This document shows positions 1 to 59,931 of a stretch of 59,931 nt of DNA, in pieces. The notes beneath the pieces are model-generated. The model worked only from the letters and a program-made list of their open reading frames with translations, ran no database searches and was not told where the DNA came from. The DNA comes from a virus (Duplodnaviria > Caudoviricetes), in the IMG/VR virus record IMGVR_UViG_3300042294_003065, positions 1-59,931 of that record; one strand, given 5' to 3'. How positions within the stretch are numbered: position 1 is the stretch's first letter; each line of letters opens with the position of its first letter. The translations under genes and the position numbers were made by a program.

Positions 1-160
1 GCTCATCATACTCATCCCAGACCGCAAGCAGCGGCCATGGCCATCCAAAGTCTCCGAGGATGAGCGTGCCGTTTCTCGGGGCCGTGTCTGGCGGCGACCA
101 AGTGCCGAACAAGGCACTGCTGCCAACTTTCGGGGCGGATGTAGTCTTTCGTGTTTTCAT
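1..160 (-). CDS. Small phage protein, DUF551-like, truncated by the window edge
   Basis: ATG at 160 overlaps the stop of the upstream gene; reads MKTRKTTSAPKVGSSALFGTWSPPDTAPRNGTLILG...; the W..P.TAP.DGT.IL pattern is typical of small phage proteins. Confidence 0.55.
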   Translation of the reverse strand, partial: MKTRKTTSAPKVGSSALFGTWSPPDTAPRNGTLILGDFGWPWPLLAVWDEYDE

Positions 161-205
161 GGCTTTTTCGCCGCCCCTTCGGTCGGCAGAGTTTGATCGT
201 TCGGC
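104..205 (+). other. attC-like recombination site A
   Basis: R'' GCCGAAC 104-110, 5-nt spacer, L'' ACTGCTGC 116-123, inner stem GGGGCGG/CCGCCCC, L' GCAGAGT 186-192 (one extra base in L''), 6-nt spacer, R' GTTCGGC 199-205. Confidence 0.75.
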
Positions 206-360
206 ATGATGACAGTGCCGTCAGCGTCACCGCCCGGCGTAGGGAATACGCCCCCTCCGCCAGTTAGCTCTCCCCATTTCCACCCGCGTTCTACGCGCGT
301 CCACGAGCCCCCACCGATAGCCGGAGCCTTGGTTCCAATGGGATAGTCGCTCCATTTCAT
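157..360 (-). CDS. Hypothetical protein lying between the two attC-like sites
   Basis: MKWSDYPIGTKAPAIGGGSWTRVERGWKW...PNDQTLPTEGAAKKP; its C-terminus is encoded by site A. Confidence 0.65.
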   Translation of the reverse strand: MKWSDYPIGTKAPAIGGGSWTRVERGWKWGELTGGGGVFPTPGGDADGTVIMPNDQTLPTEGAAKKP

Positions 361-409
361 TGTGCGCTTCACTCGCCGCCGCTGTTCCGATTCGTAGCTT
401 TCCCACCAC

Positions 410-509
410 GCCGAACCACGCGCTCCAGCGGACAGCGCCGGGCTTGGGAGGTCAGCGGACATCGGTGCTCCTTTCGCCCGGCGTCGCCGCTGAGCTTGAG
501 ACGTTGCCG
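410..509 (+). other. attC-like recombination site B
   Basis: R'' GCCGAAC 410-416, spacer CACGC, L'' GCTCCAGC 422-429, stem CGCCGGGC/GCCCGGCG, L' GCTGAGC 489-495, R' GTTGCCG 503-509. Confidence 0.75.
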
Positions 510-661
510 CCGGCAGCCCGCTCTACGGGCTGCGAATCACGTATTTCTCGGCACCATAAGCATTCGACCTTTCCGCCAATGGGGTGGCTCCAGAAGTGTT
601 CGCGCATCGGGCTCCGGCAATCCATGCGGGCGGCGCGCGTTTCCTTTCGTGGCTCGCTCAT
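452..661 (-). CDS. Small hypothetical protein (Cys/His-containing); 3' end runs into attC-like site B
   Basis: ATG at 661 overlaps the stop of the upstream gene; CLWC motif. Confidence 0.55.
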   Translation of the reverse strand: MSEPRKETRAARMDCRSPMREHFWSHPIGGKVECLWCREIRDSQPVERAAGGNVSSSAATPGERSTDVR

Positions 662-1254
662 TCGTGCTTCCCTGTCTTCACCCACCGATGGAACGCTGTG
701 GCGACGTAGCTCTCATGGGGCTGCAAGCTGTCCAGCGATTTGAACTTCCGCCACTTCTCATTGGGGTGTGTCTCGATGAAGCGGGTGAAGTCGGGCTGCA
801 AGTTTGCAGTCGGCGTTGTTGCGGCTGGCTTCATGTCCTTGGGGTCGAAGATGTCTCTCCACTGGTTGAGCGTGGATGCGTCCAGCGAGGCCAGGACGCC
901 TTTTGTGCCAAACCGCTGTCCGATGCTGCGCAGCTTGGGCACCAGCAGGCGCACCGCTCTCTCGGTCAGTGGGTACTTGATGGCGCGCATTTCCACGAAG
1001 CCCTTCCATGCGTCCGCGAACTTCAGGCTGGAGAGCCACTCGTTGGGCAGCAAGTCCACGAAGAGGTCGCCGGTCTTGCGCTTGGCTCCGTTGAGCACGG
1101 GCTCCGCGGTGAGCCGGAAGCCACCCTTGGGTTCCTCCTTGGGGATGTCGATCCATTTTTCCTCCCGGTAGTCGGAAGCGCTCTGCCATTTCTGCTGGAG
1201 CTTCCCGCTGGCGCTCCATCGCAGGTGCATGGTGGGCATGTAGATTTCGCTCAC
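658..1254 (-). CDS. Replication initiator-like protein (weak call)
   Basis: AWKGFVEMR...PLTERA...L...NQWRDIF resembles the C-terminal domain of phage replication proteins; GTG start overlaps the upstream stop. Confidence 0.45.
   Translation of the reverse strand: MSEIYMPTMHLRWSASGKLQQKWQSASDYREEKWIDIPKEEPKGGFRLTAEPVLNGAKRKTGDLFVDLLPNEWLSSLKFADAWKGFVEMRAIKYPLTERAVRLLVPKLRSIGQRFGTKGVLASLDASTLNQWRDIFDPKDMKPAATTPTANLQPDFTRFIETHPNEKWRKFKSLDSLQPHESYVATAFHRWVKTGKHE
796..809. promoter_or_regulatory. Palindrome copy CTGCAAGTTTGCAG (1 mismatch)
   Basis: Variant of the 14-bp genome-wide palindrome. Confidence 0.6.
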
Positions 1255-1466
1255 AGCTCCCCCCATTCCGGACACGCCTCACGGGCGGCGATGTCCCATT
1301 TGACCAGCTCGCCTCTGGTGTTTTTGCCCTTGCTTATCGGCGCAGAGAGGCAGGCAAGCAGGCGCTCAGCGCGCTCCCTCATGGCCGGCGTGCTCTTCCT
1401 GCTCATCACCACGCAGGCGAGGTTCAGGATGGCCTTGAGTTTGTCCGAATCAGTCATGGCAGTCAA
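1251..1466 (-). CDS. Hypothetical protein
   Basis: Overlapping start/stop chain with neighbouring genes. Confidence 0.6.
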   Translation of the reverse strand: MTAMTDSDKLKAILNLACVVMSRKSTPAMRERAERLLACLSAPISKGKNTRGELVKWDIAAREACPEWGEL

Positions 1467-2254
1467 TCCCTGACCTTCATCACCCGGACGTGGGCGACGG
1501 GATGGATTTGGGTCTGGAGGGGTGCTGGCGGGGCTGGTGGCGCTGCGGCGGCCCCATTGGCGAGGATCTCCACGTCACGCATGAATGGGCGGATGCCGTC
1601 GAGGATCTCGTAGCGCCCCATCTTGATCTGCATCTCGTCCACCATGAATACCTCAGCCCTGGAGTGGCACTCGAAGAGCAACTCGAACTGGCGGGTTTCG
1701 TAGTTGGTCCTCACGCTGGACGGGCGCAGGTCTTTCTTGCACAGGGCGCACTGGAAGTAGGCGCGCTCCAGATCGTAGGCGTAGTCGGAGCGTGGCGGGA
1801 TGTAGGCGCGGTCGTCGCGATATGAGATGGAGTCGGGCGGACTTTTGAAGAAGCTCGGCGGGATCGCGGTCTCATCTTGGATTATGCGCAGCATCTCTTT
1901 CGTGAGATCAAAGGTGGAATTTTTGAATGTCACACTGGCGCTGTCGAGCGCCTTCTTCACCTCTGGATTCTTCGTATTCCACGGACTGCTGAACTCCAAC
2001 CACGTCGGGCCTACCGGGCCGAAGGGGATGATGGTGTCCAGCCAGCTTGCGACCTTGATGGCGATGGCGGTGGATTTGATCTGGATGTTCCCGAGTGACA
2101 TTGAACGCAACTCGCCGTGGCATCTGAACTCCAGCCAGTCTGAATCGCTGTCGGCTATCCTTCTGACCGTTGGGATCACCGGCACTGCGCACTTGGGGCA
2201 CTCCCACTTCCGGGAGTTGATGAGGTCCTGAATGATCATGATTGGGAGGTTCAC
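1463..2254 (-). CDS. Hypothetical protein with two CxxC...CH zinc-ribbon-like units
   Basis: CPKC...FRCHG and CALC...FECHS repeated units. Confidence 0.65.
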   Translation of the reverse strand: MNLPIMIIQDLINSRKWECPKCAVPVIPTVRRIADSDSDWLEFRCHGELRSMSLGNIQIKSTAIAIKVASWLDTIIPFGPVGPTWLEFSSPWNTKNPEVKKALDSASVTFKNSTFDLTKEMLRIIQDETAIPPSFFKSPPDSISYRDDRAYIPPRSDYAYDLERAYFQCALCKKDLRPSSVRTNYETRQFELLFECHSRAEVFMVDEMQIKMGRYEILDGIRPFMRDVEILANGAAAAPPAPPAPLQTQIHPVAHVRVMKVRD

Positions 2255-2529
2255 TTGGCGTCCGGGAGCTTGCGCAGCTTCGATCTTTCGATCCAGCGAA
2301 TCTTCGGTGGCTTCACGCGGTCGTCGGGGCGATCGAGATTGCAGGCGACCTTCTTGTGCTTGATTGGACGGAAGCAGGGGACCAGCAGGGGCTCACCGCG
2401 GCGCTTCGGGAAAGCGAGGGCATCGGCGATTTCGTAGCGGAACTTGATGACCCGATCGGGCTTCTCGGCTGTTGGATACGGCTTGGCGAACACACATTGG
2501 TCGCCGGGTGTGAGTTTTTCGAGTGCCAT
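2251..2529 (-). CDS. Hypothetical protein
   Basis: ORF in the operon chain. Confidence 0.6.
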   Translation of the reverse strand: MALEKLTPGDQCVFAKPYPTAEKPDRVIKFRYEIADALAFPKRRGEPLLVPCFRPIKHKKVACNLDRPDDRVKPPKIRWIERSKLRKLPDAK

Positions 2530-2530
2530 G

Positions 2531-2896
2531 TCAGGTCTCCTTCACGAAGACTCCGCCGGTCATCCGCCCCTTGCGATCCTTGATCTCCTGCCACGCAGCC
2601 TCGATGCACTCCTCCATGGTGAGGTCCCACATCTGGGCCTGCATGACTAGGGTTACGACGATGTCGCCGATGGCGTCCTTGGCCTCCTCCTTGAATTTCC
2701 TGTGATCACTCTTTGCGTCGATGGTGCCGTGCATCACCCCGCTGGCGTGGCCTTCCGCGCCCTCAATCGCAGCGCGAAGCTCCGCCACTTCCTCCTCGGT
2801 CTTCTTTTGCTGCCCGAGGCATGTGGCCTCTCCGGTTGGACCGATGAGGTTCCTGTCGATGCCCCATTGGATGATGTCTTGTTCTCTGTGGATCAT
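2531..2896 (-). CDS. MazG-like nucleotide pyrophosphohydrolase
   Basis: IIQWGIDRNL...EEVAEL...DAIGDIVVTL...EECIEAAWQEIKDRKG is the phage MazG-like signature. Confidence 0.88.
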   Translation of the reverse strand: MIHREQDIIQWGIDRNLIGPTGEATCLGQQKKTEEEVAELRAAIEGAEGHASGVMHGTIDAKSDHRKFKEEAKDAIGDIVVTLVMQAQMWDLTMEECIEAAWQEIKDRKGRMTGGVFVKET

Positions 2897-2918
2897 GATT
2901 TGTCTTTCTTGGTTTGGG

Positions 2919-3125
2919 TTATTTTGCCAGCAGGAAGTCTCTGGCTCTCTCACGCCGCAGGTTTCCGCTCTTGGGCAGCACCTTGCCGGCTTTCTCCAGC
3001 TCCTCCCATGTGGTGTCTCCGGCCTTCACCAGCGCCCATGCGCTCATGTAGTCGAAGCGGCAGAGGCCGCGGGAGAACGCCTTGTTCTTGCATCCGGGGA
3101 CGAGGCATTTGGGCTTGGCGCTCAT
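2919..3125 (-). CDS. Small Cys-rich hypothetical protein
   Basis: CLVPGC...RGLC motif, a common phage zinc-binding module. Confidence 0.65.
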   Translation of the reverse strand: MSAKPKCLVPGCKNKAFSRGLCRFDYMSAWALVKAGDTTWEELEKAGKVLPKSGNLRRERARDFLLAK

Positions 3126-4294
3126 TTCTTTGGAGTGTTCAGCGCCTCAAAGGCCATGGCGATCATGCTGGCCTCCTTGCGGATGTCTGGCTTGGCCTTG
3201 CCGAGGTCCTTCTTCTGGTAGGCCGCGTGCAAGACAGACACTTCCTCTTTAGAAAGAGAGCCGAGTCGCTTGTTGCCGTATTTCGTCACCTCGTAGTCCT
3301 GCCATTTGGTGAGCCTGGGCTCGGGCGCTGGCTCAGCGAGCCCCGGAAGCTGGTCGGGTGGCTCCACGGTGGCGTCGGTGGCGTCCACGGTTTTCATGCC
3401 GGCGTTGTGAGTGTCCGGAACCTCGGCGGCCTTCATCGGAAGGTCGCTTGAAATTCTGCTGGTGATGTCCATTTCCGCCAGCTTGCACCGCAGGTCCGAA
3501 GCCAGTCCGAGCAGCTCCTTGCGGCGCTCTCCAGTGGCCTGCTCGGCGTCTTCAAGGTGCTGGGCCATCATGGACTTGATCGCGTCCTTCTCGCGCTCCT
3601 GGGGGCTTTTCTGTTCGATGGCGAGGCGTTGCTCGACCACGCGGGCGTCCTGAAGGTCCACGTCGGAGGAGAGGCCGGACATCACCGAGGGGTCGATGAG
3701 CTTCACGGCGTCCGTCACGCAGCGCCACTGAAGCATGCTGATCGCTCCCGCGGCCCAGTTGTTCTTGGTGCCGCTCTTGCCCTGCGTGATCCCCTTGGCC
3801 TCCGCGTCCGCGAGGGTGCGAATGACGGTGCATTCGTTCTCCCGCGCCAGCTTGGAGAGGGCCAGCATCAGCTCGCTCTCCCGCTTGCGGTCCCACTCGG
3901 GCTGCATCTGCATGATGTCCAGCTCGTACTGAAGCCCGAAACGCTCGCAGGCCCGTTTCCGGTCCTCATCGGTGATGGGCTTGATGGTGAAGAAGCTGCC
4001 GGCGACCACGGTGTTGGTGCGCAGGTGCCAGAGGATGGTTCCGTGCTGCTGGAAGACGCTCTGGGTGTAGTCGGCGCGCTGGGAGAGCTTCCCGGTGTCG
4101 AAGACATGGACCTCCTTGAGGAGCTGAGCCAGGGTCTTGCCTTCCTCGCGGGCCATCATCATCAGGGTGATGGCCTGGGCTGGTTTCGTGATGCCGAAGC
4201 AGCCGGAGTCGGCGATCTGTTTGGCCATGGCCATCGCGTCCTCCATGGTGGCGAGGGCGAATGGGTTGGGTTGGGTGGCGAGTTGGGTTTCCAT
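3122..4294 (-). CDS. RecT/Bet-like ssDNA annealing recombinase
   Basis: MAKQIADSG.F...AITLM, then AEAKG...NW...MLQWRC..DAVK..DP.VMSGL; adjacent to an SSB-like gene. Confidence 0.7.
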   Translation of the reverse strand: METQLATQPNPFALATMEDAMAMAKQIADSGCFGITKPAQAITLMMMAREEGKTLAQLLKEVHVFDTGKLSQRADYTQSVFQQHGTILWHLRTNTVVAGSFFTIKPITDEDRKRACERFGLQYELDIMQMQPEWDRKRESELMLALSKLARENECTVIRTLADAEAKGITQGKSGTKNNWAAGAISMLQWRCVTDAVKLIDPSVMSGLSSDVDLQDARVVEQRLAIEQKSPQEREKDAIKSMMAQHLEDAEQATGERRKELLGLASDLRCKLAEMDITSRISSDLPMKAAEVPDTHNAGMKTVDATDATVEPPDQLPGLAEPAPEPRLTKWQDYEVTKYGNKRLGSLSKEEVSVLHAAYQKKDLGKAKPDIRKEASMIAMAFEALNTPKK

Positions 4295-4296
4295 AG

Positions 4297-4638
4297 TTAA
4301 AAAATGCGGTTTCCGTCTTCATCGACGGGGTCGAGCTTGCGCTCTGGTTGCGCTGGCTGGTGAAGGGGCGGTGGTGGCATGTGGCGGCGGGCGCTCTCCC
4401 GTCCGGCGGAGGATGCAGGGCCTCCGGTGACCGGGCGCTCGGGGCGGGCGTCCTTGGGGCGGAAAGAGACGGAGAAGAAGCCCTTCTTGTCGTCCTTCGG
4501 TGGCTTGGTCCACATATCGACCCAGAAGGCTTCGCCGTTAATGACGGCGCTGCCGGTGAAGTCGGGGTCCTGCTTACCTTCGCGTTTCCGGTCATTGCGG
4601 AAGACTTTAGCTGTGTTGTCTTTTTGATTGTAGGCCAT
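4297..4638 (-). CDS. Single-stranded DNA-binding protein-like
   Basis: FRNDRK...QDPDFTG...W...GFFSVS pattern and an acidic tail ending DEDGNRIF. Confidence 0.65.
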   Translation of the reverse strand: MAYNQKDNTAKVFRNDRKREGKQDPDFTGSAVINGEAFWVDMWTKPPKDDKKGFFSVSFRPKDARPERPVTGGPASSAGRESARRHMPPPPLHQPAQPERKLDPVDEDGNRIF

Positions 4639-4640
4639 GG

Positions 4641-4919
4641 TTAAGATTGGGGCTGTGGATCAGGAAACACCAGCGTCTTGCATTCGGTGATGCTGCGCAT
4701 TAGGGAGTCGAGCTGGTTGGCCTTGCGCGCCTTTTCGTCCAGTCGGTCGAATGCGGGCTTGAGGTCGATCTCCGTGCCGAGCCGGAACTGGACACCCTTC
4801 TGCTTAATGAGCCTCAACTGATCGTCTGTGATAAGTCTGCACGCCTCGTCTTCCGAAAGCTCCACCACGAGCCTTCGATCAGCCGAGTATCCTCCGTCGC
4901 TGTAGCTGATGACTTTCAT
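4641..4919 (-). CDS. Hypothetical protein
   Basis: ORF in the operon chain. Confidence 0.6.
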   Translation of the reverse strand: MKVISYSDGGYSADRRLVVELSEDEACRLITDDQLRLIKQKGVQFRLGTEIDLKPAFDRLDEKARKANQLDSLMRSITECKTLVFPDPQPQS

Positions 4920-4920
4920 A

Positions 4921-5808
4921 TCAGCGCGCCTTGGCCGAGAACACCGCCCGCTTGGTCCAGGTGATGCCGGGGATGCGGAGGTTCGGGTCGTCGGAGTTGT
5001 TGATCACGTATTTGAGCTGGACGAGATCGGGGCTGAGGCGCACGCAGTCCGGCCGGGCCTTGTAGAGGGCGAGAATGTCGAGCACCTCGATGTCAATTTC
5101 TGTGCGCTGGGCTCCGCCTGTGGCCTTCTCCTGCCGCAGCTTCTCGGCTGCCGCCAGCTTCTCGCTTTCGAGCTGCCGCAGGGCGCGGTCGGTGGCTTCC
5201 TGCTGCTCCTTGCGGGCGGCCTCAATGGCCTCTGCCCTTTCCTCTGCGTCCAGTTGGGCCTGTAGCTGCGCGGCCTTCGCTTTGGCTGTCAGCTCCTTGC
5301 CGGCGGCTTCCGCGCGGTCCTGGGCCTGTTTCTGCTTCAGGGCGCGGGCTTCCTGTTCTTTGCGCAGACGCTCGGCTTCCGCTTCCGCCTTCCGTTGGGC
5401 CTCCGCGGCCTCCTGCTGGATGCGCCGGGCCTCGCGCTCGCGGGCCTCCAGCTCGCGCTGGGCTATCATTTCCTGCTCGGCGTTGTAGGCACCGACGAGC
5501 TGGTTGAGGCGGCGCTTCTCGGCTTCGAGTTCCTTGACGTGATCGGCGGCGGCCTTGTCGATGGCCTGCCCCATCCGGAAGAACGGGTCCTTGATGGCCT
5601 TGCGATCCTTCTCGACCTGCGAGATGTGACCGGCGATGTGACCGGCGACCTTGATGGCAAAGTCGCGGGTGCTGGCGTCCGGAATGACTACGAGGTGGTT
5701 GGACTGGACGAGCAGCTCAGCTTTGAGCTTCGCTCCCTCCTCGTTGATGATTGGGGCTGGCGGGGCCGCGGAGATCTCCGGGGCGATGATGAGTTCGGTG
5801 TGGGTCAT
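4921..5808 (-). CDS. Coiled-coil protein of the recombination module
   Basis: VEKDRKAIKDPF...IDKAA, long E/A/R/K helix, C-terminal LRIPGI; common next to phage recombinases. Confidence 0.7.
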   Translation of the reverse strand: MTHTELIIAPEISAAPPAPIINEEGAKLKAELLVQSNHLVVIPDASTRDFAIKVAGHIAGHISQVEKDRKAIKDPFFRMGQAIDKAAADHVKELEAEKRRLNQLVGAYNAEQEMIAQRELEAREREARRIQQEAAEAQRKAEAEAERLRKEQEARALKQKQAQDRAEAAGKELTAKAKAAQLQAQLDAEERAEAIEAARKEQQEATDRALRQLESEKLAAAEKLRQEKATGGAQRTEIDIEVLDILALYKARPDCVRLSPDLVQLKYVINNSDDPNLRIPGITWTKRAVFSAKAR

Positions 5809-5881
5809 TGGTATGAGGTTGGCGTGAGGCCCAATCATTCCCACGGGTTTTCGCGGGGCGCAAGTTCTTTTTGAAAGTTTT

Positions 5882-7735
5882 TTAACTTTGCACGTTTTGT
5901 TGCTCCGTCTCATTGGGCGGAGACAGGAGGCCGAGCTGGAGGGCGCGGATGGTCACATGCGATTCGCAGTCCGCCAAATGGTTCCGCTGATGAAGCTCGT
6001 GCCACACCCACTCCACTTTCCCGGTGCGTTTGTTTTTCTCTTTGCGCTTCACTCGACTATTGAGATGCGCGGCGTAGTCCGGATGGACATTCACGGTGCA
6101 GTGCCACATGGCCGGCTCGGCATAGCGCAGGCTGGACACCATATCGAGCGCGTCGTGCTTGCTGAAGAGACAGAACACCGCCCGCTGGAACGTCCGGTTC
6201 CCCCATGATGTCCCGAGCATCGGGTCACGAAATTGAGGGACCGAGTAGGGCCTCCAGACCCGCTTGCCGTCGATGGTCCACTGGAATTTGCGGGTGTTGC
6301 TGCCCCACACGCCGCGCCAGTTGCGCTCGATGATCATGCGCGCCACTTGGTTTGGTCGGTGGGCCATGTCCATGGTGACGTTCTCCCCGGCTACGTTGTA
6401 TTCCTTCTGCTTCTCATCCAGCTCTTCGATGGTGTGGGCGAACCCGGCATCCAGCAGCCAGCTCTGGCCGCGTGAAAGCTCTGGGCTGGGGCGCTGGAAT
6501 TTCCTGATGAGATACCAGTAGCCAATCTCCTGCACGTCGATCGACATCAGCGGAACTGCGTCGTCGGCGATGTCCTGCGGCGTGAACAGCTCCAGCTTCA
6601 CCTCCTTGAAATCGTAGGCCATGGACTCGTCGAACGGTTCAGCCAGCCAGCCGTTGATGAAGTTCTGAAGTTCGCTGCGCAGTCCTTTGGCGAGCAGGAA
6701 TTTCACAGCGATGGACGCGAGCGAGGTTTCCTGCCCGAGGATGGAGTATAGCGAGCTGAGCTGGTAGCCGCGGCGGCCGGTCTCGGCGTTGGGGTTGCTG
6801 GGCCTCCAGATGCCGGCCTCCAGCATGTCGGGGCGCTCGAAGCTGTGGATCATCCCGCCGCATTCCTGGCACTTGTAGTGGGCCAGGGCGCGAACCTTCT
6901 TCATGTCCCAGTTGCCGTTGGTCTTGGCTTCGTCCGCGTGCTCGTGCCACCACCGCACCCCGCAGTCCCCGTGCCTCTCGCTCTTGATGCTGAACTTCAG
7001 CAGAATCTCATGCGAGCAGCGCGGGCATGGGACGTGAAACTTCCGCTGGTCGGTCTTGAGGTATTCGACCCAGATCATCCGGTCGGCGAGCGTGGGGCTG
7101 CTGGCCTTGACCGACATCGGGAAGTGGAAGGTCTTCTGCCGCTCCTCGACCAGCGCGATGGTGCCGGCGTCGAACCCGAGCTGGTCGTAGAACTTGTCCA
7201 CCTCGTCCTGCTGGATGAGTCCGCGGGGACGGGAGGCCAGGTTGGCTGGTGAGCCGGCTCCACCGAAGTTGAGCACCATGCTGCTGTAGTGCTGGGCCAG
7301 GAATCCCCAGAGGTGTTTGTCCACAGCTCCCTTGGCGGTGCGCGGGACGAGATCCATGACCGACTTGCAGTGGCGCACGAATCCCATGAAGCGCTCCTTG
7401 TTGAAGTCGCGGGCCTGGTCCCCGTTGGCCATGATCCACAGTGCGTCCTCCGGGTCGCGGGCAATGCGGAAGAGCATGCCGAGGATGAGCAGTGTGGTCT
7501 TTGCCGATTGCGTCGCGAAGGCGAGCACCAGATGCCGGATGGTCTTGTCGGCGTAGCACTCCAGGATCTCCCGGCCGTAGGGGATGTATTTCATCTGCAC
7601 CTTGCCGGTGATCGCTCCGGTGGGCAGCTCGCAGTTCCGCTCCACCCACGACACCACACTCTCGATCTGAACCGGGGAGAGGCTGTCTTCGAGGCTGTCG
7701 AAGATCGACTCGACGGATGGCTGGTTATATCCCAC
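5882..7735 (-). CDS. terL: Terminase large subunit, lambda GpA family
   Basis: Walker A variant TQSAKTT, Walker B QQDEVDKF, SSPT, CPRC/CQEC zinc fingers, nuclease SIDVQ and NHLADC; GTG start at 7735. Confidence 0.93.
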   Translation of the reverse strand: MGYNQPSVESIFDSLEDSLSPVQIESVVSWVERNCELPTGAITGKVQMKYIPYGREILECYADKTIRHLVLAFATQSAKTTLLILGMLFRIARDPEDALWIMANGDQARDFNKERFMGFVRHCKSVMDLVPRTAKGAVDKHLWGFLAQHYSSMVLNFGGAGSPANLASRPRGLIQQDEVDKFYDQLGFDAGTIALVEERQKTFHFPMSVKASSPTLADRMIWVEYLKTDQRKFHVPCPRCSHEILLKFSIKSERHGDCGVRWWHEHADEAKTNGNWDMKKVRALAHYKCQECGGMIHSFERPDMLEAGIWRPSNPNAETGRRGYQLSSLYSILGQETSLASIAVKFLLAKGLRSELQNFINGWLAEPFDESMAYDFKEVKLELFTPQDIADDAVPLMSIDVQEIGYWYLIRKFQRPSPELSRGQSWLLDAGFAHTIEELDEKQKEYNVAGENVTMDMAHRPNQVARMIIERNWRGVWGSNTRKFQWTIDGKRVWRPYSVPQFRDPMLGTSWGNRTFQRAVFCLFSKHDALDMVSSLRYAEPAMWHCTVNVHPDYAAHLNSRVKRKEKNKRTGKVEWVWHELHQRNHLADCESHVTIRALQLGLLSPPNETEQQNVQS

Positions 7736-8318
7736 GGAGCGCCTCCTTGCCGGACAGCATGATCTCATCGCACGCCCGCTGCAAAATGGTCACGGCCTTC
7801 AGTGGCTCCTGCTCGTTGATCTGCGGCCCCACCTCCTGCGGCAGCTTCTTCAGTCGTTTGGTCATCGCCTCGATCGCTCTCCTCACTGCGTCGAGGATCT
7901 GCTGCTTGTTGACCAGCAGGCCGCGCCGCTCCTGCTCCTCCCGGACCATCCGCTCGATCTTGACCAATGCCTCGCTCGCCTTGGTGTGGTTGGAGAGCAG
8001 CACCGCCTGGTCTCGGGTTTCGGCTGTGTGGTATTCCTGAAAGGCGGCGTCGGCGGTGATCCGGGAATTGGTCAGGATGTCCCCGAGGGTGTCCCCGGTC
8101 TTCGCGGGCTTGGGCGGGGCCTTCGGCCGGCCTCTTTTCGCGGACTGCAAATTTGCAGTCCTGCCGTTCGTCGCCTCGCGTCTCTTGATGTCCCTGTCCC
8201 GCCAGAGCTTCGCGGCCCGCAGGCTGTTGATCGGCATCCCCTTCAGCTTCAACTCTGCTGCCCGCGTTTTGGAGACGCCGAGATGTTTTCCGATCTGGGA
8301 CAGTGATGGTGCGGGCAT
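7725..8318 (-). CDS. terS: Terminase small subunit (Nu1-like)
   Basis: N-terminal HTH (SLSQIGKHLGVSKTRAAELKLKGMP), ERRGLLV helix; directly upstream of terL. Confidence 0.8.
   Translation of the reverse strand: MPAPSLSQIGKHLGVSKTRAAELKLKGMPINSLRAAKLWRDRDIKRREATNGRTANLQSAKRGRPKAPPKPAKTGDTLGDILTNSRITADAAFQEYHTAETRDQAVLLSNHTKASEALVKIERMVREEQERRGLLVNKQQILDAVRRAIEAMTKRLKKLPQEVGPQINEQEPLKAVTILQRACDEIMLSGKEALRGI
8142..8161. promoter_or_regulatory. Perfect 20-bp palindrome GGACTGCAAATTTGCAGTCC inside terS
   Basis: Read directly from the sequence. Confidence 0.7.
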
Positions 8319-8522
8319 TGGCTTGGGAGTGAGGTGGACTCGCTATGCCTCGGTGTCAATTACGTTCGGCGTTCGGCCTATTATTTACAGAGGTGGCACA
8401 GAAAAGGGAAACACTCGTTCCGAGGAGACCTAACGACAGCCCCGCAAGAAGACTCCCTATCCACCACGGCACTTTTCTCTCGATGCTCATCACCCTCACC
8501 TAATCCATGTGCTGCCGTCCCC

Positions 8523-8882
8523 TCACATCCTGTCGATGAAGAGCATATCCCTGTCCACTCTGCGCACTACGCCTCCCTGCCATTGGGGTGTGCATGAAAG
8601 GCTTGCGCCCCTGAGTGCGTGCAGCTCAGCGTACTGCACTCTCTGGCCTGGGATGAATGAGCGGGCTCGCTTGATGATAATCGTGGTTGAGCCATGGGTG
8701 CCTATCTTGGCGTGGTAGGTGGGCTGGCGTCCGCGCTTGCCATTGGGCTTTGTTGCGTAGGAAGCGTCGATGTAGCGCTCGGGTGTGGTGCTGGGGGGCG
8801 GGCTGTCCCATTTGATTTGGCGACGCTCTTCCTCGTATGCTGTGCGTGGGTCCATGCCTCCGTCTGAGATGATGTCGCTCAT
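8523..8882 (-). CDS. Hypothetical protein
   Basis: ATGA overlap with the upstream gene. Confidence 0.6.
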   Translation of the reverse strand: MSDIISDGGMDPRTAYEEERRQIKWDSPPPSTTPERYIDASYATKPNGKRGRQPTYHAKIGTHGSTTIIIKRARSFIPGQRVQYAELHALRGASLSCTPQWQGGVVRRVDRDMLFIDRM

Positions 8883-9289
8883 GGCTTCTTGATGTAGATG
8901 TACTCAACGTCACCATCACTCTCTCTGGGCCTGTGCTTGGGCTTGCGCCAGAACACTCTGATGCCGTCGATCTTCAGCTCGGTCGTCACTCCCACTGTGC
9001 GGTGGGTGAATGGGATGCGATCCTCAAGGCTCACGCGGTTCATCCACACCCACTTCTTCTGCTCGCCTGCGTAGATGTGTGGCACCATGCCGTCTTCATG
9101 ATCCTCCCACACGTCGCTCGTAACGCCATTGGAGTGCATGGTGTGATCTACGTGGTTCTTCATATTGGCAATGGCCTCAGCGAGCGTGATGTCGCCGTAT
9201 CCAATTTGGCAGATGCACCAGTGATTGATCCAGCATGACAGGTATATCATGCGGTGCTTCTGGGGTTCCCTGATGGGGTGCTCGCTCAT
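8879..9289 (-). CDS. Hypothetical protein
   Basis: Start MSEHPIREPQ overlaps the upstream stop. Confidence 0.55.
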   Translation of the reverse strand: MSEHPIREPQKHRMIYLSCWINHWCICQIGYGDITLAEAIANMKNHVDHTMHSNGVTSDVWEDHEDGMVPHIYAGEQKKWVWMNRVSLEDRIPFTHRTVGVTTELKIDGIRVFWRKPKHRPRESDGDVEYIYIKKP

Positions 9290-9447
9290 GTGCTTGGCGG
9301 GTACGTGCTGGTATCCCCAAACAGCTTTACCCCTTGGCGCTTCAACGCCCTGATGGCCCTCCAGCGCTCCCTGCGGTTCCTCATCTTGGCGAACCTGGGG
9401 TGCAGCGCGATGTGCTGGTATTTGACTGTGGCTTCCAAGTAGCTCAT
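9286..9447 (-). CDS. Small basic hypothetical protein
   Basis: MSYLEATVKYQH...; ATGA overlaps on both sides. Confidence 0.5.
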   Translation of the reverse strand: MSYLEATVKYQHIALHPRFAKMRNRRERWRAIRALKRQGVKLFGDTSTYPPST

Positions 9448-9701
9448 TCGATGATGTCGAAGAAGCTGAAGGTGGCAGTGTGGCGTGCTGGTGATCCAAT
9501 TTGTCTCCACTCTTGCGTCTTGGAGTGGAGCGTGGCGGTCACTCTTTGCTCGTTGAGGCTCATCATGCTGCTGCCGCATTGCAGCTCATTAAACTCCTCT
9601 GGTGTGACCTCGATGGCCTGCTTCTGGTAAGCCCTTGGGAATTGATCCTGGCAGAATCTCGCAACGAGCCTGGGCCTGATGCTCTCTGGTATGGCCTTCA
9701 T
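9444..9701 (-). CDS. Hypothetical protein
   Basis: MKAIPES...; ATGA overlap with the upstream gene. Confidence 0.5.
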   Translation of the reverse strand: MKAIPESIRPRLVARFCQDQFPRAYQKQAIEVTPEEFNELQCGSSMMSLNEQRVTATLHSKTQEWRQIGSPARHTATFSFFDIIE

Positions 9702-10042
9702 CCCCTTGTGAAGAACGATGGTGTGCCCTCGCCCATCCATGCTCCGATCATGTTGAAGTTGAAGTATTCGATTGCGTCCTCCTCGGCCTGCTCCCTGACT
9801 GCTTTGTTTCTCGCTACTCCCTTCGGCACCATCTCGAAGGCCAGCTTCGCGATCACCTTCTCCTTGTCGTAGAGAATAGTGGCCTTGTTGAACTGCGTGG
9901 TCACGCCCATGATGCAGTCGTCGTAGCCGTCCATGGTGAGCATGTCGCCATAGCGCTCATTGATCATTCCAAACCATGCTTCTGTGCCTGGGGTCTCTGC
10001 CTCCTCGGTGAATACCTCTACGAGTGTCTTGCGCTTCTTCAT
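9698..10042 (-). CDS. Conserved hypothetical phage protein
   Basis: DGYDDCIMG...YDKEKVI...EEDAIEYFNFNMIGAWMGEGTP is a pattern I recognise from widespread phage hypotheticals. Confidence 0.75.
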   Translation of the reverse strand: MKKRKTLVEVFTEEAETPGTEAWFGMINERYGDMLTMDGYDDCIMGVTTQFNKATILYDKEKVIAKLAFEMVPKGVARNKAVREQAEEDAIEYFNFNMIGAWMGEGTPSFFTRG

Positions 10043-10347
10043 GGGAGCTTGGCGGCGAGGGCGAGGGCGGATTCACGCATCCGCGTGGCTTCTTGCAGAT
10101 CCGGCGTTGCGCTCCTCACGTATTGCTCCAGCGCCTTCCGCGCCTCGCGCTCGGCGTCCCGCTCGGCGGTGAGCCTCTCCAGCGCATTTTTGGTCACACG
10201 CAGGACTTCCTGTGTGACGCCCTGCTCGGCGGTGACAGCGGTGAGTTCACGCTCTAGCTGAACGCAGAGGTCGATTGGCTTCTCAGCGCATGCGCAGCGT
10301 AGTCCGTTAGCTTCGAGCATCGTGGCTGTTCTTGGTGCGGCGGTCAT
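10039..10347 (-). CDS. Hypothetical coiled-coil protein
   Basis: PRT...QLERELT pattern typical of small phage accessory proteins. Confidence 0.6.
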   Translation of the reverse strand: MTAAPRTATMLEANGLRCACAEKPIDLCVQLERELTAVTAEQGVTQEVLRVTKNALERLTAERDAEREARKALEQYVRSATPDLQEATRMRESALALAAKLP

Positions 10348-10493
10348 TTCAGGTAGTGCTCAGCCACGAGATACCAGGCCCACGGAGGGAAAATGCAGCC
10401 GGCTGTTGACCAGAAGCCCTTCGCAAGGGCGATGCCCATGATCCATGGGACGACAACGATGGACAGCGCAAGTGCGTCGCTGAGAGATTTCAC
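10344..10493 (-). CDS. Small membrane protein
   Basis: GTG start; KSLSDALALSIVVVPWIMGIALAKGFWSTAGCIFPPWAWYLVAEHYLK; overlaps both neighbours. Confidence 0.6.
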   Translation of the reverse strand: MKSLSDALALSIVVVPWIMGIALAKGFWSTAGCIFPPWAWYLVAEHYLK

Positions 10494-11209
10494 TTCTTCG
10501 CCTTCCTCTTGGCGGCCGGCTTCCTGGTCTTCTTCTTGGGCTTGCGTGGTGCCTCCGTGAGGGCCTTATGGATGTCCACAGCCAATTTGAGCTGTTCGGC
10601 GAGCATCTTGCGCTCGTCGGCCGGCTTCTTCCGTAGAGCGTCCAGTCCGCCAGCCCGGCGCAGCCACACTTCCACGCTCATGGAAATGCCGTGCAGGGAG
10701 AGTGTGCCGTGGTTCTCCTGCCTGGCCTGGGTCTCGGTGATGACCTCGCCGTGCTGGATGCTGACCTTGAGCTGGCCCGCGGTGAGGTTCTGCTCGCTGG
10801 CGATCTTGCTCCACTTGGCCATATCGCGCTTCTTGAGGCCGCTGCGCGAAAGAGCAATGTAATGCTCGGCCTTGAGGTTGTCGTGCCGGATGTCTTCGGG
10901 GATGCTGGCGATCTCCACGGCCTTCTTGGCATCGTCGAGGTCGAACTCCAGTTGGGCCATGCAGGCATTGATGCGCTCTGCTCCGAACTTCAGTTGGCCG
11001 AATGCGACGTACTGGGAGTAGTAGAGCTTCAAGTCGCTGTTGAGCTTCTTGAAGAGCGCCATTCCGCTGACGTATTCGCTCCATTCGAGGTCGTCGTTGA
11101 TGATGAGCTTCCGCCCGTCGATGCGGAAGTATTGCGAGGGCGCAGCACCATCAGAGGAGATGGAGATGCTGAGGTCGGTGGGGATGGTTGTGTCGGTGTC
11201 GGTGTGCAT
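10490..11209 (-). CDS. Hypothetical protein, possibly DNA-binding, with a Lys-rich tail
   Basis: Helical protein ending KPKKKTRKPAAKRKAKK. Confidence 0.65.
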   Translation of the reverse strand: MHTDTDTTIPTDLSISISSDGAAPSQYFRIDGRKLIINDDLEWSEYVSGMALFKKLNSDLKLYYSQYVAFGQLKFGAERINACMAQLEFDLDDAKKAVEIASIPEDIRHDNLKAEHYIALSRSGLKKRDMAKWSKIASEQNLTAGQLKVSIQHGEVITETQARQENHGTLSLHGISMSVEVWLRRAGGLDALRKKPADERKMLAEQLKLAVDIHKALTEAPRKPKKKTRKPAAKRKAKK

Positions 11210-11226
11210 GGGTTGTTGGTGTTGAG

Positions 11227-11562
11227 TTAGGTGTGAGATTTGAGATTCTGCGTGCGCTCCCACTCTAGGGCTGCATTCCAGCATTTGAAGAAATCGTCTC
11301 CTGCCATGGAGCGAAAGGAAAAGGAGCAGCCTGAGACCTTCTTCCATGCCTCGTAGGCGGCGCGGTCGGCTGTGGTGTCCCATGTTGGAGGCGGCTCCGC
11401 CTGCATTGTCGCCAACGGCGGAATCATGCTCTCGAAGAGGGCGCGGGAGGCTGCCTCAGTGCTGGTTACTGGCATCAGGCGATCGTCCTCCATTCGCGCC
11501 TCGGCCGACTTCTCCTCGATCTTCCCGTTGATTTCGATTCTGCGTGTTACTTTGATGGTCAT
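11227..11562 (-). CDS. Hypothetical protein
   Basis: ORF with an A/C-rich leader. Confidence 0.55.
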   Translation of the reverse strand: MTIKVTRRIEINGKIEEKSAEARMEDDRLMPVTSTEAASRALFESMIPPLATMQAEPPPTWDTTADRAAYEAWKKVSGCSFSFRSMAGDDFFKCWNAALEWERTQNLKSHT

Positions 11563-11589
11563 TGGTGTGGGCGTGAGCTGCTGAAAACT

Positions 11590-12246
11590 TCAGGCTTTGA
11601 CTTTGGCATGCCGCCAATGGGGTCGCAAGCGATATTTGGCCTTGGCCTCCTCGCTCTTCTTCTCGTTGGCCGGCACTGGCAGCCCGAGCCACTCGCACGC
11701 CTGATCCCTTGCCTGCTTCATCCATTCCGGGGAGACGCCACAGATCTTTGCTGACTCACGCAGGCTGCGGATATTCGAGCTTTGGGGGAGGCCGGGGATG
11801 CTGTGCATGACCCCGTGGATTCTCGCTCTGGCGTTCCCCTTTGGACACATTATCAGCCATGAGACCACTCGGATGATTGCCCCGGCCTGCGTGCGATACG
11901 ACTCCATCTTCATCGGCTCCTCCAGGCTCGCCACGATCTCCCGAACCAGCGACTCATTTCCATGTCGCTCGATCAGCTTTTCCACGGTGCTGTCGATCTG
12001 CTCGGCGAAATCCGGGGTGTGAGACACCGTATCGCGAGCCTCGTCAAAGGCCATGGCGACCCCTGTGCGGCGTTCTGGATCAGCTTCAATGCCAAGGGAG
12101 CCGGCGGACCTTTTGAACGATTCTGGGGCATCCTGCCACGCCTTCCGATATTCCGAGTCCCGGCGGTCCTGCATCAAAATCTCCCCGCGGTTCCCCAGCT
12201 CATATGATTCGGTGGGGTTGCCATGCGGAGAGTTGGGGTGGTGCAT
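11590..12246 (-). CDS. Putative transcription regulator with a C-terminal HTH
   Basis: SLRESAKICGVSPEWMKQ HTH-like segment. Confidence 0.55.
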   Translation of the reverse strand: MHHPNSPHGNPTESYELGNRGEILMQDRRDSEYRKAWQDAPESFKRSAGSLGIEADPERRTGVAMAFDEARDTVSHTPDFAEQIDSTVEKLIERHGNESLVREIVASLEEPMKMESYRTQAGAIIRVVSWLIMCPKGNARARIHGVMHSIPGLPQSSNIRSLRESAKICGVSPEWMKQARDQACEWLGLPVPANEKKSEEAKAKYRLRPHWRHAKVKA

Positions 12247-12278
12247 GGGCTGATGGATACTCTGCGACCAGTTCAGTG

Positions 12279-12443
12279 TCAAGCCGCAACAAGCTCCCGA
12301 TCACGCATCATCTTGGTGAGGAACTGCTCCAGCTTCCGCATCTCCTCCTGCTCCTTCTCCTCGCGCTCCAGGCGCAGGGCGAAGTCCGCAGCGCTTTCGA
12401 TGGCGCTTTTTGCCTCCGGCTGCTGTGGGCGTAAGCTCTGCAT
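12279..12443 (-). CDS. Small hypothetical protein
   Basis: MQSLRPQQPEAKSAIES...RELVAA; preceded by TTGACA-17 nt-CACAAT. Confidence 0.5.
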   Translation of the reverse strand: MQSLRPQQPEAKSAIESAADFALRLEREEKEQEEMRKLEQFLTKMMRDRELVAA

Positions 12444-12451
12444 TTGTGCGG

Positions 12452-12503
12452 ATTGTGGATTGGGTTCTGTGTGCTGTCAAGGGTTTGGACTGCAAATTTG
12501 CAG
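12452..12503 (-). promoter_or_regulatory. Sigma70-like promoter (TTGACA 12480-12475, 17 nt, CACAAT) with a palindrome copy at 12490-12503 just upstream
   Basis: Read directly from the minus strand. Confidence 0.5.
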
Positions 12504-12896
12504 CTCAGGCGTGGTGGCGTCGAGGGTTTCGCCTGCCGTGTCGGCGATGTGGTTCAGCGCAATGGTTTCGTCGCTGTCGGAGTTTGCGCGAGCGTTGGTT
12601 TCCGCGCAGCCGGCGATGTTTTCGAGCGCCTCGCGGCACTTGGCGAGCTTGGCGAGGGCGGCATCGCGTTCGGCGGCTATTATATCCCTGTCCTCATACA
12701 TACCGCGTGCGGCAAAAAGCTGTCCGGCGATCAGGTCTTTGTCGGCTTTGAGCGCGTCCCTTTCCTCCCTCGCCTCGTCGCGTTCGTTTTCGAGCTTGCG
12801 GGCGAGGTGGCGCAGTATGACGAATCCATCAGCATACGCCATCGGGCGCGGTAACACCGCTGCCTCATCGGTCTCAGGCGTAGCGCGGGTGCTCAT
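12477..12896 (-). CDS. Hypothetical coiled-coil protein
   Basis: TPETD...ARKLENERDEAR pattern. Confidence 0.6.
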   Translation of the reverse strand: MSTRATPETDEAAVLPRPMAYADGFVILRHLARKLENERDEAREERDALKADKDLIAGQLFAARGMYEDRDIIAAERDAALAKLAKCREALENIAGCAETNARANSDSDETIALNHIADTAGETLDATTPELQICSPNP

Positions 12897-13267
12897 AACG
12901 AGTCCTCCGGCCATGCGGCGAGGATCATGGCGGCTCGCCTATGTGCGTATCGAGACAGCGGAGTTTCGATTTCTGGCCTACCAAGCAATGGCAGCAGCCC
13001 TTCTATTTCGTCTGCGGTCGATAGCCATGCCCGCTCCGCGTCGCCGGCACAGGCGGCGATGTAGGCGGCGTTGCATTTCGGGTGCGGTGCCCCATGCGTT
13101 TCCTCTACAAGAAACCACGGCTCATCCTCGTCGGTATGAACCACTTGCATTCGCTCATCACCATAATCCTGTGAAAAAACCCACCGCCCCGGCGTCCGCT
13201 TCTCCGCGAGCGCGAGGTTGGCGCGGCACTTGGCTTTGATGTTTTCGAGGTGTTCGGTGGTGGTCAT
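12893..13267 (-). CDS. Ead/Ea22-like accessory protein
   Basis: LAEKRTPGRW...NAAYIAAC motif. Confidence 0.6.
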   Translation of the reverse strand: MTTTEHLENIKAKCRANLALAEKRTPGRWVFSQDYGDERMQVVHTDEDEPWFLVEETHGAPHPKCNAAYIAACAGDAERAWLSTADEIEGLLPLLGRPEIETPLSRYAHRRAAMILAAWPEDSL

Positions 13268-13289
13268 TTCGGGGAGGTCAAGGGTGGGT

Positions 13290-13658
13290 TTATTTTGTTG
13301 CTGGGTCAAAAAGTTGCTCCCCAGTGTCGCTGAACACGCGGTTCGCCGGGCGACCGCATCGCGCACAGTGGAAGTCGGTGAGGCTCGGCTGGATGCGTAG
13401 CGGGCCATAACGCCACCGTGCTCCGCAACACGCGGTTTGGGATTCGGGCTTCCGGGCCGCCCGCTGAGGCCGGTGGTCAATGCCTTGTTTCGCCGCGGAC
13501 ACCAGGACGGCGAGATCGTCGCCCGAAAGCCCGCGGTCAATTTCGTCGGGGCTGGCAATCAGCACAAGATACCTCCCGGCTTGCCAGCCCTCGCGGGATT
13601 CCCCGGCTTGGGCGTCCAGAATGGTGATTTTAGAGTCTCGATATGTTTCGGTTTGCAT
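13290..13658 (-). CDS. Hypothetical protein with a C-terminal Cys cluster
   Basis: ACCG...CARC. Confidence 0.5.
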   Translation of the reverse strand: MQTETYRDSKITILDAQAGESREGWQAGRYLVLIASPDEIDRGLSGDDLAVLVSAAKQGIDHRPQRAARKPESQTACCGARWRYGPLRIQPSLTDFHCARCGRPANRVFSDTGEQLFDPATK

Positions 13659-13710
13659 TTGGTGTGGGTGTGAGCGACGCCATCCAAGCTCATGATCACA
13701 TTTGGCGCAA

Positions 13711-13724
13711 CTGCAAATTTGCAG
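13711..13724. promoter_or_regulatory. Palindrome CTGCAAATTTGCAG
   Basis: Intergenic; TTGCGC hexamers point away from it on both strands. Confidence 0.7.
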
Positions 13725-14128
13725 TCCTGGAAGAAAGTTCTTGCGCTCGTTCTGATTCTCGCTTCAATCGCTCCGTCCGCAGACTACTAGCTGCACGACG
13801 AGACTTTTTTAAGAACCGGGGCCGCTCTATCAGGCGACCCCATCGAAAGCCCGGTCGAGCGTCTAGTAGCGCCGATCGGGTTTTCCCTTTCTGGCATGCG
13901 GGCCTGCGGAGCGCACAAAGATGCGCCTTACGGACATCGCTACAGGCGGGCCGTCGTATGAAGGCACGCATTGCACACCCGCGATACCGGCCTTGGATGC
14001 AAGGTAAAACCACGCCCTCTCTGCGGAGGTGGCGTAGTTTTACTTTTCTTCCTTCTCTCTGTACTCTTCTTGGGGGGACTTGTCCCATCTCTGGTTCCTT
14101 CGTTTCCTTTTGGGTGATGGTCACTGAG

Positions 14129-14142
14129 CTGCAAATTTGCAG
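14129..14142. promoter_or_regulatory. Palindrome CTGCAAATTTGCAG
   Basis: Read directly from the sequence. Confidence 0.7.
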
Positions 14143-14218
14143 TCCGAAGGGAGCAGGGATGTATGACGGTCAACGCGAACCGACCGGCCCTTGCGGCCAC
14201 CGGCATCCCTGCTCCAGA

Positions 14219-14413
14219 TCAGCCCTTGGACACTGCGTAGCGGGCCATGTCCTCAAGGTATCGGCGGATCTCGGATGCCCTGGCCCTCTCATCAGGCGTG
14301 ACCTGGGCCTCCTCGTGGCGTCTCCATGCCTCGGCCTGCTGCTGGAAGGACTCAAAGTGGGTGCGCTTGATGTCCGCGATGGTGCGCTTGGGGTCGGGCG
14401 CGGCAATCAGCAT
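14219..14413 (-). CDS. Small hypothetical protein
   Basis: Follows the endolysin with a short overlap. Confidence 0.45.
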   Translation of the reverse strand: MLIAAPDPKRTIADIKRTHFESFQQQAEAWRRHEEAQVTPDERARASEIRRYLEDMARYAVSKG

Positions 14414-15081
14414 ATCTTCCCTTTCTCCGCGATGCGAAGCGGGCAACTGAACCCCCAGTTGTTTGCCTTCATCTGCTCAAGGAAAAACTTGGGACGAAAG
14501 ACGCAGGTGCCGAGCGGCCCGGCGCTGCGCTTAAACCACGCCATCCGCTGCGTGCAATAGGAGCGCATCCATATCTGCTCATTCCCGCCATTGCGCGGAG
14601 TTGGTTCGCTAAACTTGTCTCGCAGATGTGGGCTCATCCTGCCGGAGTGCAGGAACGAATCCACGGCTATCGCATAAGACAGCGGCAGCGTGAAGCCCTC
14701 GCGCTCGGCCCATGCGATAGCTGGCCCAAGGTAGGCGTCCTTGAAAACCTTGTCCTGTGCGCGCTTCATGGGGCTCTCTGCTCCGGCCTTGGACAGCGCG
14801 CTGCAAAAGGCTTGGTCGGCGGCGAGTGCTCCTTTGCCGACTTGTCCGCGCTTCGATTTCAATTCCGCGCTGGTGCCTCCGTTGGCGAAGTAGGCGTCGA
14901 GAACTTTGCCTAGATTCCCGCCGTCCTCAGTGAACCCCATGCCTAGCGTGACTTGCCGCCTGCCGCCGTTGCCATCCTTGTAGCGATAGACAGCGCGGTA
15001 GTCCACTTCGGGCGAGCCGCTGTCATTCTCGCACAAACACAGGAAGCGAGTGAACAGCCGGATGTGCTCGTCAGTTATCAT
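14407..15081 (-). CDS. Endolysin, GH46 chitosanase-like lysozyme fold
   Basis: Catalytic-type Glu (LCENDS), YKDG...RQVTLGMGFTEDGGNL, AQDKVFKDAYLGPA, LPLSYAIAVDSFLHSG; sits in the lysis cassette. Confidence 0.8.
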   Translation of the reverse strand: MITDEHIRLFTRFLCLCENDSGSPEVDYRAVYRYKDGNGGRRQVTLGMGFTEDGGNLGKVLDAYFANGGTSAELKSKRGQVGKGALAADQAFCSALSKAGAESPMKRAQDKVFKDAYLGPAIAWAEREGFTLPLSYAIAVDSFLHSGRMSPHLRDKFSEPTPRNGGNEQIWMRSYCTQRMAWFKRSAGPLGTCVFRPKFFLEQMKANNWGFSCPLRIAEKGKIC

Positions 15082-15490
15082 TGTCGGCGATGGGTGTCCA
15101 AGGTCTGCGCGCTGGCGCTCCGGGCGCTCCCTCGTCAATGATGCGCTCGATGCGCTCTGTCTTGATGTGTTCTTCCCGCTTTTCAAGCAGCCCTTGTCCC
15201 GCCGCCGCCAGCGTCCCAACAAATGAACCCGCCGCCTTGTAGGATGTTTCCACGTTGAGATATTTGCTCACAGCGACCCCAATAAGCGCCATCACGCTCG
15301 CGAACATCCCTCCATAAACGTATGCCTGATGATCTCCGAGAACGTAAAGGTGATTGACTCCGCGTTCCAAACACAGCCATGAGACTACGACTGCTACGAG
15401 CATTGACCATAACTTGCGCGAAGTGAGTCGCGTTCGGAGTGGCAGCGGCGAATCGGGTCGCTCTTTGGAGTTAGTGGTTTGCTCGCTCAT
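15071..15490 (-). CDS. Putative holin
   Basis: SRKLW followed by two hydrophobic segments and a charged C-terminus; adjacent to the endolysin. Confidence 0.6.
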   Translation of the reverse strand: MSEQTTNSKERPDSPLPLRTRLTSRKLWSMLVAVVVSWLCLERGVNHLYVLGDHQAYVYGGMFASVMALIGVAVSKYLNVETSYKAAGSFVGTLAAAGQGLLEKREEHIKTERIERIIDEGAPGAPARRPWTPIADNDN

Positions 15491-16110
15491 CGGAAAAGTA
15501 GCCCGATAAACGGGACGGTTTTCAGGTAGTTCTTGAATGCAAAAAGCGCAATCACCGCCGCCCACGTTCCAATAGTCAGCAGCCTCCACTTGAGAATTAT
15601 CCCGTCCTGTTTTGCCTCTCGCTCAATCAGGTTGTTCACCTGCTCCATAACTTCGGGCACTAGCCGCTCATTGATCTTCTTAATCCCTGCCTCCGCTTTC
15701 GTGAGTCGCGCAATGCCGCTGTCTTGCTCCGTGTCGGCTTCATCCACTGCCGCCTTCGTTTCCGCGGTCGCTCCTACCGCCGCCGTGATTTCGGTGCTGA
15801 GGCTCTCCACCTTGAGTCGCAACGCCTCCACTTCGGGCTTCAAATCATCCGGCACCTTGAGGGCCAGTTGCTCCACGGCAGGCACGATGATGGTCATCCA
15901 GCGCATCGCCTCAGCCTGCCTCTCCGTCGCCTTCGCGTTGCTCTTTTTGGCGTCCCGTAGCTTCACGCTCGCCGCTGCAAAATGCGCCCTAGCCTCCGTT
16001 ACGTGCTGGGTTACTTCCGCCTGCTTTGCCAGCAACTTGCGCGCATCCACACGCCCACCGCATCCGGTGAGAAGGACGGCGAGCAGTAATGGCAGAACGG
16101 CGAGTTTCAT
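15487..16110 (-). CDS. Putative unimolecular spanin
   Basis: Lipoprotein signal MKLAVLPLLLAVLLTG-C17, long helical body, C-terminal TM segment (LLTIGTWAAVIALFAF). Confidence 0.7.
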   Translation of the reverse strand: MKLAVLPLLLAVLLTGCGGRVDARKLLAKQAEVTQHVTEARAHFAAASVKLRDAKKSNAKATERQAEAMRWMTIIVPAVEQLALKVPDDLKPEVEALRLKVESLSTEITAAVGATAETKAAVDEADTEQDSGIARLTKAEAGIKKINERLVPEVMEQVNNLIEREAKQDGIILKWRLLTIGTWAAVIALFAFKNYLKTVPFIGLLFR

Positions 16111-16415
16111 TTTAACGGATTGGCCTTGTTGCCAATGACTGAATCCACGGCATACACAAGCCTGTCTTGTGTGCGGATGGCCAAGGACTGTGTTTCCGCG
16201 AGCTTTCGCATTTGATCCCGCTGATCTATCATCGCCTGCTCGACCACAGACAGGCGGACATCCTGCTTGGCCTGCACTTCGCGGCTCTGCCCCCAAACAA
16301 ATAGCCCGCCGCACAGCATCGAAAATGCCGTGAGCATGTGGCCGAGATTAACGGTCCCATCAAACTTGGGGCGGCGCTGTTCGTCGCGTTGTTCTTGTTG
16401 TTCGGCTTCGCTCAT
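16107..16415 (-). CDS. Single-TM coiled-coil lysis-cassette protein (holin/antiholin-like)
   Basis: NLGHMLTAFSMLCGGLFVW then a coiled coil. Confidence 0.55.
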   Translation of the reverse strand: MSEAEQQEQRDEQRRPKFDGTVNLGHMLTAFSMLCGGLFVWGQSREVQAKQDVRLSVVEQAMIDQRDQMRKLAETQSLAIRTQDRLVYAVDSVIGNKANPLK

Positions 16416-16426
16416 GGGTCACAGAC

Positions 16427-16816
16427 TCAGTTGATCGTCACAGTGCCATCCGGGTGGCTGGTGGTTGCCGGGATCGTCGCCAGACGCGCCATGATGCGCT
16501 CCTTCAAATCATCCGGTAGCATGGAGAGCAGATACGTCACATGGGCGCGGGAGAGCGCCATGATGCCCGCTGCCTTATCCCCTTGAGCCAAGAACCTATC
16601 CGCCGCCGTGATGGTAATCAGCCCCTCGGTGGATGGCATCTGTTCATCGCGCCATAGGGCGTCGGCGGCAGCAATCCAATCGCTCGTCATCCGTTCGGCG
16701 CTGGCTCGGGCGAGGCGGGTAACGCGGGCGGCGCTCTCGGCAATGAGGGTAGCCGGGGTTTTGAGTGGGCGTGGCTCCCGTTGCTGTGGGATTTCTCGGT
16801 CGAGGATGTTGGGCAT
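16427..16816 (-). CDS. Hypothetical protein (tail fibre-associated)
   Basis: Position after the fibre genes. Confidence 0.55.
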   Translation of the reverse strand: MPNILDREIPQQREPRPLKTPATLIAESAARVTRLARASAERMTSDWIAAADALWRDEQMPSTEGLITITAADRFLAQGDKAAGIMALSRAHVTYLLSMLPDDLKERIMARLATIPATTSHPDGTVTIN

Positions 16817-16828
16817 AGTCGTGTGCGG

Positions 16829-17485
16829 TTAGAAAAGTCCGGTGCTTAGAACGTCGAGGGGTAACTTGGGGGCCGATGCGTGCAGCCATGCAATCGGGAC
16901 CAGAGGCAAAGTCGAACCGCTGACGTAGCCTGCGCTGTAACTCCCTGAGCCGGTAAAAAAGGCATTTCCGCCGACTCCCCCTGCGTTGTAGCTCCCTGCG
17001 CCACTGAACAGGCAGTTGCCAGTGATTATGGTTCCGTCCGTGCGGCTATTCGCACCACTGAATAGGCAATCTCCAGTGATGGCACCGTTGAAAGCGTAAC
17101 TCCCTTCGCCGCTGAATACGCAATCACCAGTGATCTCTCCAAAACTCGCCGAATTGACACCGCTGAATACGACGCAATCGCCGATGATGTCGGCTCCGTT
17201 GTAGGCATCCGACCCAGCAAACAAGGCCGTCTGGACGGTGAGGGTGTAATCTGTTGCGCCGAGGTAAGTCGCCCCGCCGTTGCTAAGGTCAATGAACGCG
17301 AGGATGCTGCGGGGGGCGGATAGATAATTGATGGAGTTCACTGTGCCACCCCCCGGAGGGATGATGGCGACATCGTCTATGTTGTTTGGGAAGCTCGCGG
17401 ATGCGACGGTTAGCGCCTCGTCGTAAAACCAATTCGCACTGTTGTCCCAATAGTCATTTGCTCCGCCTTTCCAAAAATAGGTCAT
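16829..17485 (-). CDS. Beta-solenoid repeat virion or adhesin protein
   Basis: N-terminal YFWKGG...WDNSANW; tandem I.GDC.FSG..S repeats. Confidence 0.65.
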   Translation of the reverse strand: MTYFWKGGANDYWDNSANWFYDEALTVASASFPNNIDDVAIIPPGGGTVNSINYLSAPRSILAFIDLSNGGATYLGATDYTLTVQTALFAGSDAYNGADIIGDCVVFSGVNSASFGEITGDCVFSGEGSYAFNGAITGDCLFSGANSRTDGTIITGNCLFSGAGSYNAGGVGGNAFFTGSGSYSAGYVSGSTLPLVPIAWLHASAPKLPLDVLSTGLF

Positions 17486-17486
17486 G

Positions 17487-18944
17487 TCAGTATCCTCCTA
17501 CGAGTGAAATGAGTTTCCAAGCTCCCGCGATGTGCTTGAACTTGAGAATATAAACCTTGTTCGCAAGAATGTTCTTGGGCCACGTCAGCAGCGAATCAGA
17601 GGGGATGCCAACGGTATTAGGCGTGCCAGCCAACCCATAAAAGTCTCGGTTGGACGCCTGCCCGGTCAGCCACAACTCCAACTCATCCCCTGCCGCGCCG
17701 TTGGCAATAGGGCAGGCCGTGACCGTAAATGCAGGCATGGTCGCGGACTGCCTTGGCCCGTTGTTAAAATTAACGCCTGCCGCGGCTCCTAGTGTGCCGT
17801 GTGCATAAAGGGCTCCGGTCAGCGCGACGGTGCCGGTGGCGTTGGGTAGCGTGATGGTCTTGTTGCTGCCGCTGGCGCTGCCTTGCAGGGTTGTTCGCGT
17901 GCCAGTGACGCCCAGCCCGATGCTGCCGGTGCCTCGGGTGTCGATGCTGCCGCCGCCGTTGCTGGTGGTTATACTGCCGCCTGCAACCCCGCCGCCCGCG
18001 CTGGTATTGATTGATCCGCCGCTTGCGGTTCCGGAGCCGTTCATTGTCAGGCTGCCGCCTGATCCAGACGTGCCCGGTGATGAGGCAATGTTTCCGCCTG
18101 AGCCGAGAACGCCGTCCGGCGTTGATAGATTGATGCTTCCGCCACCCCCTGAGCCAATGCCCGTGGTGGTTACGATGTTGCCTCCTATGGCCATCGCCCC
18201 CGTTCCAGTGATCGCAACACCATTGATGGTCGTCGCCGTGGCTGCGCCGATGTTGCCGTTGAAGGTGACAATACCCCCCGAGGCGTTGGGGGTGTTGCCC
18301 AGCGCCGAGATAACTCCCGCGTCGGTCGCGGTTGATTTGATGACGGTCGTGCCGTTGCCCAGAATGATCGCGTCTGCGGTAAGGGTGCCGGAGTTCGTCA
18401 CCGTCCCCGCCGCCGCCGCGATGGCCGCGAGGTCGTAGGTGCCAGCGCCGAAGAGCGTGATGGTGTCGTTGACCGTGAGGGTCTTGCCGGATGCGATGGA
18501 CCAGCTTCCGCTCGCGCCGGTCGGGGCCGCTCCGGAGATAAGGTAGCTCTCGGCGATCTGAAGAGTCAGGGCCGGGAGGGTCTCGATGCCGTTGGCCGAA
18601 TCTCTGACTTCAAACGCAAAGAGGTTGCCGTAATTTAGTGCGGTGCGCAGCTCCTCGGAGTCGATTGTGATGGTGAACGTATAGACCCCGGCGCTGCCCG
18701 TGGGGGTCGTGGTTTGCACCAGAAAGTCCGCGTCGTGGTCGTTGAGAACCTTGATTCCCCCGGTCCACGATGGCGTGTTGGCCGGGGCGTGGGTCGCGCC
18801 GTCGCGCAGCAGCGTAAGAACGAAATCGACAGTGGTGTTGTGGCCAATCGTCAGCGGAGCATTGGCCCCCTGCTTACCGGGCCCAACCACCCAGCCCGGC
18901 TTGCTGAGGTTGAAGAAGATGGGGATGGAGATGGATGAGGGCAT
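17487..18944 (-). CDS. Tail fibre / receptor-binding protein
   Basis: Gly/Thr/Ser-rich GGSI repeats, TITLPNATGTVAL motif; N-terminal baseplate-attachment-like domain. Confidence 0.75.
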   Translation of the reverse strand: MPSSISIPIFFNLSKPGWVVGPGKQGANAPLTIGHNTTVDFVLTLLRDGATHAPANTPSWTGGIKVLNDHDADFLVQTTTPTGSAGVYTFTITIDSEELRTALNYGNLFAFEVRDSANGIETLPALTLQIAESYLISGAAPTGASGSWSIASGKTLTVNDTITLFGAGTYDLAAIAAAAGTVTNSGTLTADAIILGNGTTVIKSTATDAGVISALGNTPNASGGIVTFNGNIGAATATTINGVAITGTGAMAIGGNIVTTTGIGSGGGGSINLSTPDGVLGSGGNIASSPGTSGSGGSLTMNGSGTASGGSINTSAGGGVAGGSITTSNGGGSIDTRGTGSIGLGVTGTRTTLQGSASGSNKTITLPNATGTVALTGALYAHGTLGAAAGVNFNNGPRQSATMPAFTVTACPIANGAAGDELELWLTGQASNRDFYGLAGTPNTVGIPSDSLLTWPKNILANKVYILKFKHIAGAWKLISLVGGY

Positions 18945-18965
18945 GGCCTTTATCAGGAGCCGGTG

Positions 18966-19763
18966 TCAATGGCCGGCAAAATACTCGTCCCAGCGATCCA
19001 GCACGGCCTCAAACTCCTCCGGGAAGTCGTGGCGGAAAAACTCCAGCATCTCCATGCGAGATCCGGCGTTCTTCTTCAGTCCGCAGGCGTGCATGTATCC
19101 AGAGCGGTAGTAGCCGAGCTGGTCGTTTGGGCCTCCAGGAATGAGCATCTCGCCGTCCGGGAACGCCTCCCCGAAGCTCAGCTCGCCGAGGATCGTGGAG
19201 GCGAGGTATCCGTCCGCCTTGGACAAGATCTCTCGATTCTGAGGGTGCAGCGCCACGGCCAAAGAGTCGCGGCAGGTCTTGGTTATTCGCTCGCAGTCGC
19301 TTCCTCCCATGACGCCGCTCGCAATCCCCCGTGGCAACTCTCCAATAAAGCGCGGAACCGGCAGTTTGGCGTGCATCCCTTTGATGGGCTCGCTTGGGTC
19401 GTAGAAGAACTCGCCCATGTATGGAGCCAGCCGAACGCGATCCGGAATGGGCCTGCGCAAGAAGGCGTCGTGATCCACCATGATGGCTGGCCTGCCCTGC
19501 TCCGCGAGCATGAGAAGCGCGGTGATCTTGGCAATGTCATAGACATGCGCCAGCTCGTCGGGGATTGGCGGCATGTGGAGAATCTCGTCGTATGGCAGCT
19601 TCAGTCCCTCCACAAGAACGTCGATGCCAAGCCTGTCGGCTATCAGCACGGTCCTCATCTCGGATCTCTTGGCGTAGAGCATCGAGGCGGCCCACATCCG
19701 GCAGTAGCTCGGTGAGAGCGGCGGGGATTTGTAGTTCCAGCAGAAGAGGGCTACGGGGCTCAA
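18966..19763 (-). CDS. Glycosyltransferase-like protein (GT-A type DxD motif, DUF6734-like)
   Basis: TTG start overlaps the upstream stop; IAD..G...L.LPYDE, YDIAKI, IMVDHDAFL, SGVMGG, YMH.CG..K. Confidence 0.6.
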   Translation of the reverse strand: MSPVALFCWNYKSPPLSPSYCRMWAASMLYAKRSEMRTVLIADRLGIDVLVEGLKLPYDEILHMPPIPDELAHVYDIAKITALLMLAEQGRPAIMVDHDAFLRRPIPDRVRLAPYMGEFFYDPSEPIKGMHAKLPVPRFIGELPRGIASGVMGGSDCERITKTCRDSLAVALHPQNREILSKADGYLASTILGELSFGEAFPDGEMLIPGGPNDQLGYYRSGYMHACGLKKNAGSRMEMLEFFRHDFPEEFEAVLDRWDEYFAGH

Positions 19764-20575
19764 AATCCACCTCCAGAGCTTCCTGATCCGGTAATGATTC
19801 CGGATTCCACAATGGCCTCGACCCCGATGTAGTAAAGTTCGCCGCAGGAGTCGAACTTCTTCTCCCGCGTGAACATCCTCTGGGTAAATGTTCCATCTCC
19901 GTTGTCCTGAACCCAGACGCGCACTTCTGATGGGATGATTACCCCATCGGTGCCCACTGGAGGAGACGACCTGCTCCATGTTTGAGTGCTGGCGGTTCCT
20001 GTGGTGAGAACCTCCATGGTGTGCGGAGTGACATGGGTGCATGCCTCCGGCACCTCATTAGCGAAGAGCACCTCCGCGCCAACCGAAACAAGCTCACCCA
20101 GCGTGTCGAATACTGGCTTCCGGATGAAGGTCTTTTTCCCGTATGTGTCCGAGTATTCACGGATCAGCACAAGTGAAACCCCGAAGGATCGGCGGTCTGT
20201 GGCGGCGCTGGTGCTACCGGGGATCAGGGGCGGGCGGTCCCGGTGCCATGTGTCCGTGGCTGCTGTGCCGCCCCAGACGGCTTCGCTTCCGGTCCATCCG
20301 GGTCCCTTGTTGTCCCAGCCACCGTATTTCACCGGGTTCGATGAGTAGCCGGTGCTGCCCTGGAGGGTGCTGCCGAGGATGTAAGGATCGTCCCCGTTGC
20401 CCGTGGCCAGGGAGCCATCGGCGCTGAACCGATGCTCGGTGATGCTGAGTCGCACCAACTGATGGAGGATCTCCTGAATGGCGTTGATCCGGCCGGCGGT
20501 GAGGACCGTCTTGGGGTCCTGGCCGGCCGTGACGGTCGTGAGCTTGGGCAGCAGTTGGGCGACGGAGGGGAGCAT
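19760..20575 (-). CDS. Tail tip protein
   Basis: Position after the TMP; LTAGRINAI motif; internal duplicated DTW.R..PP...FD..GEL..VG.E unit. Confidence 0.6.
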   Translation of the reverse strand: MLPSVAQLLPKLTTVTAGQDPKTVLTAGRINAIQEILHQLVRLSITEHRFSADGSLATGNGDDPYILGSTLQGSTGYSSNPVKYGGWDNKGPGWTGSEAVWGGTAATDTWHRDRPPLIPGSTSAATDRRSFGVSLVLIREYSDTYGKKTFIRKPVFDTLGELVSVGAEVLFANEVPEACTHVTPHTMEVLTTGTASTQTWSRSSPPVGTDGVIIPSEVRVWVQDNGDGTFTQRMFTREKKFDSCGELYYIGVEAIVESGIITGSGSSGGGF

Positions 20576-21435
20576 CAGCTTGAGAACTGCCTATAGACAT
20601 CCGTGTTCCAGCCGCGCCGGCCGGACAGCTCCCACTCCAGGGTGTTGGCATAGATCTTCCCGCGCTGGGTGGAGTTCACCCCGCGGTTGAACCAGTTGCG
20701 GTTCTCGTCGAAGAAGGCCGAGTAGGGATTGCCCTCATCCGGAACGCTGATGTTGGCCACGTCCCTGATCTGGTTCTCCGGCACCGAATCGAATGTGAAC
20801 CACGTCTTGCGCAGCGTGACACAGACATCGTAGTAGCTCTCCATGCCGGCGAATGGGTTCAGCACCCACTGCTCGGGACCAAAGTTCACTGTGTCTTGCA
20901 CGAGGGTCTGGAACCTGCGGAAGGTGTGCCCTGCGTTGGTGGTTGGCCTGGTCGGGGCGTCCGGCGTGACCTCTCTCTGGCTCTTGTGATCGAACCAGAT
21001 GGCCCCGTTTTTAACGTCGGCCGCGGCATCCATGGGATAGCCGGCGAACGCACGGAAGTTTGGATGAGTGGCGATCGGCTCCTCCCGCGTGCCGCAGACC
21101 AGCTCCCAGACCGGCGTGGTGCCGTCCGGATACAGCTCCGGGTCCAGTCCGATGAAGTTGGCCGAGCAGTAGGCGTATGGACCCTTCAGCGACACCTTCT
21201 TTGTCTCGATGAAGAGGTGCTGGAAGATGGGGTGGAAGTCTCCGATCTTCGGGAGGTTCTGGTAGTTGGAGGCGTAGGTGCGAAAGAGGGCGGTGCAGGT
21301 GTCCAGCGCGAAGCGGTCGGTAACGATCTCACCGGGGTCCTCCAGACCGATCTCCACTCCGGGTCCGTGGTAGTCCAGTTGAGATGAGGGGCCGCCTCCG
21401 AGAACAACTTTGCTTTGAGGAATGGCGATGGGCAT
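20575..21435 (-). CDS. Distal tail / baseplate hub-like protein
   Basis: Immediately downstream of the TMP; LPKIGDFHP, EEPIATHPNF, GWNTDVY. Confidence 0.65.
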   Translation of the reverse strand: MPIAIPQSKVVLGGGPSSQLDYHGPGVEIGLEDPGEIVTDRFALDTCTALFRTYASNYQNLPKIGDFHPIFQHLFIETKKVSLKGPYAYCSANFIGLDPELYPDGTTPVWELVCGTREEPIATHPNFRAFAGYPMDAAADVKNGAIWFDHKSQREVTPDAPTRPTTNAGHTFRRFQTLVQDTVNFGPEQWVLNPFAGMESYYDVCVTLRKTWFTFDSVPENQIRDVANISVPDEGNPYSAFFDENRNWFNRGVNSTQRGKIYANTLEWELSGRRGWNTDVYRQFSS

Positions 21436-21439
21436 GGCG

Positions 21440-23671
21440 TTATTCGGGTATTCCGGCTTTGATGTTCTTGATCTCGGTGAGAATCTGCTCCATGCGCGTC
21501 GAGACCTCAAGGTGTCTCTGTGCCACGCTGAGTAGGTCGTTCTGCACCTCCTCCACCCCTCCGCCTCCTCCGACCCTGGCCATGCTGCTCACTGCGGCTG
21601 CGGCGTCCGCGGCCATGTTGCCCTGGCGCTGTTGCAGGGAGATGGAGTTGTGAAGCTCGGCTCCGGCCAGGGTCTTGGCCTCGGCTGCCCCGAGGCCCCC
21701 GGCCTCCAGTTCGAGCGCCCTTTTGGCGGAGGCGGCGGCAAGCCTGATGGTGTCTGCCTCATCGAAGTTACCCTGCACCTCGGCGGTCTGTCCTTGCAGG
21801 CCCGTGCGGGCGTCCTGTCTGGTGAGCCCGGCGTTGATCTCGCTGATCCGGCGCTCCTCTTCCCTCTGCTTATTCGCCTGCTTGTTGGCGAGGATCTCCT
21901 CCGGGGTCGCGTTCTTTTGGGCCAGCTCCAGCCGGGTTCTGGCTGCGGCCTGCATTTCCATGAGTTTCCCGCCGTCCATCCCGATATAGCCACCGCCCAC
22001 GGCCTCGCCGAGCTTCATATCGAGTTTTTGCTTTCTAAGGGCCTCGCCTCTGCCAGCGTCATTGGGAATGCCTCTCCCTTTGGCCTCTTGGTAGTTTCTG
22101 GCGGCTGTGATCGCGTCCAACTCGGCCTGCGCCGCCATGGTCTCGGACCCGCTTCCGCTCATTATCCTCTGCCGCTCCTTGGCCCTGTTTGCCATGGCGT
22201 CCCTTGTGATTTTGATGCCCTGTTTTAGCTCCTTCCTTTCCCTGACTGTCTCCATGTTCTTTTCCAGCCGATCCATGTAGCCGCCATCCATTGCAGTGTC
22301 TGCCGTTCCCTTGGCGTAGGATGCAGCAAGGCGAGCCTCGGCCTCCTTGAGATAGTTGGCGGCCGCCTGATCTTCAACCCCCAATTTTCCGAGTGCCTCG
22401 CTGGTCCTGCTCTGGGCGTCCACGTCTGCCGCTCCCCTGCTCGCTAGCGCTCCGGTCCTTGCTATCTCCTCGGCCAACATGACGCGCTGCTGCTCGGGCG
22501 TGGCCCGGCTCAGCCTGTTCTCGAAGTCCTGCCTCCTGCTCTGCTCAGTCAGATCCCGTTGCAGGGTGTCTGATCGCCTGTCCTTTTCCACTGGAGCGCG
22601 CTTGGTGCGCTCCACAGCGGCCTGCGCTGTGGCGGCCTGCGCCTTGGCTTGATTGGACTTTTTCTCATCGGTCCCAGTCATCCACCCGATGAGCGACCTC
22701 TCTTCCTGAACCTCTCTGTATTTCCTTCTCGCCTCAGCGGCGGCGTCTATCGCCGTAGCGAGGACGTTGTATTTGTCCGCCAGAGTATTGATCGCGCTGA
22801 TCTGCGCGTTCATGGCGTTGTTGGCCCTGGTGTTCTCCGCGGCAAATCTGGCCAGCTCTTTGTTCGCCTCCTTGACCGAGTTGTAGAGCCCGACAAGACC
22901 AATGATGACAGCTCCGATGACGGCCGCCCCGGCCAGAACACCGCTCCAGCTCAAGCCTGTTTTCAAAGCGTTGATTCCACCCAGAGCCACTCGCGCGGAC
23001 TTGTTGGCTCCAAGAAGCCCGAAGCTCATGGCTTCCACCCCCTTGCCAAAGGTTAGCGCACTGCGATGCGAAAGCGCCATGCTGCCACCGAGGTTCTTGA
23101 ACCAGTTGCCGAGCTTGATCGCGGAGATGGCGCTGATGATCGGGATGACGACTGCGAGCGCTGTCCCAAAGCCCTCGATGGCGTCGCGGCCAATCTTGCT
23201 GGTGGCGACGGTCTGGACCATGCTCGCCTTGAAGGTGGACACCCCTCCGTAGATCGCATGGTAGGTCTTGGCCAGCCGGTTGACCACCGGGACCATGGCT
23301 TCCATGGCCTTGGTCATCTTCTTGGTGTTCTCGATCTCCGCCTGCTCGAAAGGCTTGGCCAGCCCCTTGGCCATCTTCTCCTGCACCCGAGCGTACTCCT
23401 CCTTCACCTTCTTCAGGGCGTTGGAGAACTGACCCAGCTCACCGACTAGGGATTTGACCATCTTGCTCATCCCGCCGAAGGCCGCGGTGCCCATGAGCAT
23501 GAGTCCCGGCTTCATCAGCACGATTTCTTTCAGGAGCTTCAGGACCGCTTTGAGGTGGCTCTCGCCCGATGCCAGGTCCGCTACGAATCCGGCCCCGAGA
23601 ATCCCCTTGCCGAGGGCACCCTTGGTGTTGTCCCCGGCCTGCTGTTTCATCCAGTCTGTGAAAGCGCTCAT
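21440..23671 (-). CDS. Tape measure protein
   Basis: Long Ala-rich helical protein with hydrophobic segments; C-terminal SSMARVGGGG...; canonical position. Confidence 0.85.
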   Translation of the reverse strand: MSAFTDWMKQQAGDNTKGALGKGILGAGFVADLASGESHLKAVLKLLKEIVLMKPGLMLMGTAAFGGMSKMVKSLVGELGQFSNALKKVKEEYARVQEKMAKGLAKPFEQAEIENTKKMTKAMEAMVPVVNRLAKTYHAIYGGVSTFKASMVQTVATSKIGRDAIEGFGTALAVVIPIISAISAIKLGNWFKNLGGSMALSHRSALTFGKGVEAMSFGLLGANKSARVALGGINALKTGLSWSGVLAGAAVIGAVIIGLVGLYNSVKEANKELARFAAENTRANNAMNAQISAINTLADKYNVLATAIDAAAEARRKYREVQEERSLIGWMTGTDEKKSNQAKAQAATAQAAVERTKRAPVEKDRRSDTLQRDLTEQSRRQDFENRLSRATPEQQRVMLAEEIARTGALASRGAADVDAQSRTSEALGKLGVEDQAAANYLKEAEARLAASYAKGTADTAMDGGYMDRLEKNMETVRERKELKQGIKITRDAMANRAKERQRIMSGSGSETMAAQAELDAITAARNYQEAKGRGIPNDAGRGEALRKQKLDMKLGEAVGGGYIGMDGGKLMEMQAAARTRLELAQKNATPEEILANKQANKQREEERRISEINAGLTRQDARTGLQGQTAEVQGNFDEADTIRLAAASAKRALELEAGGLGAAEAKTLAGAELHNSISLQQRQGNMAADAAAAVSSMARVGGGGGVEEVQNDLLSVAQRHLEVSTRMEQILTEIKNIKAGIPE

Positions 23672-24333
23672 CAGTTAAATTGGTACTCCTTCGGCAGTTG
23701 CTCGCGCCACGCTTTCTCGTCCGGGGTGGTGATGCTGATGTCGAGTCCTTTGTCCCGCAGCCACGCGATGTAGTAGTGGTTGGCCAGCCCGATGGGCATC
23801 TCCCATGCCCGGCGCTCCGGGATGCCCATGAGGATCAGTCCGGTGACTTTCTCGAACTCGTCGGTGAAAGTGCCTCTGGGGACTCGCGGCTGGCTCGGGG
23901 CGCTCCCGGTGTCCGGTTTGTGGACACAGTATTCCGGGTTCTGAAGGTAGTCGCCGCAGTGGATCATGAATTTCTCGATCTGGCCTTGCAGCATCCTCTG
24001 GAGCGCGTTGAGGTCGCCTTTGGCTGTCCTGCCCTTCCACGAGAATAAAAGACGCGCCACGGCCCAGCAGTGCAGCAGGAATGGCCGGATGGCGGGCTTG
24101 TTGGTCTTGCTGACGCCGAAGGGCAGCTCGCAGATGGCCACGGCCACCCGCAGATCCCGCATGGTGGCTTCCCCGGCCCTGATAAAGGGGCTGTCGATGG
24201 CCCGGAGCAGGAGGCGGTGCCAGAGCGAGAACTGGCGGAGGCGGCGTCCGAGTATCCGGGTTCCCGACCATCCCGGTGTGTCCGAGTTGTCGATCAACGC
24301 CGCACTGAGGTTGGTGTCGATCGTCATCAGCAT
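23671..24333 (-). CDS. Tail assembly chaperone
   Basis: Upstream of the TMP; LRQFSLWH..LL...DSPF, RAWEMPIG. Confidence 0.65.
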   Translation of the reverse strand: MLMTIDTNLSAALIDNSDTPGWSGTRILGRRLRQFSLWHRLLLRAIDSPFIRAGEATMRDLRVAVAICELPFGVSKTNKPAIRPFLLHCWAVARLLFSWKGRTAKGDLNALQRMLQGQIEKFMIHCGDYLQNPEYCVHKPDTGSAPSQPRVPRGTFTDEFEKVTGLILMGIPERRAWEMPIGLANHYYIAWLRDKGLDISITTPDEKAWREQLPKEYQFN

Positions 24334-24358
24334 GGAACGGCTCCCATGGCCGTTGAAG

Positions 24359-24799
24359 TTATGCCTTGGAGACCCCGGAAATCACAATCTGGAAGTTCAC
24401 AACCCCATCAGTGGCCGCTTTCACAATGCCAACAGAGGTCACGAAATCCACCGCTCCGCCAGCATCCAGATCGGTCCAGGCATCGACGAGTCCGCCTGCG
24501 GTTGCGTCGTCGATATACAACGTCTCGCCAGCGGCCAAAGCTGCGGTGGTTCCTAGCTTGAGCGCTGGATCAGAGGTGACATACCGCACAACCTGTCCGG
24601 GACCACCGCCATTGAGGGTCATGCCCACTGCCGCAGCCGCCAATGCGCTGGTGGCAATGCACTTGAGAAGGGTTCCGTCCGTGTGGAGATACACCATCAC
24701 TCCGGCTGTTACCGTGACTCCGACTCCGAGTGTTCCGGTGCGAATTGAGGCCCCTGTGCTTGGGAAGACCTCTGCTGGTGTGATGGATACGGCTGCCAT
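24359..24799 (-). CDS. Decoration/cement-like structural protein
   Basis: TAGVMVY...AVGMTLNGG.PGQ.V...AGETLYI resembles the capsid cement (DUF2190-like) fold. Confidence 0.6.
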   Translation of the reverse strand: MAAVSITPAEVFPSTGASIRTGTLGVGVTVTAGVMVYLHTDGTLLKCIATSALAAAAVGMTLNGGGPGQVVRYVTSDPALKLGTTAALAAGETLYIDDATAGGLVDAWTDLDAGGAVDFVTSVGIVKAATDGVVNFQIVISGVSKA

Positions 24800-24825
24800 A
24801 TTTTAGAAGGGTGACTTTGTTGAGG

Positions 24826-25194
24826 TTAAGATTCGATCAGGGGGTAGCTGGACGCGGAGATTGAAACTTCCACGAAATTGCCCTTGGGGCGCGGATCGCT
24901 GATCTTCGTGATGAAGAAGAAGCGACCCAGGAAGCTGAAGGTGTTGTCGATCGTGAGAGGGTTGAAGGCGTCTGCGATGTAGCCGACAAACTCGCACGCC
25001 ATCATCTTGTTGGCTTTCTTGCTGATGGCCACAGCCTCCACATGGCCCTCACCGTTGGTGGCGGTGACGAAAATTTCCGGGGTGCGGTCCATGCTCGCCA
25101 CGCTGCGCGCGGTGAAGTTGGCGATGCTGGGAGCGTCGGCGGCGGCGAACCCAAAGACGTATTGTGCTCCTTGGATGTCTGTATTGATGGGCAT
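24826..25194 (-). CDS. Major tail tube protein (putative)
   Basis: Position after the tail terminator; beta-rich composition. Confidence 0.55.
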   Translation of the reverse strand: MPINTDIQGAQYVFGFAAADAPSIANFTARSVASMDRTPEIFVTATNGEGHVEAVAISKKANKMMACEFVGYIADAFNPLTIDNTFSFLGRFFFITKISDPRPKGNFVEVSISASSYPLIES

Positions 25195-25217
25195 AGAGGT
25201 TGTCTAAATTCAATCTG

Positions 25218-25634
25218 TCAACCGGACACCCCGACCGTGAAGTGGATCACGTCGGCGTGGGCGCTGTCCCCCTTGCCCTCGTAGTCCGAGTTCGAGAGGT
25301 TGGTGATGTCGATCCCATGGAAGATGAAGTCGGACTCCCGCGTGGAGGAAAGCGCTCCCAGCACCTTATACACATCCCTCACCATCTGGGCGTGGTCCTC
25401 GCTTTCGGTCTCGTCGATGTGGCTGATGATCTGCGCGGTTCCGGGGATCAGGAACGTGGATTCCTGCACGAGGGTCTTCTCGGCGGTCCCCATGAGGATC
25501 ACCACGTAGGGCGGCTCGATAGGCTCCTCGTTGAGCCCGAAGCCCGTGAAGGGCAGGAAGGTGATGTCCGGCAAGGCCAGCCGCATCCGGTCGCACAGGT
25601 GGACCTCGCAGGCCCGGTTGATGTCGGCTCCCAT
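25218..25634 (-). CDS. Tail terminator / completion protein
   Basis: PPYVVI motif, acidic, canonical position. Confidence 0.6.
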   Translation of the reverse strand: MGADINRACEVHLCDRMRLALPDITFLPFTGFGLNEEPIEPPYVVILMGTAEKTLVQESTFLIPGTAQIISHIDETESEDHAQMVRDVYKVLGALSSTRESDFIFHGIDITNLSNSDYEGKGDSAHADVIHFTVGVSG

Positions 25635-25635
25635 A

Positions 25636-25980
25636 TCAGATGATCGGACCTGTCTTCAGGATCTTGGTGTCGTCACCCTCGTCCACGATGGCGATGACCC
25701 GCATCCGCTTGCCGCGCACCACCAGCTTGGTGCCCTCGACGATGCCGGCGGTGGCGATGACGGTGGTTTTCACATAGATGTCCACGGTGACATCGGCTGC
25801 CGTGCCGCCCGGCGTGGCGCGCTGGGAATACTCCACGTCGTCGATGTTGATCGCGCTGTAGGTCCCCGGATTGCCCAGGGCGGCTGCATTGCCCTTGGGG
25901 AGGGCTACCTCGAAGGTCTCGCCCGCTATGACCCCGAAGGCGGTGTTGGCGAGGTTGAGGGCTGTGGTGAACGTGGACAC
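25636..25980 (-). CDS. Head-tail joining (head closure) protein
   Basis: GTKLVVRGKRMRVIAI beta-barrel pattern; directly after the MCP. Confidence 0.65.
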   Translation of the reverse strand: MSTFTTALNLANTAFGVIAGETFEVALPKGNAAALGNPGTYSAINIDDVEYSQRATPGGTAADVTVDIYVKTTVIATAGIVEGTKLVVRGKRMRVIAIVDEGDDTKILKTGPII

Positions 25981-26003
25981 GTCTCAGGGATAGGTGTCAA
26001 TGC

Positions 26004-26033
26004 AAAAGGCCCGAACCATTGCTGGTCCGGGCC
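26004..26033 (-). terminator. Rho-independent terminator after the major capsid gene
   Basis: Minus strand GGCCCGGACCA-GCAA-TGGTTCGGGCC followed by TTTT. Confidence 0.75.
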
Positions 26034-26055
26034 ATTTGTTAATTTCAGTCAGCTC

Positions 26056-27066
26056 TTAGCTGACGTTCTTGAGAAGTTGGCAGGCGTCGGTCAAGAGGAT
26101 CTTGTTGGTGCGGTTGCTGCGGACGCGGAGCTTGCTGCCGCGGCGAGCTTCGTCGCGGTACGACTCCGATGTGAAGAGGCCGCCGGGGCTGTCGGCGCTC
26201 CAAACGATCGTGCGACCCAGGCCGCCGTTCATGAAGTCGCCAGCGCCGGTCTTGACGAGCGCGGCGTAGGTGTTTCCCCAAACCGAGGCCAGGGACACAT
26301 CCTTGCCCTTCAGAGCGACGTTCACGCTCTTCTCGGCCACCAGCACCCGCTTGAGGCGGAAGGCGGCGGCGACGTTGCTCTCGACGATTGCCGATCCGCC
26401 GGCATTGGTGTTGAGCGTGCCATAGATGTAGGTCGAGAGGTAGGTGTTGCGCCTCCAGAGATTCCAGTTGGTCAGCGAAAGAACAAGGGTGTCCGGTCGT
26501 TCGCCGCGCAGTGTCATCGCCTCGATGGCCGTGTTGACCTGCGCCGGGATGTTTGAGGCGGTGGCTGCTGTCTCGGGAGTGGTGGACCAACCGGTGGCGG
26601 TGGCCGCGGTGATGTTGCCGCTGAACGTCGTTGCGTTCATCAGGGCTGCCGCGCACTCCATCTCGTAGTCGAGCATGAGGGCGTTGGCGAGCAGCTTGCC
26701 TGTCACCATCTCCGCATCGAAGAAGTTCGCCATGCGAGTGGCAACCACATCGTCCACGCGCTCTTCGAGGCCGTATTCCTCGGTGAAGTACGAGCCCCAG
26801 GTGAACTTGCGGTCGAGTTCGTTGTAGGTGCCGGTTTCGTTGCGCTTGGTGACGCTGTTGAACACCGTGCTGCTGGTAGGGGATCGCCCGGCGTTGAGCA
26901 GCTCCGCTTCCTTCTTCGGGAAGATCGGGTAGCGGCCCGTCTCGGTGTCGGACGGATAGATCGGGAAGATCTCCTGCCCGATGTAACCGGCCTCCTGGCC
27001 AACCGCTTCCATGAGGAGCGTGCTGATCTCGGGCCGGGGCGTTGAGTCTGCTGTATTGTAGGGCAT
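26056..27066 (-). CDS. Major capsid protein (HK97 fold, lambda gpE-like)
   Basis: YIGQEIFPIYP, EEYGLEERVD, RPDTLVLS, SVWGN, ESYRDEARRG; follows protease and decoration genes. Confidence 0.88.
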   Translation of the reverse strand: MPYNTADSTPRPEISTLLMEAVGQEAGYIGQEIFPIYPSDTETGRYPIFPKKEAELLNAGRSPTSSTVFNSVTKRNETGTYNELDRKFTWGSYFTEEYGLEERVDDVVATRMANFFDAEMVTGKLLANALMLDYEMECAAALMNATTFSGNITAATATGWSTTPETAATASNIPAQVNTAIEAMTLRGERPDTLVLSLTNWNLWRRNTYLSTYIYGTLNTNAGGSAIVESNVAAAFRLKRVLVAEKSVNVALKGKDVSLASVWGNTYAALVKTGAGDFMNGGLGRTIVWSADSPGGLFTSESYRDEARRGSKLRVRSNRTNKILLTDACQLLKNVS

Positions 27067-27100
27067 GGCTTTTTAGTGGGTGAGTGGTGTCCTGTTGTGG

Positions 27101-27736
27101 TTAGAGGAAGAGAGCGCGGATTTGTGCGTCAGTGCTGGTGCCGGGAGCGGCGTCGAAGGCGAGGACGATGCGGCCACTGGCGTCGCCGACGTTCTGGATG
27201 ACCGCCCCGGTGTTGTTGGTCGTCCATGTGACCAGGGCTGATCCCTTGGTGGCCGAAAGCGTGAAGGTGTCCGCGGACGGGACTGTGGAGACCACGTAGA
27301 GCGCTCCGGCGGTAAGTCCTGCCGTAGTGCCCGTGAAGGATACCATCCGGATGCGATCGCCGACATTCAGGCCGTGAGCGACCAGGGTGAAGACGCCCGT
27401 GGCCGCAACACCAGAGGTCACGGCGATGGTGGACTTGCGGACGTAGCGGCCAGATGCAGCCGCCTCCAGCTCGTCGCCCGTGGCGATGTCGGTCGTGTTG
27501 GTTCCGATGGTGATCTCATGGATGCCGTTGCCGCCCCAGAGCTTCACCGCTGCCGAGCGGCCAATCACCGTGTCGCCGACGTTGGCCGCGGCACTGTTGC
27601 CACGGATCATCGTGCCGATCGCGAGGTCCTGCGTGCCAGCCAGGGCAATGCCGGTGCTGGTGAGTTTTACCGCCACATGGCTGTGGGCGGAGAGGTCGGC
27701 GCTGACCGGAATTGAGATGATAGGATTGTCGTTCAT
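27101..27736 (-). CDS. Head decoration (cement) protein with an inserted small beta domain
   Basis: DUF2190-like frame (IATGDELEAAASGR...ALFDAA..DAQIRAL) interrupted by AHGLNVGDRI...GLTAGALYVV...DTFTLS. Confidence 0.7.
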   Translation of the reverse strand: MNDNPIISIPVSADLSAHSHVAVKLTSTGIALAGTQDLAIGTMIRGNSAAANVGDTVIGRSAAVKLWGGNGIHEITIGTNTTDIATGDELEAAASGRYVRKSTIAVTSGVAATGVFTLVAHGLNVGDRIRMVSFTGTTAGLTAGALYVVSTVPSADTFTLSATKGSALVTWTTNNTGAVIQNVGDASGRIVLAFDAAPGTSTDAQIRALFL

Positions 27737-27763
27737 GGTTCGAGGATTTGGAGAGTTGGTCGC

Positions 27764-29188
27764 TTAGGCGTGGATGGTCCGGGACTGCACCCAATCGGCG
27801 TGCAGGGCGGGGCCGTTGGGCTCCTTCATGGCGAATAGGATGGCCTGGCCGGGAGTGCATTTCTTCTCGGCTTCGATGGCCTTCAGGCGGGCCTGGAAGG
27901 GGTGGAGTTCGCCGCTGTTCGCGTGGAAGAGGCGGATGCCGTTGTCCACGCCGGCCTTGACCGGGCGGGTGCCCGTGCGGACGTGGAGTTCGAGGGCCTC
28001 GATCTGGGCCACGGCCCGTGCGGAGAACTCCTGGAGTTCCCGGTTCTGGTTGGCCAGGGCGATGAATTTCGCCTCAACCTTGCCGGCCTCCTGCGCTTCC
28101 GCAAAATTGATTTCGGCCTGCTCCTTGGCGTTGAACTTCGCTTTGAGCTGGATCAGCTCCCGCTGGAGAGCGGCGAACTGTGCGCTGCCTGCGCCCGCTG
28201 CGGCACCTGCGCCGGACATCTCAGCGCCAGCGGACTGGCCCTGCTCGCCCTGGTATCCGCCCTGCTCGCCGCCGTATTGCTCGCCGCCCTGCTCCTGGCC
28301 CTGCTGTTCGCCACCGAGGTTCGCGTTGTATTCGCCGACTGCGGCATCTACTTCATCGCGGGTGATCCCGTTGGCCGCCAGCTCCTCGTCGCTCATTGCG
28401 TTGAGCTGCGAGAGCTGGTCGAAGAGTTCGTTGTCACCGGGCTCTTCCTGCTGACCCTGCGACTGGAAAGCCTCGGCCACTTCGGCTTTGAAGGCGTCGT
28501 GTTCAGCGCGCATGGAGCGCACCTCGTTGAGGATGTCTTGGAGCGAGGGCTCGGCGTTTTGATTGTTGGGATCGGCCATAAAAGTAAGTGGTTTGCGAGT
28601 TACGGAAAAGTTCCGAGTGTCAACCGAATTGGATTTCGCCAGCGCGATGATCTGCCGCTTTAGGTCGGCGGAAGTGGGTCCTTCTTTCGAGGAGAACAGC
28701 CCGCCCTTGTTGGCCGCGGCACGCTTCACCACGTCGCAGCTCATCACCTGCTCAGCCCGCGCGCACTGCCTGCCGTTGACCGTCGTGCCCTTGGGATCAC
28801 CCTTGAAGCTGAAGCTGAGTCCGAAGGTCTTGGGTTGCTTGCGCGCACGCTCCAGCATGGTCGGCGTTTCCTTGTGGGTCTCCAGCAGCACCCAGTCCGC
28901 GCGCAGCTTGTTGCCATCCACCCGGAAGTTCTGGAGCCATCCATTCACGTCCTCGACCTTCCCCTCGTGATTGATCGTCACTGGCACCTGCCCCATGGAC
29001 TTCGAGAGGTCGTGGAGCTGGGTCAGGGTGGTCTTGTCCACGAACAAGGAGTGCCCTTCGGCCTCGCACTCGCTGGTGATGCAGCTCACTCCACGGATGG
29101 TGAAGTTCTGCTCATCGACGACGCCGGTATCCCCGGCGAAGAGTTCGGGGCTGTTGCTGCGAAAACGAATAGTGGCGAGCTGGGACAT
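27764..29188 (-). CDS. Prohead protease with a fused scaffold
   Basis: INH (His), FGLSFSF (Ser), CDVV..AAAN.GGLFS (Asp); acidic coiled-coil C-terminal half, with a likely internal start at 28579 (MADPNN). Confidence 0.82.
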   Translation of the reverse strand: MSQLATIRFRSNSPELFAGDTGVVDEQNFTIRGVSCITSECEAEGHSLFVDKTTLTQLHDLSKSMGQVPVTINHEGKVEDVNGWLQNFRVDGNKLRADWVLLETHKETPTMLERARKQPKTFGLSFSFKGDPKGTTVNGRQCARAEQVMSCDVVKRAAANKGGLFSSKEGPTSADLKRQIIALAKSNSVDTRNFSVTRKPLTFMADPNNQNAEPSLQDILNEVRSMRAEHDAFKAEVAEAFQSQGQQEEPGDNELFDQLSQLNAMSDEELAANGITRDEVDAAVGEYNANLGGEQQGQEQGGEQYGGEQGGYQGEQGQSAGAEMSGAGAAAGAGSAQFAALQRELIQLKAKFNAKEQAEINFAEAQEAGKVEAKFIALANQNRELQEFSARAVAQIEALELHVRTGTRPVKAGVDNGIRLFHANSGELHPFQARLKAIEAEKKCTPGQAILFAMKEPNGPALHADWVQSRTIHA

Positions 29189-29216
29189 AATGCCCTAGCC
29201 CGCCATGTCAATCCGA

Positions 29217-29230
29217 CTGCAAACTTGCAG
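29217..29230. promoter_or_regulatory. Palindrome CTGCAAACTTGCAG (1 mismatch), 5 nt upstream of TTGACA before the protease gene
   Basis: Read directly from the sequence. Confidence 0.6.
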
Positions 29231-29232
29231 CT

Positions 29233-31605
29233 CTACCGCTTCAGCTTCGCCATGAGTTTCTTCACCGCGCTCTGCTCCTCTTCCGGCTCGGCCTGCTGCT
29301 GCGGCTGGGTCTGCATCGGCTTTTGGTAAGCCACTGCAATCGAGTTCGGATCAATCATGTTCCCGTTGGCGTCGGTGAACTGGCCCTGCTGGTCGCGGGG
29401 GCGGGGGTCGGTGCCGAAGAGGATGGTGTTCAGTTCATCGGCTGCGCTGAGCTGCTGTGGCTTGATGTATCCGCGCGCAATCAGTTCGCGGGCATATTGC
29501 CGCAGGCGCTCTTTCTTCTCGCCTTCTTTCTTTCCCATGTGGTGCCCGGCCACCCCGGCTACGATTGGGCCGCCAATAACGCCGGCTCCAAGTAAGGCTG
29601 CTCCGGGTCCGGTCAGCTTGCCAACATCGCGAGCGCCAATGTATCCGAAGAGGATGGTATCAAGCTGTTCACGGGCGCTCATATTGAAAAGCGCCCGGCT
29701 CTTCCTGGCCTTCTCGAAGAAGTCCTCCAGCTTCATCCCCTTCTTGGCCGCCAGGGTGCTCTTGGTGGTCATGTCGTTCACCAGCTTGAGTGGTCCCATC
29801 CGGCCGGCTGGTTTCAGGGTGAGGGCCTTGTAGGTGTTGATGTCCTGGCGGAGGCCGAGCTGGATGAGGTCGAGTTCGTCCGCGGCGGACATCCGCACCT
29901 TGCCCTTGGCGAGGAGGTGGGGCTGCTTCTCCTCATACTTGGACCGGATGATATTGTGGTCGGCGCGAGATCTGTCGATGAGATACCCGATTGGCAGGCC
30001 GATTGGGCCGCCGAGGACCGTTCCGATGTAGCGACCGGAGGCCCGATTGAAGTGCGCTCCGATGCCCTTCTCTTTTCTCACGCCCTCCTCGGTGTTGATG
30101 TAGCCGCCGGCCAGCTCGATCAGCTCTTCGCGGGCGGACATCTCAAACCTGTCGTCCTTCTTCTTCGCCATGGAATACAGCGCGCCAGCTCCGGCGAGTG
30201 CAGCTCCGACGCCGGCCCCGATCCTCACCTTGCGAGAGCTTGCGATCTGCGCGGCCTTGTCCCTGGCCCTGCCGTAGGCCCCCTTGGTGAAATCCTTGGT
30301 CGCCTTCACGGCCTTCCTGCGCACCGCTCCGTAGCCTCCGCGCGCCATGATCTCCTGATGGGTCAGGTAGGCCCCGCCAACGCCTGCGACAGCGCCGGCC
30401 GAGGTGGCTGCGGAGCTGAGGAAGTCGCTGGTGTAGCCAAGTTCGATGATGGAATGGAGTTCATCTCTGGCGGACATGAGCCTGAGTCGGTTGGGGATGC
30501 CTTGGGCTTGCTTGATTCCCTCGGGAAGGTGATCGACGACCTCGACGCGGCCCTTGGTGGCCCTGGCCATGGTCTCGTTCACAAAATCCTTGGTTGAATT
30601 AGCCGCTCTACGCGATGCCGCTCCGGCCCTGCGTGCGCCACGAAGCATTGATCCGCCCTTAAACAAGATGCCGAGCCCGGCGGCTCCAGCGGCCATGGCT
30701 GGGGCAGCGCCAAGCGCTTGGGCGCTGTGTTTCCTGCCTTGCTCCTCCAGTGCGTTGATCCTGTCCCCGAGGGCGTATCGAGCTGCCGTGGTCCCGATGG
30801 CCCCGACGCCAGCGCCGATGGCTGCCGCCCTCTTGCTGCCGCCTAGAAGCAGCCCGGACATGGCTCCGCCGGCTGCCCCATACATTGGAGACGCCATGTA
30901 GCTTTGGACCCGCCGGACTCCAGCTAGTCCGTCTTGGTCGAACTGGATGATCTCCTGAAGCTCGTCCCTTGCGGAAAGCTCACGCGGCCTCAGAGCGCGG
31001 CGGATGTTGTTCCCTGCGGCCCCGGCATAGCTCCCGAAGCTGCCTGCTGCCGCCCGGAGTCCGCCGGGTTGGGTGAGGGTTCCGCGAAGTGTGGCGTGGC
31101 CCTCAAGACCGAGCTGCGGAAGATGTCCGAGAACGGTTCCTGCGACCCGCTTTCCGGTCCCGACGTTCGATCCTGCGAGCTTTGCGGCTGCTGCGCTGGC
31201 CGCATTGGCTCCAGCGAATACCGCGGTCGCGGAATGCTCCACTGCCTCCTCTGGCAGACCTGCGCGCTTGGCGAGGTCTTTGATCATCCTTGCCTGTGCG
31301 GCATGAGTGCCCTCGTGGGCTGCCACCGCTGCGCGCGGGGAGGTCTGGATGGTGTCGGTGGATGGGTTGTAGTGGCTGCCGGGATTTTGGGCTTTCTGCA
31401 CTCCCGACATCGGCCCAGCTTCAACGCGCCCAACATGGGTGACGGTCGTTCGTCCGGCCATGGTTGGATCACCCGCGGCCCTCGCGGCGATGGCCTTGGC
31501 TTTTCCGACGCTGATCCGCTCGCCGCCGGTCAGGGCCATCTCAAGTTTGGCCTTGAGTTTGCCGATCTTCCCGAGTCCCTTGTTGATCTGTGAGTGCGAA
31601 AACAT
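29233..31605 (-). CDS. Modular polyprotein-like head cargo (HExxH peptidase-like module plus six linker-delimited modules)
   Basis: AHEGTH...E motif; six [LM]SA[RA][DE][EQ]L..I.[FL] linkers; glycine zippers; C-terminal PRDQQGQF. Confidence 0.8.
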   Translation of the reverse strand: MFSHSQINKGLGKIGKLKAKLEMALTGGERISVGKAKAIAARAAGDPTMAGRTTVTHVGRVEAGPMSGVQKAQNPGSHYNPSTDTIQTSPRAAVAAHEGTHAAQARMIKDLAKRAGLPEEAVEHSATAVFAGANAASAAAAKLAGSNVGTGKRVAGTVLGHLPQLGLEGHATLRGTLTQPGGLRAAAGSFGSYAGAAGNNIRRALRPRELSARDELQEIIQFDQDGLAGVRRVQSYMASPMYGAAGGAMSGLLLGGSKRAAAIGAGVGAIGTTAARYALGDRINALEEQGRKHSAQALGAAPAMAAGAAGLGILFKGGSMLRGARRAGAASRRAANSTKDFVNETMARATKGRVEVVDHLPEGIKQAQGIPNRLRLMSARDELHSIIELGYTSDFLSSAATSAGAVAGVGGAYLTHQEIMARGGYGAVRRKAVKATKDFTKGAYGRARDKAAQIASSRKVRIGAGVGAALAGAGALYSMAKKKDDRFEMSAREELIELAGGYINTEEGVRKEKGIGAHFNRASGRYIGTVLGGPIGLPIGYLIDRSRADHNIIRSKYEEKQPHLLAKGKVRMSAADELDLIQLGLRQDINTYKALTLKPAGRMGPLKLVNDMTTKSTLAAKKGMKLEDFFEKARKSRALFNMSAREQLDTILFGYIGARDVGKLTGPGAALLGAGVIGGPIVAGVAGHHMGKKEGEKKERLRQYARELIARGYIKPQQLSAADELNTILFGTDPRPRDQQGQFTDANGNMIDPNSIAVAYQKPMQTQPQQQAEPEEEQSAVKKLMAKLKR

Positions 31606-31650
31606 TTTTGAAGAAGGTTGGGTCTGCTTTACTACTTCTGTGTCATCCTG

Positions 31651-32427
31651 TCAGTATGCTCCTGCTGTTTGGGGCATGGAAGGTATCACGCGCCCTCGGA
31701 TGGTTTTGATGGGCTGGTAGCGGCTGACCGCGGGACGCAATGTGGAGCCGGCGTCGCGGGCGATATTGAGTGATGGAGACACCAGTAGGTCTTGCAGGTG
31801 GCGGCCGACACCTTCCTGAGCGCCGTGCTCCGCCCCTTTCCTCATCTGTGCCGTCATTGCCCTCTTGCCGATGGCGCTGTTGCCGATCAGGGTTCGGGCT
31901 GCATTCACAACCGGAAGGACCGGATCGACCAAGGCTGCGCCGGCTCCACCGACTGCTCCTCCGGCGATGCGTGCGCCCGCGGATTGGCCCGTCGATCGCG
32001 GCAGCCAGGAGATGAGTCTGTCGGCGAACTTGGATCGCTTCCCGGTGGCGATCTCGCTCAGGCCGGCTCCCAGCTTTCCGGTTACGCCCTCTTTGGCGAG
32101 CGCCAGGGACTTGCGGGCGATGCGGTTGCTCTTGAGTCCGGCGTCGTATAGGTGGCCAAGTTCAGGCCCGGCCATGACATCCACAGCCCCGCGAATCGCC
32201 GGGTGGATCGCTTTGCCTGTTTTGGCGTGGCGAACTCCGGACTGGAAGACGCTCGATCCTACTCGTTGCTGCCACCCGCCTGGAGTCAGCATTTTCCTGA
32301 AGAGATGATTCGATCCGATGTGCGCAGCGGCTCCGGCCAGCATCCCTGTGATGAGGCTGAACTGGATGGTATCGTCTTTCTCCCGAAAGCGATCGAGGAT
32401 CTCCTGAAGCTCGTCGCGTGCTCCCAT
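31651..32427 (-). CDS. Single-module cargo protein starting with the linker motif
   Basis: Begins MGARDELQEIL...TIQF; basic and Gly/Ala-rich. Confidence 0.75.
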   Translation of the reverse strand: MGARDELQEILDRFREKDDTIQFSLITGMLAGAAAHIGSNHLFRKMLTPGGWQQRVGSSVFQSGVRHAKTGKAIHPAIRGAVDVMAGPELGHLYDAGLKSNRIARKSLALAKEGVTGKLGAGLSEIATGKRSKFADRLISWLPRSTGQSAGARIAGGAVGGAGAALVDPVLPVVNAARTLIGNSAIGKRAMTAQMRKGAEHGAQEGVGRHLQDLLVSPSLNIARDAGSTLRPAVSRYQPIKTIRGRVIPSMPQTAGAY

Positions 32428-32430
32428 GGC

Positions 32431-32901
32431 TCAGAGGTTGATCAGCGCGTCGAGGCGGGCGTTGAGCTGCACGAGCTGGGAGTGGCGGGCGGAGAGGCCG
32501 ACCATTTTCGACCTGCCCTTGGTGACGGATCGCGCCGCGCCCCGGAGGCCGCGGAGGATGGACGCCAGCCTGCCCTCGCCTGCGTAGGCTGCCCGGTCAG
32601 CGCCCTTGGTGAAGGCTTGCCCGACGCCGCTGTTGGTGATGGTATCCTTCACGGTGCCGGCGTATCCCGCTGCGCGGCCGTAACCCTTGCTGATGGTATC
32701 CGCCACACCCATCGTGCCTCCTCGCACTGGTCCGGAGACTCCGCGACCAGCCGCGTAGAGCCCGCCTGCTGTGCCGGCTCCCAGTACGCCAGCCCCGATG
32801 GCCGTGTTACGCAGTCCGTGGCTTTCCTCCTCGTCATACGGATGCTGGAAGTTGATCTGGTCGATCTTGGCGTTCAGGGCGATGAGGCGGTGTAGTTTCA
32901 T
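32431..32901 (-). CDS. Single-module glycine-zipper protein flanked by linker-like motifs
   Basis: N-terminal LNAKIDQINF; C-terminal LSARHSQLVQLNARLDALINL. Confidence 0.75.
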   Translation of the reverse strand: MKLHRLIALNAKIDQINFQHPYDEEESHGLRNTAIGAGVLGAGTAGGLYAAGRGVSGPVRGGTMGVADTISKGYGRAAGYAGTVKDTITNSGVGQAFTKGADRAAYAGEGRLASILRGLRGAARSVTKGRSKMVGLSARHSQLVQLNARLDALINL

Positions 32902-32915
32902 TGGCGAGGTTGGTT

Positions 32916-35900
32916 CTATGAATTGAGGATGGTGTCAAGGCGGGCGGAGAGACTGGTGCCGGCTTTCTTGCCCAGTCCGGCAAATGCCTCCGGGGCGAAC
33001 TTGCGGCCGATGTAGGCGGTGCCGATGACTGCTGCTCCCAGCTTGGCGGCGTTGATCATCCCCTTGTTCTCCTCCCGCTCATACCAGCGCTTGGGGCGGC
33101 GGTTGCGCTTGATCACGCCGGGGCGGTTGCGGACCCAGTGCTCCCATTGGTCGGGATACTGGGTGTTCTCGTCGAGCTGGATGAGCTTCGCGCCGGAGGA
33201 TAGCAGGCGGTCCGTGAGCTTCTTGGCCTCCTCGGCGATCTCGGCCTCCCGCTCCGTGCGACCGAGCTGACCGGGAGTGGCGGAGCGGACAGTCTTGAGG
33301 GCCTCCGGTGACATCCCGGCGGCGGCCTCATTGAGGGCTTCCTGCTTCTGCTGCGAGGTCATGTGCGGGAAGGGCGTGACCTTGGATGTCTCGGCTGCCT
33401 TGGTGGCTGCCCCGACGTTCTTCGAGTCCACCCATTTGTTCACTTTCCCAACGATCCCACCAGCGACTCCGGATGCCTCGTTGCCGGCGTTCTGTGCGGT
33501 CTTGGGAAAGAAGCTGCGCACCTTGTCGTAGGCTTCCGCCACGGGCTTGGGGACTGACTTGCGGATGGCTGACTGGACCTCCCCTTTGTTCCATCGGTTC
33601 TGGAATCCACGCATGGCAGAGTCGCCAGCGAAGCCCGCCTTGCCGCGCATGATCTTTCCTGCGGCCAGGAGGGAGCCTCCGGTGATTCCGATCGCGATCA
33701 GATTCTTCGCCCACGGCTTCTCCCACTCCCTCTTGCGCGGGCGTCCACGGGTGTCCACGGCCTTCTCTCCGCGCAGGGTGCCGCCGATGTCCTTCAGGAC
33801 TCCGGTGCCCCGGCGGTAGGCTTGCTGAATGTCCTGTCCGCGGCGGCTGTAGTTGACCTTGATCTCCTTGCCGGTGGCGGTCTCGCCTCCGATCCAGCGG
33901 CGGCTGTCGAAGTAGTCGAAGTTGATCACGGGCTGGCGGGCGCTGAAGAGCCTGCTGGCCCCGTAGAGCCCGAGTCCGGCGATGCCGAGCCCTGCTGCCC
34001 GGCGGCCCATCTTGGAGGCGGCCAGCTTGGCGCTCACGAGCTTGTCGTAGCCGCGCTTGCCGGTGAGTCCGATGGCCCCAATGGCGGCGGCTTTCCACGG
34101 CATACCCTCAGCCTGCTTGGCTCCACGGGAGCGGTCCCCGTAGATGTCCTTGGTCCCCGCGGTGGAGGCGCGCACCCCGATGGCGGTAGCTGCTCCGGCC
34201 CCGGCCCCGATGAGCGCACGGGCCTTGGCTGGCATGGTCCCGCGAAGGGCGGCTCCGAGTCCGGCTCCGGCTACAGTCGAGCGGAGGATGTTTGCGTCCC
34301 GGCGGTCGAGGTCCTCGTCCTGGATCTTCTTGCGGTAGCGGTCGGCGGCCAGCTTTCCGGTGAGTGGGACCTCGGCGAAGCGGATGGGAATGAGGCGCGA
34401 GGACATGCGTTGATCTTCCTTTGCCTTCTTCCTTCGGTTCTCCATGTATTTTCTAAAACCATAGACGCCTCCGATGACTCCGAGGCTGGCTGCACCGACG
34501 CCGATCATTGCTTTGTGTGTGCCGCGACTGGCATTCGCATCCGCCTCGTCAATCTGCTTTCCGAGCTTCTGTCTTGCAGCGTCTCCGCGCTCCTTCATTA
34601 CGCGCAGTTCATCAAGATCGCGCTTGATTGCATCCCGCTGCTTTAGGACTGGCCTGATCTTTCTGACGACCTCCGCGACAATCTTCTGATCATGCCCGCC
34701 CCCTTGCGCGACAGCCCTTTTGAATGTGCCCGAAAGCCGGTCTCCGAGACCTCTCTCCATGGCTGTGCCCTCCGCCAAAACCTTGGCGGCGTAATTTCCC
34801 CTAGCAAAGTAAATGGCGCTGGCTCGCGAGGACATGCGTTTGGTCTTTCCTCCATGCAGGGCGTCAACCGCGCTGCCCTCGTCCACGCCCTGATAGACAC
34901 CGTAGCCCCCGCCGCCGATGGCTCCGATGGCCGCTGCGCCAGCGGGTCCGGATCGGTTGGCCCAGGTGATCGGCCGCCAGTCAGCGTGCTTCGTCATAAA
35001 GGCGCGGCCCTTGGCGGTCTTGAGAGCCAGTAGCCCGGCGGCTCCGCCGGCTACGGCTCCACCGATTCCTCCGCCGAGCGCCGCCCGCTTGGTGTAGGCG
35101 GCCCGCTCGCCGGGCTTTGGATTGCCGCTGATGGCGTTGCCGATGAGGACTGATCCGGCGGCCAGTCCGGCGAGGGTTCCGCCTACTTTGCCGGCGATCT
35201 TGAGGGTTGGGCCGACTCTTGATCCTACCTTCAGGGCGGTTGGGATTCCGGCCACAAGTGCTCCGGTGGCTCCCGCGGAAAGTCCGGCCACGATGGATGG
35301 ATGGAGATGCTTCTTCTCAGCGAAGTGAATCGAGTTGCCCTTGGCGGCGAGCTTGCGCTGATAGATGTCACTGCGCCTGGGCGCGGGTTGCTTGACGGGC
35401 CATGCTGCGGGCTTATTTCCGATCCAGAGCGGGCGGGCCTTGATGACCTTCTCCACGTTATGACCGATGGCTGCCCCGGCGAGTCCTGTGCCGGGGGTGA
35501 CGCCGCCTCCGGCTACTACTCCGGTGACGTAGCCCACCTTGGCTCCCGTGGAGAGTCCCTTGAACTTGGCGAGCAGCTTCTTCACGAGGCTGGGCTCGGC
35601 GGGGCGCGAGGTCTGGATGAAGTTGGAGAACTTGCTGGAGAACTCGGTGGCGTATTCCGGACGGCGGGAAGCGTATCCCCCTGCTCCGCCGATGGCGAGA
35701 CCGGAGCCGATGCCGATGGCGATCTTCTTGCGGGCACCTCTGCGGATACCGGCGATCTCCTCGGCTTTCTTGGCGTTGGTTTCCCCAATGAAGCTCTCGC
35801 GGGCGATGGCGTATTCGTTGCGCTGCTTCTCACGCAGGGCTTTCTCGGAGGCGCGGACGCCCGCTGTTTCCATCCTGGCCTTGGCGATCTCAACTTCAGC

Positions 35901-38900
35901 GGCGTGGCCTGCCGCTTTGTCTCCAGCTCTCTCGCTGACGATTCCGTTGTACATGCGCGCCTTCTCGCTGGCGGCTTTGCGGGTCTCCCAGTCGTGGCTG
36001 ATCTTGATGTCCGGCTTCTTCCGCTCGGCATCCCGGCGCAGGACGATGCGCTCGTGGCGCTCAAGTCCCGGATTGGAGATGCGTGGCGCGGCCTTGCGGT
36101 CTTGCTTGATGAAGCGCGCCAGTTCTCTTCGGGCGTAATCCATGGTGTCCATGACCGGCGCTCCGGATGCCTGTGCTTTCTCCCAAATCCTTTTGGCGTA
36201 CGGGTTGTTGGGGAGCTTCCAGTTCTTCGCGCTGACTCCAAAACGGATCAGGCGCAGTCGCGATGCCATGAGCCGTTTCTGCGGCTCGTCCTTTTTCTTC
36301 AGGAGCCTGTTGGCGAGGTATCCGGCTCCGAGAATGCCGGCTCCGATGCCGATTTTTTGCAGGGTTCCAGTGCCGGGGTTGGGCGGGTATTTCCGCACGC
36401 GCGGGCGCTGGCTGATACCCTCGAAGAGTTCGCCCGAGTTGATGATGCGGCGCTTGATGATCCGCTCGGCTTTCTCTCCTCCGGCGGATTGCAGGAGTCC
36501 GAGGCGGGCCTGGGTGCGGTCGAAGCGGGCGCGCAGCTTCTCGGGGTCGGTCTCCTTGGACCAGATGGCGGATGCGGTGGTGTCCTTGACGGCTGCCTTG
36601 ATCGGGTTCTCGGATGGCGTGGCGAATCCTCCCTGCGGGGCCGGCTTGTTCTTGATCGGCGCGAGGATGTTCTCGGCCTTGGCGAGCCGCTCGGCGTCAT
36701 CCAGTCCATCGGTCGGGATGTTCTTCAGAGCCCGCTTCTCCAGTGCCCCGGTGTACCATGCGGCACGCTTCTTCCAGCGGGCCTGCCTTTCCTCCACGAG
36801 CTTCGGCAGCTTGGCCATCGCCTCGTTGACGATGCGGGGCTGCACTCCGCGGTCCATGGTCCTGCCGGTCCAGTTGGTCACGGGCCTGCCGAGATACTGG
36901 CGGCCGTAGGCTTGGGTGATCTCCTTGCGGGTGGCGAGTTCCTTGGCCAGGTCCCGGCGCACGGGGGTCATCGCCTCTCGGAGCTGCTCGCTGTTGCGGG
37001 TCAGCTTGGAGCTTTCCTTTTGAAACTGATCAGAAAGCGGGTCGCTGGTCGGCGCTCCGTCGCGGCGCACCTCGATGAGCTGCTGCTTCTTGGTTTTGAT
37101 CTTTGCCCCCTTGGCCTTGAGGTCCGCGAGGTTTCCCTTGATGACCGGCTCGGAGGCTTTGCGGAAGCCCTCGGTGTCCCGCCAGTCTGCCGGGTAGTGG
37201 CCGTAGCCCTGCTTGAAGGGCGGAAGCTCCTGATGCTTCTTGGCCCTCGGGGCGGCGGCGTAGTCCTCACCTTTTTTGAATTCCCCCTTGGGGTATTTCT
37301 CCATGCCGGGAAGGAGCTGGGTGGACTCGGCTCCGCGGCGGCGCTCGGGTGCCCCGCTCACACTGGGGTCGAGGATGCGCTGGCGTCCGCCGACATCCGT
37401 GACGCGGGGCGTGATCTTCTTCTCGCCTCCCTTGAAGCTGGCGAACACCGGGTCCGCCTTGCTCTGCACGGCCTGCCGGATGGCGCGGAGGTCGGCGTTC
37501 TTTTCCCATACGGAGCCGCGCAGGAGGGCACTGGCGCGCTTCTGGCTGGCTGCGGTGCGGGCCTCGCTGGGGCGGTCGAATCGGATGGTCTTCATCTTGC
37601 TGGAAAGCAGCCGTGTGATCTGCCGCGCCACCTCATCCTTGTCGCGGGCGGAGTCATTGAGCAGATCCTCCACGCCCTTGCTGGAGCCAGGGAAGAAGCG
37701 GTTCTTCGGGCGACCCACGTAGGAGCGGACATCCACGCTGCGGTCCTCGGGGTCCAGCGAGGCGTGGCTGCCCATGCGGGCCGAGCGTCCGACGACCTGC
37801 CGGATCTTGGCGTTGTTGAAGTGGGGTTCGAGGACCTGCACCATGCGGGTGCCCTTGAGGTCGAGGCCCTCCGCTCCGGAGGAGGAGACGAGCAGCGCGC
37901 GGTGCCTACCCTCGTTGTAGTCACGGACGGTCTGGTTGCGGACCTTCATGGTCTCGTTGCCGGTGAAGACGCCGTGCGGGATCTTGGCGGCGGTCAGGCG
38001 TTGCTGGAGAGGCTCGATGCCGTGCTTCAGCCAGTTGGAATAAACCAGTGCCTTGCCCTTGGGGTTCTTGAGGTGGCCTTCGAGATCGCGGAAGGCGCGG
38101 TCGATCTTGGGCTCATCCGCGCTGGAGGGATCGAGAGCGCGGGCGCTGTTGCTCACCTGCCGCGGGCCGGTCAGGTAGGGCTTGAGCCGGTCGATGTTCT
38201 CCTGGCTGATCTTCAGGCCCTTGGGGACACCGCCGAGGCTGGCTCGGTAGAGGGCGCTCTGGTGCTTGGTCATCTCCACCGGGATGGTCTGCGATGTGAC
38301 CTTGGGCAGCATGGAGGGATCGCCCTTGTGGTAGTCCACGTATTTGTTCAGCACCTTCTTCAGCTCGCCGGAATGACTGAGGCGCTCACCCCTCCAGCGG
38401 GAGAAGAAGTTCGGACGGGTGTAGCGGTTCTCGAATGCCTTGCCCTCGCGCAGGACGGGCTTGCCGGCGGCCTGGTTGACCAGTGTGCCGATGTCGGAGG
38501 GGTTGTTGAAGATCGGGGTGCCAGTGAGCAGCATCCGCTTTTGCGCAGGGCTGCCCTTAATCGCGTCCGAGAGGGCCGACTTGGGGTTACGTGCCCGGTG
38601 GGCCTCATCGACGATCAGGAGGCGGCTTTTTAGCGCACCACGGCCCTTCAGGGAGAGGGCCTGCTGGCTCATCACGTTGGCTTCAGGGCCTCCCCAGCGG
38701 GCGGTCTCCTTCCGGTAGTTCTCACGCAGGGCGGCCGGAAGGATCACGTCGGCACTTCCGCCCATGGCCTTGTGGGCTTCGATGGCAGTTCTGGTTTTCC
38801 CCGAACCGAGGCCGTGGGCCACCACGAGACCGGACTGGCTGGGGTCCTGGATGCGGCGGATGACGCGGCGCTGGTGGGGCTGGAGTTCTTCGGCAAATTG

Positions 38901-39608
38901 GATGGGCTTCGCCGCGATCTTCTTCCTCTTCGCGATCGTGCGGCGCTTGGGACCTGCGATCGGTGATCGCTTGCCTCCTGTGTCTCCGTCCGGTTCTGCG
39001 GTGCAATACATGAACTGGATGAGGGGGGCTTTGGACGAGCAGTTCCACTTCCGTAGCGAGAGCGCCTTGCGGGTCGGCTCCCCGTTGGGCTTTTCCATCG
39101 GACCCTGCATGCCGGACATCCGGGCGCAGAAAGACTTGCGGCGCTTGGCCGGCTTGGAGTCGGGATCGAGCTTCGAGGGCGGCGTGGTCACGGCCGTCTT
39201 GAGCTTGCTGCCGGGGTTCTCTCGGCGGTAGCTGGCTACGCCCTTGCGGTTGAGTCCGCCTGATTCGCTCTTGCCTTCCTTGCGCTGCCACGCTGCGGAT
39301 GCCAGCTCGATCGGCGCTGCGGCGGACTGCATGCGCTGGACCTTCACGGTGATCTTCTGCTTGCCCTGCTTGAGGGCGGCGTTTGCGCGGTGATTGCCAT
39401 CAAGGATCGAGTATTTTCCATGCCCGCGGTGCGAGACCGTCACGGTGCCCGGCATGTTTTTTGTGAACCTTGCCAGTTTCTTGATCTTCTTCTCGCTCAC
39501 CGTGCCCTGCGTGCTCACAAGGTTCTTGAGCTTGATCTTGCGCTCGGTGCCCTTGCCGATGCGGTGCATCCCTGGCTTGAGTCCTTCGACGTAGAGTGGG
39601 TTCTTCAT
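32916..39608 (-). CDS. 2230-aa polyvalent polyprotein-like gene: ParB/Srx-like, DUF6321-like, SNF2-family helicase, then basic glycine-zipper modules
   Basis: ILDGNHR; AWQRKEGK...GGLN.KG..SY...RRKSFCARM...RKWNC; helicase motifs LQPHQ, HGLGSGKT, DEAH, LTGTP, EGLDL, QVVGRSAR; about 11 linkers. Confidence 0.85.
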   Translation of the reverse strand: MKNPLYVEGLKPGMHRIGKGTERKIKLKNLVSTQGTVSEKKIKKLARFTKNMPGTVTVSHRGHGKYSILDGNHRANAALKQGKQKITVKVQRMQSAAAPIELASAAWQRKEGKSESGGLNRKGVASYRRENPGSKLKTAVTTPPSKLDPDSKPAKRRKSFCARMSGMQGPMEKPNGEPTRKALSLRKWNCSSKAPLIQFMYCTAEPDGDTGGKRSPIAGPKRRTIAKRKKIAAKPIQFAEELQPHQRRVIRRIQDPSQSGLVVAHGLGSGKTRTAIEAHKAMGGSADVILPAALRENYRKETARWGGPEANVMSQQALSLKGRGALKSRLLIVDEAHRARNPKSALSDAIKGSPAQKRMLLTGTPIFNNPSDIGTLVNQAAGKPVLREGKAFENRYTRPNFFSRWRGERLSHSGELKKVLNKYVDYHKGDPSMLPKVTSQTIPVEMTKHQSALYRASLGGVPKGLKISQENIDRLKPYLTGPRQVSNSARALDPSSADEPKIDRAFRDLEGHLKNPKGKALVYSNWLKHGIEPLQQRLTAAKIPHGVFTGNETMKVRNQTVRDYNEGRHRALLVSSSGAEGLDLKGTRMVQVLEPHFNNAKIRQVVGRSARMGSHASLDPEDRSVDVRSYVGRPKNRFFPGSSKGVEDLLNDSARDKDEVARQITRLLSSKMKTIRFDRPSEARTAASQKRASALLRGSVWEKNADLRAIRQAVQSKADPVFASFKGGEKKITPRVTDVGGRQRILDPSVSGAPERRRGAESTQLLPGMEKYPKGEFKKGEDYAAAPRAKKHQELPPFKQGYGHYPADWRDTEGFRKASEPVIKGNLADLKAKGAKIKTKKQQLIEVRRDGAPTSDPLSDQFQKESSKLTRNSEQLREAMTPVRRDLAKELATRKEITQAYGRQYLGRPVTNWTGRTMDRGVQPRIVNEAMAKLPKLVEERQARWKKRAAWYTGALEKRALKNIPTDGLDDAERLAKAENILAPIKNKPAPQGGFATPSENPIKAAVKDTTASAIWSKETDPEKLRARFDRTQARLGLLQSAGGEKAERIIKRRIINSGELFEGISQRPRVRKYPPNPGTGTLQKIGIGAGILGAGYLANRLLKKKDEPQKRLMASRLRLIRFGVSAKNWKLPNNPYAKRIWEKAQASGAPVMDTMDYARRELARFIKQDRKAAPRISNPGLERHERIVLRRDAERKKPDIKISHDWETRKAASEKARMYNGIVSERAGDKAAGHAAEVEIAKARMETAGVRASEKALREKQRNEYAIARESFIGETNAKKAEEIAGIRRGARKKIAIGIGSGLAIGGAGGYASRRPEYATEFSSKFSNFIQTSRPAEPSLVKKLLAKFKGLSTGAKVGYVTGVVAGGGVTPGTGLAGAAIGHNVEKVIKARPLWIGNKPAAWPVKQPAPRRSDIYQRKLAAKGNSIHFAEKKHLHPSIVAGLSAGATGALVAGIPTALKVGSRVGPTLKIAGKVGGTLAGLAAGSVLIGNAISGNPKPGERAAYTKRAALGGGIGGAVAGGAAGLLALKTAKGRAFMTKHADWRPITWANRSGPAGAAAIGAIGGGGYGVYQGVDEGSAVDALHGGKTKRMSSRASAIYFARGNYAAKVLAEGTAMERGLGDRLSGTFKRAVAQGGGHDQKIVAEVVRKIRPVLKQRDAIKRDLDELRVMKERGDAARQKLGKQIDEADANASRGTHKAMIGVGAASLGVIGGVYGFRKYMENRRKKAKEDQRMSSRLIPIRFAEVPLTGKLAADRYRKKIQDEDLDRRDANILRSTVAGAGLGAALRGTMPAKARALIGAGAGAATAIGVRASTAGTKDIYGDRSRGAKQAEGMPWKAAAIGAIGLTGKRGYDKLVSAKLAASKMGRRAAGLGIAGLGLYGASRLFSARQPVINFDYFDSRRWIGGETATGKEIKVNYSRRGQDIQQAYRRGTGVLKDIGGTLRGEKAVDTRGRPRKREWEKPWAKNLIAIGITGGSLLAAGKIMRGKAGFAGDSAMRGFQNRWNKGEVQSAIRKSVPKPVAEAYDKVRSFFPKTAQNAGNEASGVAGGIVGKVNKWVDSKNVGAATKAAETSKVTPFPHMTSQQKQEALNEAAAGMSPEALKTVRSATPGQLGRTEREAEIAEEAKKLTDRLLSSGAKLIQLDENTQYPDQWEHWVRNRPGVIKRNRRPKRWYEREENKGMINAAKLGAAVIGTAYIGRKFAPEAFAGLGKKAGTSLSARLDTILNS

Positions 39609-41428
39609 CAGTTCTTCGAGGATGATCCGTTGACCTTCGGCTTACTGCCGTTGCTGCTGGTGGTCTTGGGTCCGGCGACGACGGGGGCGTGGGCTCCCTC
39701 CGGGGTCAGACCGGCGTTGCGGTTGAGTTGCTCCTCCTCGGGTTCTTCCGGAATGATCTTCTCGGCCTCCGATCGGGTGGAGCCGGGGAATCCCTTGAGG
39801 ATCATCTCGACCGCCGATTCGCGGTCGATGGTGCCGTTGCCTACCTTCTCCATGATCTCGACGATGAGCTTGAGGCCCTTGTCGCCCACGGCCTGGATGC
39901 TGAGCGGTGGAGGCGGAGGCATCGGTGTGGGCGTAAGGAAGGCGGCCTTCTCCTGTGTAATCGACCCGAAGAGGCCGCGGGCCACGGTCTCCCCTGGTAG
40001 CTGAGCTTTTGCCGCTTCTTCGATGAGCTTGTTCCCCGCAGCGAAGTTGGAGGCGACGACCTCGCCAAAGGATTTTCCAGTGTGCTTGGCGACGACCTCC
40101 TCGATTTCAAGGATGCCAGCGGCGGCGAGGCTGAGATCGGCCTGGGCCTCGTGGCCCAGGTCGGCGGTGATCGGGCGGCTCCAGTGCCATGCACACTGCT
40201 TCCAGCCGGGAGTGGGCGGCAGGACGCCGAGGGAGATGCCCTGCGCGATGACCTTCTGGCGCACGCGGTTGAGGACGAGGTTTTCGAGGAGTCCCTGCCA
40301 GCTCTCGATCTTGCGCAGATCAGCCTGGATCTCCACTCGGGTATTGGCTCCGCCGAGCACGGAGATGTCCCAGAGCAGGCCATAGCTGATGCCGAGGCTG
40401 ACGCTCATCTTCCGGATGAGGGTCTGGACGAAGGCCATGAACGCTCCACTCGGGCGAGCGCTGGGGCTCATCATGGAGAAGTTCTCACCCTCGGCCAGCT
40501 TGAGCAGCTTGCCCCATTGGGCGTCCTGCGTGGGCGTGCCCTGCGCCGTCTTGCCGTCCCATGCGCCGGGGCCGTTGCCGTTGAAGGGGTCCTTGGTGCC
40601 GATCAGGGCGGCGTACTGCGCCTGCACCTTGCCGGCGATCTTCTCCGCCTCGATCCACTCGCGGATGTCCCGGATGTCGTTGAGGCAGCGCAGCAGCTTG
40701 GTGCGTCCGCGGTATTCGCCGGGCCGGTAGGGGTCGTGCAGATGGATGAAGGAGTCCATCGGGACCTCCTGCGGTTCCACGTATGATCCGTCCTTCTTGT
40801 GGCGGAAGATGCGGGCGCTCAGGATGCGGCCGGTGTTCTCGTCGATGGTGAAGCCGCCGATGTAGTTCTCCGCCTGCGTCGCCTCGGTCGGGGAGCCGAT
40901 ACGGTCAGCCTCGATGGACTGAAGGCAGTAGCCGCCGGTCGGGCTGAACTGCGGGGCGATCTCCACGAAGCCGGCGTCGCCGTCCACCATGAAGCCGTGG
41001 TAGGCCATCTGGACCATCTCGATGAAGCGGGCGCGGCCCGAGAGATCGCACATCGTCCCGCCGTCCTCCCCTCGGTCGTCGCCACACCAGGAGTGGAGGT
41101 AGCCGTCGTATGCTGCGTCGATCTGTCCGTCCCCGGTGTTGGATTTGCAGTGAAGTTTTCCCGCGACGTACAGGGTGAGGCGCTCGATGACGCCACCCAC
41201 GAAGTCCAGCTCGACAGCCTCCCGCGCATCGGCCATCGCGGTGTAGCGGTCCCGCTGCTTGCGCCATGACTCAGCTCCGGTCTGACTGACCGGCTTGGCT
41301 CTCCCGCGCCTTTCAGGATTCGGATTGTACTCGCTGAACTCCAGCAGACGCGAGCGGAAGTCCGGGTGGATCTCGGTGATGACCCTGCCGCCGGAGTCGA
41401 GCAGACGGATGAGATTGTCTTTGGCCAT
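39608..41428 (-). CDS. Portal protein, lambda family
   Basis: VDGDAG, IEADRI, FIHLHDPYRPGEYRG, EAEKIAGKV.A.YAA.I. Confidence 0.92.
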   Translation of the reverse strand: MAKDNLIRLLDSGGRVITEIHPDFRSRLLEFSEYNPNPERRGRAKPVSQTGAESWRKQRDRYTAMADAREAVELDFVGGVIERLTLYVAGKLHCKSNTGDGQIDAAYDGYLHSWCGDDRGEDGGTMCDLSGRARFIEMVQMAYHGFMVDGDAGFVEIAPQFSPTGGYCLQSIEADRIGSPTEATQAENYIGGFTIDENTGRILSARIFRHKKDGSYVEPQEVPMDSFIHLHDPYRPGEYRGRTKLLRCLNDIRDIREWIEAEKIAGKVQAQYAALIGTKDPFNGNGPGAWDGKTAQGTPTQDAQWGKLLKLAEGENFSMMSPSARPSGAFMAFVQTLIRKMSVSLGISYGLLWDISVLGGANTRVEIQADLRKIESWQGLLENLVLNRVRQKVIAQGISLGVLPPTPGWKQCAWHWSRPITADLGHEAQADLSLAAAGILEIEEVVAKHTGKSFGEVVASNFAAGNKLIEEAAKAQLPGETVARGLFGSITQEKAAFLTPTPMPPPPPLSIQAVGDKGLKLIVEIMEKVGNGTIDRESAVEMILKGFPGSTRSEAEKIIPEEPEEEQLNRNAGLTPEGAHAPVVAGPKTTSSNGSKPKVNGSSSKN

Positions 41429-41691
41429 TACTGGTTCGAGAAATCAACGACTCCGACTTGGACGTTTGGCGTGGCGCGCGGGCCGTCAGGGACAGTGTAG
41501 CCGCGCTCCCTGCGGACGAAGGCGATGGCGTTGAGCTTGTCGTTGTTTTGCGCCGTGGCCAAGGCGAACTGCTTTGTTCCCATGCCCATGGTCAAGAAGC
41601 CGTTGTCCAGCGCCTCCAGCCGTGTGATCTCGGCAAGCAGCTCCGCCTCGGTCTTCTGTCTATAGCGTAGGAGATGATCGGCGACGGCCAT
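41428..41691 (-). CDS. gpW-like head-to-tail adaptor
   Basis: Small helix-hairpin-helix protein directly upstream of the lambda-type portal. Confidence 0.6.
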   Translation of the reverse strand: MAVADHLLRYRQKTEAELLAEITRLEALDNGFLTMGMGTKQFALATAQNNDKLNAIAFVRRERGYTVPDGPRATPNVQVGVVDFSNQ

Positions 41692-41874
41692 TTGTGAAGG
41701 GGAGTATGTCAATGAGTCGCAGGGGAGCAAGCGGCAAATGGGAGGTCCGCCTTCCAATTTTTCTCGGTCGCCAATTTCTCACTTTTTAAGGTTGGTTATC
41801 CATAGGGGAATTTAGCCCGTTTCTAGTGTGGGAGGTCGTTTTTCGACCACAACAAATCCCCGCAAATCAGTATC
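41692..41874. promoter_or_regulatory. Divergent control region between the late (minus) and early (plus) arms
   Basis: AT-rich intergenic stretch at the strand switch. Confidence 0.6.
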
Positions 41875-42132
41875 ATGAAAACGAAACAACTAGACCTGTT
41901 CGCCCCCGAACCGAAGAAGGAAGTGCCCGAGTGGGCGCGACCCATGCCAAGAACCCCCAAGTGGATGAGGGAATCCGACCCCGTGCGGCCCATCGCCGCC
42001 AATGGGGTGGGTGAGTGGAGCGCCCGGAATGCGCGCCTCAATTCAAAGAAGGGCCAGGACTGCCTGATGAGGCAGGAAAGCACCGGCTCCAACTTCCGCC
42101 ACGAGCTGGCGCAGTACGACGGGGAGGCTTGA
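41875..42132 (+). CDS. Hypothetical early protein
   Basis: First plus-strand ORF; QLDLF motif. Confidence 0.55.
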   Translation: MKTKQLDLFAPEPKKEVPEWARPMPRTPKWMRESDPVRPIAANGVGEWSARNARLNSKKGQDCLMRQESTGSNFRHELAQYDGEA

Positions 42133-42341
42133 GCAGCGAAGTGAGCCGCGTGACAGGCGGTTCCATTCGCCCTTCAAACGAAGAGTGGAGGCATAACACC
42201 GGACCAAGCCTCGGTCCACAAAACAGAAAGGCCAAAGCCAATGACCACACAAAGCAGCGACAAACCGGAGCTTGATCTCGTCCTCGACGAGCCCGAGCAC
42301 ATCATCATGACCACGGAAGATGGAATCGTGGAGGTGATCGA

Positions 42342-42593
42342 ATGAGCGCCTGCAATGATCGCAGGCCAGCCCTGATAAGCCTAGAGCTGGCGATCCGACT
42401 CTTCCGCTATGAGCGCGAGAGCGGCATCCGCGAAGTGAGACAGGCCCTCAAGGGAACCGGCGAAAGGCTCCACGAGGGGCTCACAAACATCATCGAGCAC
42501 TTCCTGTCGAGCATCTCGACATGGGAGGAGCTGGATAAAGCCATCTCCATCTCTTGCCGGATGAGTTTGGACGAGTGGCTGAACAGCCTCTAG
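42342..42593 (+). CDS. Hypothetical protein
   Basis: GGAGG ribosome-binding site upstream. Confidence 0.55.
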   Translation: MSACNDRRPALISLELAIRLFRYERESGIREVRQALKGTGERLHEGLTNIIEHFLSSISTWEELDKAISISCRMSLDEWLNSL

Positions 42594-42742
42594 CCGCGCA
42601 GACGAACGCCTCTCTCCAATGGGTGAATGGGGAGAGGGGCGTGGTCTGCCTGATTACTCAGGTGAGGGGAAAACAAAACGGCACGACCCCTGTGCCAAAC
42701 CAACCGGATGCCCAACCGTTTCAAAGCGGGCAAACAAACGCA

Positions 42743-44032
42743 GTGAAAAACAAAAACCAAAACAACAACACGGCTGCAAATTTGCAGTCCAACCGCCCGA
42801 GCTACGCCGCCTTCCTGGCCAGCAAGGGAATCCAGCAACCCCGCCAGCAGCGTCCGCAGCAGATGCGGCGGCCCCAGCCCATGCAGCGCCCTCAGCCTGT
42901 CCTCTCGCCTGTGGAGCGGGGGGAGATGGAGCGCAAAGCGTGGCTCGCCAAACTGCCTCCGGGCATCAGTCATCAGTCCTACTCGTGGCTCTTTGAGGAG
43001 CCGGAGAATCCGGGTATGCGGGTGAAGCCGGTGGAAGCTCCGGTGGTGAAGTCTGCTCCGGTTGCGCCCAAGCGCGCCGAGAAGCGCCGCCACCCCCTGA
43101 GCCGGGAGGACATCGCCGAGGCGTTCGCCTTGGAGAAGGCGGAGATGACCGATGCGTATCTGGCCAGCATCGCCCGGCAGCACAGGCTGCAAGCCGAGCT
43201 GAGCAAGAAGAAGGCTGAGTTGGTGGCGCTCGGGCTGGTAAAAAAGGGCGAGGTGGTGCCGGATGCGTTCAAGCGCAACGGGGTGTTCCTCTCCTTCGAG
43301 GTGGAGCATCAGCTCCGCAAGGCCCAGAGCATCCTCCATGACGCCGGGAATAATGTGTTCCTGACCAACAAGGCCGCCTCAGACCCCACTAACCCGTGGG
43401 CCAAATGGCTGGAGACGCTGTTCACCGCGGTCTTCCGTGAGGTGGTCGAGGAGATCCGCTCGAAGCCGGCTGTCCGCCCGGATGGCGGCCGTTGGCATCT
43501 GGCCGATGTCTGGGACAGGCTCAGCGCCGCCGACAGGGCGAGGATGCTCGGAGCCAAGACCTCCATCGAGATCGAGGAAGCGCACATACTGGACACGCAC
43601 ATACTCAGCAGTAGGTCCGTTGTCCGCAAGGAGCCGGGTGTATTCACTCGTCCGCAGGCCAGCAACGACCGGGTGGTGGAGCAGGCCGAGAAGGCCCACC
43701 AGTCAGACTACGAGCGCTTCCGGGCCGGCTGGGTGGCCCCGCGCATCAGTGGGAGCCGCAGCAGCAGCAAGCCGGTCCACAAGGGCCAGGCCAAGGTGGT
43801 GACCAAGCGGGACGTGGGTGTGGTCGTGGACCCGAACATGGTCGGGAAGGTTGCCTTTGATAAGGCGGCCAACCGTCCGTATGTCAGCGCGAAGTCTGCG
43901 CGAGTGATGGACTACGCCGCCGAGAGGCTGGCGCGGAAGGGGTCGCCGTGCGCCGCAGACGGCCCTGTGGCGCGTCCTGAGCCCGTAGTGGACCTGCTGG
44001 CTCCCGCCGGCAAGAACAGGAGGGTGTGGTAA
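42743..44032 (+). CDS. Large hypothetical early protein with a Q/R/P-rich N-terminus
   Basis: GTG start; coding-like codon usage; contains a palindrome copy at 42774-42787. Confidence 0.7.
   Translation: MKNKNQNNNTAANLQSNRPSYAAFLASKGIQQPRQQRPQQMRRPQPMQRPQPVLSPVERGEMERKAWLAKLPPGISHQSYSWLFEEPENPGMRVKPVEAPVVKSAPVAPKRAEKRRHPLSREDIAEAFALEKAEMTDAYLASIARQHRLQAELSKKKAELVALGLVKKGEVVPDAFKRNGVFLSFEVEHQLRKAQSILHDAGNNVFLTNKAASDPTNPWAKWLETLFTAVFREVVEEIRSKPAVRPDGGRWHLADVWDRLSAADRARMLGAKTSIEIEEAHILDTHILSSRSVVRKEPGVFTRPQASNDRVVEQAEKAHQSDYERFRAGWVAPRISGSRSSSKPVHKGQAKVVTKRDVGVVVDPNMVGKVAFDKAANRPYVSAKSARVMDYAAERLARKGSPCAADGPVARPEPVVDLLAPAGKNRRVW
42774..42787. promoter_or_regulatory. Palindrome CTGCAAATTTGCAG
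   Basis: Read directly from the sequence. Confidence 0.7.
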
Positions 44033-44226
44033 TGGAACTCTGCGCCCAACTGCATCTCGTCCTACAGTCTATGCCGGACGAGGAAATAGCCAAGGTCTGC
44101 AACCGGCTTTTCACCAGAGGCCCCTCCGGGATCATGGCGAGCCGGTCCATCGAGATGGCCAACAAGGCCATGAACGAAGCCATCACTCAGGCCCTCCTGA
44201 TGGTGCAGGCGGAGGACGCGAAGTGA
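44026..44226 (+). CDS. Hypothetical protein
   Basis: Overlapping operon chain. Confidence 0.55.
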   Translation: MVMELCAQLHLVLQSMPDEEIAKVCNRLFTRGPSGIMASRSIEMANKAMNEAITQALLMVQAEDAK

Positions 44227-44417
44227 GCGCCCAGCAGGCCATGCTGCGCCTCATGGCGTGCGGCTTCTGCGCCAGGGATGCCTACGATCTACTGGCGGAC
44301 GCGGGGTTCGATCCGCATCCGCAAGCGGAGCCGGTGGAGATCAGTGAGAGGCGACTGTGCGCAGAAGCGCTGGAGTGGCTGGGAAAAGCGGATGGGGTGG
44401 TGGGGTTGGGTCAGTGA
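44223..44417 (+). CDS. Hypothetical protein
   Basis: GTGA overlap. Confidence 0.5.
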   Translation: MSAQQAMLRLMACGFCARDAYDLLADAGFDPHPQAEPVEISERRLCAEALEWLGKADGVVGLGQ

Positions 44418-44422
44418 AACCC

Positions 44423-44442
44423 GGACTGCAAATTTGCAGTCC
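44423..44442. promoter_or_regulatory. Perfect 20-bp palindrome GGACTGCAAATTTGCAGTCC just before an RBS
   Basis: Intergenic; followed by GAAAGGAAACAATG. Confidence 0.72.
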
Positions 44443-44457
44443 AAATGAAAGGAAACA

Positions 44458-44643
44458 ATGAGTGATCACATCAAAAGCCCGGTCGAGCTTCAAATCGACC
44501 AACTGGCCGCCTGCAATGTGGGCGGTCGGATTCGGGCGGCGATCTACAAGATCGACAACCAGGAGCCCGGATCGGCCACGCTGATCCTGATGGAGCTGCT
44601 CTGCTTCATCGAGCAGCGCGACCTGCCGGAGGAGGGGAAGTGA
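44458..44643 (+). CDS. Hypothetical protein
   Basis: GAAAGGA RBS. Confidence 0.6.
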   Translation: MSDHIKSPVELQIDQLAACNVGGRIRAAIYKIDNQEPGSATLILMELLCFIEQRDLPEEGK

Positions 44644-45011
44644 AGAACATCACCTCAATCCTCATCGAGCGTGGCGAGGGCCTGCTCGACGACGACGGTG
44701 TGGATGCGGCGGTCGCGGAGACCATCGCGTTTGAGATCATGCACAGCCTGGCGGTTCAGCCGCAGTGTGTCTATGCCGTCACCAGTGACTTCTACTGGGG
44801 CCGCGGCGCGGACCTCGAAGGGGCCATCGCGAGCTGCTACAAGAGCGGCTCGCGGGGCTCCCAGGATGCGGTGATCTACATCTACACCGGCCCGCAAGCG
44901 GAGCTGGACAAGATCACCGTGGATGGCAATGCGGCGATCCACTACCCGCAGACCGTGACCAGCAACCGGGTGGGCAAGGTGAAGCTGCCCATGAAGCAGG
45001 GGGCCAGATGA
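44640..45011 (+). CDS. Hypothetical protein
   Basis: GTGA overlap. Confidence 0.6.
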   Translation: MKNITSILIERGEGLLDDDGVDAAVAETIAFEIMHSLAVQPQCVYAVTSDFYWGRGADLEGAIASCYKSGSRGSQDAVIYIYTGPQAELDKITVDGNAAIHYPQTVTSNRVGKVKLPMKQGAR

Positions 45012-45409
45012 GCATGCCGATCGTCAATGCCGCGCAGATCGCGCTGAGCATGAGGCATGACGGCACCAGCTCGCTGTGCGGCAAGATAGCGGATGCCGCC
45101 GTCCTGCTGGACTCCATCGAGACCGAGATCGTCGATCCCCATCTTGATGGGTGGTCCGGCATGCCCAACGACTGGGAGACGGTATGCGAGCGCATCGCTG
45201 AATACATGAGCGATGGGCCAGTGATGCCGGCTCGCCAGCCTGACCGGGAAGTGATCCTGGGGTTCATCAACCACTCGGAGGCCGAACGGAAGAGGTGCCC
45301 GAAGTGCGGAGGCTCCTGCACAGTGTTTGTGCCGAACCGGAATCCGCTGCATGACAGTGAGATCGAGGTGGCCTGCGATGAGTGCGGTGGCCGCGGCTTC
45401 ATCCGATGA
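45008..45409 (+). CDS. Hypothetical protein with a C-terminal CxxCxGxG zinc finger
   Basis: CPKCGG...CDECGGRG. Confidence 0.65.
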   Translation: MSMPIVNAAQIALSMRHDGTSSLCGKIADAAVLLDSIETEIVDPHLDGWSGMPNDWETVCERIAEYMSDGPVMPARQPDREVILGFINHSEAERKRCPKCGGSCTVFVPNRNPLHDSEIEVACDECGGRGFIR

Positions 45410-45551
45410 AGCGCGCCAATGCCCCGCGCCTGCTGGATGTCCCAGTGGGCAGGAAACAGTGGGACCCGAAAGCCAGGGAGCTGCTCGGGATGTTGAGGAA
45501 AGAGATAGCGAAACCCGCCGCTGATAGTGGCACAAAGAAAGGAAACCAACA

Positions 45552-45821
45552 ATGAGGATACCAGCCAACCTGCTCGATGAGCTGATTGAAAATGAAGGCG
45601 AGCTGAAAAGCGGCCCTGTCGCAACAATGGGAGTGCTCCGGCTTGCGCTGGATCTTCGTGATGCTCGGCGCGCTCAGCGCATGCTGCCGAAGCTGGTGGA
45701 GGCGCTGCAAGCCATGCTGGCGCACACGGAGCCGAACTGTGGGGTAACGTCCACGCAGTCGGTCTGGAATGTGGCGCGGCGCGTCCTCGCCGAAGCCAAC
45801 AACCCGGAGGTGACGAAGTGA
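45552..45821 (+). CDS. Hypothetical protein
   Basis: GAAAGGA RBS. Confidence 0.6.
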   Translation: MRIPANLLDELIENEGELKSGPVATMGVLRLALDLRDARRAQRMLPKLVEALQAMLAHTEPNCGVTSTQSVWNVARRVLAEANNPEVTK

Positions 45822-46705
45822 GCGCCTACGACTGGCTGGAAGCGGTGAAGGACAGCCTCAAGATCAGCCGCGAGAGCCGGAACAGACTGGAGGAAATCCA
45901 GTTCTACTCCGAGTATGCGGAGCCCGGCTACAGTGACCCGAGCAGCGGGATCATTGCAGTGGGGAACTGGAACAACGCTGACAAGCGGAATCCTGCCTTC
46001 GACGACAAGAAGCCCTGCGGTGGGGACAATCAGCTCTGGATCAAGGCTGATGACTACGTGGAGCGCGTCGCTCACGTTCTGGAGAAGCGCTACGGAGCTG
46101 AACTGGAATGGTGCGACGAATGGTGCGGGTGCAGTGAGTGCGACAAGCTCATCCGCACCTCGCCCGACTCATACCAATGGAGCCCGGCGTACTACATGGG
46201 TGATGGGGTGATCCTCTGCTCGGAGTGCGCGAAAGGCAGCGCCGACACCATCCTCGCTGAGTATGAGGGGAATGAGCGTAAGGCGCTGACGCGGGACCTC
46301 GGGATTGATCCGGGTGATCACGGCTACGTCCAGCTTCTCGATAAGCTGGAGAATGGCTTCCATGAGGGCATGGCGGCCGATCCGAAGGTCATCGCCAAGA
46401 GCCTGCGCGAGAAAGGCGTGGAGCGGTTCCTGTTCAGGATTGATGAGCAGAGCCAGTTCTACATCACCTTCTCGTGCTGGGTGCATGAGGATGAGATCGA
46501 GAAGTGCGAGGCGTCTGCTGGCTCCATGAAGGTGGATGCCGATGTGTCGCCGGCTGAGGTGATGAAGCGTGCGCTGAGCACCGGGGAGGGAATGACGACC
46601 ACGGTGATGACGCATGATCTGATCATGCGGTGCCCGAGTCGCATCCTGAGCCCGGATCACTACAACGCGGATGGAAGCTGCAAGTGCAGGGAGGCTCAGC
46701 AGTGA
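45818..46705 (+). CDS. Acidic, Cys-containing hypothetical early protein
   Basis: YAEPGY...GNWN...EWCDEW..C..C.K..RTSPDSY.W pattern. Confidence 0.7.
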   Translation: MSAYDWLEAVKDSLKISRESRNRLEEIQFYSEYAEPGYSDPSSGIIAVGNWNNADKRNPAFDDKKPCGGDNQLWIKADDYVERVAHVLEKRYGAELEWCDEWCGCSECDKLIRTSPDSYQWSPAYYMGDGVILCSECAKGSADTILAEYEGNERKALTRDLGIDPGDHGYVQLLDKLENGFHEGMAADPKVIAKSLREKGVERFLFRIDEQSQFYITFSCWVHEDEIEKCEASAGSMKVDADVSPAEVMKRALSTGEGMTTTVMTHDLIMRCPSRILSPDHYNADGSCKCREAQQ

Positions 46706-46751
46706 AGATGATCGAAGAGTGGGAGATCGCTCTGGAGATCGAGGAGGAGGA

Positions 46752-46976
46752 ATGAGCCCAGTCCCTCCGCAAGAAGAGCTGGATAAGGCTCAGGCGCTCG
46801 CCAATGAGCGCGGTGAAAGCGCGTGGCTGTCTGTGGGGATGCCCCTCACATACGGCGGGCCGATCAAGTGGAGAATCGTGATGCAATCACAGCTCTCTCC
46901 GATCGCCGCCCACTGCGCCCACATAGAAGTGAAACCCGCTGCCGATGTGCAGCACAAAGAGAAAGGACAGAAGTAA
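46752..46976 (+). CDS. Hypothetical protein
   Basis: GGAGG RBS. Confidence 0.5.
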   Translation: MSPVPPQEELDKAQALANERGESAWLSVGMPLTYGGPIKWRIVMQSQLSPIAAHCAHIEVKPAADVQHKEKGQK

Positions 46977-46977
46977 T

Positions 46978-47265
46978 ATGAACTACCACATAACAGTCAA
47001 CGGGGTGCCTCATTGTCAGGCCCCTATTTATCAACTCAGTAAGGCTGCCGGTCTTACCGCCAAGCAGATGTGCGAATGCTCGTGCGCCTGCGGATACGGA
47101 TCGCGACTGGAAGAGGCAGATCGCGATGCGGCTAAGCTGGCCGCTGCGCTGCCGGATGCGAAAGTGTATGTCGTGGAGGGACAGTGCCGCGAAGACTCAT
47201 GGTGGAGCACGCCAGAGGGCCGCGCCGCCATCGAATCCGAGAACTGGCTGGAGGAGAACAGATGA
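46978..47265 (+). CDS. Hypothetical protein
   Basis: GAAAGGA RBS. Confidence 0.55.
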   Translation: MNYHITVNGVPHCQAPIYQLSKAAGLTAKQMCECSCACGYGSRLEEADRDAAKLAAALPDAKVYVVEGQCREDSWWSTPEGRAAIESENWLEENR

Positions 47266-48035
47266 GCAGCAACTACGCAGGAATCGACTGGTCCGGCCCC
47301 GGCTCGACCACCAACCGCGATGTGGCCACCGGCATCCGCTACGGCGTCATCAGCCAGAACTCCATCCAGTCCGATGTGATGTCGGGCATCTGGCAGGAGT
47401 CCCGTGATCTCAGCTATGAGGCCGCGAAAGAGGAGCTGGAAAACTCCATCTATCGCGTGATGCAAAACGCGGAAGATGAAGATCGCAAGGATGGCCTCAA
47501 GTCCGCCCTTGGCGACCTCTACTACGGGGATCGCCGCAGCGCAGAGCTGGAGGATGCGTGTGGCGAGATTATCGACATCTGGGACGAGTTCCTTGGCGAC
47601 ACGCTCACGGAGGCCGACAGGCTGGCCATCTGGGAGGTGGTCTCGGATCGCTTCGGCGACACCTACGAATCCGGCGACGGTCACGACTGGCTCTGGGAGA
47701 AGGACGGCTACACGCTGTCGAACTGTCTGCAATCGGACGTGTTCGTGGGCAAGTCGCCTTACTTCACCTATGCGCAGTTCTGCTCTCCGTGTGTGCCGGG
47801 AGCAGGGAATCTGGATAACTCCTACGAGCCGCAAGGCAAGTCCAAGGAGCAGATCGAGACCGTGAAGCATGTCGCCCCGCTGGCCCTCGGCGAGGCGATC
47901 AAGAGCTGGGCGGAGCAGGATGGCTACCCGCAGGTCTTCTGCCTCGGCCACGACTTCTTCGACAACGAAGAGGCTCCGTATCCGGTCTTCAGTGTCGCCA
48001 CTGGGAAGCGGGTCCTGCCGGGAGGTGAAGAATGA
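47262..48035 (+). CDS. Acidic hypothetical early protein
   Basis: TGIRYGVI...KSPYFTYAQFCSPCVPGAGNL...CLGHDFF. Confidence 0.7.
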   Translation: MSSNYAGIDWSGPGSTTNRDVATGIRYGVISQNSIQSDVMSGIWQESRDLSYEAAKEELENSIYRVMQNAEDEDRKDGLKSALGDLYYGDRRSAELEDACGEIIDIWDEFLGDTLTEADRLAIWEVVSDRFGDTYESGDGHDWLWEKDGYTLSNCLQSDVFVGKSPYFTYAQFCSPCVPGAGNLDNSYEPQGKSKEQIETVKHVAPLALGEAIKSWAEQDGYPQVFCLGHDFFDNEEAPYPVFSVATGKRVLPGGEE

Positions 48036-48475
48036 GAACTCACGGAAGATCGCCGAAGGGGCTGTATAACACATGGAGTTCCATGAAGGATCGCTGCTCG
48101 AATCCACTTCACATAAGGTGGGCCAGATACGGCGGGCGCGGGATTACCGTATGTCCAGACTGGCATCCGTTCGTTAAGTTCAGAGCGTGGGCGCTGTCGA
48201 ATGGGTGGAAGTCTGGTCTGGAGATCGACCGAATAAACAACGACGGGGACTACACCCCTGAGAATTGCCGCTTCGTGTCGAAGGTCGTCAATAACCAGAA
48301 TAGGTCGGATACCAAGCTGACCGCCGCCATTGCCGCCGAGATCAAAAAGGCAGCGTCCGCAGCGGGCGCTAACTGCCACGCCATCGGTAGGGAATACGGC
48401 GTGTCGAAGACACTGGTTCGCCTGATTCGCGACGGCAAGTGCTGGCGTGAAGAGAAGGTGGAGGCGGAGCAGTGA
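48032..48475 (+). CDS. HNH-type homing endonuclease-like protein with a C-terminal HTH
   Basis: YNTW.SMK.RC...YGGRGITVC..W..F...IDRINNDGDY.PENCR...Q.N signature. Confidence 0.85.
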   Translation: MRTHGRSPKGLYNTWSSMKDRCSNPLHIRWARYGGRGITVCPDWHPFVKFRAWALSNGWKSGLEIDRINNDGDYTPENCRFVSKVVNNQNRSDTKLTAAIAAEIKKAASAAGANCHAIGREYGVSKTLVRLIRDGKCWREEKVEAEQ

Positions 48476-48753
48476 AACTCGTCACCTTCATGGCGAAAGC
48501 CTGCCACTACGCGCAGAGTCACATCGACGATGCCGATGCGTGGCCCACAGATAGGCACGAGCGCGAGGATTACTTGCAATGCGTGTCGATGCAGATGGCC
48601 TGCTTCTTCGCTCAAAACACCCCGCTGGGTGACGAGGGCGTGGAGTGGGAGATCGTGCTGGAGGAACTGGCCGCGCACCCAATGAAGTCGGTGAAGAAGT
48701 GGGAGCAGATCCTCGGAGGAATCGCAAGGAAGCTAGGGGGATGGAAGCAGTGA
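48472..48753 (+). CDS. Hypothetical protein
   Basis: Overlap chain. Confidence 0.55.
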   Translation: MKLVTFMAKACHYAQSHIDDADAWPTDRHEREDYLQCVSMQMACFFAQNTPLGDEGVEWEIVLEELAAHPMKSVKKWEQILGGIARKLGGWKQ

Positions 48754-49016
48754 GCGCAATGGTCACAGACCCGCCAGCTCCGGATGCGGTGATAGCGGCA
48801 CTGGAGCACGTCCGATCCATCTTTCCAGAGGTGGTGATGGTTGTGTTTCAGCGAGACACACGCTGGCAGTATATGGGACAGGATTTCGATCACCCGGTCT
48901 TCGACGACCGGGTGAATACCGGAATCCTTGAGGATGCCTCGGCGGCCGTGGAAGAGTTCCCGGCCGTGTTCGAGGTGGTGCCGGAGGAAGAACAAGTAAC
49001 CAAGAAAGGAAACTGA
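48750..49016 (+). CDS. Hypothetical protein
   Basis: Overlap chain. Confidence 0.55.
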   Translation: MSAMVTDPPAPDAVIAALEHVRSIFPEVVMVVFQRDTRWQYMGQDFDHPVFDDRVNTGILEDASAAVEEFPAVFEVVPEEEQVTKKGN

Positions 49017-49020
49017 AAGT

Positions 49021-49596
49021 ATGAGCGAACATATCGAAGAGGAGTTCACGGTGGGTCGGTGCAACGTGAAGATCATCCGGGACAGTGATGCTCAGTCGCC
49101 GTCTGAATACGGTGACGAGGGCCTGTTCATCGTGGCGAACCACCGGCAGTTCTACGTCCCGGAGCCGGGCGAGAAGCGCTGCCCGGAAGACCCGGATGAG
49201 GTGGTCGAGCGCTACAAGAAGACCCACTGGATCTTCCCGCTGGAGGCTTACATCCACAGCGGGGTGCATCTGTCCTTTGGGCGTGAAGGCAACTACCCGG
49301 ATCGCAGGTGGGATGTATCCCAGGTGGGATTCGTCTTCGCCAGCAAGAAGGAGTGGCGCTTGAGCAAGAAGGCTCGGGAGGCGGCGAAGTCCAAGATCGA
49401 CGAGTGGAACCAGTATCTCTCCGGGGATGTCTGGGGCTACGTCGTGGAGGACGAGCGTGGTGTTTCTTTGGATAGCGTCTGGGGATTCTACGGGATCGAA
49501 TACTGCAAGGAGCAGGCCCGCGAAATCGCGGAGCACTACTCCAGGAAGTGCGAGACGATCGAAATGGAGACCGCGATGGCGGAGACGATGCCGTGA
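49021..49596 (+). CDS. Acidic conserved phage early protein
   Basis: PL..Y.HSG...WD.SQVGF...QYL.GDVWGY.VE...DS.WGFYG pattern. Confidence 0.72.
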   Translation: MSEHIEEEFTVGRCNVKIIRDSDAQSPSEYGDEGLFIVANHRQFYVPEPGEKRCPEDPDEVVERYKKTHWIFPLEAYIHSGVHLSFGREGNYPDRRWDVSQVGFVFASKKEWRLSKKAREAAKSKIDEWNQYLSGDVWGYVVEDERGVSLDSVWGFYGIEYCKEQAREIAEHYSRKCETIEMETAMAETMP

Positions 49597-49638
49597 AAGC
49601 CGCGGATGCGCTTAAATCTAACCAAGAAAGAACCAAAA

Positions 49639-50067
49639 ATGGGTCAATCCAATAATCGCTGTGCATCCGTTACGGGTGCAGGCTTCTGTCTGCAATGCCT
49701 GCTGAGTGAGGGGCATGAAGGGGATCATCAGTTCGATCCAATGAAGAACTTCGACCACGACCCTCGCTTCGATGAGGGCGGGGAGTTCCACGAGGAAGCA
49801 AATGGCGACGAGCAGATGCCGGAGTCCATTCAGGATGACGGCAGCATTGCTGTGCCGACTGCAAATTTGCAGCCGAGCCCATCCCTCGCCTGGCGCACGC
49901 TGGGTGTGGCCCAGAACATAGTGAAGCGGGTGGCGGATAGCATCTGCTCGCTCGGCGGCGGGCCGCTCGACAAGAACCAGGCGTATCTGGACCTTCAGAG
50001 CGCCATCGGCATGATGGAGACCGCTCTGGATGCCCTGCGCGCTCACGAGGATGAGGGGGGTCAATGA
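49639..50067 (+). CDS. Hypothetical protein (contains a palindrome copy at 49859-49872)
   Basis: C...C.L..GH.G.H motif. Confidence 0.6.
   Translation: MGQSNNRCASVTGAGFCLQCLLSEGHEGDHQFDPMKNFDHDPRFDEGGEFHEEANGDEQMPESIQDDGSIAVPTANLQPSPSLAWRTLGVAQNIVKRVADSICSLGGGPLDKNQAYLDLQSAIGMMETALDALRAHEDEGGQ
49859..49872. promoter_or_regulatory. Palindrome CTGCAAATTTGCAG
   Basis: Read directly from the sequence. Confidence 0.7.
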
Positions 50068-50118
50068 GCCTACATAGGAACCGATTGCTTAATGCTCATA
50101 GCGGTGCATTATGTGCGA

Positions 50119-50556
50119 ATGAAAAGGAAACCAGAACGAGAGTCGGAGTGTGCCGTTTGCAAGAGGCCATTCCGGTCGGCATTATCATGGCAACGATTCT
50201 GCGGATCGGTGTGCCGCAATCGAAACCAAAACGGAGGACTAACATCCGGCCTTCAAGCGTCCACCGGGACCATTGGAGCGGTCGCCGAACTGCGAGTGGC
50301 TGCGGATTTAATGACCGCCGGCTACGAGTGTTATCGGGCGCTGAGTCAGTCATCGAGCAGCGATCTGATGGCCCTCAAGGACGGGCTTGTGTTTCGCTTC
50401 GAGATCAAATCGGCGGTGCGCCTGAAATCGGGCGGGGTCTCATTCCAAAAAGCAAACATCAGGGCCGAGAACGTGGCGCTGTTCATACACCGAGAATCGC
50501 TGGTGGTTTTGATTCCGGAAATTCCGGTTCCGCTTCAAGCTGCGCCTTCTCCGTAG
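50119..50556 (+). CDS. PD-(D/E)XK endonuclease with an N-terminal zinc finger
   Basis: CAVCKRPF...FCGSVC; GAVAE..V...L...GY...DL.A......EIKS. Confidence 0.75.
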   Translation: MKRKPERESECAVCKRPFRSALSWQRFCGSVCRNRNQNGGLTSGLQASTGTIGAVAELRVAADLMTAGYECYRALSQSSSSDLMALKDGLVFRFEIKSAVRLKSGGVSFQKANIRAENVALFIHRESLVVLIPEIPVPLQAAPSP

Positions 50557-50575
50557 AGCGGATCGGAGGGAGGCG

Positions 50576-50794
50576 ATGAGCGCCACCCTCGCCGAAATGG
50601 AGGAGAGACAGCAGGAGTTGGTCTCGCAGCGTGATCAGGCGGAAGACGATGCCGCCTTCTACAAGGCCATGTTCGCTCGGGCTCGGTGCGGGTGCATTCA
50701 GAGAGACTGCACGCTGCATGGGGCGTGGGCCGCGGAGGACATCGACCGGCTGATGGCGGCCGGGCTGCTGAGTCCGAGGGAGGCATCCAGGTGA
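50576..50794 (+). CDS. Hypothetical protein
   Basis: GGAGG RBS. Confidence 0.55.
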   Translation: MSATLAEMEERQQELVSQRDQAEDDAAFYKAMFARARCGCIQRDCTLHGAWAAEDIDRLMAAGLLSPREASR

Positions 50795-50991
50795 GTGCTC
50801 CTCTGACCAAGGAGCAGGTGGAGGCGTATCTCAACGCCTCGCATCTGTGTCCCTACTGCAAGTCCAACCGGATCGAAGCTGGGGATAAGGACTACTCGGG
50901 CAATGGTATCTCGCAGGAAATCGAGTGTCTGAGCTGCGAGAGGCGGTGGACCGACATCTACGAGCTGGTGAGTGTAGAGGGGGTCGAATGA
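50791..50991 (+). CDS. Zinc-ribbon protein
   Basis: CPYCKS...CLSCERRWTDIY. Confidence 0.65.
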   Translation: MSAPLTKEQVEAYLNASHLCPYCKSNRIEAGDKDYSGNGISQEIECLSCERRWTDIYELVSVEGVE

Positions 50992-51218
50992 GCGACTTCA
51001 AGAAAGGCGACCGTGTGTGCTATGCGGCGAAGTTCCTGAACTCGATCGGCGAATACTCGAAAGAGGCCGCGGATCAAGTCGGTGTGGTCACGGAGATCAG
51101 GGACTATGACCTGAAGCATCCGGTCCTGCACGTCCGGTGGGGTGGGGAGGATGAGGATCGGAGCGGTCTCGCCTGCAACTTCATCCATGCTGATCGGAAG
51201 CATCTGGAGCCACGATGA
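50988..51218 (+). CDS. Small SH3/KOW-like protein
   Basis: FKKGDRV...GVV.....V.W. Confidence 0.55.
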   Translation: MSDFKKGDRVCYAAKFLNSIGEYSKEAADQVGVVTEIRDYDLKHPVLHVRWGGEDEDRSGLACNFIHADRKHLEPR

Positions 51219-51514
51219 GAAAGCTCACCGCCGCGCAGTTCGCGGAGAAGTATCCGGACGCTGAGATCAATGAGAGCTGCCTGCTGAACATCGCCTGCTC
51301 GACATGCGGAAACCGCGTGAAGTTCAGGATCGAGTCGAAGATCACCGCCGAAGTGACCGATGATGGCACTGATCGGGATGAGAGTGACTGTGAGTGGGAT
51401 GAAGACTCGGAGTGTAACTGTGAGTGCGGTGAGGCCGGAAAACTCCATCGCTTCACCATCGCGGGTCTGGATGACCTGCTGGAAGAGAAACAACAAACAG
51501 AGAAAGACCAATAA
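51215..51514 (+). CDS. Acidic zinc-ribbon protein
   Basis: CL.NIAC..CG...F.I...EWDE.S.C.C.CG..G. Confidence 0.6.
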   Translation: MRKLTAAQFAEKYPDAEINESCLLNIACSTCGNRVKFRIESKITAEVTDDGTDRDESDCEWDEDSECNCECGEAGKLHRFTIAGLDDLLEEKQQTEKDQ

Positions 51515-51515
51515 C

Positions 51516-52322
51516 ATGAGTGAACCAAAACCAATGGCGGGCTTCCGCGTAGTGCGGCTGCCCTTCTTCCCTGGCTTCTACGAGTCGATGCTTTCGGGCG
51601 CGATGGACAGCTACGGGGAGCGGGAGGCTGAATACATGGCCGACCGGGAGATTCCGGTGCAGAAGATGGAGCCACAGACCCTCGTGCTCAGCGCTGAGGA
51701 TGGCGAGAATCCCGAGTGGCAGCCGGCGCATCTGAGGATCAGCGCCTCGGAGTATTCGGAGCTGTTCTACGACTGCTGCAACTACCAACTGGTCTATCAT
51801 AAGATCGCCCAGTTCTGGGTGGAAGCATTCGACTGGTGGTGCAAGGAGAACATTGGCACCCCGGAGAAGTCCTTTCTCTGGGAGTCGATGACCTCTCCGC
51901 GGGAGTACAACTTCACGACCGACGTGGTGTATGCCTACGTCCCGGAGGCGGTGCTGGAGTCGCTCTTTGCCAAGAGCGCGGCCGAGGGACACAAGACGCT
52001 GGCGCAGGTCATCAAGGACAGCTTCACCAGCTACGATGGCTTCATCTCGTTCTACTCGAACGACATTGAGACGTGGCTGGAGAAGGGCTTCGCCGAGTGG
52101 GATTACAACGAGCTGGGATCGTTGGTCGCCGCAGCCATCATCGGCTGTGAGGAGTTTGAGAGCCGTGGGGATTTCTCCATGACGATCTACGAGATCCTCT
52201 TCTCGGGCAACAACGAGGACGGAGAAGCCTTCGATGCCGGTATGGACTGGCCGAAGTTCGAGGAGAAAGTGAAAGAGCTGCGGGCCGAGAAGGCTGCGGA
52301 GCATGAAAACGAAACCAAGTAA
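51516..52322 (+). CDS. Acidic, aromatic-rich conserved phage early protein
   Basis: PFFPGFYES...SPREYNFTTD...FTSYDGFISFYSND. Confidence 0.72.
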   Translation: MSEPKPMAGFRVVRLPFFPGFYESMLSGAMDSYGEREAEYMADREIPVQKMEPQTLVLSAEDGENPEWQPAHLRISASEYSELFYDCCNYQLVYHKIAQFWVEAFDWWCKENIGTPEKSFLWESMTSPREYNFTTDVVYAYVPEAVLESLFAKSAAEGHKTLAQVIKDSFTSYDGFISFYSNDIETWLEKGFAEWDYNELGSLVAAAIIGCEEFESRGDFSMTIYEILFSGNNEDGEAFDAGMDWPKFEEKVKELRAEKAAEHENETK

Positions 52323-52335
52323 CGAAAGGAACAAC

Positions 52336-52569
52336 ATGAAGACAATCGCATCAGAAGAGTTCGAGTTCAAAACCCGGTATCTCAAGCAGGCCAGCTCCGG
52401 CACCTACTTTGTGGGTGTGCAAAATGGCGGGTCGCGCGGCAGCCATCAGCCTGCGGATCAGGTCAATGGCAACTGGGGGTTCTGGCATGAGCCACTTCAC
52501 GCCATCAGCGATGATGAGGCGGAGGCTATCGCGGATGAGATGGGGGTCGAGCTGAACGCGGCGAAGTAA
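52336..52569 (+). CDS. Hypothetical protein
   Basis: GAAAGGA RBS. Confidence 0.55.
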   Translation: MKTIASEEFEFKTRYLKQASSGTYFVGVQNGGSRGSHQPADQVNGNWGFWHEPLHAISDDEAEAIADEMGVELNAAK

Positions 52570-52591
52570 CAACGAAAGGAACCAAGACAGT

Positions 52592-53317
52592 ATGAAAATA
52601 GGAACACTGGAGTTCAAGTGGACTGTCTCGCGTGGGCGGGACAGCTACGGCTACAACATCTGCACGCTCTTCCTCGATGGCGAGAAGGTGGCGCGCTGCA
52701 ATGGCGGTGGCTACGACATGAAGGGGACGTGCCTCGGGGACTTCATCGCTGATCGGTTCGCCGACCGGCTGCTGAAGCTCAAAGAGAAGAGCATGCCGGA
52801 GCAATCTCATTGGGAGCCAAGCAACAAGCGCCGCTGCGCCAACCTGGACTGCTTGCTCGCCAAGCATGACGTTGGTGCGCCGGAGGAGCTGTTCGCGCCC
52901 GATGTGATGGAGTGTCCCTACTGCCACGGGGCGACGCGGGCTGCCTCGAACGACGGCAAGCAGGTTGTTACCGGCCGGTCCTTCTATGGGCTGCGCTACA
53001 TCAATCCGACGTTCGATCCGGGCAAGGCTGTGGTGAAGCACGCGCCTGTCTTTGGTAAGGACGATGACGCAGGCAAGACCGTGGCCGTGCTGGAGAAGGA
53101 GGGTAAGAGCCTCGGGCTGGAGCGCTATCAGGCGTTCTGGTCTGCGACCTCCAAATTCCCCACGAGGAAACACCGCATCCCGTCCATCGACGGAGCCTGC
53201 GGGATGTCCTCGGTGCAGGAGATCATGCGGGCCATCAAGCTGGACATCGAGTATGTCCCCACCAAGGGAAGCAACTCGATCTACCTGCTGCATGATCACA
53301 AGAGGAGCCGGCGGTAG
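52592..53317 (+). CDS. Conserved hypothetical phage protein
   Basis: SRGRD.YGYNICTL...C.GGGYDM.GT...IDGACG.SSV. Confidence 0.7.
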   Translation: MKIGTLEFKWTVSRGRDSYGYNICTLFLDGEKVARCNGGGYDMKGTCLGDFIADRFADRLLKLKEKSMPEQSHWEPSNKRRCANLDCLLAKHDVGAPEELFAPDVMECPYCHGATRAASNDGKQVVTGRSFYGLRYINPTFDPGKAVVKHAPVFGKDDDAGKTVAVLEKEGKSLGLERYQAFWSATSKFPTRKHRIPSIDGACGMSSVQEIMRAIKLDIEYVPTKGSNSIYLLHDHKRSRR

Positions 53318-53424
53318 ATGTCGCGCAAGCAGGCATCCGACAAAATCCTCCGCATCGTCGAGGTGACGATCGAGGTGGTGGGATTGGTGGTGATGATAAT
53401 CCCACTTATTCTGAGGAGGAGGAA

Positions 53425-53658
53425 GTGATCGCCATTCGTGTCTGCGCGGAAGCGGGTAGCGCGGTTCGGATGTTCAAAATCAAGGAGGACCCGTATGGGG
53501 CGTCCTTGATTGATGTGGAGAGCGGTCTTGCGGTGACGCTCGACTGGAATGGAGAAGAAGTGAAAGCATTCATCACTGCCGAGGGGCAGGATGAGCCGAC
53601 CCACATGCACATCATGCGGGTCGTTAAACCAAACAAGAAAGGCAACAAAAACCAATGA
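53425..53658 (+). CDS. Hypothetical protein
   Basis: GGAGG RBS. Confidence 0.5.
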   Translation: MIAIRVCAEAGSAVRMFKIKEDPYGASLIDVESGLAVTLDWNGEEVKAFITAEGQDEPTHMHIMRVVKPNKKGNKNQ

Positions 53659-53846
53659 CAACAACACTGATCGCCCATCTCGGGCACTCAATGCACCTCC
53701 ACTCTGCCGACCTGCTCGGCATCGTGGTCCTGTCCACCCTGATCTACTGGGCTGCGCTCTATGTGCAGCGGCCCAGGAGGGTGACTGCGGGGCGCATCAG
53801 GGCGCTGCGTGAATACGTTCACGCCATCGGTCGGAGGTCGAAATGA
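53655..53846 (+). CDS. Small membrane protein
   Basis: LLGIVVLSTLIYWAALYV hydrophobic segment. Confidence 0.55.
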   Translation: MTTTLIAHLGHSMHLHSADLLGIVVLSTLIYWAALYVQRPRRVTAGRIRALREYVHAIGRRSK

Positions 53847-54019
53847 AGATCGAGGCAACTCTGTCCGAGGTTTCCTACGACTTCGTTCTACAGATCAGCG
53901 TAGGAGCTGATGTGTCCAAGGAGATCGTGCTGGAGCGCGTGAATCGAATCCTTGATCTTGGCGAGGCCGCCGAGCTGAAGGAGTGGCGCAAGAAGAAGGC
54001 CAAGAAAGGCTCGAAATGA
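53843..54019 (+). CDS. Small hypothetical protein
   Basis: ATGA overlaps on both sides. Confidence 0.5.
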   Translation: MKIEATLSEVSYDFVLQISVGADVSKEIVLERVNRILDLGEAAELKEWRKKKAKKGSK

Positions 54020-55527
54020 GCTGGATCTCCTCATTCCAGGACGCCCGCGACGCCGGGGTGCCGATCATCATCATCCGCTGCCCAGATAATGCGGCGGTCA
54101 TGGATGCAGTCGTGAAGTCGGACGGGGACTCAGCCCTGACGGTCTGGGACATCAACCGTGGCGTCCGGGGGCTCAACACCCTCGGAATGGCGGCGGCCAA
54201 TGAGGTCAACAAGGACTCGAAGAAGCCGGCGGCCCTGACCACCGGGAATCCGCAGGAGGCGCTCATGAGGGCGCTGGAGTTCATGCCGAGTGGCGCGGTC
54301 CTGTTCATGGAGAATGCCCAACTCCTCCTGGAGTGCCGGGAGGAGGCCAAGAAGCTGGTCATGGTGCAGTGCGTGGCCAACTGCCGCGATCCGTTCAAGT
54401 CGAGCGGCCGGACGCTGGTGCTGCTCTGCCCGGACATCAAAGTTCCGATCGAGCTGCGCCATGACGTGATCGTGTTGGATGTCCCGCTGCCGGATGCCGC
54501 AGAATTAACCGAGGTGGTCACAGGGCTCCTCAAGGCGGGTCAACAGCCAGATCCGACCCAGGAGGCCCTTGGCGGGGCTGTGGCGGCCATTACGGGCCTG
54601 TCCCGGTTCGTGGCTGAGAACGCCGTGGCGATGTCGCTGCGGAAGTCCGGCCTGGACCTGGAGGCCCTGTGGGAGCGGAAGATCAGCGCCATCAATGCGG
54701 TGGGTGGCCTGACCGTCAGCCGGGACAAGGTGGTGTTCGATCAGATTGGCGGGCTGAATGCCGTGAAGGCGTTCTGCAAAGCCAAGGTGTCCGGCAAGCG
54801 CCGGCCGCGGATCGTGGTGCTGGTCGATGAGATCACCGATCAGATGTCCGGTCGGGGTGACTCGAACGGCATCAACCGGGACGCGCAGGGGCAGATGCTC
54901 CAGTGCATGCAGAACTACCGCTGGTCGGGTGCTCTGTTTCACGGGTTCGCAGGAACCGGGAAGACGGAGATCGCCAAGGCCATGGGCTGTGAAGCTGGTG
55001 GTCTGTTCGTCGCGTTCGACATGGGCGCGATGAAGGGGGGCATCGTGGGTGACTCGGAGAAACTGATCCGGGACGCCATGAATGTGCTATACGCCATGGG
55101 CGGGGAGGACGTGTTCTTCATTGGCACGACCAACTCGGTGGATGAGCTGACCCCGCAGATGAAGAGAAGGTTCGGCGTGACCTTCTTCTTCGATCTGTTG
55201 AAGAGCGAGGAGCAGCTACCGATCTGGGACATCTACATCCGGAAGTTCAAGCTGGATGGAACCCAGAAGCTCCCGGACCACGAAGGGTGGACGGGTGCGG
55301 AGATCCGCAGGGTGTGCGAGCTGGCCGATGAGTTCGGGATCAGCCTGATCGAGGCCAGCAAATACATCAGCCCGGTCGTGAAGGCGATGGGTGATGATGT
55401 GGAGACAATGAGGCAGAGCGCCTCCGGCAAGTATCTCTCTGCCGCGAAAGAGGGTTATTACGAAACAAAACGGTCTCTGGACACCAGCAAGGTGCGCCGG
55501 ATGATCGACAAGAAAGGAACCAACTAA
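54016..55527 (+). CDS. Ycf46-like AAA+ ATPase with a permuted ATPase domain
   Basis: Degenerate first AAA domain (P.EL...V.LD.PLP...EL), DQIGGL, VLVDE at 54811, GFAGTGKT at 54943, sensor-1 TTN, RRF, GWTGAEI. Confidence 0.85.
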   Translation: MSWISSFQDARDAGVPIIIIRCPDNAAVMDAVVKSDGDSALTVWDINRGVRGLNTLGMAAANEVNKDSKKPAALTTGNPQEALMRALEFMPSGAVLFMENAQLLLECREEAKKLVMVQCVANCRDPFKSSGRTLVLLCPDIKVPIELRHDVIVLDVPLPDAAELTEVVTGLLKAGQQPDPTQEALGGAVAAITGLSRFVAENAVAMSLRKSGLDLEALWERKISAINAVGGLTVSRDKVVFDQIGGLNAVKAFCKAKVSGKRRPRIVVLVDEITDQMSGRGDSNGINRDAQGQMLQCMQNYRWSGALFHGFAGTGKTEIAKAMGCEAGGLFVAFDMGAMKGGIVGDSEKLIRDAMNVLYAMGGEDVFFIGTTNSVDELTPQMKRRFGVTFFFDLLKSEEQLPIWDIYIRKFKLDGTQKLPDHEGWTGAEIRRVCELADEFGISLIEASKYISPVVKAMGDDVETMRQSASGKYLSAAKEGYYETKRSLDTSKVRRMIDKKGTN

Positions 55528-55854
55528 ATGCACAAGCTCAGTAAGAAGGAAAAGATCCGGAAGGGCGGCAAGCTCGCCTCCCTTTTCAACCTGAAGCTCG
55601 ACCCGAAGACGAAGCTCTACCGCCTGGCCCCCGGACTCCGGGAGCGCTCGGCGGAGGAGGTCTTTGATCTCGTCCATGATGTGGTGCTCCATGTGGAGTA
55701 CTGCGAGGCGGTGAAAGAGGCGGTGAAGGCGCTGGAGGGCTTCGTCGCCTGCGCGGACGAGGCGGTGAAGCAGGGCGGTGACTACCGGGACGATGGAAGC
55801 TGCATGCGGAACGCCCGTAAGGCGCTTGCCGGTTTCAAGAAGGAGGGCGCGTAA
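55528..55854 (+). CDS. Hypothetical protein
   Basis: GAAAGGA RBS. Confidence 0.55.
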   Translation: MHKLSKKEKIRKGGKLASLFNLKLDPKTKLYRLAPGLRERSAEEVFDLVHDVVLHVEYCEAVKEAVKALEGFVACADEAVKQGGDYRDDGSCMRNARKALAGFKKEGA

Positions 55855-55855
55855 G

Positions 55856-56182
55856 ATGCCCTGCAACAGCATCCGCGTAACCAGCATCACGCTGGAGAAC
55901 AAGGAGCCCGCCACGCTGGCCGACGCCCTCAAGGCGATGGGCTACAACGTGCGGGCGATCGGCAACCAGGTGAACTTCTCCGGCTACAACAAAGCCGGGG
56001 AGTACGCCGAGGGGTCGTATCTCGCAGGCGAGCTGAAGTATCAGGGCACGGTGCGGGTGGCGGAGGTGAAGCAAGCCTACGCCGCCCAGATCGTGGAGGC
56101 GACCTACTCGGGATACGGGTGGGAGCTGACCAAGCAAGAGGATGGCAGCTATGTGGCGGAGAAACAGACGGGGGCTTGGTAG
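55856..56182 (+). CDS. DUF1257/Ycf35-like protein
   Basis: L..AL..MGY...VKQAYA..IV......GW; typical neighbour of Ycf46-like ATPases. Confidence 0.55.
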   Translation: MPCNSIRVTSITLENKEPATLADALKAMGYNVRAIGNQVNFSGYNKAGEYAEGSYLAGELKYQGTVRVAEVKQAYAAQIVEATYSGYGWELTKQEDGSYVAEKQTGAW

Positions 56183-56183
56183 C

Positions 56184-56396
56184 ATGAGTTCATACACCGG
56201 CTTCTGCCGAGAAGTGAACGGACTCGGAACCATCTGGATTCAGTCCTTTGATGCGAAAGATCGCGAGGACGCAATCGAAGTGGCCCAGAAGCTCTGCGCG
56301 GAAGCGTGGGGCTGCGGAGAGGATGGTGTGCATGTGCTCGGGATCGCCCGTGGCAATGTGGACATCATCTATTGGGAAGACATCAACGAAAACTAA
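56184..56396 (+). CDS. Hypothetical protein
   Basis: ORF in the operon chain. Confidence 0.5.
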   Translation: MSSYTGFCREVNGLGTIWIQSFDAKDREDAIEVAQKLCAEAWGCGEDGVHVLGIARGNVDIIYWEDINEN

Positions 56397-56413
56397 GAAA
56401 GGAACCAAGTAAC

Positions 56414-56620
56414 ATGAGCGACAAAATGAGAATCACCATCCTGCCCGATGGTAGCATCAAGGTGCAGACGGATGAGATTTCCGCACCCAACCACATGGAG
56501 GCGGAAGCCCTGCTGGCCAGGCTGGAAGAGCTGGCGGGCGGCAAGACGGAAGTGGAGCACGCGGGCCATGAGCACGGCCACACCCATACCCACGCGGATG
56601 GGACAACACATCAACACTAG
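56414..56620 (+). CDS. DUF2997-like protein with a His-rich tail
   Basis: ITILPDGSIKV.T..I....H..A......L...GG; ends EHAGHEHGHTHTHADGTTHQH. Confidence 0.55.
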   Translation: MSDKMRITILPDGSIKVQTDEISAPNHMEAEALLARLEELAGGKTEVEHAGHEHGHTHTHADGTTHQH

Positions 56621-56632
56621 AAAGACAAACAG

Positions 56633-56809
56633 ATGAGCAACACAGCCAGAAACATCCTCGCGCAGTTCAGTGACACTGCGCTGGTGGAGATTGCGGAGAT
56701 CGCCCGAGTCGCCATTGAGCGGCACCGGGACGACATCAGCGAGCAATGCGACCTGTCCGATGAGTATCTGGACGGGCTTTTCAACGAACTCTGTGCAGTT
56801 CTTGAGTAA
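56633..56809 (+). CDS. Small acidic protein
   Basis: MSNTARNILAQF...LCAVLE (58 aa). Confidence 0.5.
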   Translation: MSNTARNILAQFSDTALVEIAEIARVAIERHRDDISEQCDLSDEYLDGLFNELCAVLE

Positions 56810-56841
56810 GCAAACCAAACAATAGGAAGACCAAAGACAAT

Positions 56842-57309
56842 ATGAAATCAGCTAAAGAACTCGGCATCGAACAATGGGAGCTTGATGCACTCCTGAAGAC
56901 GCGGGAATTTCTCCAGCGCCAACATCCTCCGCTTCCGGAGGACGTGAATAGTGATGCCGGATTCCCGGATGGCCCTGGGGTCACGCGGTTCTGCATGAGC
57001 TACCCGGTTCAGGCATTCGACTGCGGGACCGCCATGTGCATTGGTGGCTTCGTGAAGATCTTTGGCCAACTGGAGATTCCGGTTGGGAGCAAGATTACTA
57101 TATCTCGCGATGAGGCAGAGGGCATTAGCTCTTATGTCGAGTCTTTCAAACTAGGTAGCAGCCTCCGTGATCTGTTCTATCCGGAAAGCAGGTTCGACTA
57201 CACAAGGATCACCGCCGAGCAGGCCGCGGTGGCGATCACCAACTTCCTCGAAGAGGGCGATCCTGCGTGGGCTACTATCGAGGGGATTCCGGTAGAGGAG
57301 GGCGAGTAA
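56842..57309 (+). CDS. Hypothetical protein
   Basis: F.M......CGT..CIGG...LFYP...IT..QAA.AI.NFL..G.P.W pattern. Confidence 0.65.
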   Translation: MKSAKELGIEQWELDALLKTREFLQRQHPPLPEDVNSDAGFPDGPGVTRFCMSYPVQAFDCGTAMCIGGFVKIFGQLEIPVGSKITISRDEAEGISSYVESFKLGSSLRDLFYPESRFDYTRITAEQAAVAITNFLEEGDPAWATIEGIPVEEGE

Positions 57310-58412
57310 TGACCAAGTTCCAACAATACGCCCGCGAAAACTACAAGCCCTTCGGGGTGCGGGATGAGATGTGGCATGACGCAGTGATCGCCGAGTGCAA
57401 CGTGATCGACGCTGAGGAAGCCGCGCGCCGCGAGGGCGAGCTGAGAAAGAAGGAGGCCGACCGCAAGCGCATCAGCGAGGTGGTCGAGAGGACGGCGGAC
57501 ATCAACGCCGAGCTGGCCGGCCGCATCGTGGTGAAGGTCAAGTTCGAGGGCAGCCACGCCAAGAAGAAGGCCCTGACCCGCGATGAGAAGAAGCTGGTGA
57601 TGACCCTGCCGGCGGACGTGAAGACGACCATCGGCGGAGACAAGCCGCTGTTCGAGTGCAAGGAATACGATGAGCTGATGAAGTTCATCTCCGATCGCCG
57701 GGACCAGTTCGCCAGGTTCGGTATCCCGCACATCCAGTTCGAGGCGGCGCACGTCACGGATATTAACAACATCCCAGACATCGAGGCCCTTGCCGAGAAG
57801 ACGGAGGCCCAACTGGTGTATGCCGTGGCTCGCTTCATCGAGGCGTGGCCATCAGCAATCGAGCGGGCGAAGGGCGATCTGGGTCCGTTGTTCAATCCGA
57901 ACGACTACATGGCCATCGAGGCTCTGGAGAAGCTGTTCCGGTTCTCATACAACTGGATGGCCTTCGGTGTGCCCGATGAGCTGAAGCAGTTCAACCCGCG
58001 CATCTACGCCAAGGCGAAAGCCAAGGCGGAGAAGGTGTGGGCGGAGATCGAAGCCAATGGTGTGGCGCTGCTGCGGGAGACCGTGGCGGACCTCGTGGGT
58101 GGGCTAGCTGAAAGCCTGACACCCAAGGACGGCGGGGAGAAGAAGAAGTTCTATCCCTCCTCGGTGGAGAAGATCACGGACTTCATCGAGTCCTTCAAGA
58201 AGCGGAACATCTGCAACGATGTCGAGCTGGAGGCTGAAGTGGAGAAGCTCTCCGGGCTGGTGAAGGGTATCAATGTGGAGAAGCTCTCCGCGGGCGAAAA
58301 GGGCGACAACGCCCTGCGTGAAACTGTGCGCAAGCAGATGGAGGAGGCCAAGGGGTCTCTGGACCAACTGCTGGTGAGCGCCAGTGCGCGGGTGATGAAG
58401 CTCCGCGATTAA
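57309..58412 (+). CDS. DUF3150-like protein
   Basis: LG.LFNP.DY...L...FRFSY.W...; helical C-terminus; often clusters with phage AAA ATPases. Confidence 0.6.
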   Translation: MTKFQQYARENYKPFGVRDEMWHDAVIAECNVIDAEEAARREGELRKKEADRKRISEVVERTADINAELAGRIVVKVKFEGSHAKKKALTRDEKKLVMTLPADVKTTIGGDKPLFECKEYDELMKFISDRRDQFARFGIPHIQFEAAHVTDINNIPDIEALAEKTEAQLVYAVARFIEAWPSAIERAKGDLGPLFNPNDYMAIEALEKLFRFSYNWMAFGVPDELKQFNPRIYAKAKAKAEKVWAEIEANGVALLRETVADLVGGLAESLTPKDGGEKKKFYPSSVEKITDFIESFKKRNICNDVELEAEVEKLSGLVKGINVEKLSAGEKGDNALRETVRKQMEEAKGSLDQLLVSASARVMKLRD

Positions 58413-58437
58413 CAACAACAAGAAAGGACCAAGACAG

Positions 58438-58722
58438 ATGGCTAAAGAAAAACCATGGGCCGGGAAGTTCCGGCCGGATCGGGATCTCGACGACAATGGC
58501 AACACCAATGAGGTCAGGGCGGGCCGTGGGCGCAGGGCGCTTGATGCCTATGCAGAGGGTATCTATTCGGGGCCGCCCTATGACGACCCCTGCATCATCC
58601 AGGATCTCATTTGTGATTTACTCCATCTCAAAGACTCCATGATCGCAAATGGTGTCTGGATAGATGAGGACGTGGGCGACGTGGTGGATAAGGCGGTGTC
58701 CTGCTATGAGGAGGAGCGGTGA
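58438..58722 (+). CDS. Hypothetical protein
   Basis: N..RA.....AL..Y...I.DLICDLLH motif; GAAAGGA RBS. Confidence 0.65.
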   Translation: MAKEKPWAGKFRPDRDLDDNGNTNEVRAGRGRRALDAYAEGIYSGPPYDDPCIIQDLICDLLHLKDSMIANGVWIDEDVGDVVDKAVSCYEEER

Positions 58723-59030
58723 AGACCATCGAGCAAATCGCAGAAGACTGCGGGATCAACGGGGCAGACACCTCGTTGCTTGGAGCTGTCATCAAGGACA
58801 TCTCGGGTCCCATGGGTCCGCGTGAGGAGCGGCTGGAGGAGATCATCGGCGCGCTCTACCGGCGCATCGAGAAGCTGGAGGTGGACAAGTCTGAGTGCCA
58901 TGAGGCGCTCGCTGGGCTTGCCGACTCCGGGCAGAAGATCATCGACAACTGGGAGCGCGGTGATCTGGCCGGGGCCGTGACTGACATGGACCCGTGGATC
59001 ACCTGCGCTCGGGATGTGCTGTCCAAATGA
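58719..59030 (+). CDS. Hypothetical protein
   Basis: WERGDLAGAV motif; overlap chain. Confidence 0.6.
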   Translation: MKTIEQIAEDCGINGADTSLLGAVIKDISGPMGPREERLEEIIGALYRRIEKLEVDKSECHEALAGLADSGQKIIDNWERGDLAGAVTDMDPWITCARDVLSK

Positions 59031-59239
59031 GCGACGACACCAAACCGGAGCCCAGGCCCAAGAAGGTCCTCACCGTCCGCAAGAAGAAGCCCCAGCGCCT
59101 CAAGGTGCGGCCGGCGAAGGTGGACCCCGTGGATGCCATCCATGAGGCTGTGCATCACACTGGCAAGGCGGTGAAGGCGTGCATCGCGGTGTATGAGATG
59201 GCCAAGCCGGTGATCGCGGCCATGAGGAGGAAGAAGTGA
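59027..59239 (+). CDS. Small basic protein
   Basis: Overlap chain. Confidence 0.5.
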   Translation: MSDDTKPEPRPKKVLTVRKKKPQRLKVRPAKVDPVDAIHEAVHHTGKAVKACIAVYEMAKPVIAAMRRKK

Positions 59240-59445
59240 GTGGCGCTCCATACGGGGTGTGTCCGCACTGCCTGCATCCGAACGTGCATGTGCGCGACGG
59301 GAGACTGGCGATGCACTGCCTGAGCGTGACATCGGACACACGCTGCGAAGGGTCTTTTCAGATCGCTCTGGAGCAGCATGACCACTGTATGAATCGCCAC
59401 ACCAATGAGTATGATGTGGCGCTTGGGAAAGCCCAAGGTAAGTAA
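59236..59445 (+). CDS. Small Cys/His protein
   Basis: G.CP.C.......G.L..H.......C.GS. Confidence 0.55.
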   Translation: MSGAPYGVCPHCLHPNVHVRDGRLAMHCLSVTSDTRCEGSFQIALEQHDHCMNRHTNEYDVALGKAQGK

Positions 59446-59452
59446 CAACCGT

Positions 59453-59483
59453 GGGACGCAGAGAGAACCTCCGCGTCCCTTTT
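59453..59483 (+). terminator. Putative rho-independent terminator
   Basis: GGGACGC...GCGTCCC stem followed by TTTT. Confidence 0.6.
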
Positions 59484-59496
59484 ACGAAAGGAAACA

Positions 59497-59835
59497 ATGA
59501 CACCAACTGAATCAATCATCGCGAAGCTGGACGCCAAGATCGAGGCCCTGCAAAAGCTGCGGGGCGCGCTCTTTGAGGCGCGGGAAGCCGTGGATGCAGC
59601 ATCCACCACCTGCTCGTCCGTGGGCACTGGAGCGGAGATGCTCTACGTTCACATGCCTCACGGTCTGGAAAATCCCGCCGAGGCTGCGCACGCGCTGGCG
59701 AAGGCGCTGGGCGGGCAGTGGAGAAAAGAGCGAAACGGCGGGAAGATCGACTACCGCGGCGCGCTGGAGTGCGGCCATCCGGTCTGCATCTTTGGCGCTG
59801 AGCTGGTCCCGGAGCCGTCTCCGCTCGTGTTATGA
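59497..59835 (+). CDS. Hypothetical protein
   Basis: GAAAGGA RBS. Confidence 0.6.
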   Translation: MTPTESIIAKLDAKIEALQKLRGALFEAREAVDAASTTCSSVGTGAEMLYVHMPHGLENPAEAAHALAKALGGQWRKERNGGKIDYRGALECGHPVCIFGAELVPEPSPLVL

Positions 59836-59931
59836 AGAAGCGTCGCCTGAAACGCGGTAACTACTGGGCTGCGGTGTGGCCGAATGGCCGTCAGCTCTGG
59901 GGATCGACCGTGCGCCGTGAGGTGGAGCGCG
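59832..59931 (+). CDS. Hypothetical protein, truncated by the window edge
   Basis: ATGA overlap; frame stays open to the end of the window. Confidence 0.45.
   Translation, partial: MKKRRLKRGNYWAAVWPNGRQLWGSTVRREVER

Follow-up and report, generated by a model that had tools for sequence, protein, structure and literature searches.

Gene starts and stops within attC-type sites of a lake phage: a cassette array probably recombined by host integrases

Integrons have usually been treated as bacterial devices, and clusters of their attC sites in phages were reported only in 2023, from the genomes of cultured phages. The part of that report on which we draw (Qi et al. 2023, PMC9892861) describes a screen of 10,705 NCBI phage genomes in which integron parts were found in 21 phages, 17 CALINs among them, and shows that IntI1 recombined five of six attC sites taken from virulent phages. 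A CALIN, in the portion of Cury et al. (2016, PMC4889954) cited here, is a group of two or more attC sites with no intI close by, and that same portion treats chimeric attC sites within arrays as a signature of integrons. The attC geometry with which we compare our sites is that given in the relevant section of Nivina et al. (2016): R boxes of 7 nt that include AAC (consensus RYYYAAC / GTTRRRY), a UCS of 5–6 nt, usually a G at position 16 and a conserved T at 23/24 with a 6-bp stem between the two, a total length of 57–141 nt, and cleavage between A and C of the bottom-strand AAC. Designed attC sites that lie within coding sequence stay recombinogenic, as stated in the part of Nivina et al. 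(2020, PMC7439510) used here. A limited literature search found no further report on attC clusters in phages; since phage CALINs were published in 2023, the general kind of locus described below is already known.

Two attC-type sites at the end of a tailed-phage record

Packaging and structural genes mark the window (the whole stretch of DNA that was analysed, 59,931 nt long) as the DNA of a tailed phage: its terminase large subunit matches phrog_15 at 249 bits, and a portal protein and a major head protein score 102 and 98.6 bits. Between position 1 and about 41.7 kb its genes are read from the minus strand and follow closely on one another, stops overlapping starts. A blastn search of positions 1–3000 against 50,697 phage records returned just short matches in the MazG region, in three records, and the search of related loci found no relatives of the window's O-like protein. 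The features at the left end of the window with which this report is concerned are collected in Table 1.

Table 1. Features of the virus record and of its left end (numbering is that of the window; crossover points are those predicted from the sequence)
Feature	Position or length	Strand	Description
Whole IMG/VR virus record	59,931 nt		Linear, about 82% complete
Cassette W, right-hand part	1..199	+	Site A plus the first 53 codons of gene 2..160 (-)
Gene 2..160	2..160	-	First 53 codons; start 158-160 inside site A, ATGA overlap with the stop of gene 157..462
Site A, attC-type, divergent family member	104..205	-	R1 match 46.7 bits, E 5.5e-11; perfect 7-bp R box (104-110 with 199-205); crossover + strand G199|T200; L stem with compensatory changes and one extrahelical C; loop with ATG 158-160 of the next gene and stop 157-159 of gene 157..462
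Gene 157..462	157..462	-	101 aa; ATG 460-462 inside site B, stop 157-159 inside site A
Cassette X	200..503	+ (attC top strand)	TTCGGC, then antisense gene body, then site B to G503
Site B, attC-type	410..509	-	R1 match 410-508(-), 56.5 bits, E 9e-14; bottom strand (gene-sense): 5' R box 503-509, 3' R box 410-416; crossover + strand G503|T504; loop with SD GGAG, ATG 460-462 of gene 157..462 and stop 452-454 of gene 452..661
Gene 452..661	452..661	-	69 aa, CxxC-type; array-upstream gene, last codons and stop (452-454) inside site B

A first-pass annotation, made from the letters of the sequence, had described two tandem attC-like hairpins here. The box coordinates that it gave are all correct (on the plus strand, GCCGAAC at 104–110 and 410–416, GTTCGGC at 199–205 and GTTGCCG at 503–509), and the sequence bears out its statement that the R'' box of site B is the exact complement of the R' box of site A. 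Counted from the 3' end of its bottom strand, site B has its R box at positions 1–7 and an unpaired 5-nt spacer at positions 8–12 (the opposite arm has 7 nt); next come three pairs, an extrahelical G at 16/17 (window 425/426), six further pairs and an extrahelical T at 23 (window 432). The site is about 100 nt long and would be cleaved between A and C of the bottom-strand AAC. Site A shows the L-box pattern partly, since it has a C at position 16 and no bulged T; bacterial sites of the same attC family (below) have G or C at position 16.

The R boxes of site A, GCCGAAC and GTTCGGC, pair at seven of seven positions with one departure from RYYY. Site B has the AAC and the GTT, its 5' R box (CGGCAAC) departs from the RYYY consensus, and its outer four bases are unpaired within the site and pair at all seven box positions with the box of site A; such a lack of complementarity between R'' and R' within one site is expected for an array with chimeric R boxes. 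The two window sites are 99–102 nt long and the phage sites as a set (below) are 64–182 nt long with unrelated centres; two of the 31 distinct phage sites exceed 141 nt.

Folding of the bottom strand, which the first-pass annotation had proposed as a check, gave a divided result. Site A is clearly more stable than shuffled sequences (DNA z of -3.1, reached by 1 of 200 shuffles; RNA z of -5.5, reached by none of 200), and site B is no more stable than its shuffles (DNA z of -0.35 and -1.3; RNA z of -0.8), so folding energy alone is insufficient for the finding. An Rfam scan of positions 1–3000 at E ≤ 10 returned no attC family and three unrelated matches below their gathering scores.

Homology with bacterial integron sites, and arrays in other phages

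A search of viral contigs with the 101-aa protein of gene 157..462, which itself has no Pfam or PHROG family, found loci that match just its first 16–33 residues. The corresponding DNA, window positions 409–506, is a repeat of about 97 nt that is present two to three times per contig in other viral contigs, where copies of site B are 96–98% identical (blastn). In the consensus of this repeat, inverted boxes (GCCGAAC ... GTTCGGC) form the ends, and between them are a conserved stem (AAGCTCAGCGG ... CCGCTGGAGC), another stem further in, and a loop with GGAG and ATG. There are also divergent copies which keep the boxes around unrelated centres, and site A is such a copy, with compensated changes in its stem.

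Bacterial genomes, one per prokaryote species, were scanned with a pattern that combined both conserved boxes of the stem, and at least 120 bacterial stretches matched. Among the matches listed, many of those that end in AAC and GTT carry the textbook attC boxes GCCTAAC ... GTTAGGC, arrays reach 13 copies in 8 kb (locus L147), and the hosts of the arrays are mostly Verrucomicrobiota and Planctomycetota MAGs. In one bacterial locus, L057, six copies begin about 450 nt from an integron integrase gene (TIGR02249, 474.6 bits against a cut-off of 265), and an IntI above this cut-off was found in three of the four array-bearing genomes that were searched. In L057 the integrase is on the minus strand with the array to its right, the pattern is on the minus strand, and all five cassettes have their longest ORF on the plus strand, which identifies the pattern strand as the attC bottom strand. 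The same arrangement prevails elsewhere in the family: the top strand carries the longest ORF of 27 of the 34 cassettes in nine bacterial arrays, and two of the seven exceptions are IS transposases. Among 63 bacterial cassette ORFs, Pfam matches were found for three, two of them IS transposases on the pattern strand and the third a NIF phosphatase on the top strand, opposite the pattern strand, and so few matches make this a weak test of the coding strand.

A family-specific covariance model (R1) of the R and L stems, with 16 pairs, was built from 83 bacterial copies reduced to 35 that are less than 85% alike; it contains no phage sequence, and its training sites come from bacterial contigs in which one array adjoins an integron integrase gene. 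On the entire window (both strands, filters off) R1 gave 20 matches at E ≤ 10, of which two, sites A and B, are significant (Table 1); the third-best scores 11.8 bits (E 0.39), and there is no R1 match upstream of 509 in the window. The score of site B is partly circular, because the training sites were collected with a pattern derived from the phage repeat. Site A does not fit that collecting pattern, and its score is therefore independent of how the training sites were chosen. On this evidence from sequence comparison, sites A and B are genuine attC-type sites, homologous to the attC sites of bacterial integrons, and the identity proposed for them in the first-pass annotation holds. Both matches are on the minus strand, which places the phage genes on the attC bottom strand; the claim that these genes run opposite to normal cassette genes is thus also confirmed, since most bacterial cassettes of this family have their genes on the top strand.

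Applied to viral sequences, R1 gave 58 matches in 16 of 32 viral loci, with two to seven sites per contig and all sites of a contig on one strand. About 15 viral contigs other than the window carry such arrays; they come from different samples, and in some of them the array is in mid-contig. In three (L019, L026 and L032) it lies just upstream of the terminase gene. Another viral locus, G007, is a complete DTR genome of 51,359 nt (rated 100% complete) whose seven sites, each with E < 0.001, share a single strand. Of the 28 viral contigs that had been found with the first pattern, 13 have neither an nhmmer nor an R1 match and were set aside as chance matches.

The 31 distinct phage sites allow a test of the stem itself. 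In a model-based alignment, nine L-stem pairs are 98–100% paired and eight of the nine show changes on both sides, with a covariation score of 0.265 against 0.102 for shuffles (none of 500 reaches the observed value) and at most 0.045 when the partners are slid, as expected of a structure that selection maintains; RNAalifold on a MAFFT alignment, in which the divergent copies are misaligned, recovered a partial stem. The R stem is paired in just 74.5% of cells, a low value that is expected if R boxes are chimeric between neighbouring cassettes.

These observations bear on the suspicion that the sites are an artefact, that is, chance hairpins or a chimeric assembly of bacterial integron and phage contigs. 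The position of the window sites at the very end of a contig and the unremarkable folding energy of site B could raise it, but the two matches have E values of 1e-10 to 1e-13 with nothing else in 60 kb, the same arrays occur in about 15 contigs of different samples, some of them mid-contig upstream of terminase, and one array is inside the complete DTR genome. Moreover, the genes at the window sites overlap as in one operon, and a contig from a further metagenome run (below) spans positions 476–3000. We give an artefact almost no weight.

The first-pass annotation suggested that the array may continue past the left edge, and this is the case in the near-identical contigs L019 and L032, where a third site follows 119 nt further on (sites A and B are 303 nt apart). 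It also stated that the window holds no integron integrase, and in agreement with this we found no PF00589 match in the 59,931 nt and no tblastn match with four IntI proteins. With at least two close attC sites and no nearby integrase the window, as an approximately 82% complete record, has the composition of a CALIN; the set of intI, attI and promoter beside the array that marks a complete integron was not found in it. IntI was likewise not found in ten related viral records, eight of which have no PF00589 match; the other two each have one sub-threshold PF00589 match, to a phage integrase of the ordinary kind (phrog_1, 63 bits) situated about 7 kb from the array. A metagenome scan with the phage-type pattern gave three contigs with the same arrays and no integrase.

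The complete genome G007 has no tyrosine recombinase along with its seven sites, and many of the window's proteins are without a family, both of which would suit a phage-encoded recombinase of another, non-tyrosine family that recognizes the hairpins and moves the cassettes. However, the phage sites have detailed geometry and boxes in common with the bacterial sites that lie beside IntI, and an examination of genes linked to the arrays across contigs produced no candidate recombinase, the neighbours being terminase, a transcriptional regulator and DNA-modification genes. We rate such an enzyme as highly improbable.

Gene junctions within the sites and cassette exchange among related phages

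The phage sites differ from the bacterial sites of the family in how often they contain a gene start. Of the 31 distinct phage sites, 27 have in their attC centre the bottom-strand start codon of an ORF with 30 codons or more, compared with 22 of 63 bacterial sites; in the phage sites this start usually lies 41–48 nt in, and the stop of an upstream ORF falls within 27 of the 31. In site B the upstream stop comes 8 nt after the ATG, and the GGAG of the loop is predicted to pair with a CUCC, so that a ribosome finishing the upstream gene would, on this model, open the hairpin and free the start. Gene 157..462 takes its first 16–18 codons from the 3' arm of site B and its last 14 or so from the 5' arm of site A; the leader from site B is fused in frame to the cargo, and the cargo part of the protein (residues 37–97) has 61% identical relatives elsewhere that are without the leader. 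In another contig, L040, the start codon within one site leads into a leader of only 35 codons, and this leader overlaps the start of the cargo. Gene 2..160, of which the window holds the beginning, has 111 codons at its full length in L032, and homologues of gene 452..661 lie within the arrays of L040, L016 and L026, where they start in an attC loop. Among the array cargo that could be identified are proteins like PAPS reductase (152.9 bits) and Mom (112 bits) and a fragment of a DNA methyltransferase; the remaining cargo has no family.

If the sites are recombined as attC sites, gene exchange between related phages should be bounded at G|TT, as the first-pass annotation predicted, and related phage contigs show exactly such boundaries, both as indels and as mosaic joints. 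Between the window and L032, site B is conserved with few mismatches and so is the sequence from site A leftwards, with the body between them (206–409) and everything beyond 503 unrelated; the two letters before the C that both contigs have are AA in the window and AT in L032. L035 has cassette W in common with the window and a different attC right after GCCGAAC.

One indel separates L029 and L040, whose identity is 100% across 4,700 nt of one flank and 99.1% across 2,451 nt of the other. Their difference is one 272-nt insertion that runs from the C after GCCCAT to TCCTAA, and the insertion's own attC box, GTTAGGA, is the perfect complement of its end. The single site of L040 agrees with one L029 site in its left six bases and with the other in its remainder. 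Such a composite fits an A|C crossover on the gene-sense strand but not one in the opposite orientation; the exact joint could lie anywhere within 3 nt (CGC). In a second pair, L016 has three cassettes more than L026 (351, 310 and 1,047 nt) at one A|C point.

A cassette that was moved in this way should carry, in the inner R box of its site, the complement of its own first bases. In cassette X the inner R box (410–416) is complementary to the cassette's own first bases plus G199, with pairing at seven of seven positions with the next site and five of seven within its site. Over 19 distinct junctions, which were taken from related contigs and are not fully independent events, the 3' box has its better partner in the 5' box of the next site in 13 cases, in the 5' box of its own site in one, and equally good partners in both in five (sign test, p = 0.0018), and perfect 7/7 pairing occurs 11 times with the next site and once within the own site. 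Non-canonical triplets covary in the manner expected: GGT goes with ACC, GAT with ATC, and GTTATAT with ATATAAC. The junctions L035 2254->1034 and L040 7858->8766 do not fit the rule.

One cassette is also common to phage contigs that are otherwise hardly alike. Cassette W is 97–98% identical at the translated level between the window and L032 or L035 (site A itself is 97–98% identical in these two contigs), and window positions 1–100 are 100% identical in L014 and L019; beyond cassette W almost nothing of the window matches L032 or L035 by tblastx, and the terminase gene of L032 has no tblastx match in the window at E ≤ 1e-8. The terminase regions of L019, L026 and L032 are 96–97% identical to one another and their arrays are different.

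Homologous recombination at other repeated boundary sequences in phage genomes has been proposed, and an explanation of this type can be considered here too. The sites could be domesticated relics, derived from attC and no longer recombined by an integrase, that are kept as mRNA hairpins with SD and AUG which couple translation, the shuffling being homologous recombination within the repeats of about 100 nt. Several observations are what this explanation would lead one to expect: SD, start codon and upstream stop are present in 27 of 31 sites, GGAG–CUCC pairing appears in the predicted fold, repeats that are 90–98% identical are good substrates for homologous recombination, no integron integrase occurs in any phage record examined, and in copies c9 and c10 homology is lost inside the L arm and not at the R box. 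It does not, however, account well for the 272-nt indel, which lies between dissimilar sites (s5 and s6 of L029) that have just CGC in common at the junction, with flanks that are 99–100% identical, nor does homologous recombination predict own-end complementarity with covarying non-canonical triplets (13 junctions versus one). The extrahelical bases at 16 and 23 are in addition without obvious use in an RNA coupling hairpin. We therefore consider domesticated relics unlikely, with a probability that is small and not negligible.

The distribution of the locus in nature was followed in metagenomes. The first 3 kb of the window were found in 24 listed lake or freshwater metagenome runs from 2016 to 2024, four of which are possibly the window's own source. 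In four other runs the summed depth of contigs at 401–500 is about 5 to about 1000 times that of the flanking bins (these are contigs and indicate presence only), and the contigs in those four runs diverge at 205/206, 411 and 503–505; the contig that spans 476–3000 (above) comes from a further run. Separately, a single contig in run X5 (side 25) joins 205 to 411, a weak observation.

With respect to the host, the attC arms are closest, at 42 of 48 positions, to sites in Verrucomicrobiota/Chthoniobacterales MAGs. In the four genomes with the most similar attC arms the 101-aa cassette protein has no match, and TerL gives matches at just 24–25% identity. The arms may point to a Verrucomicrobiota-type host integron, and we offer this as a lead only.

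Interpretation and comparison with known systems

We think it probable that window 1–509 is the end of a CALIN in an accessory-gene region of the phage and that it is most likely recombined in trans by a host integrase. This reading draws directly on the homology to IntI-associated attC sites, the canonical geometry, the arrays, the exact A|C indels and the own-end complementarity, and also on the presence of one cassette in phage contigs that are otherwise barely related; from these sequence comparisons we infer present-day recombination of the sites, the identity of the integrase and the translational coupling. On the top strand (window plus) a cassette would consist of TTxxxx, an antisense cargo gene and an attC ending in G; in the direction of the genes it would be an attC bottom strand followed by its cargo. 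The folded single-stranded attC would be the substrate of an integron integrase, and cleavage of the 5' AAC at A|C by this enzyme would result in the insertion, removal and exchange of whole cassettes. In the mRNA, the 5' arm of the attC would be the tail and stop of the upstream gene, the loop would hold the Shine-Dalgarno sequence and the start codon of the cargo, and the 3' arm would be a short N-terminal leader. Because stop, SD, start and leader all lie within the attC, any cassette would then be a translationally coupled plug-in for the phage operon. Since no integrase was found in the phage's own record, the enzyme would be the IntI of the infected host, acting in trans.

More tentatively, and with slightly less than an even chance in our estimate, lake phages may keep their own pool of 'backwards' cassettes, in which a cassette inserted by a host integrase would be expressed immediately through translational coupling and without a promoter, with cassettes, for DNA-modification enzymes and many unknowns, passing between hardly related phages and arms that may reflect a Verrucomicrobiota-type host integron. 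Should the DNA of infecting phages indeed be acted on by host integrases, integrons would be a route by which phages obtain counter-defence genes, for example those of DNA-modification enzymes, and would bridge the cassette pools of phages and bacteria; the type of attC could in addition serve as a host marker for uncultured phages.

The comparison with described systems shows both what is shared and what sets this locus apart. Like sedentary chromosomal integrons and bacterial CALINs, as characterized in the part of Cury et al. (2016, PMC4889954) considered here, it has arrays of similar attC sites, short cassettes that are mostly of unknown function, and chimeric R boxes; unlike most bacterial cassettes of its own family, it has every gene on the bottom strand, read through the sites. 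The synthetic coding attC sites in the portion of Nivina et al. (2020, PMC7439510) used here likewise place a hairpin and a reading frame on the same DNA, but those sites were designed, whereas the present ones are natural, lie at gene junctions and also include a stop, an SD and a start codon. A natural recombination site would thus be both coding sequence and translation start, a design that had so far been only engineered.

The closest relatives are the phage CALINs. In the part of Qi et al. (2023, PMC9892861) consulted for this comparison these are, as here, attC clusters of two or more sites that have no intI nearby, they occur in virulent phages among others and have DNA-modification cargo, and host integrases and intercellular movement of cassettes were proposed for them. 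The cassettes described there have a bacteria-like orientation or divergent sites, whereas here all genes are on the bottom strand, and that part makes no mention that we found of bottom-strand coding, of start codons in attC or of cassette indels between near-identical phages. The present arrays, unlike those covered there, belong to uncultured lake viruses, and their attC family is one that they have in common with the integrons of Verrucomicrobiota and Planctomycetota MAGs. They add evidence at the level of populations, in that phage cassettes appear to have been gained and lost at the canonical crossover point between genomes that are 99–100% identical, and that one cassette is common to phage contigs with almost no other detectable similarity to the window. 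As far as the sequences indicate, what is new here relative to the phage CALINs already described is the inverted, translated and start-codon-bearing design of the sites together with the recent turnover of their cassettes.

Metagenome depth over the attC-type sites

In four lake or freshwater metagenome runs whose contigs match the first 3 kb of the window (X5, X7, X10 and X12), the summed contig depth over site B (window 401–500), the attC-type site at the right end of cassette X, exceeds that of the flanking bins by a factor of about 5 to about 1000. The value in run X12 is 2984.8 versus about 1–108 in the flanking bins, and in this run the remainder of the phage is also far shallower than site A, to the left of cassette X, and cassette W, which runs past the left edge (window 101–200). 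The sites and cassette W are therefore present in other, more abundant genomes of the same lakes.

A single contig in run X5 has an apparent 205 to 411 joint that would leave out the cassette body and place site B directly after site A; its shorter side is just 25 letters long.

Integron features of the bacterial stretches

Two long "cassettes" in bacterial integron arrays (L147 and L057) are insertion sequences, each flanked by attC sites and each on the attC bottom strand; the transposase matches listed for them are DDE_5 (249 bits) and IS110-family (65 and 64 bits). The single 5.4-Mb genome that holds L147 (G001) has four integron-integrase genes above the TIGR02249 cut-off (357–416 bits), and further copies at C7:347117-348060 are broken and spread across three frames.

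Features listed by location
Feature	Location	Strand	Basis
Insertion sequence as long "cassette"	L147:2690-4054	+	transposase match
Insertion sequence as long "cassette"	L057:2982-4331	-	transposase match
Long attC-type site, 182 nt	L016:6227-6408		length
Long attC-type site, 153 nt	L035:2556-2708		length
35-codon leader ORF	L040:6986-7093		start codon in attC
108-aa cargo gene	L040:7090-7416		start overlaps leader ORF
2,230-aa ORF, DNA helicase family match	window 32916-39608	-	phrog_62, 128 bits

Other features of the window

At its N-terminus the 2,230-aa ORF carries a domain that recurs in several PHROGs with no assigned function. At about 41.7–42.5 kb the coding strand switches and so does the AT skew, which passes from about -0.1 to -0.3 before this region to about +0.1 to +0.2 after it; this switch marks a divergent transcription point.

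Leader peptide and long sites in related viral contigs

In L040, the ORF opened by the attC start codon is only a leader, and it overlaps the start of the cargo gene by ATGA; this arrangement suggests that some cassettes are coupled by way of a leader peptide instead of carrying it as a fusion. In the centre of the L016 long site lies the start of a small ORF of 103 codons that is rich in Cys, and this site and that of L035 are longer than the range typical of attC sites.

Follow-up and report, generated by a model that had tools for sequence, protein, structure and literature searches.

The window, that is, the whole stretch of 59,931 nt that was analysed (IMG/VR virus record IMGVR_UViG_3300042294_003065, Caudoviricetes), carries on its plus strand a gene for a tandem AAA protein and, further downstream, a gene for a DUF3150-like protein. 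The reading frame of the former is open across 514 codons (translation of 53983-55524). Residue numbers used here count from the in-frame GTG at 53983, an upstream start that would give 514 aa; the ATG at 54016, encoding M12, is the start common to the homologues and to the database copy P0002. The features of the locus are as follows.

54016-55527, plus strand: coding sequence of the tandem AAA protein, 503 aa from the ATG at M12
54016-54798, plus strand: block N (residues 12-272), a P-loop-less AAA-like domain (degenerate D1) with helical lid, then a linker, the N-loop and helix 0 of the second domain (D2)
54739-54756, plus strand: DQIGGL (residues 253-258), the N-loop
54799-54921, plus strand: block B, displaced (residues 273-313), with the Walker B strand, the GDSNG loop and helix 3 ending in MQN
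54811-54831, plus strand: Walker B, IVVLVDE (residues 277-283), including D282 and E283
Residues 292-309, plus strand: GDSNG...QMLQCMQ, after Walker B
54922-55104, plus strand: block A (residues 314-374), with strand 1, Walker A, helix 1, strand 2, pore loop and helix 2
54943-54966, plus strand: Walker A, GFAGTGKT (residues 321-328), including K327
Residues 345-359, plus strand: FDMG..GIVGDSE
55033-55059, plus strand: pore loop, KGGIVGDSE (residues 351-359)
55105-55482, plus strand: block C (residues 375-500), with sensor-1 strand, arginine fingers, strand 5 and helical lid
55114-55134, plus strand: sensor-1 strand, FFIGTTN (residues 378-384), including N384
55165-55170, plus strand: arginine fingers R395-R396, in RRF (residues 395-397)
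55285-55305, plus strand: lid motif GWTGAEI, in block C
57309-58412, plus strand: DUF3150-like gene

Inspection of the translation showed that a Walker A motif is absent from residues 1-250. D2 carries a Walker A of the form GxxxxGK[ST] (some relatives have GPPGAAKS instead of GFAGTGKT), a Walker B of the form hhhhDE with the catalytic Glu, located N-terminal of Walker A, a sensor-1 polar residue (TTN, residues 382-384), the SRH arginine fingers and a pore loop 1, in which V355 was invariant among 25 sequences, G356 was at least 90% conserved and position 354 was I, L, Y, W or F among relatives. Across 149 sequences, E283, K327, N384 and R396 were invariant, D282 was at least 90% conserved and no other acidic residue in the domain was invariant. 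The acidic pair E375-D376, which precedes the sensor-1 strand, was considered as an alternative Walker B and was rejected because those columns are not conserved. Inteins were found in the P-loop of P0268 and P0283 and in sensor 1 of P0063 and P0251. In linear order, D2 runs strand 3, strand 1, strand 2, strand 4, strand 5, which differs from the canonical AAA order.

Block order in relatives was scored with HMMs of segments N, B, A and C. The order N-B-A-C was found in all 122 proteins of the homologue set, in the query and in gp103 of the isolate phage Tunturi_3, as well as in 141/141 further representatives at 50% identity and in 79 of the 80 complete ORFs of the IMG/VR set, the 79 including the window's own ORF. 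The order N-A-B-C was found in the metagenomic locus L079 and in all 121 relatives of L079 and of Aeromonas phage HJ05; in one of these canonical proteins, P0124, blocks A (244-302), B (304-344) and C (346-470) abut. A profile of block B (residues 273-313) matched the normal Walker B block of P0124 (E 5.5e-10) and of HJ05 gp65 (E 4.5e-6), and the block-B HMM hit downstream of block A in 121/121 canonical relatives and upstream of it in every swapped protein. Block N is collinear in both forms. Identity between the window protein and P0124 is 33% in N, 30% in B (11/37), 46% in A (28/61, ungapped) and 42% in C. The swapped order was seen down to about 31-36% identity, including in Tunturi_3, the swapped family spans at least 150 clusters at 50% identity, and an alignment scan of bacterial and archaeal genomes placed at least one locus in a Terriglobia MAG. 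The permutation of the AAA core in D2 is genuine, conserved and non-cyclic. No earlier description of a permuted AAA+ core was found in the literature covered, a coverage outside which most subscription journals lie.

A first-pass annotation of this gene had listed its motifs, all of which were recovered in the same order and at the same positions in the translation of 53983-55524. It had also held that the strand-3/helix-3 unit stands ahead of the strand 1/helix 1/strand 2/helix 2 unit in an open frame with intact catalytic residues, which the 514 open codons and the four invariant residues bear out, and the homologues with the same motif order that it suggested looking for turned out to be the rule family-wide, alongside canonical-order relatives built of the same blocks. 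That this is not a simple circular permutation likewise holds, as two internal blocks are exchanged and the N- and C-terminal flanks are in place.

Profile searches place the protein in the AAA family and reflect the changed order. PF00004 (AAA) scored 52.7 bits, above its gathering threshold of 21.2, in two stretches, the better of which covers profile positions 2-51 of 131. The Pfam AAA and Cdc48 alignments cover query residues 315-380 (Walker A to helix 2) and 375-448 (sensor 1 onwards); because they break exactly at the expected Walker B unit, the motif order is more than chance. Rather than end to end over its 568 positions, phrog_8638 matched P0001 in two stretches (best stretch 22-290, E 9e-31), and matched HJ05 gp65 (positions 16-552) and P0124 (positions 23-542) in a single one. 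Similarly, NCBIfam profiles found about 50 residues of the swapped protein at E 1e-6, compared with E 1e-24 for a canonical relative. Three homologues carry the source label "SpoVK/Ycf46/Vps4 family AAA+-type ATPase", and a Ycf46 model was not among the NCBIfam matches. PADLOC defence models gave weak partial matches (IetA, E 1e-4, residues 376-451; mad8, E 5e-4); the gene is phage-borne.

The AF2 model of D2 (pLDDT 93.7, pTM 0.88) has exactly five strands (277-281, 315-321, 342-344, 377-383 and 399-403), with the moved block predicted to form strand 277-281 and helix 297-311. Superposition with VIA-align gave the best agreement with spastin (Z 14.0, rmsd 2.7 Å, 183 residues aligned), followed by NVL (Z 13.9), Pex1/6 (13.8), Vps4 (13.5) and FtsH (12.7), with p97 at Z 13-14; some 183-194 of the roughly 230 residues of D2 align, corresponding to the domain minus about one block B. 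Foldseek, a sequential aligner, returned E 3.5e-7 for D2 with TM 0.3-0.5 and rmsd 10-20 Å. Over about 570-620 alignment columns, the model of the full-length protein matched tandem-AAA chains (Cdc48, p97, Rix7). A prediction of a three-copy D2 complex scored 0.11 against a mark of 0.42, which weighs neither towards nor away from a ring.

Mean-field DCA was applied to 329 sequences (Meff 281; 30,135 pairs). Five of the top 100 pairs link the Walker B strand with the sensor-1 strand, compared to 0.27 expected, and they lie in parallel register (V278-F378, V279-F379, V281-F379, D282-T382 and I284-G381); helix 3 and helix 2 share nine pairs in the top 150, compared to 1.4 expected, with hypergeometric p-values for these enrichments that assume independent pairs. 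The former covalent junctions still co-vary (I277-G373 and C308-F379). The signal between the moved strand and strand 2 was weak (two pairs in the top 150), no pair in that top 150 linked the moved strand to strand 1 or to strand 5, and the remaining strand pairs of the sheet were hardly resolved. Covariation thus sets the moved strand, as judged from sequences, beside the sensor-1 strand, which is its neighbour in the normal fold too. Based on DSSP, superposition statistics and co-evolution, we infer that this strand would lie between strands 4 and 2, and the usual three-dimensional AAA fold appears to be kept despite the block swap. The model comparison that the first-pass annotation had called for hence yielded a confident five-stranded domain superposing on spastin, Vps4 and p97, with a putative strand order, and its proposal of a rewired P-loop core was upheld with one refinement, namely that only the wiring is altered and the spatial arrangement appears canonical.

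Taken together, we put at about 0.8 the probability that the product of the window gene is a phage ATPase belonging to the classical AAA clade, in which a degenerate first AAA-like domain is followed by a D2 with the adjacent blocks A and B exchanged. It is hardly credible, by comparison, that the block order is a one-off of the window contig, produced by misassembly, chimerism or pseudogene decay. The window comes from metagenome data, as a linear virus record of 82% completeness, and a related contig (L082) carries a broken copy, both of which could favor such an artefact; however, the same order is present in all 263 swapped-family proteins of the protein set, in 78 intact IMG/VR ORFs outside the window's contig and in an isolate phage, and the frame is open with invariant catalytic residues. 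Furthermore, Logan contigs from three other runs (X6, X7 and X8) span each of the three junctions with 0 differences, and neither joints nor loose ends were found at the locus in any of four runs. The assembly rearrangement that had been named as a threat to the first reading was looked for, and independent contigs show none.

Two further alternatives concern the structure. The upstream IVVLVDE unit could lie outside the ATPase core, as a linker or regulatory element, leaving a D2 that lacks a Walker B and at most binds ATP, with no hydrolysis. Standard profiles find no Walker B at its normal position, and the D2 strand order is inferred, not read off coordinates, which leaves this alternative a slight chance; however, the displaced block shares homology with the genuine Walker B block of canonical relatives, and co-evolution couples its strand, in register, to the sensor-1 strand and its helix 3 to helix 2. 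In addition, no conserved acidic residue was found where helix 2 and strand 4 meet, so that no different acidic strand takes the Walker B position of the moved strand with its invariant E283. The AF2 domain has five strands only; therefore, the canonical sheet would be incomplete without the moved one. A three-dimensional domain swap, in which the strand-3/helix-3 unit would complete the fold of the neighbouring subunit in an interlocked ring, has a small chance of being correct, since co-evolution cannot separate intra-chain from inter-chain contacts and the permutation makes a new N-terminal sub-unit tethered by short loops. Against this stand a monomer model with high confidence across block B and the two junctions (means of 85-98 over blocks of 10 residues) and loops between helix 3 and strand 1 and between helix 2 and strand 4 that, at three residues each, are long enough for a route within one chain.

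Returning to the exchange of blocks A and B as the preferred reading, the swapped rows lie together on one side of a single branch (SH-aLRT 99), with one change on a tree whose canonical sample comprises two lineages, the L079 group and HJ05, and which tests clustering and not nesting. As part of the explanation as a whole, a single origin of the swap in a canonical phrog_8638-type ancestor is quite likely. The most parsimonious route would have the A-B unit duplicated in tandem, with the outer A and the outer B lost afterwards; duplication intermediates with two A or two B blocks were not found among the 466 proteins examined. After this single origin, the swapped form would have spread to the clusters in which it is now seen.

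The canonical chain runs from helix 0 through a first unit (strand 1, P-loop, helix 1, strand 2, pore loop and helix 2) and a second unit (strand 3 and helix 3) into strand 4, whereas the swapped chain runs from helix 0 through strand 3 and helix 3, then from strand 1 to helix 2, and into strand 4 and onwards. In the proposed topology, just three loops change course, so that helix 0 leads into strand 3, helix 3 into strand 1 and helix 2 into strand 4, and since each new target is one or two places off in the 5-1-4-3-2 sheet, all crossovers can stay right-handed. Strands and helices would keep their usual places, and the ATP site would be that of any AAA protein, formed by the IGG of the N-loop, K327/T328, D282/E283, N384 and R395/R396 of the neighbouring subunit. 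The protein may then be a ring-forming, pore-loop-driven remodeller or unfoldase, with activity, ring and substrate all putative.

The DUF3150-like gene (about 300-370 aa) is a conserved downstream partner, with a BLAST cluster in 68 loci including the window. A family HMM found it downstream in 79/84 loci, among them the canonical-order L079 and phage Tunturi_3, where it is ORF96, and did not find it in the HJ05 locus. PF11348 matched 12 of the 37 members of the cluster; none of the 37 matched PHROGs, no match was obtained in NCBIfam or PADLOC or among solved structures (best E 0.13), and the ESM Atlas matches were only viral "hypothetical protein/DUF3150" clusters. The two genes may form a conserved module located in the early/middle part of the genome.

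By textbook definition, Walker A precedes Walker B in AAA+ proteins, and few features in protein evolution are as well conserved as the order and connectivity of strands in the P-loop ASCE core. The swapped clade indicates that the core wiring of a very conserved enzyme fold can change in nature and, together with close canonical relatives in the same gene context, it provides a natural before/after pair that could serve studies of how catalytic folds tolerate rewiring and of folding and allostery in relation to connectivity, as well as the engineering of permuted motors. We lean slightly towards regarding the family as a new topological class of AAA+ proteins, with a single-origin, non-cyclic swap of the ASCE core and with canonical active site and ATPase function kept. 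Through the swap, the end of helix 3, where canonical AAA proteins have their inter-subunit signalling loop, connects directly with the P-loop strand, and coupling between nucleotide and neighbouring subunit may therefore differ; if true, it may differ from that in every AAA motor studied so far. Permuted enzymes would also be systematically under-annotated in viral metagenomes, because profiles see fragments and sequential structure aligners score poorly.

Among known systems, the closest are the canonical phrog_8638-type proteins (Aeromonas phage HJ05 gp65, WEV89366.1, and the metagenomic L079/P0124 group), which have the same four blocks in about 490-555 aa and share with the swapped form the P-loop-less N-domain, the GDSxG...MQ[DE] after Walker B and the lid motif GWTGAEI, as well as, in L079, the same downstream DUF3150 gene. 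They differ in being N-A-B-C instead of N-B-A-C, and each of their matches to phrog_8638 and to the CDC48, FtsH and PAN profiles is a single long one, those of swapped proteins being split into two to four pieces or limited to about 50 residues. Classical AAA proteins (spastin, Vps4, katanin, the D2 of Cdc48/p97/NVL/Rix7, FtsH and PAN) have the same Walker A, hhhhDE and sensor-1 Asn, the two SRH arginines, a hydrophobic-V-G pore loop and a lid without sensor-2 Arg; the D2 model superposes on them at Z 12.6-14.0 (rmsd 2.6-3.3 Å) and the two-domain model resembles D1-D2 proteins. Unlike these, the window protein has its Walker B unit before its Walker A unit and a first domain without a P-loop, and no N-terminal substrate or adaptor domain was recognised in it. 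The circularly permuted GTPases YlqF/RbgA and YjeQ/RsgA, which are TRAFAC P-loop NTPases with the whole-domain order G4-G5-G1-G2-G3, resemble the window D2 in that the linear order of nucleotide motifs departs from the norm and the fold is kept; however, theirs is a circular permutation of the whole domain, whereas D2 shows an internal exchange of blocks within an ASCE/AAA domain.

The tandem AAA ATPase gene of the window was found by translation to be an open reading frame of 514 codons (53983-55527, plus strand), which in homologues and in the database copy starts at M12 (ATG at 54016). Every motif that the first-pass annotation had placed in this gene was recovered there, with the same sequence, order and coordinates (residues are numbered from 53983):

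residues 253-258, 54739-54756, plus strand: DQIGGL
residues 277-283, 54811-54831, plus strand: IVVLVDE, Walker B
residues 292-309, plus strand: GDSNG...QMLQCMQ
residues 321-328, 54943-54966, plus strand: GFAGTGKT, Walker A
residues 345-359, plus strand: FDMG..GIVGDSE
residues 378-384, plus strand: FFIGTTN, sensor 1
residues 395-397, plus strand: RRF

With the Pfam AAA model the protein scored above threshold, but the match was split in two, and its better piece covered profile positions 2-51 of 131. Among solved structures, Cdc48 gave two separate alignments, one to residues 315-380 (from Walker A to helix 2) and one to residues 375-448 (sensor 1 onwards), and in this search the Walker B slot between the two stretches was empty. 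NCBIfam CDC48/PAN/FtsH models covered 185 residues of P0124, a canonical protein of the L079 group (E 1.5e-24); on the window protein their match was limited to residues 315-367 (E 2e-6).

The C-terminal AAA domain (D2) contains a catalytic Glu, a sensor-1 Asn, a pair of arginines in the second region of homology, a pore loop of the hydrophobic-V-G type and a lid motif, GWTGAEI, that lacks the sensor-2 Arg; judged by sequence motifs, this is the set of a classical-clade AAA remodeller. Across 149 sequences E283, K327, N384 and R396 do not vary, which, with the open frame, bears out the claim that the catalytic residues are intact. The N-terminal half has no P-loop, yet the whole model aligned with D1-D2 proteins, Cdc48, Rix7 and p97 among them, over about 570-620 columns and at E values as low as 4e-16, and this half is therefore read as a degenerate first AAA domain.

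Homologues with the same motif order, a search for which had been suggested along with the original claim, were found in large numbers. A word-indexed search gave 269 relatives, the best 120 of which are all about 500 aa long. The swapped order is present in all 25 of the listed relatives that were aligned, at identities down to 37%, with D282, E283, G321, G324, K327, N384 and R396 invariant. This alignment was split into four blocks, each represented by one HMM:

block N: residues 12-272
block B: residues 273-313, Walker B strand and helix 3
block A: residues 314-374, strand 1, P-loop, helix 1, strand 2, pore loop and helix 2
block C: residues 375-500

The order N-B-A-C was assigned to 122 of 122 proteins (the listed relatives, the query and the protein of the isolate phage Tunturi_3) and to 141 of 141 new representatives found when 1.84 billion 50%-identity clusters were searched exhaustively, with N-A-B-C in none of either set. 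Among complete IMG/VR ORFs, the window's own included, 79 of 80 were N-B-A-C, the single N-A-B-C protein being that of locus L079. The exhaustive search returned 4,115 matches at E <= 0.001 (988 at E <= 1e-30), and the best 150 of the 4,115 representatives were all of the swapped type. In locus L082 the swapped gene is split into two ORFs (1229-1813 and 1830-2558, plus strand) by a frameshift or sequencing error; this is the sole broken copy among 80 IMG/VR loci.

An assembly rearrangement, which the first-pass annotation had named as a finding that would overturn its claim, was not observed. The block junctions (54798/9, 54921/2 and 55104/5) are all bridged, with 0 differences, by independently assembled contigs of each of the coded sequencing runs X6, X7 and X8, which carry the block order of the window. 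Contigs of run X11 bridge the first and third junctions, and no joints or loose ends were seen at the junctions in contigs of these four runs. Since independent contigs of other runs span the junctions without difference, misassembly is excluded.

Two groups of relatives have the normal order. Gp65 of Aeromonas phage HJ05 is 22% identical to the window protein and carries the same post-Walker B signature (GGGDSGVG...LTFMQE) as the swapped proteins. The L079 protein is 31% identical, and normal order was found in it and in 120 relatives among the matches listed; in the set made up of the L079 relatives and gp65, block HMMs assigned N-A-B-C to 121 of 121 proteins and N-B-A-C to none. This family is large, with 5,276 matches among 8,000 candidates scored. 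In P0124, blocks A (244-302), B (304-344) and C (346-470) abut, and the rearrangement is thus a clean exchange of two adjacent blocks of about 61 and about 41 residues, in agreement with the earlier description of a displaced Walker B unit rather than a circular permutation of the whole domain. Identity between the window protein and P0124 is 33% in block N, 30% in B (11/37), 46% in A (28/61, no gaps) and 42% in C. On profile matching, phrog_8638 ("unknown function") is the canonical family: it matches HJ05 gp65 (E 5.5e-138) and P0124 (E 4.3e-85) end to end, and its matches to swapped proteins are broken into 2-4 pieces.

Mean-field direct-coupling analysis of 329 distinct swapped D2 sequences (Meff 281; p-values assume independent pairs) placed five pairs between the Walker B strand (276-284) and the sensor-1 strand (376-384) in the top 100, versus 0.27 expected, in parallel register (V278-F378, V279-F379, V281-F379, D282-T382 and I284-G381). 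In the top 150, the Walker B strand had two pairs with strand 2 (V279-F345 and L280-F342) and none with strand 1 or strand 5 (0.31 expected for each), and helices 3 and 2 shared nine (1.4 expected). Where helix 1 starts, T328 and A331 are coupled with L280. Residue pairs that the canonical order joins covalently have kept their coupling, namely I277-G373 (helix 2 end/strand 3 start) and C308-F379 (helix 3 end/strand 4 start). As read from co-evolution, the pattern is that of the usual 5-1-4-3-2 sheet, with other strand pairs weakly signalled.

AlphaFold2 gave a mean pLDDT of 87.3 for the whole protein (25 sequences) and, for D2 alone (149 sequences), a pLDDT of 93.7 and pTM of 0.88. The D2 model has exactly five strands (277-281, 315-321, 342-344, 377-383 and 399-403), separated by helices, and a helical lid. 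With a Foldseek-independent aligner, the top superpositions were on classical AAA proteins (spastin, Z 14.0, rmsd 2.7 Å, 183 aligned; NVL 13.9, Pex1/6 13.8, Vps4 13.5, Rix7 13.3, FtsH 12.7), with 74 chains at Z >= 8. The aligned length is about that of the domain minus one block B, which is the result expected of a sequential aligner if the remaining elements are in canonical places. Foldseek itself was weak on D2 (best E 3.5e-7, rmsd 10-20 Å). Model and co-evolution both support the proposal of a rewired core, whose AAA fold appears to be kept, and we put the probability of a real, selected block swap with retained AAA fold at roughly 80%.

In such a core, strand 3 would take the place of strand 1 after helix 0, strand 1 that of strand 4 after helix 3, and strand 4 that of strand 3 after helix 2, the new target strand in each case probably lying adjacent to the old one or two places off in the 5-1-4-3-2 sheet. 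Because all three re-routed loops cross the sheet in an unchanged direction, right-handed crossovers and helix positions could be retained. The new loops are short in the models (312-314 and 374-376, 3 residues each; 271-276, 6 residues).

A tree of 72 swapped and 21 L079-type rows, with HJ05 as outgroup, was built from block-wise alignments (482 columns, IQ-TREE quick search, LG+G4); random draws supplied 70 swapped and 20 canonical rows, and the remaining proteins were left out. A branch with an SH-aLRT of 99 separates all swapped rows from the others, and block order needs one change; the breakpoints are identical everywhere, which agrees with a single event. The A-B unit may have been duplicated, with loss of the outer halves then leaving B-A; no duplication intermediates were found among the 466 proteins examined.

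Some swapped proteins vary at conserved motifs. GPPGAAKS, with Ala before the Lys where Gly is usually invariant, is the Walker A of a large subgroup, 27 of the 118 proteins that a motif search classed as swapped (e.g., P0062, P0073, P0117 and P0121). Inteins, which are usually located at indispensable sites, occur in P0063, P0251, P0268 and P0283 (about 280-410 aa). Those of P0063 and P0251 lie within the sensor-1 motif (AT/CN, slash at the insertion), between blocks A and C, and those of P0268 and P0283 within the P-loop (G..G/xxKS), inside block A. Precomputed Pfam domains of P0063 include PF14528 and PF14890.

The window is a phage genome, 82% complete in its IMG/VR record. Its minus strand carries the genes for terminase, portal and major head; the neighbours of the AAA gene are small plus-strand genes of unknown function. 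Three further genes were noted:

57309-58412, plus strand: DUF3150-like gene downstream of the AAA gene (BLAST clustering and family HMM)
55857-56182, plus strand: small gene a short distance past the AAA gene
32916-39608, minus strand: 2230-aa ORF directly downstream of the portal gene (39608-41428)

BLAST clustering places a DUF3150-like gene after the AAA gene in 68 loci, and the family HMM detects one in 79 of 84, among them Tunturi_3, canonical-order L079 and the Terriglobia MAG locus L084. Of the other five, L034 and L063 stop directly after the AAA gene and L083 is a short excerpt of the window; the HJ05 locus and L073 make up the rest. Pfam, PHROGs, NCBIfam, PADLOC, PDB and ESM Atlas held nothing on the function of the DUF3150-like protein. 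Swapped and L079-type canonical ATPases occur in the same two-gene module, an argument for an unchanged role of the swapped form; the AAA protein is best read as a putative ATP-driven ring that would remodel or unfold a protein or nucleoprotein substrate with the DUF3150 protein.

Tunturi_3 ORF96 (L001 11642-12670) is a DUF3150 homologue (HMM E 2.8e-88), and its "HNH endonuclease" label looks like a mis-annotation. The small gene has same-position homologues in 13 loci and no family match was found for it. The 2230-aa ORF is SF2-helicase-like in region 229-616 (phrog_62, E 4e-37) and matches several PHROGs of unknown function at residues 80-200; it may encode a large protein that is part of the virion or is ejected. 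Near-identical copies of 54400-55500 were found in metagenome runs from lakes and fresh water (coded runs X1-X21, dated 2016 to 2024), with 18 runs containing at least half of the sampled words from this stretch, and the phage appears persistent and widespread in this habitat.

In the full texts searched, which include few subscription journals, nothing was found on an ASCE core, AAA+ or otherwise, whose Walker B precedes Walker A, and the phrases "permuted AAA", "permuted ATPase" and "permuted P-loop" were absent. The nearest precedent is that of the circularly permuted GTPases. These are circular permutations of a whole domain, whereas in D2 of the window protein two neighbouring blocks have been exchanged.
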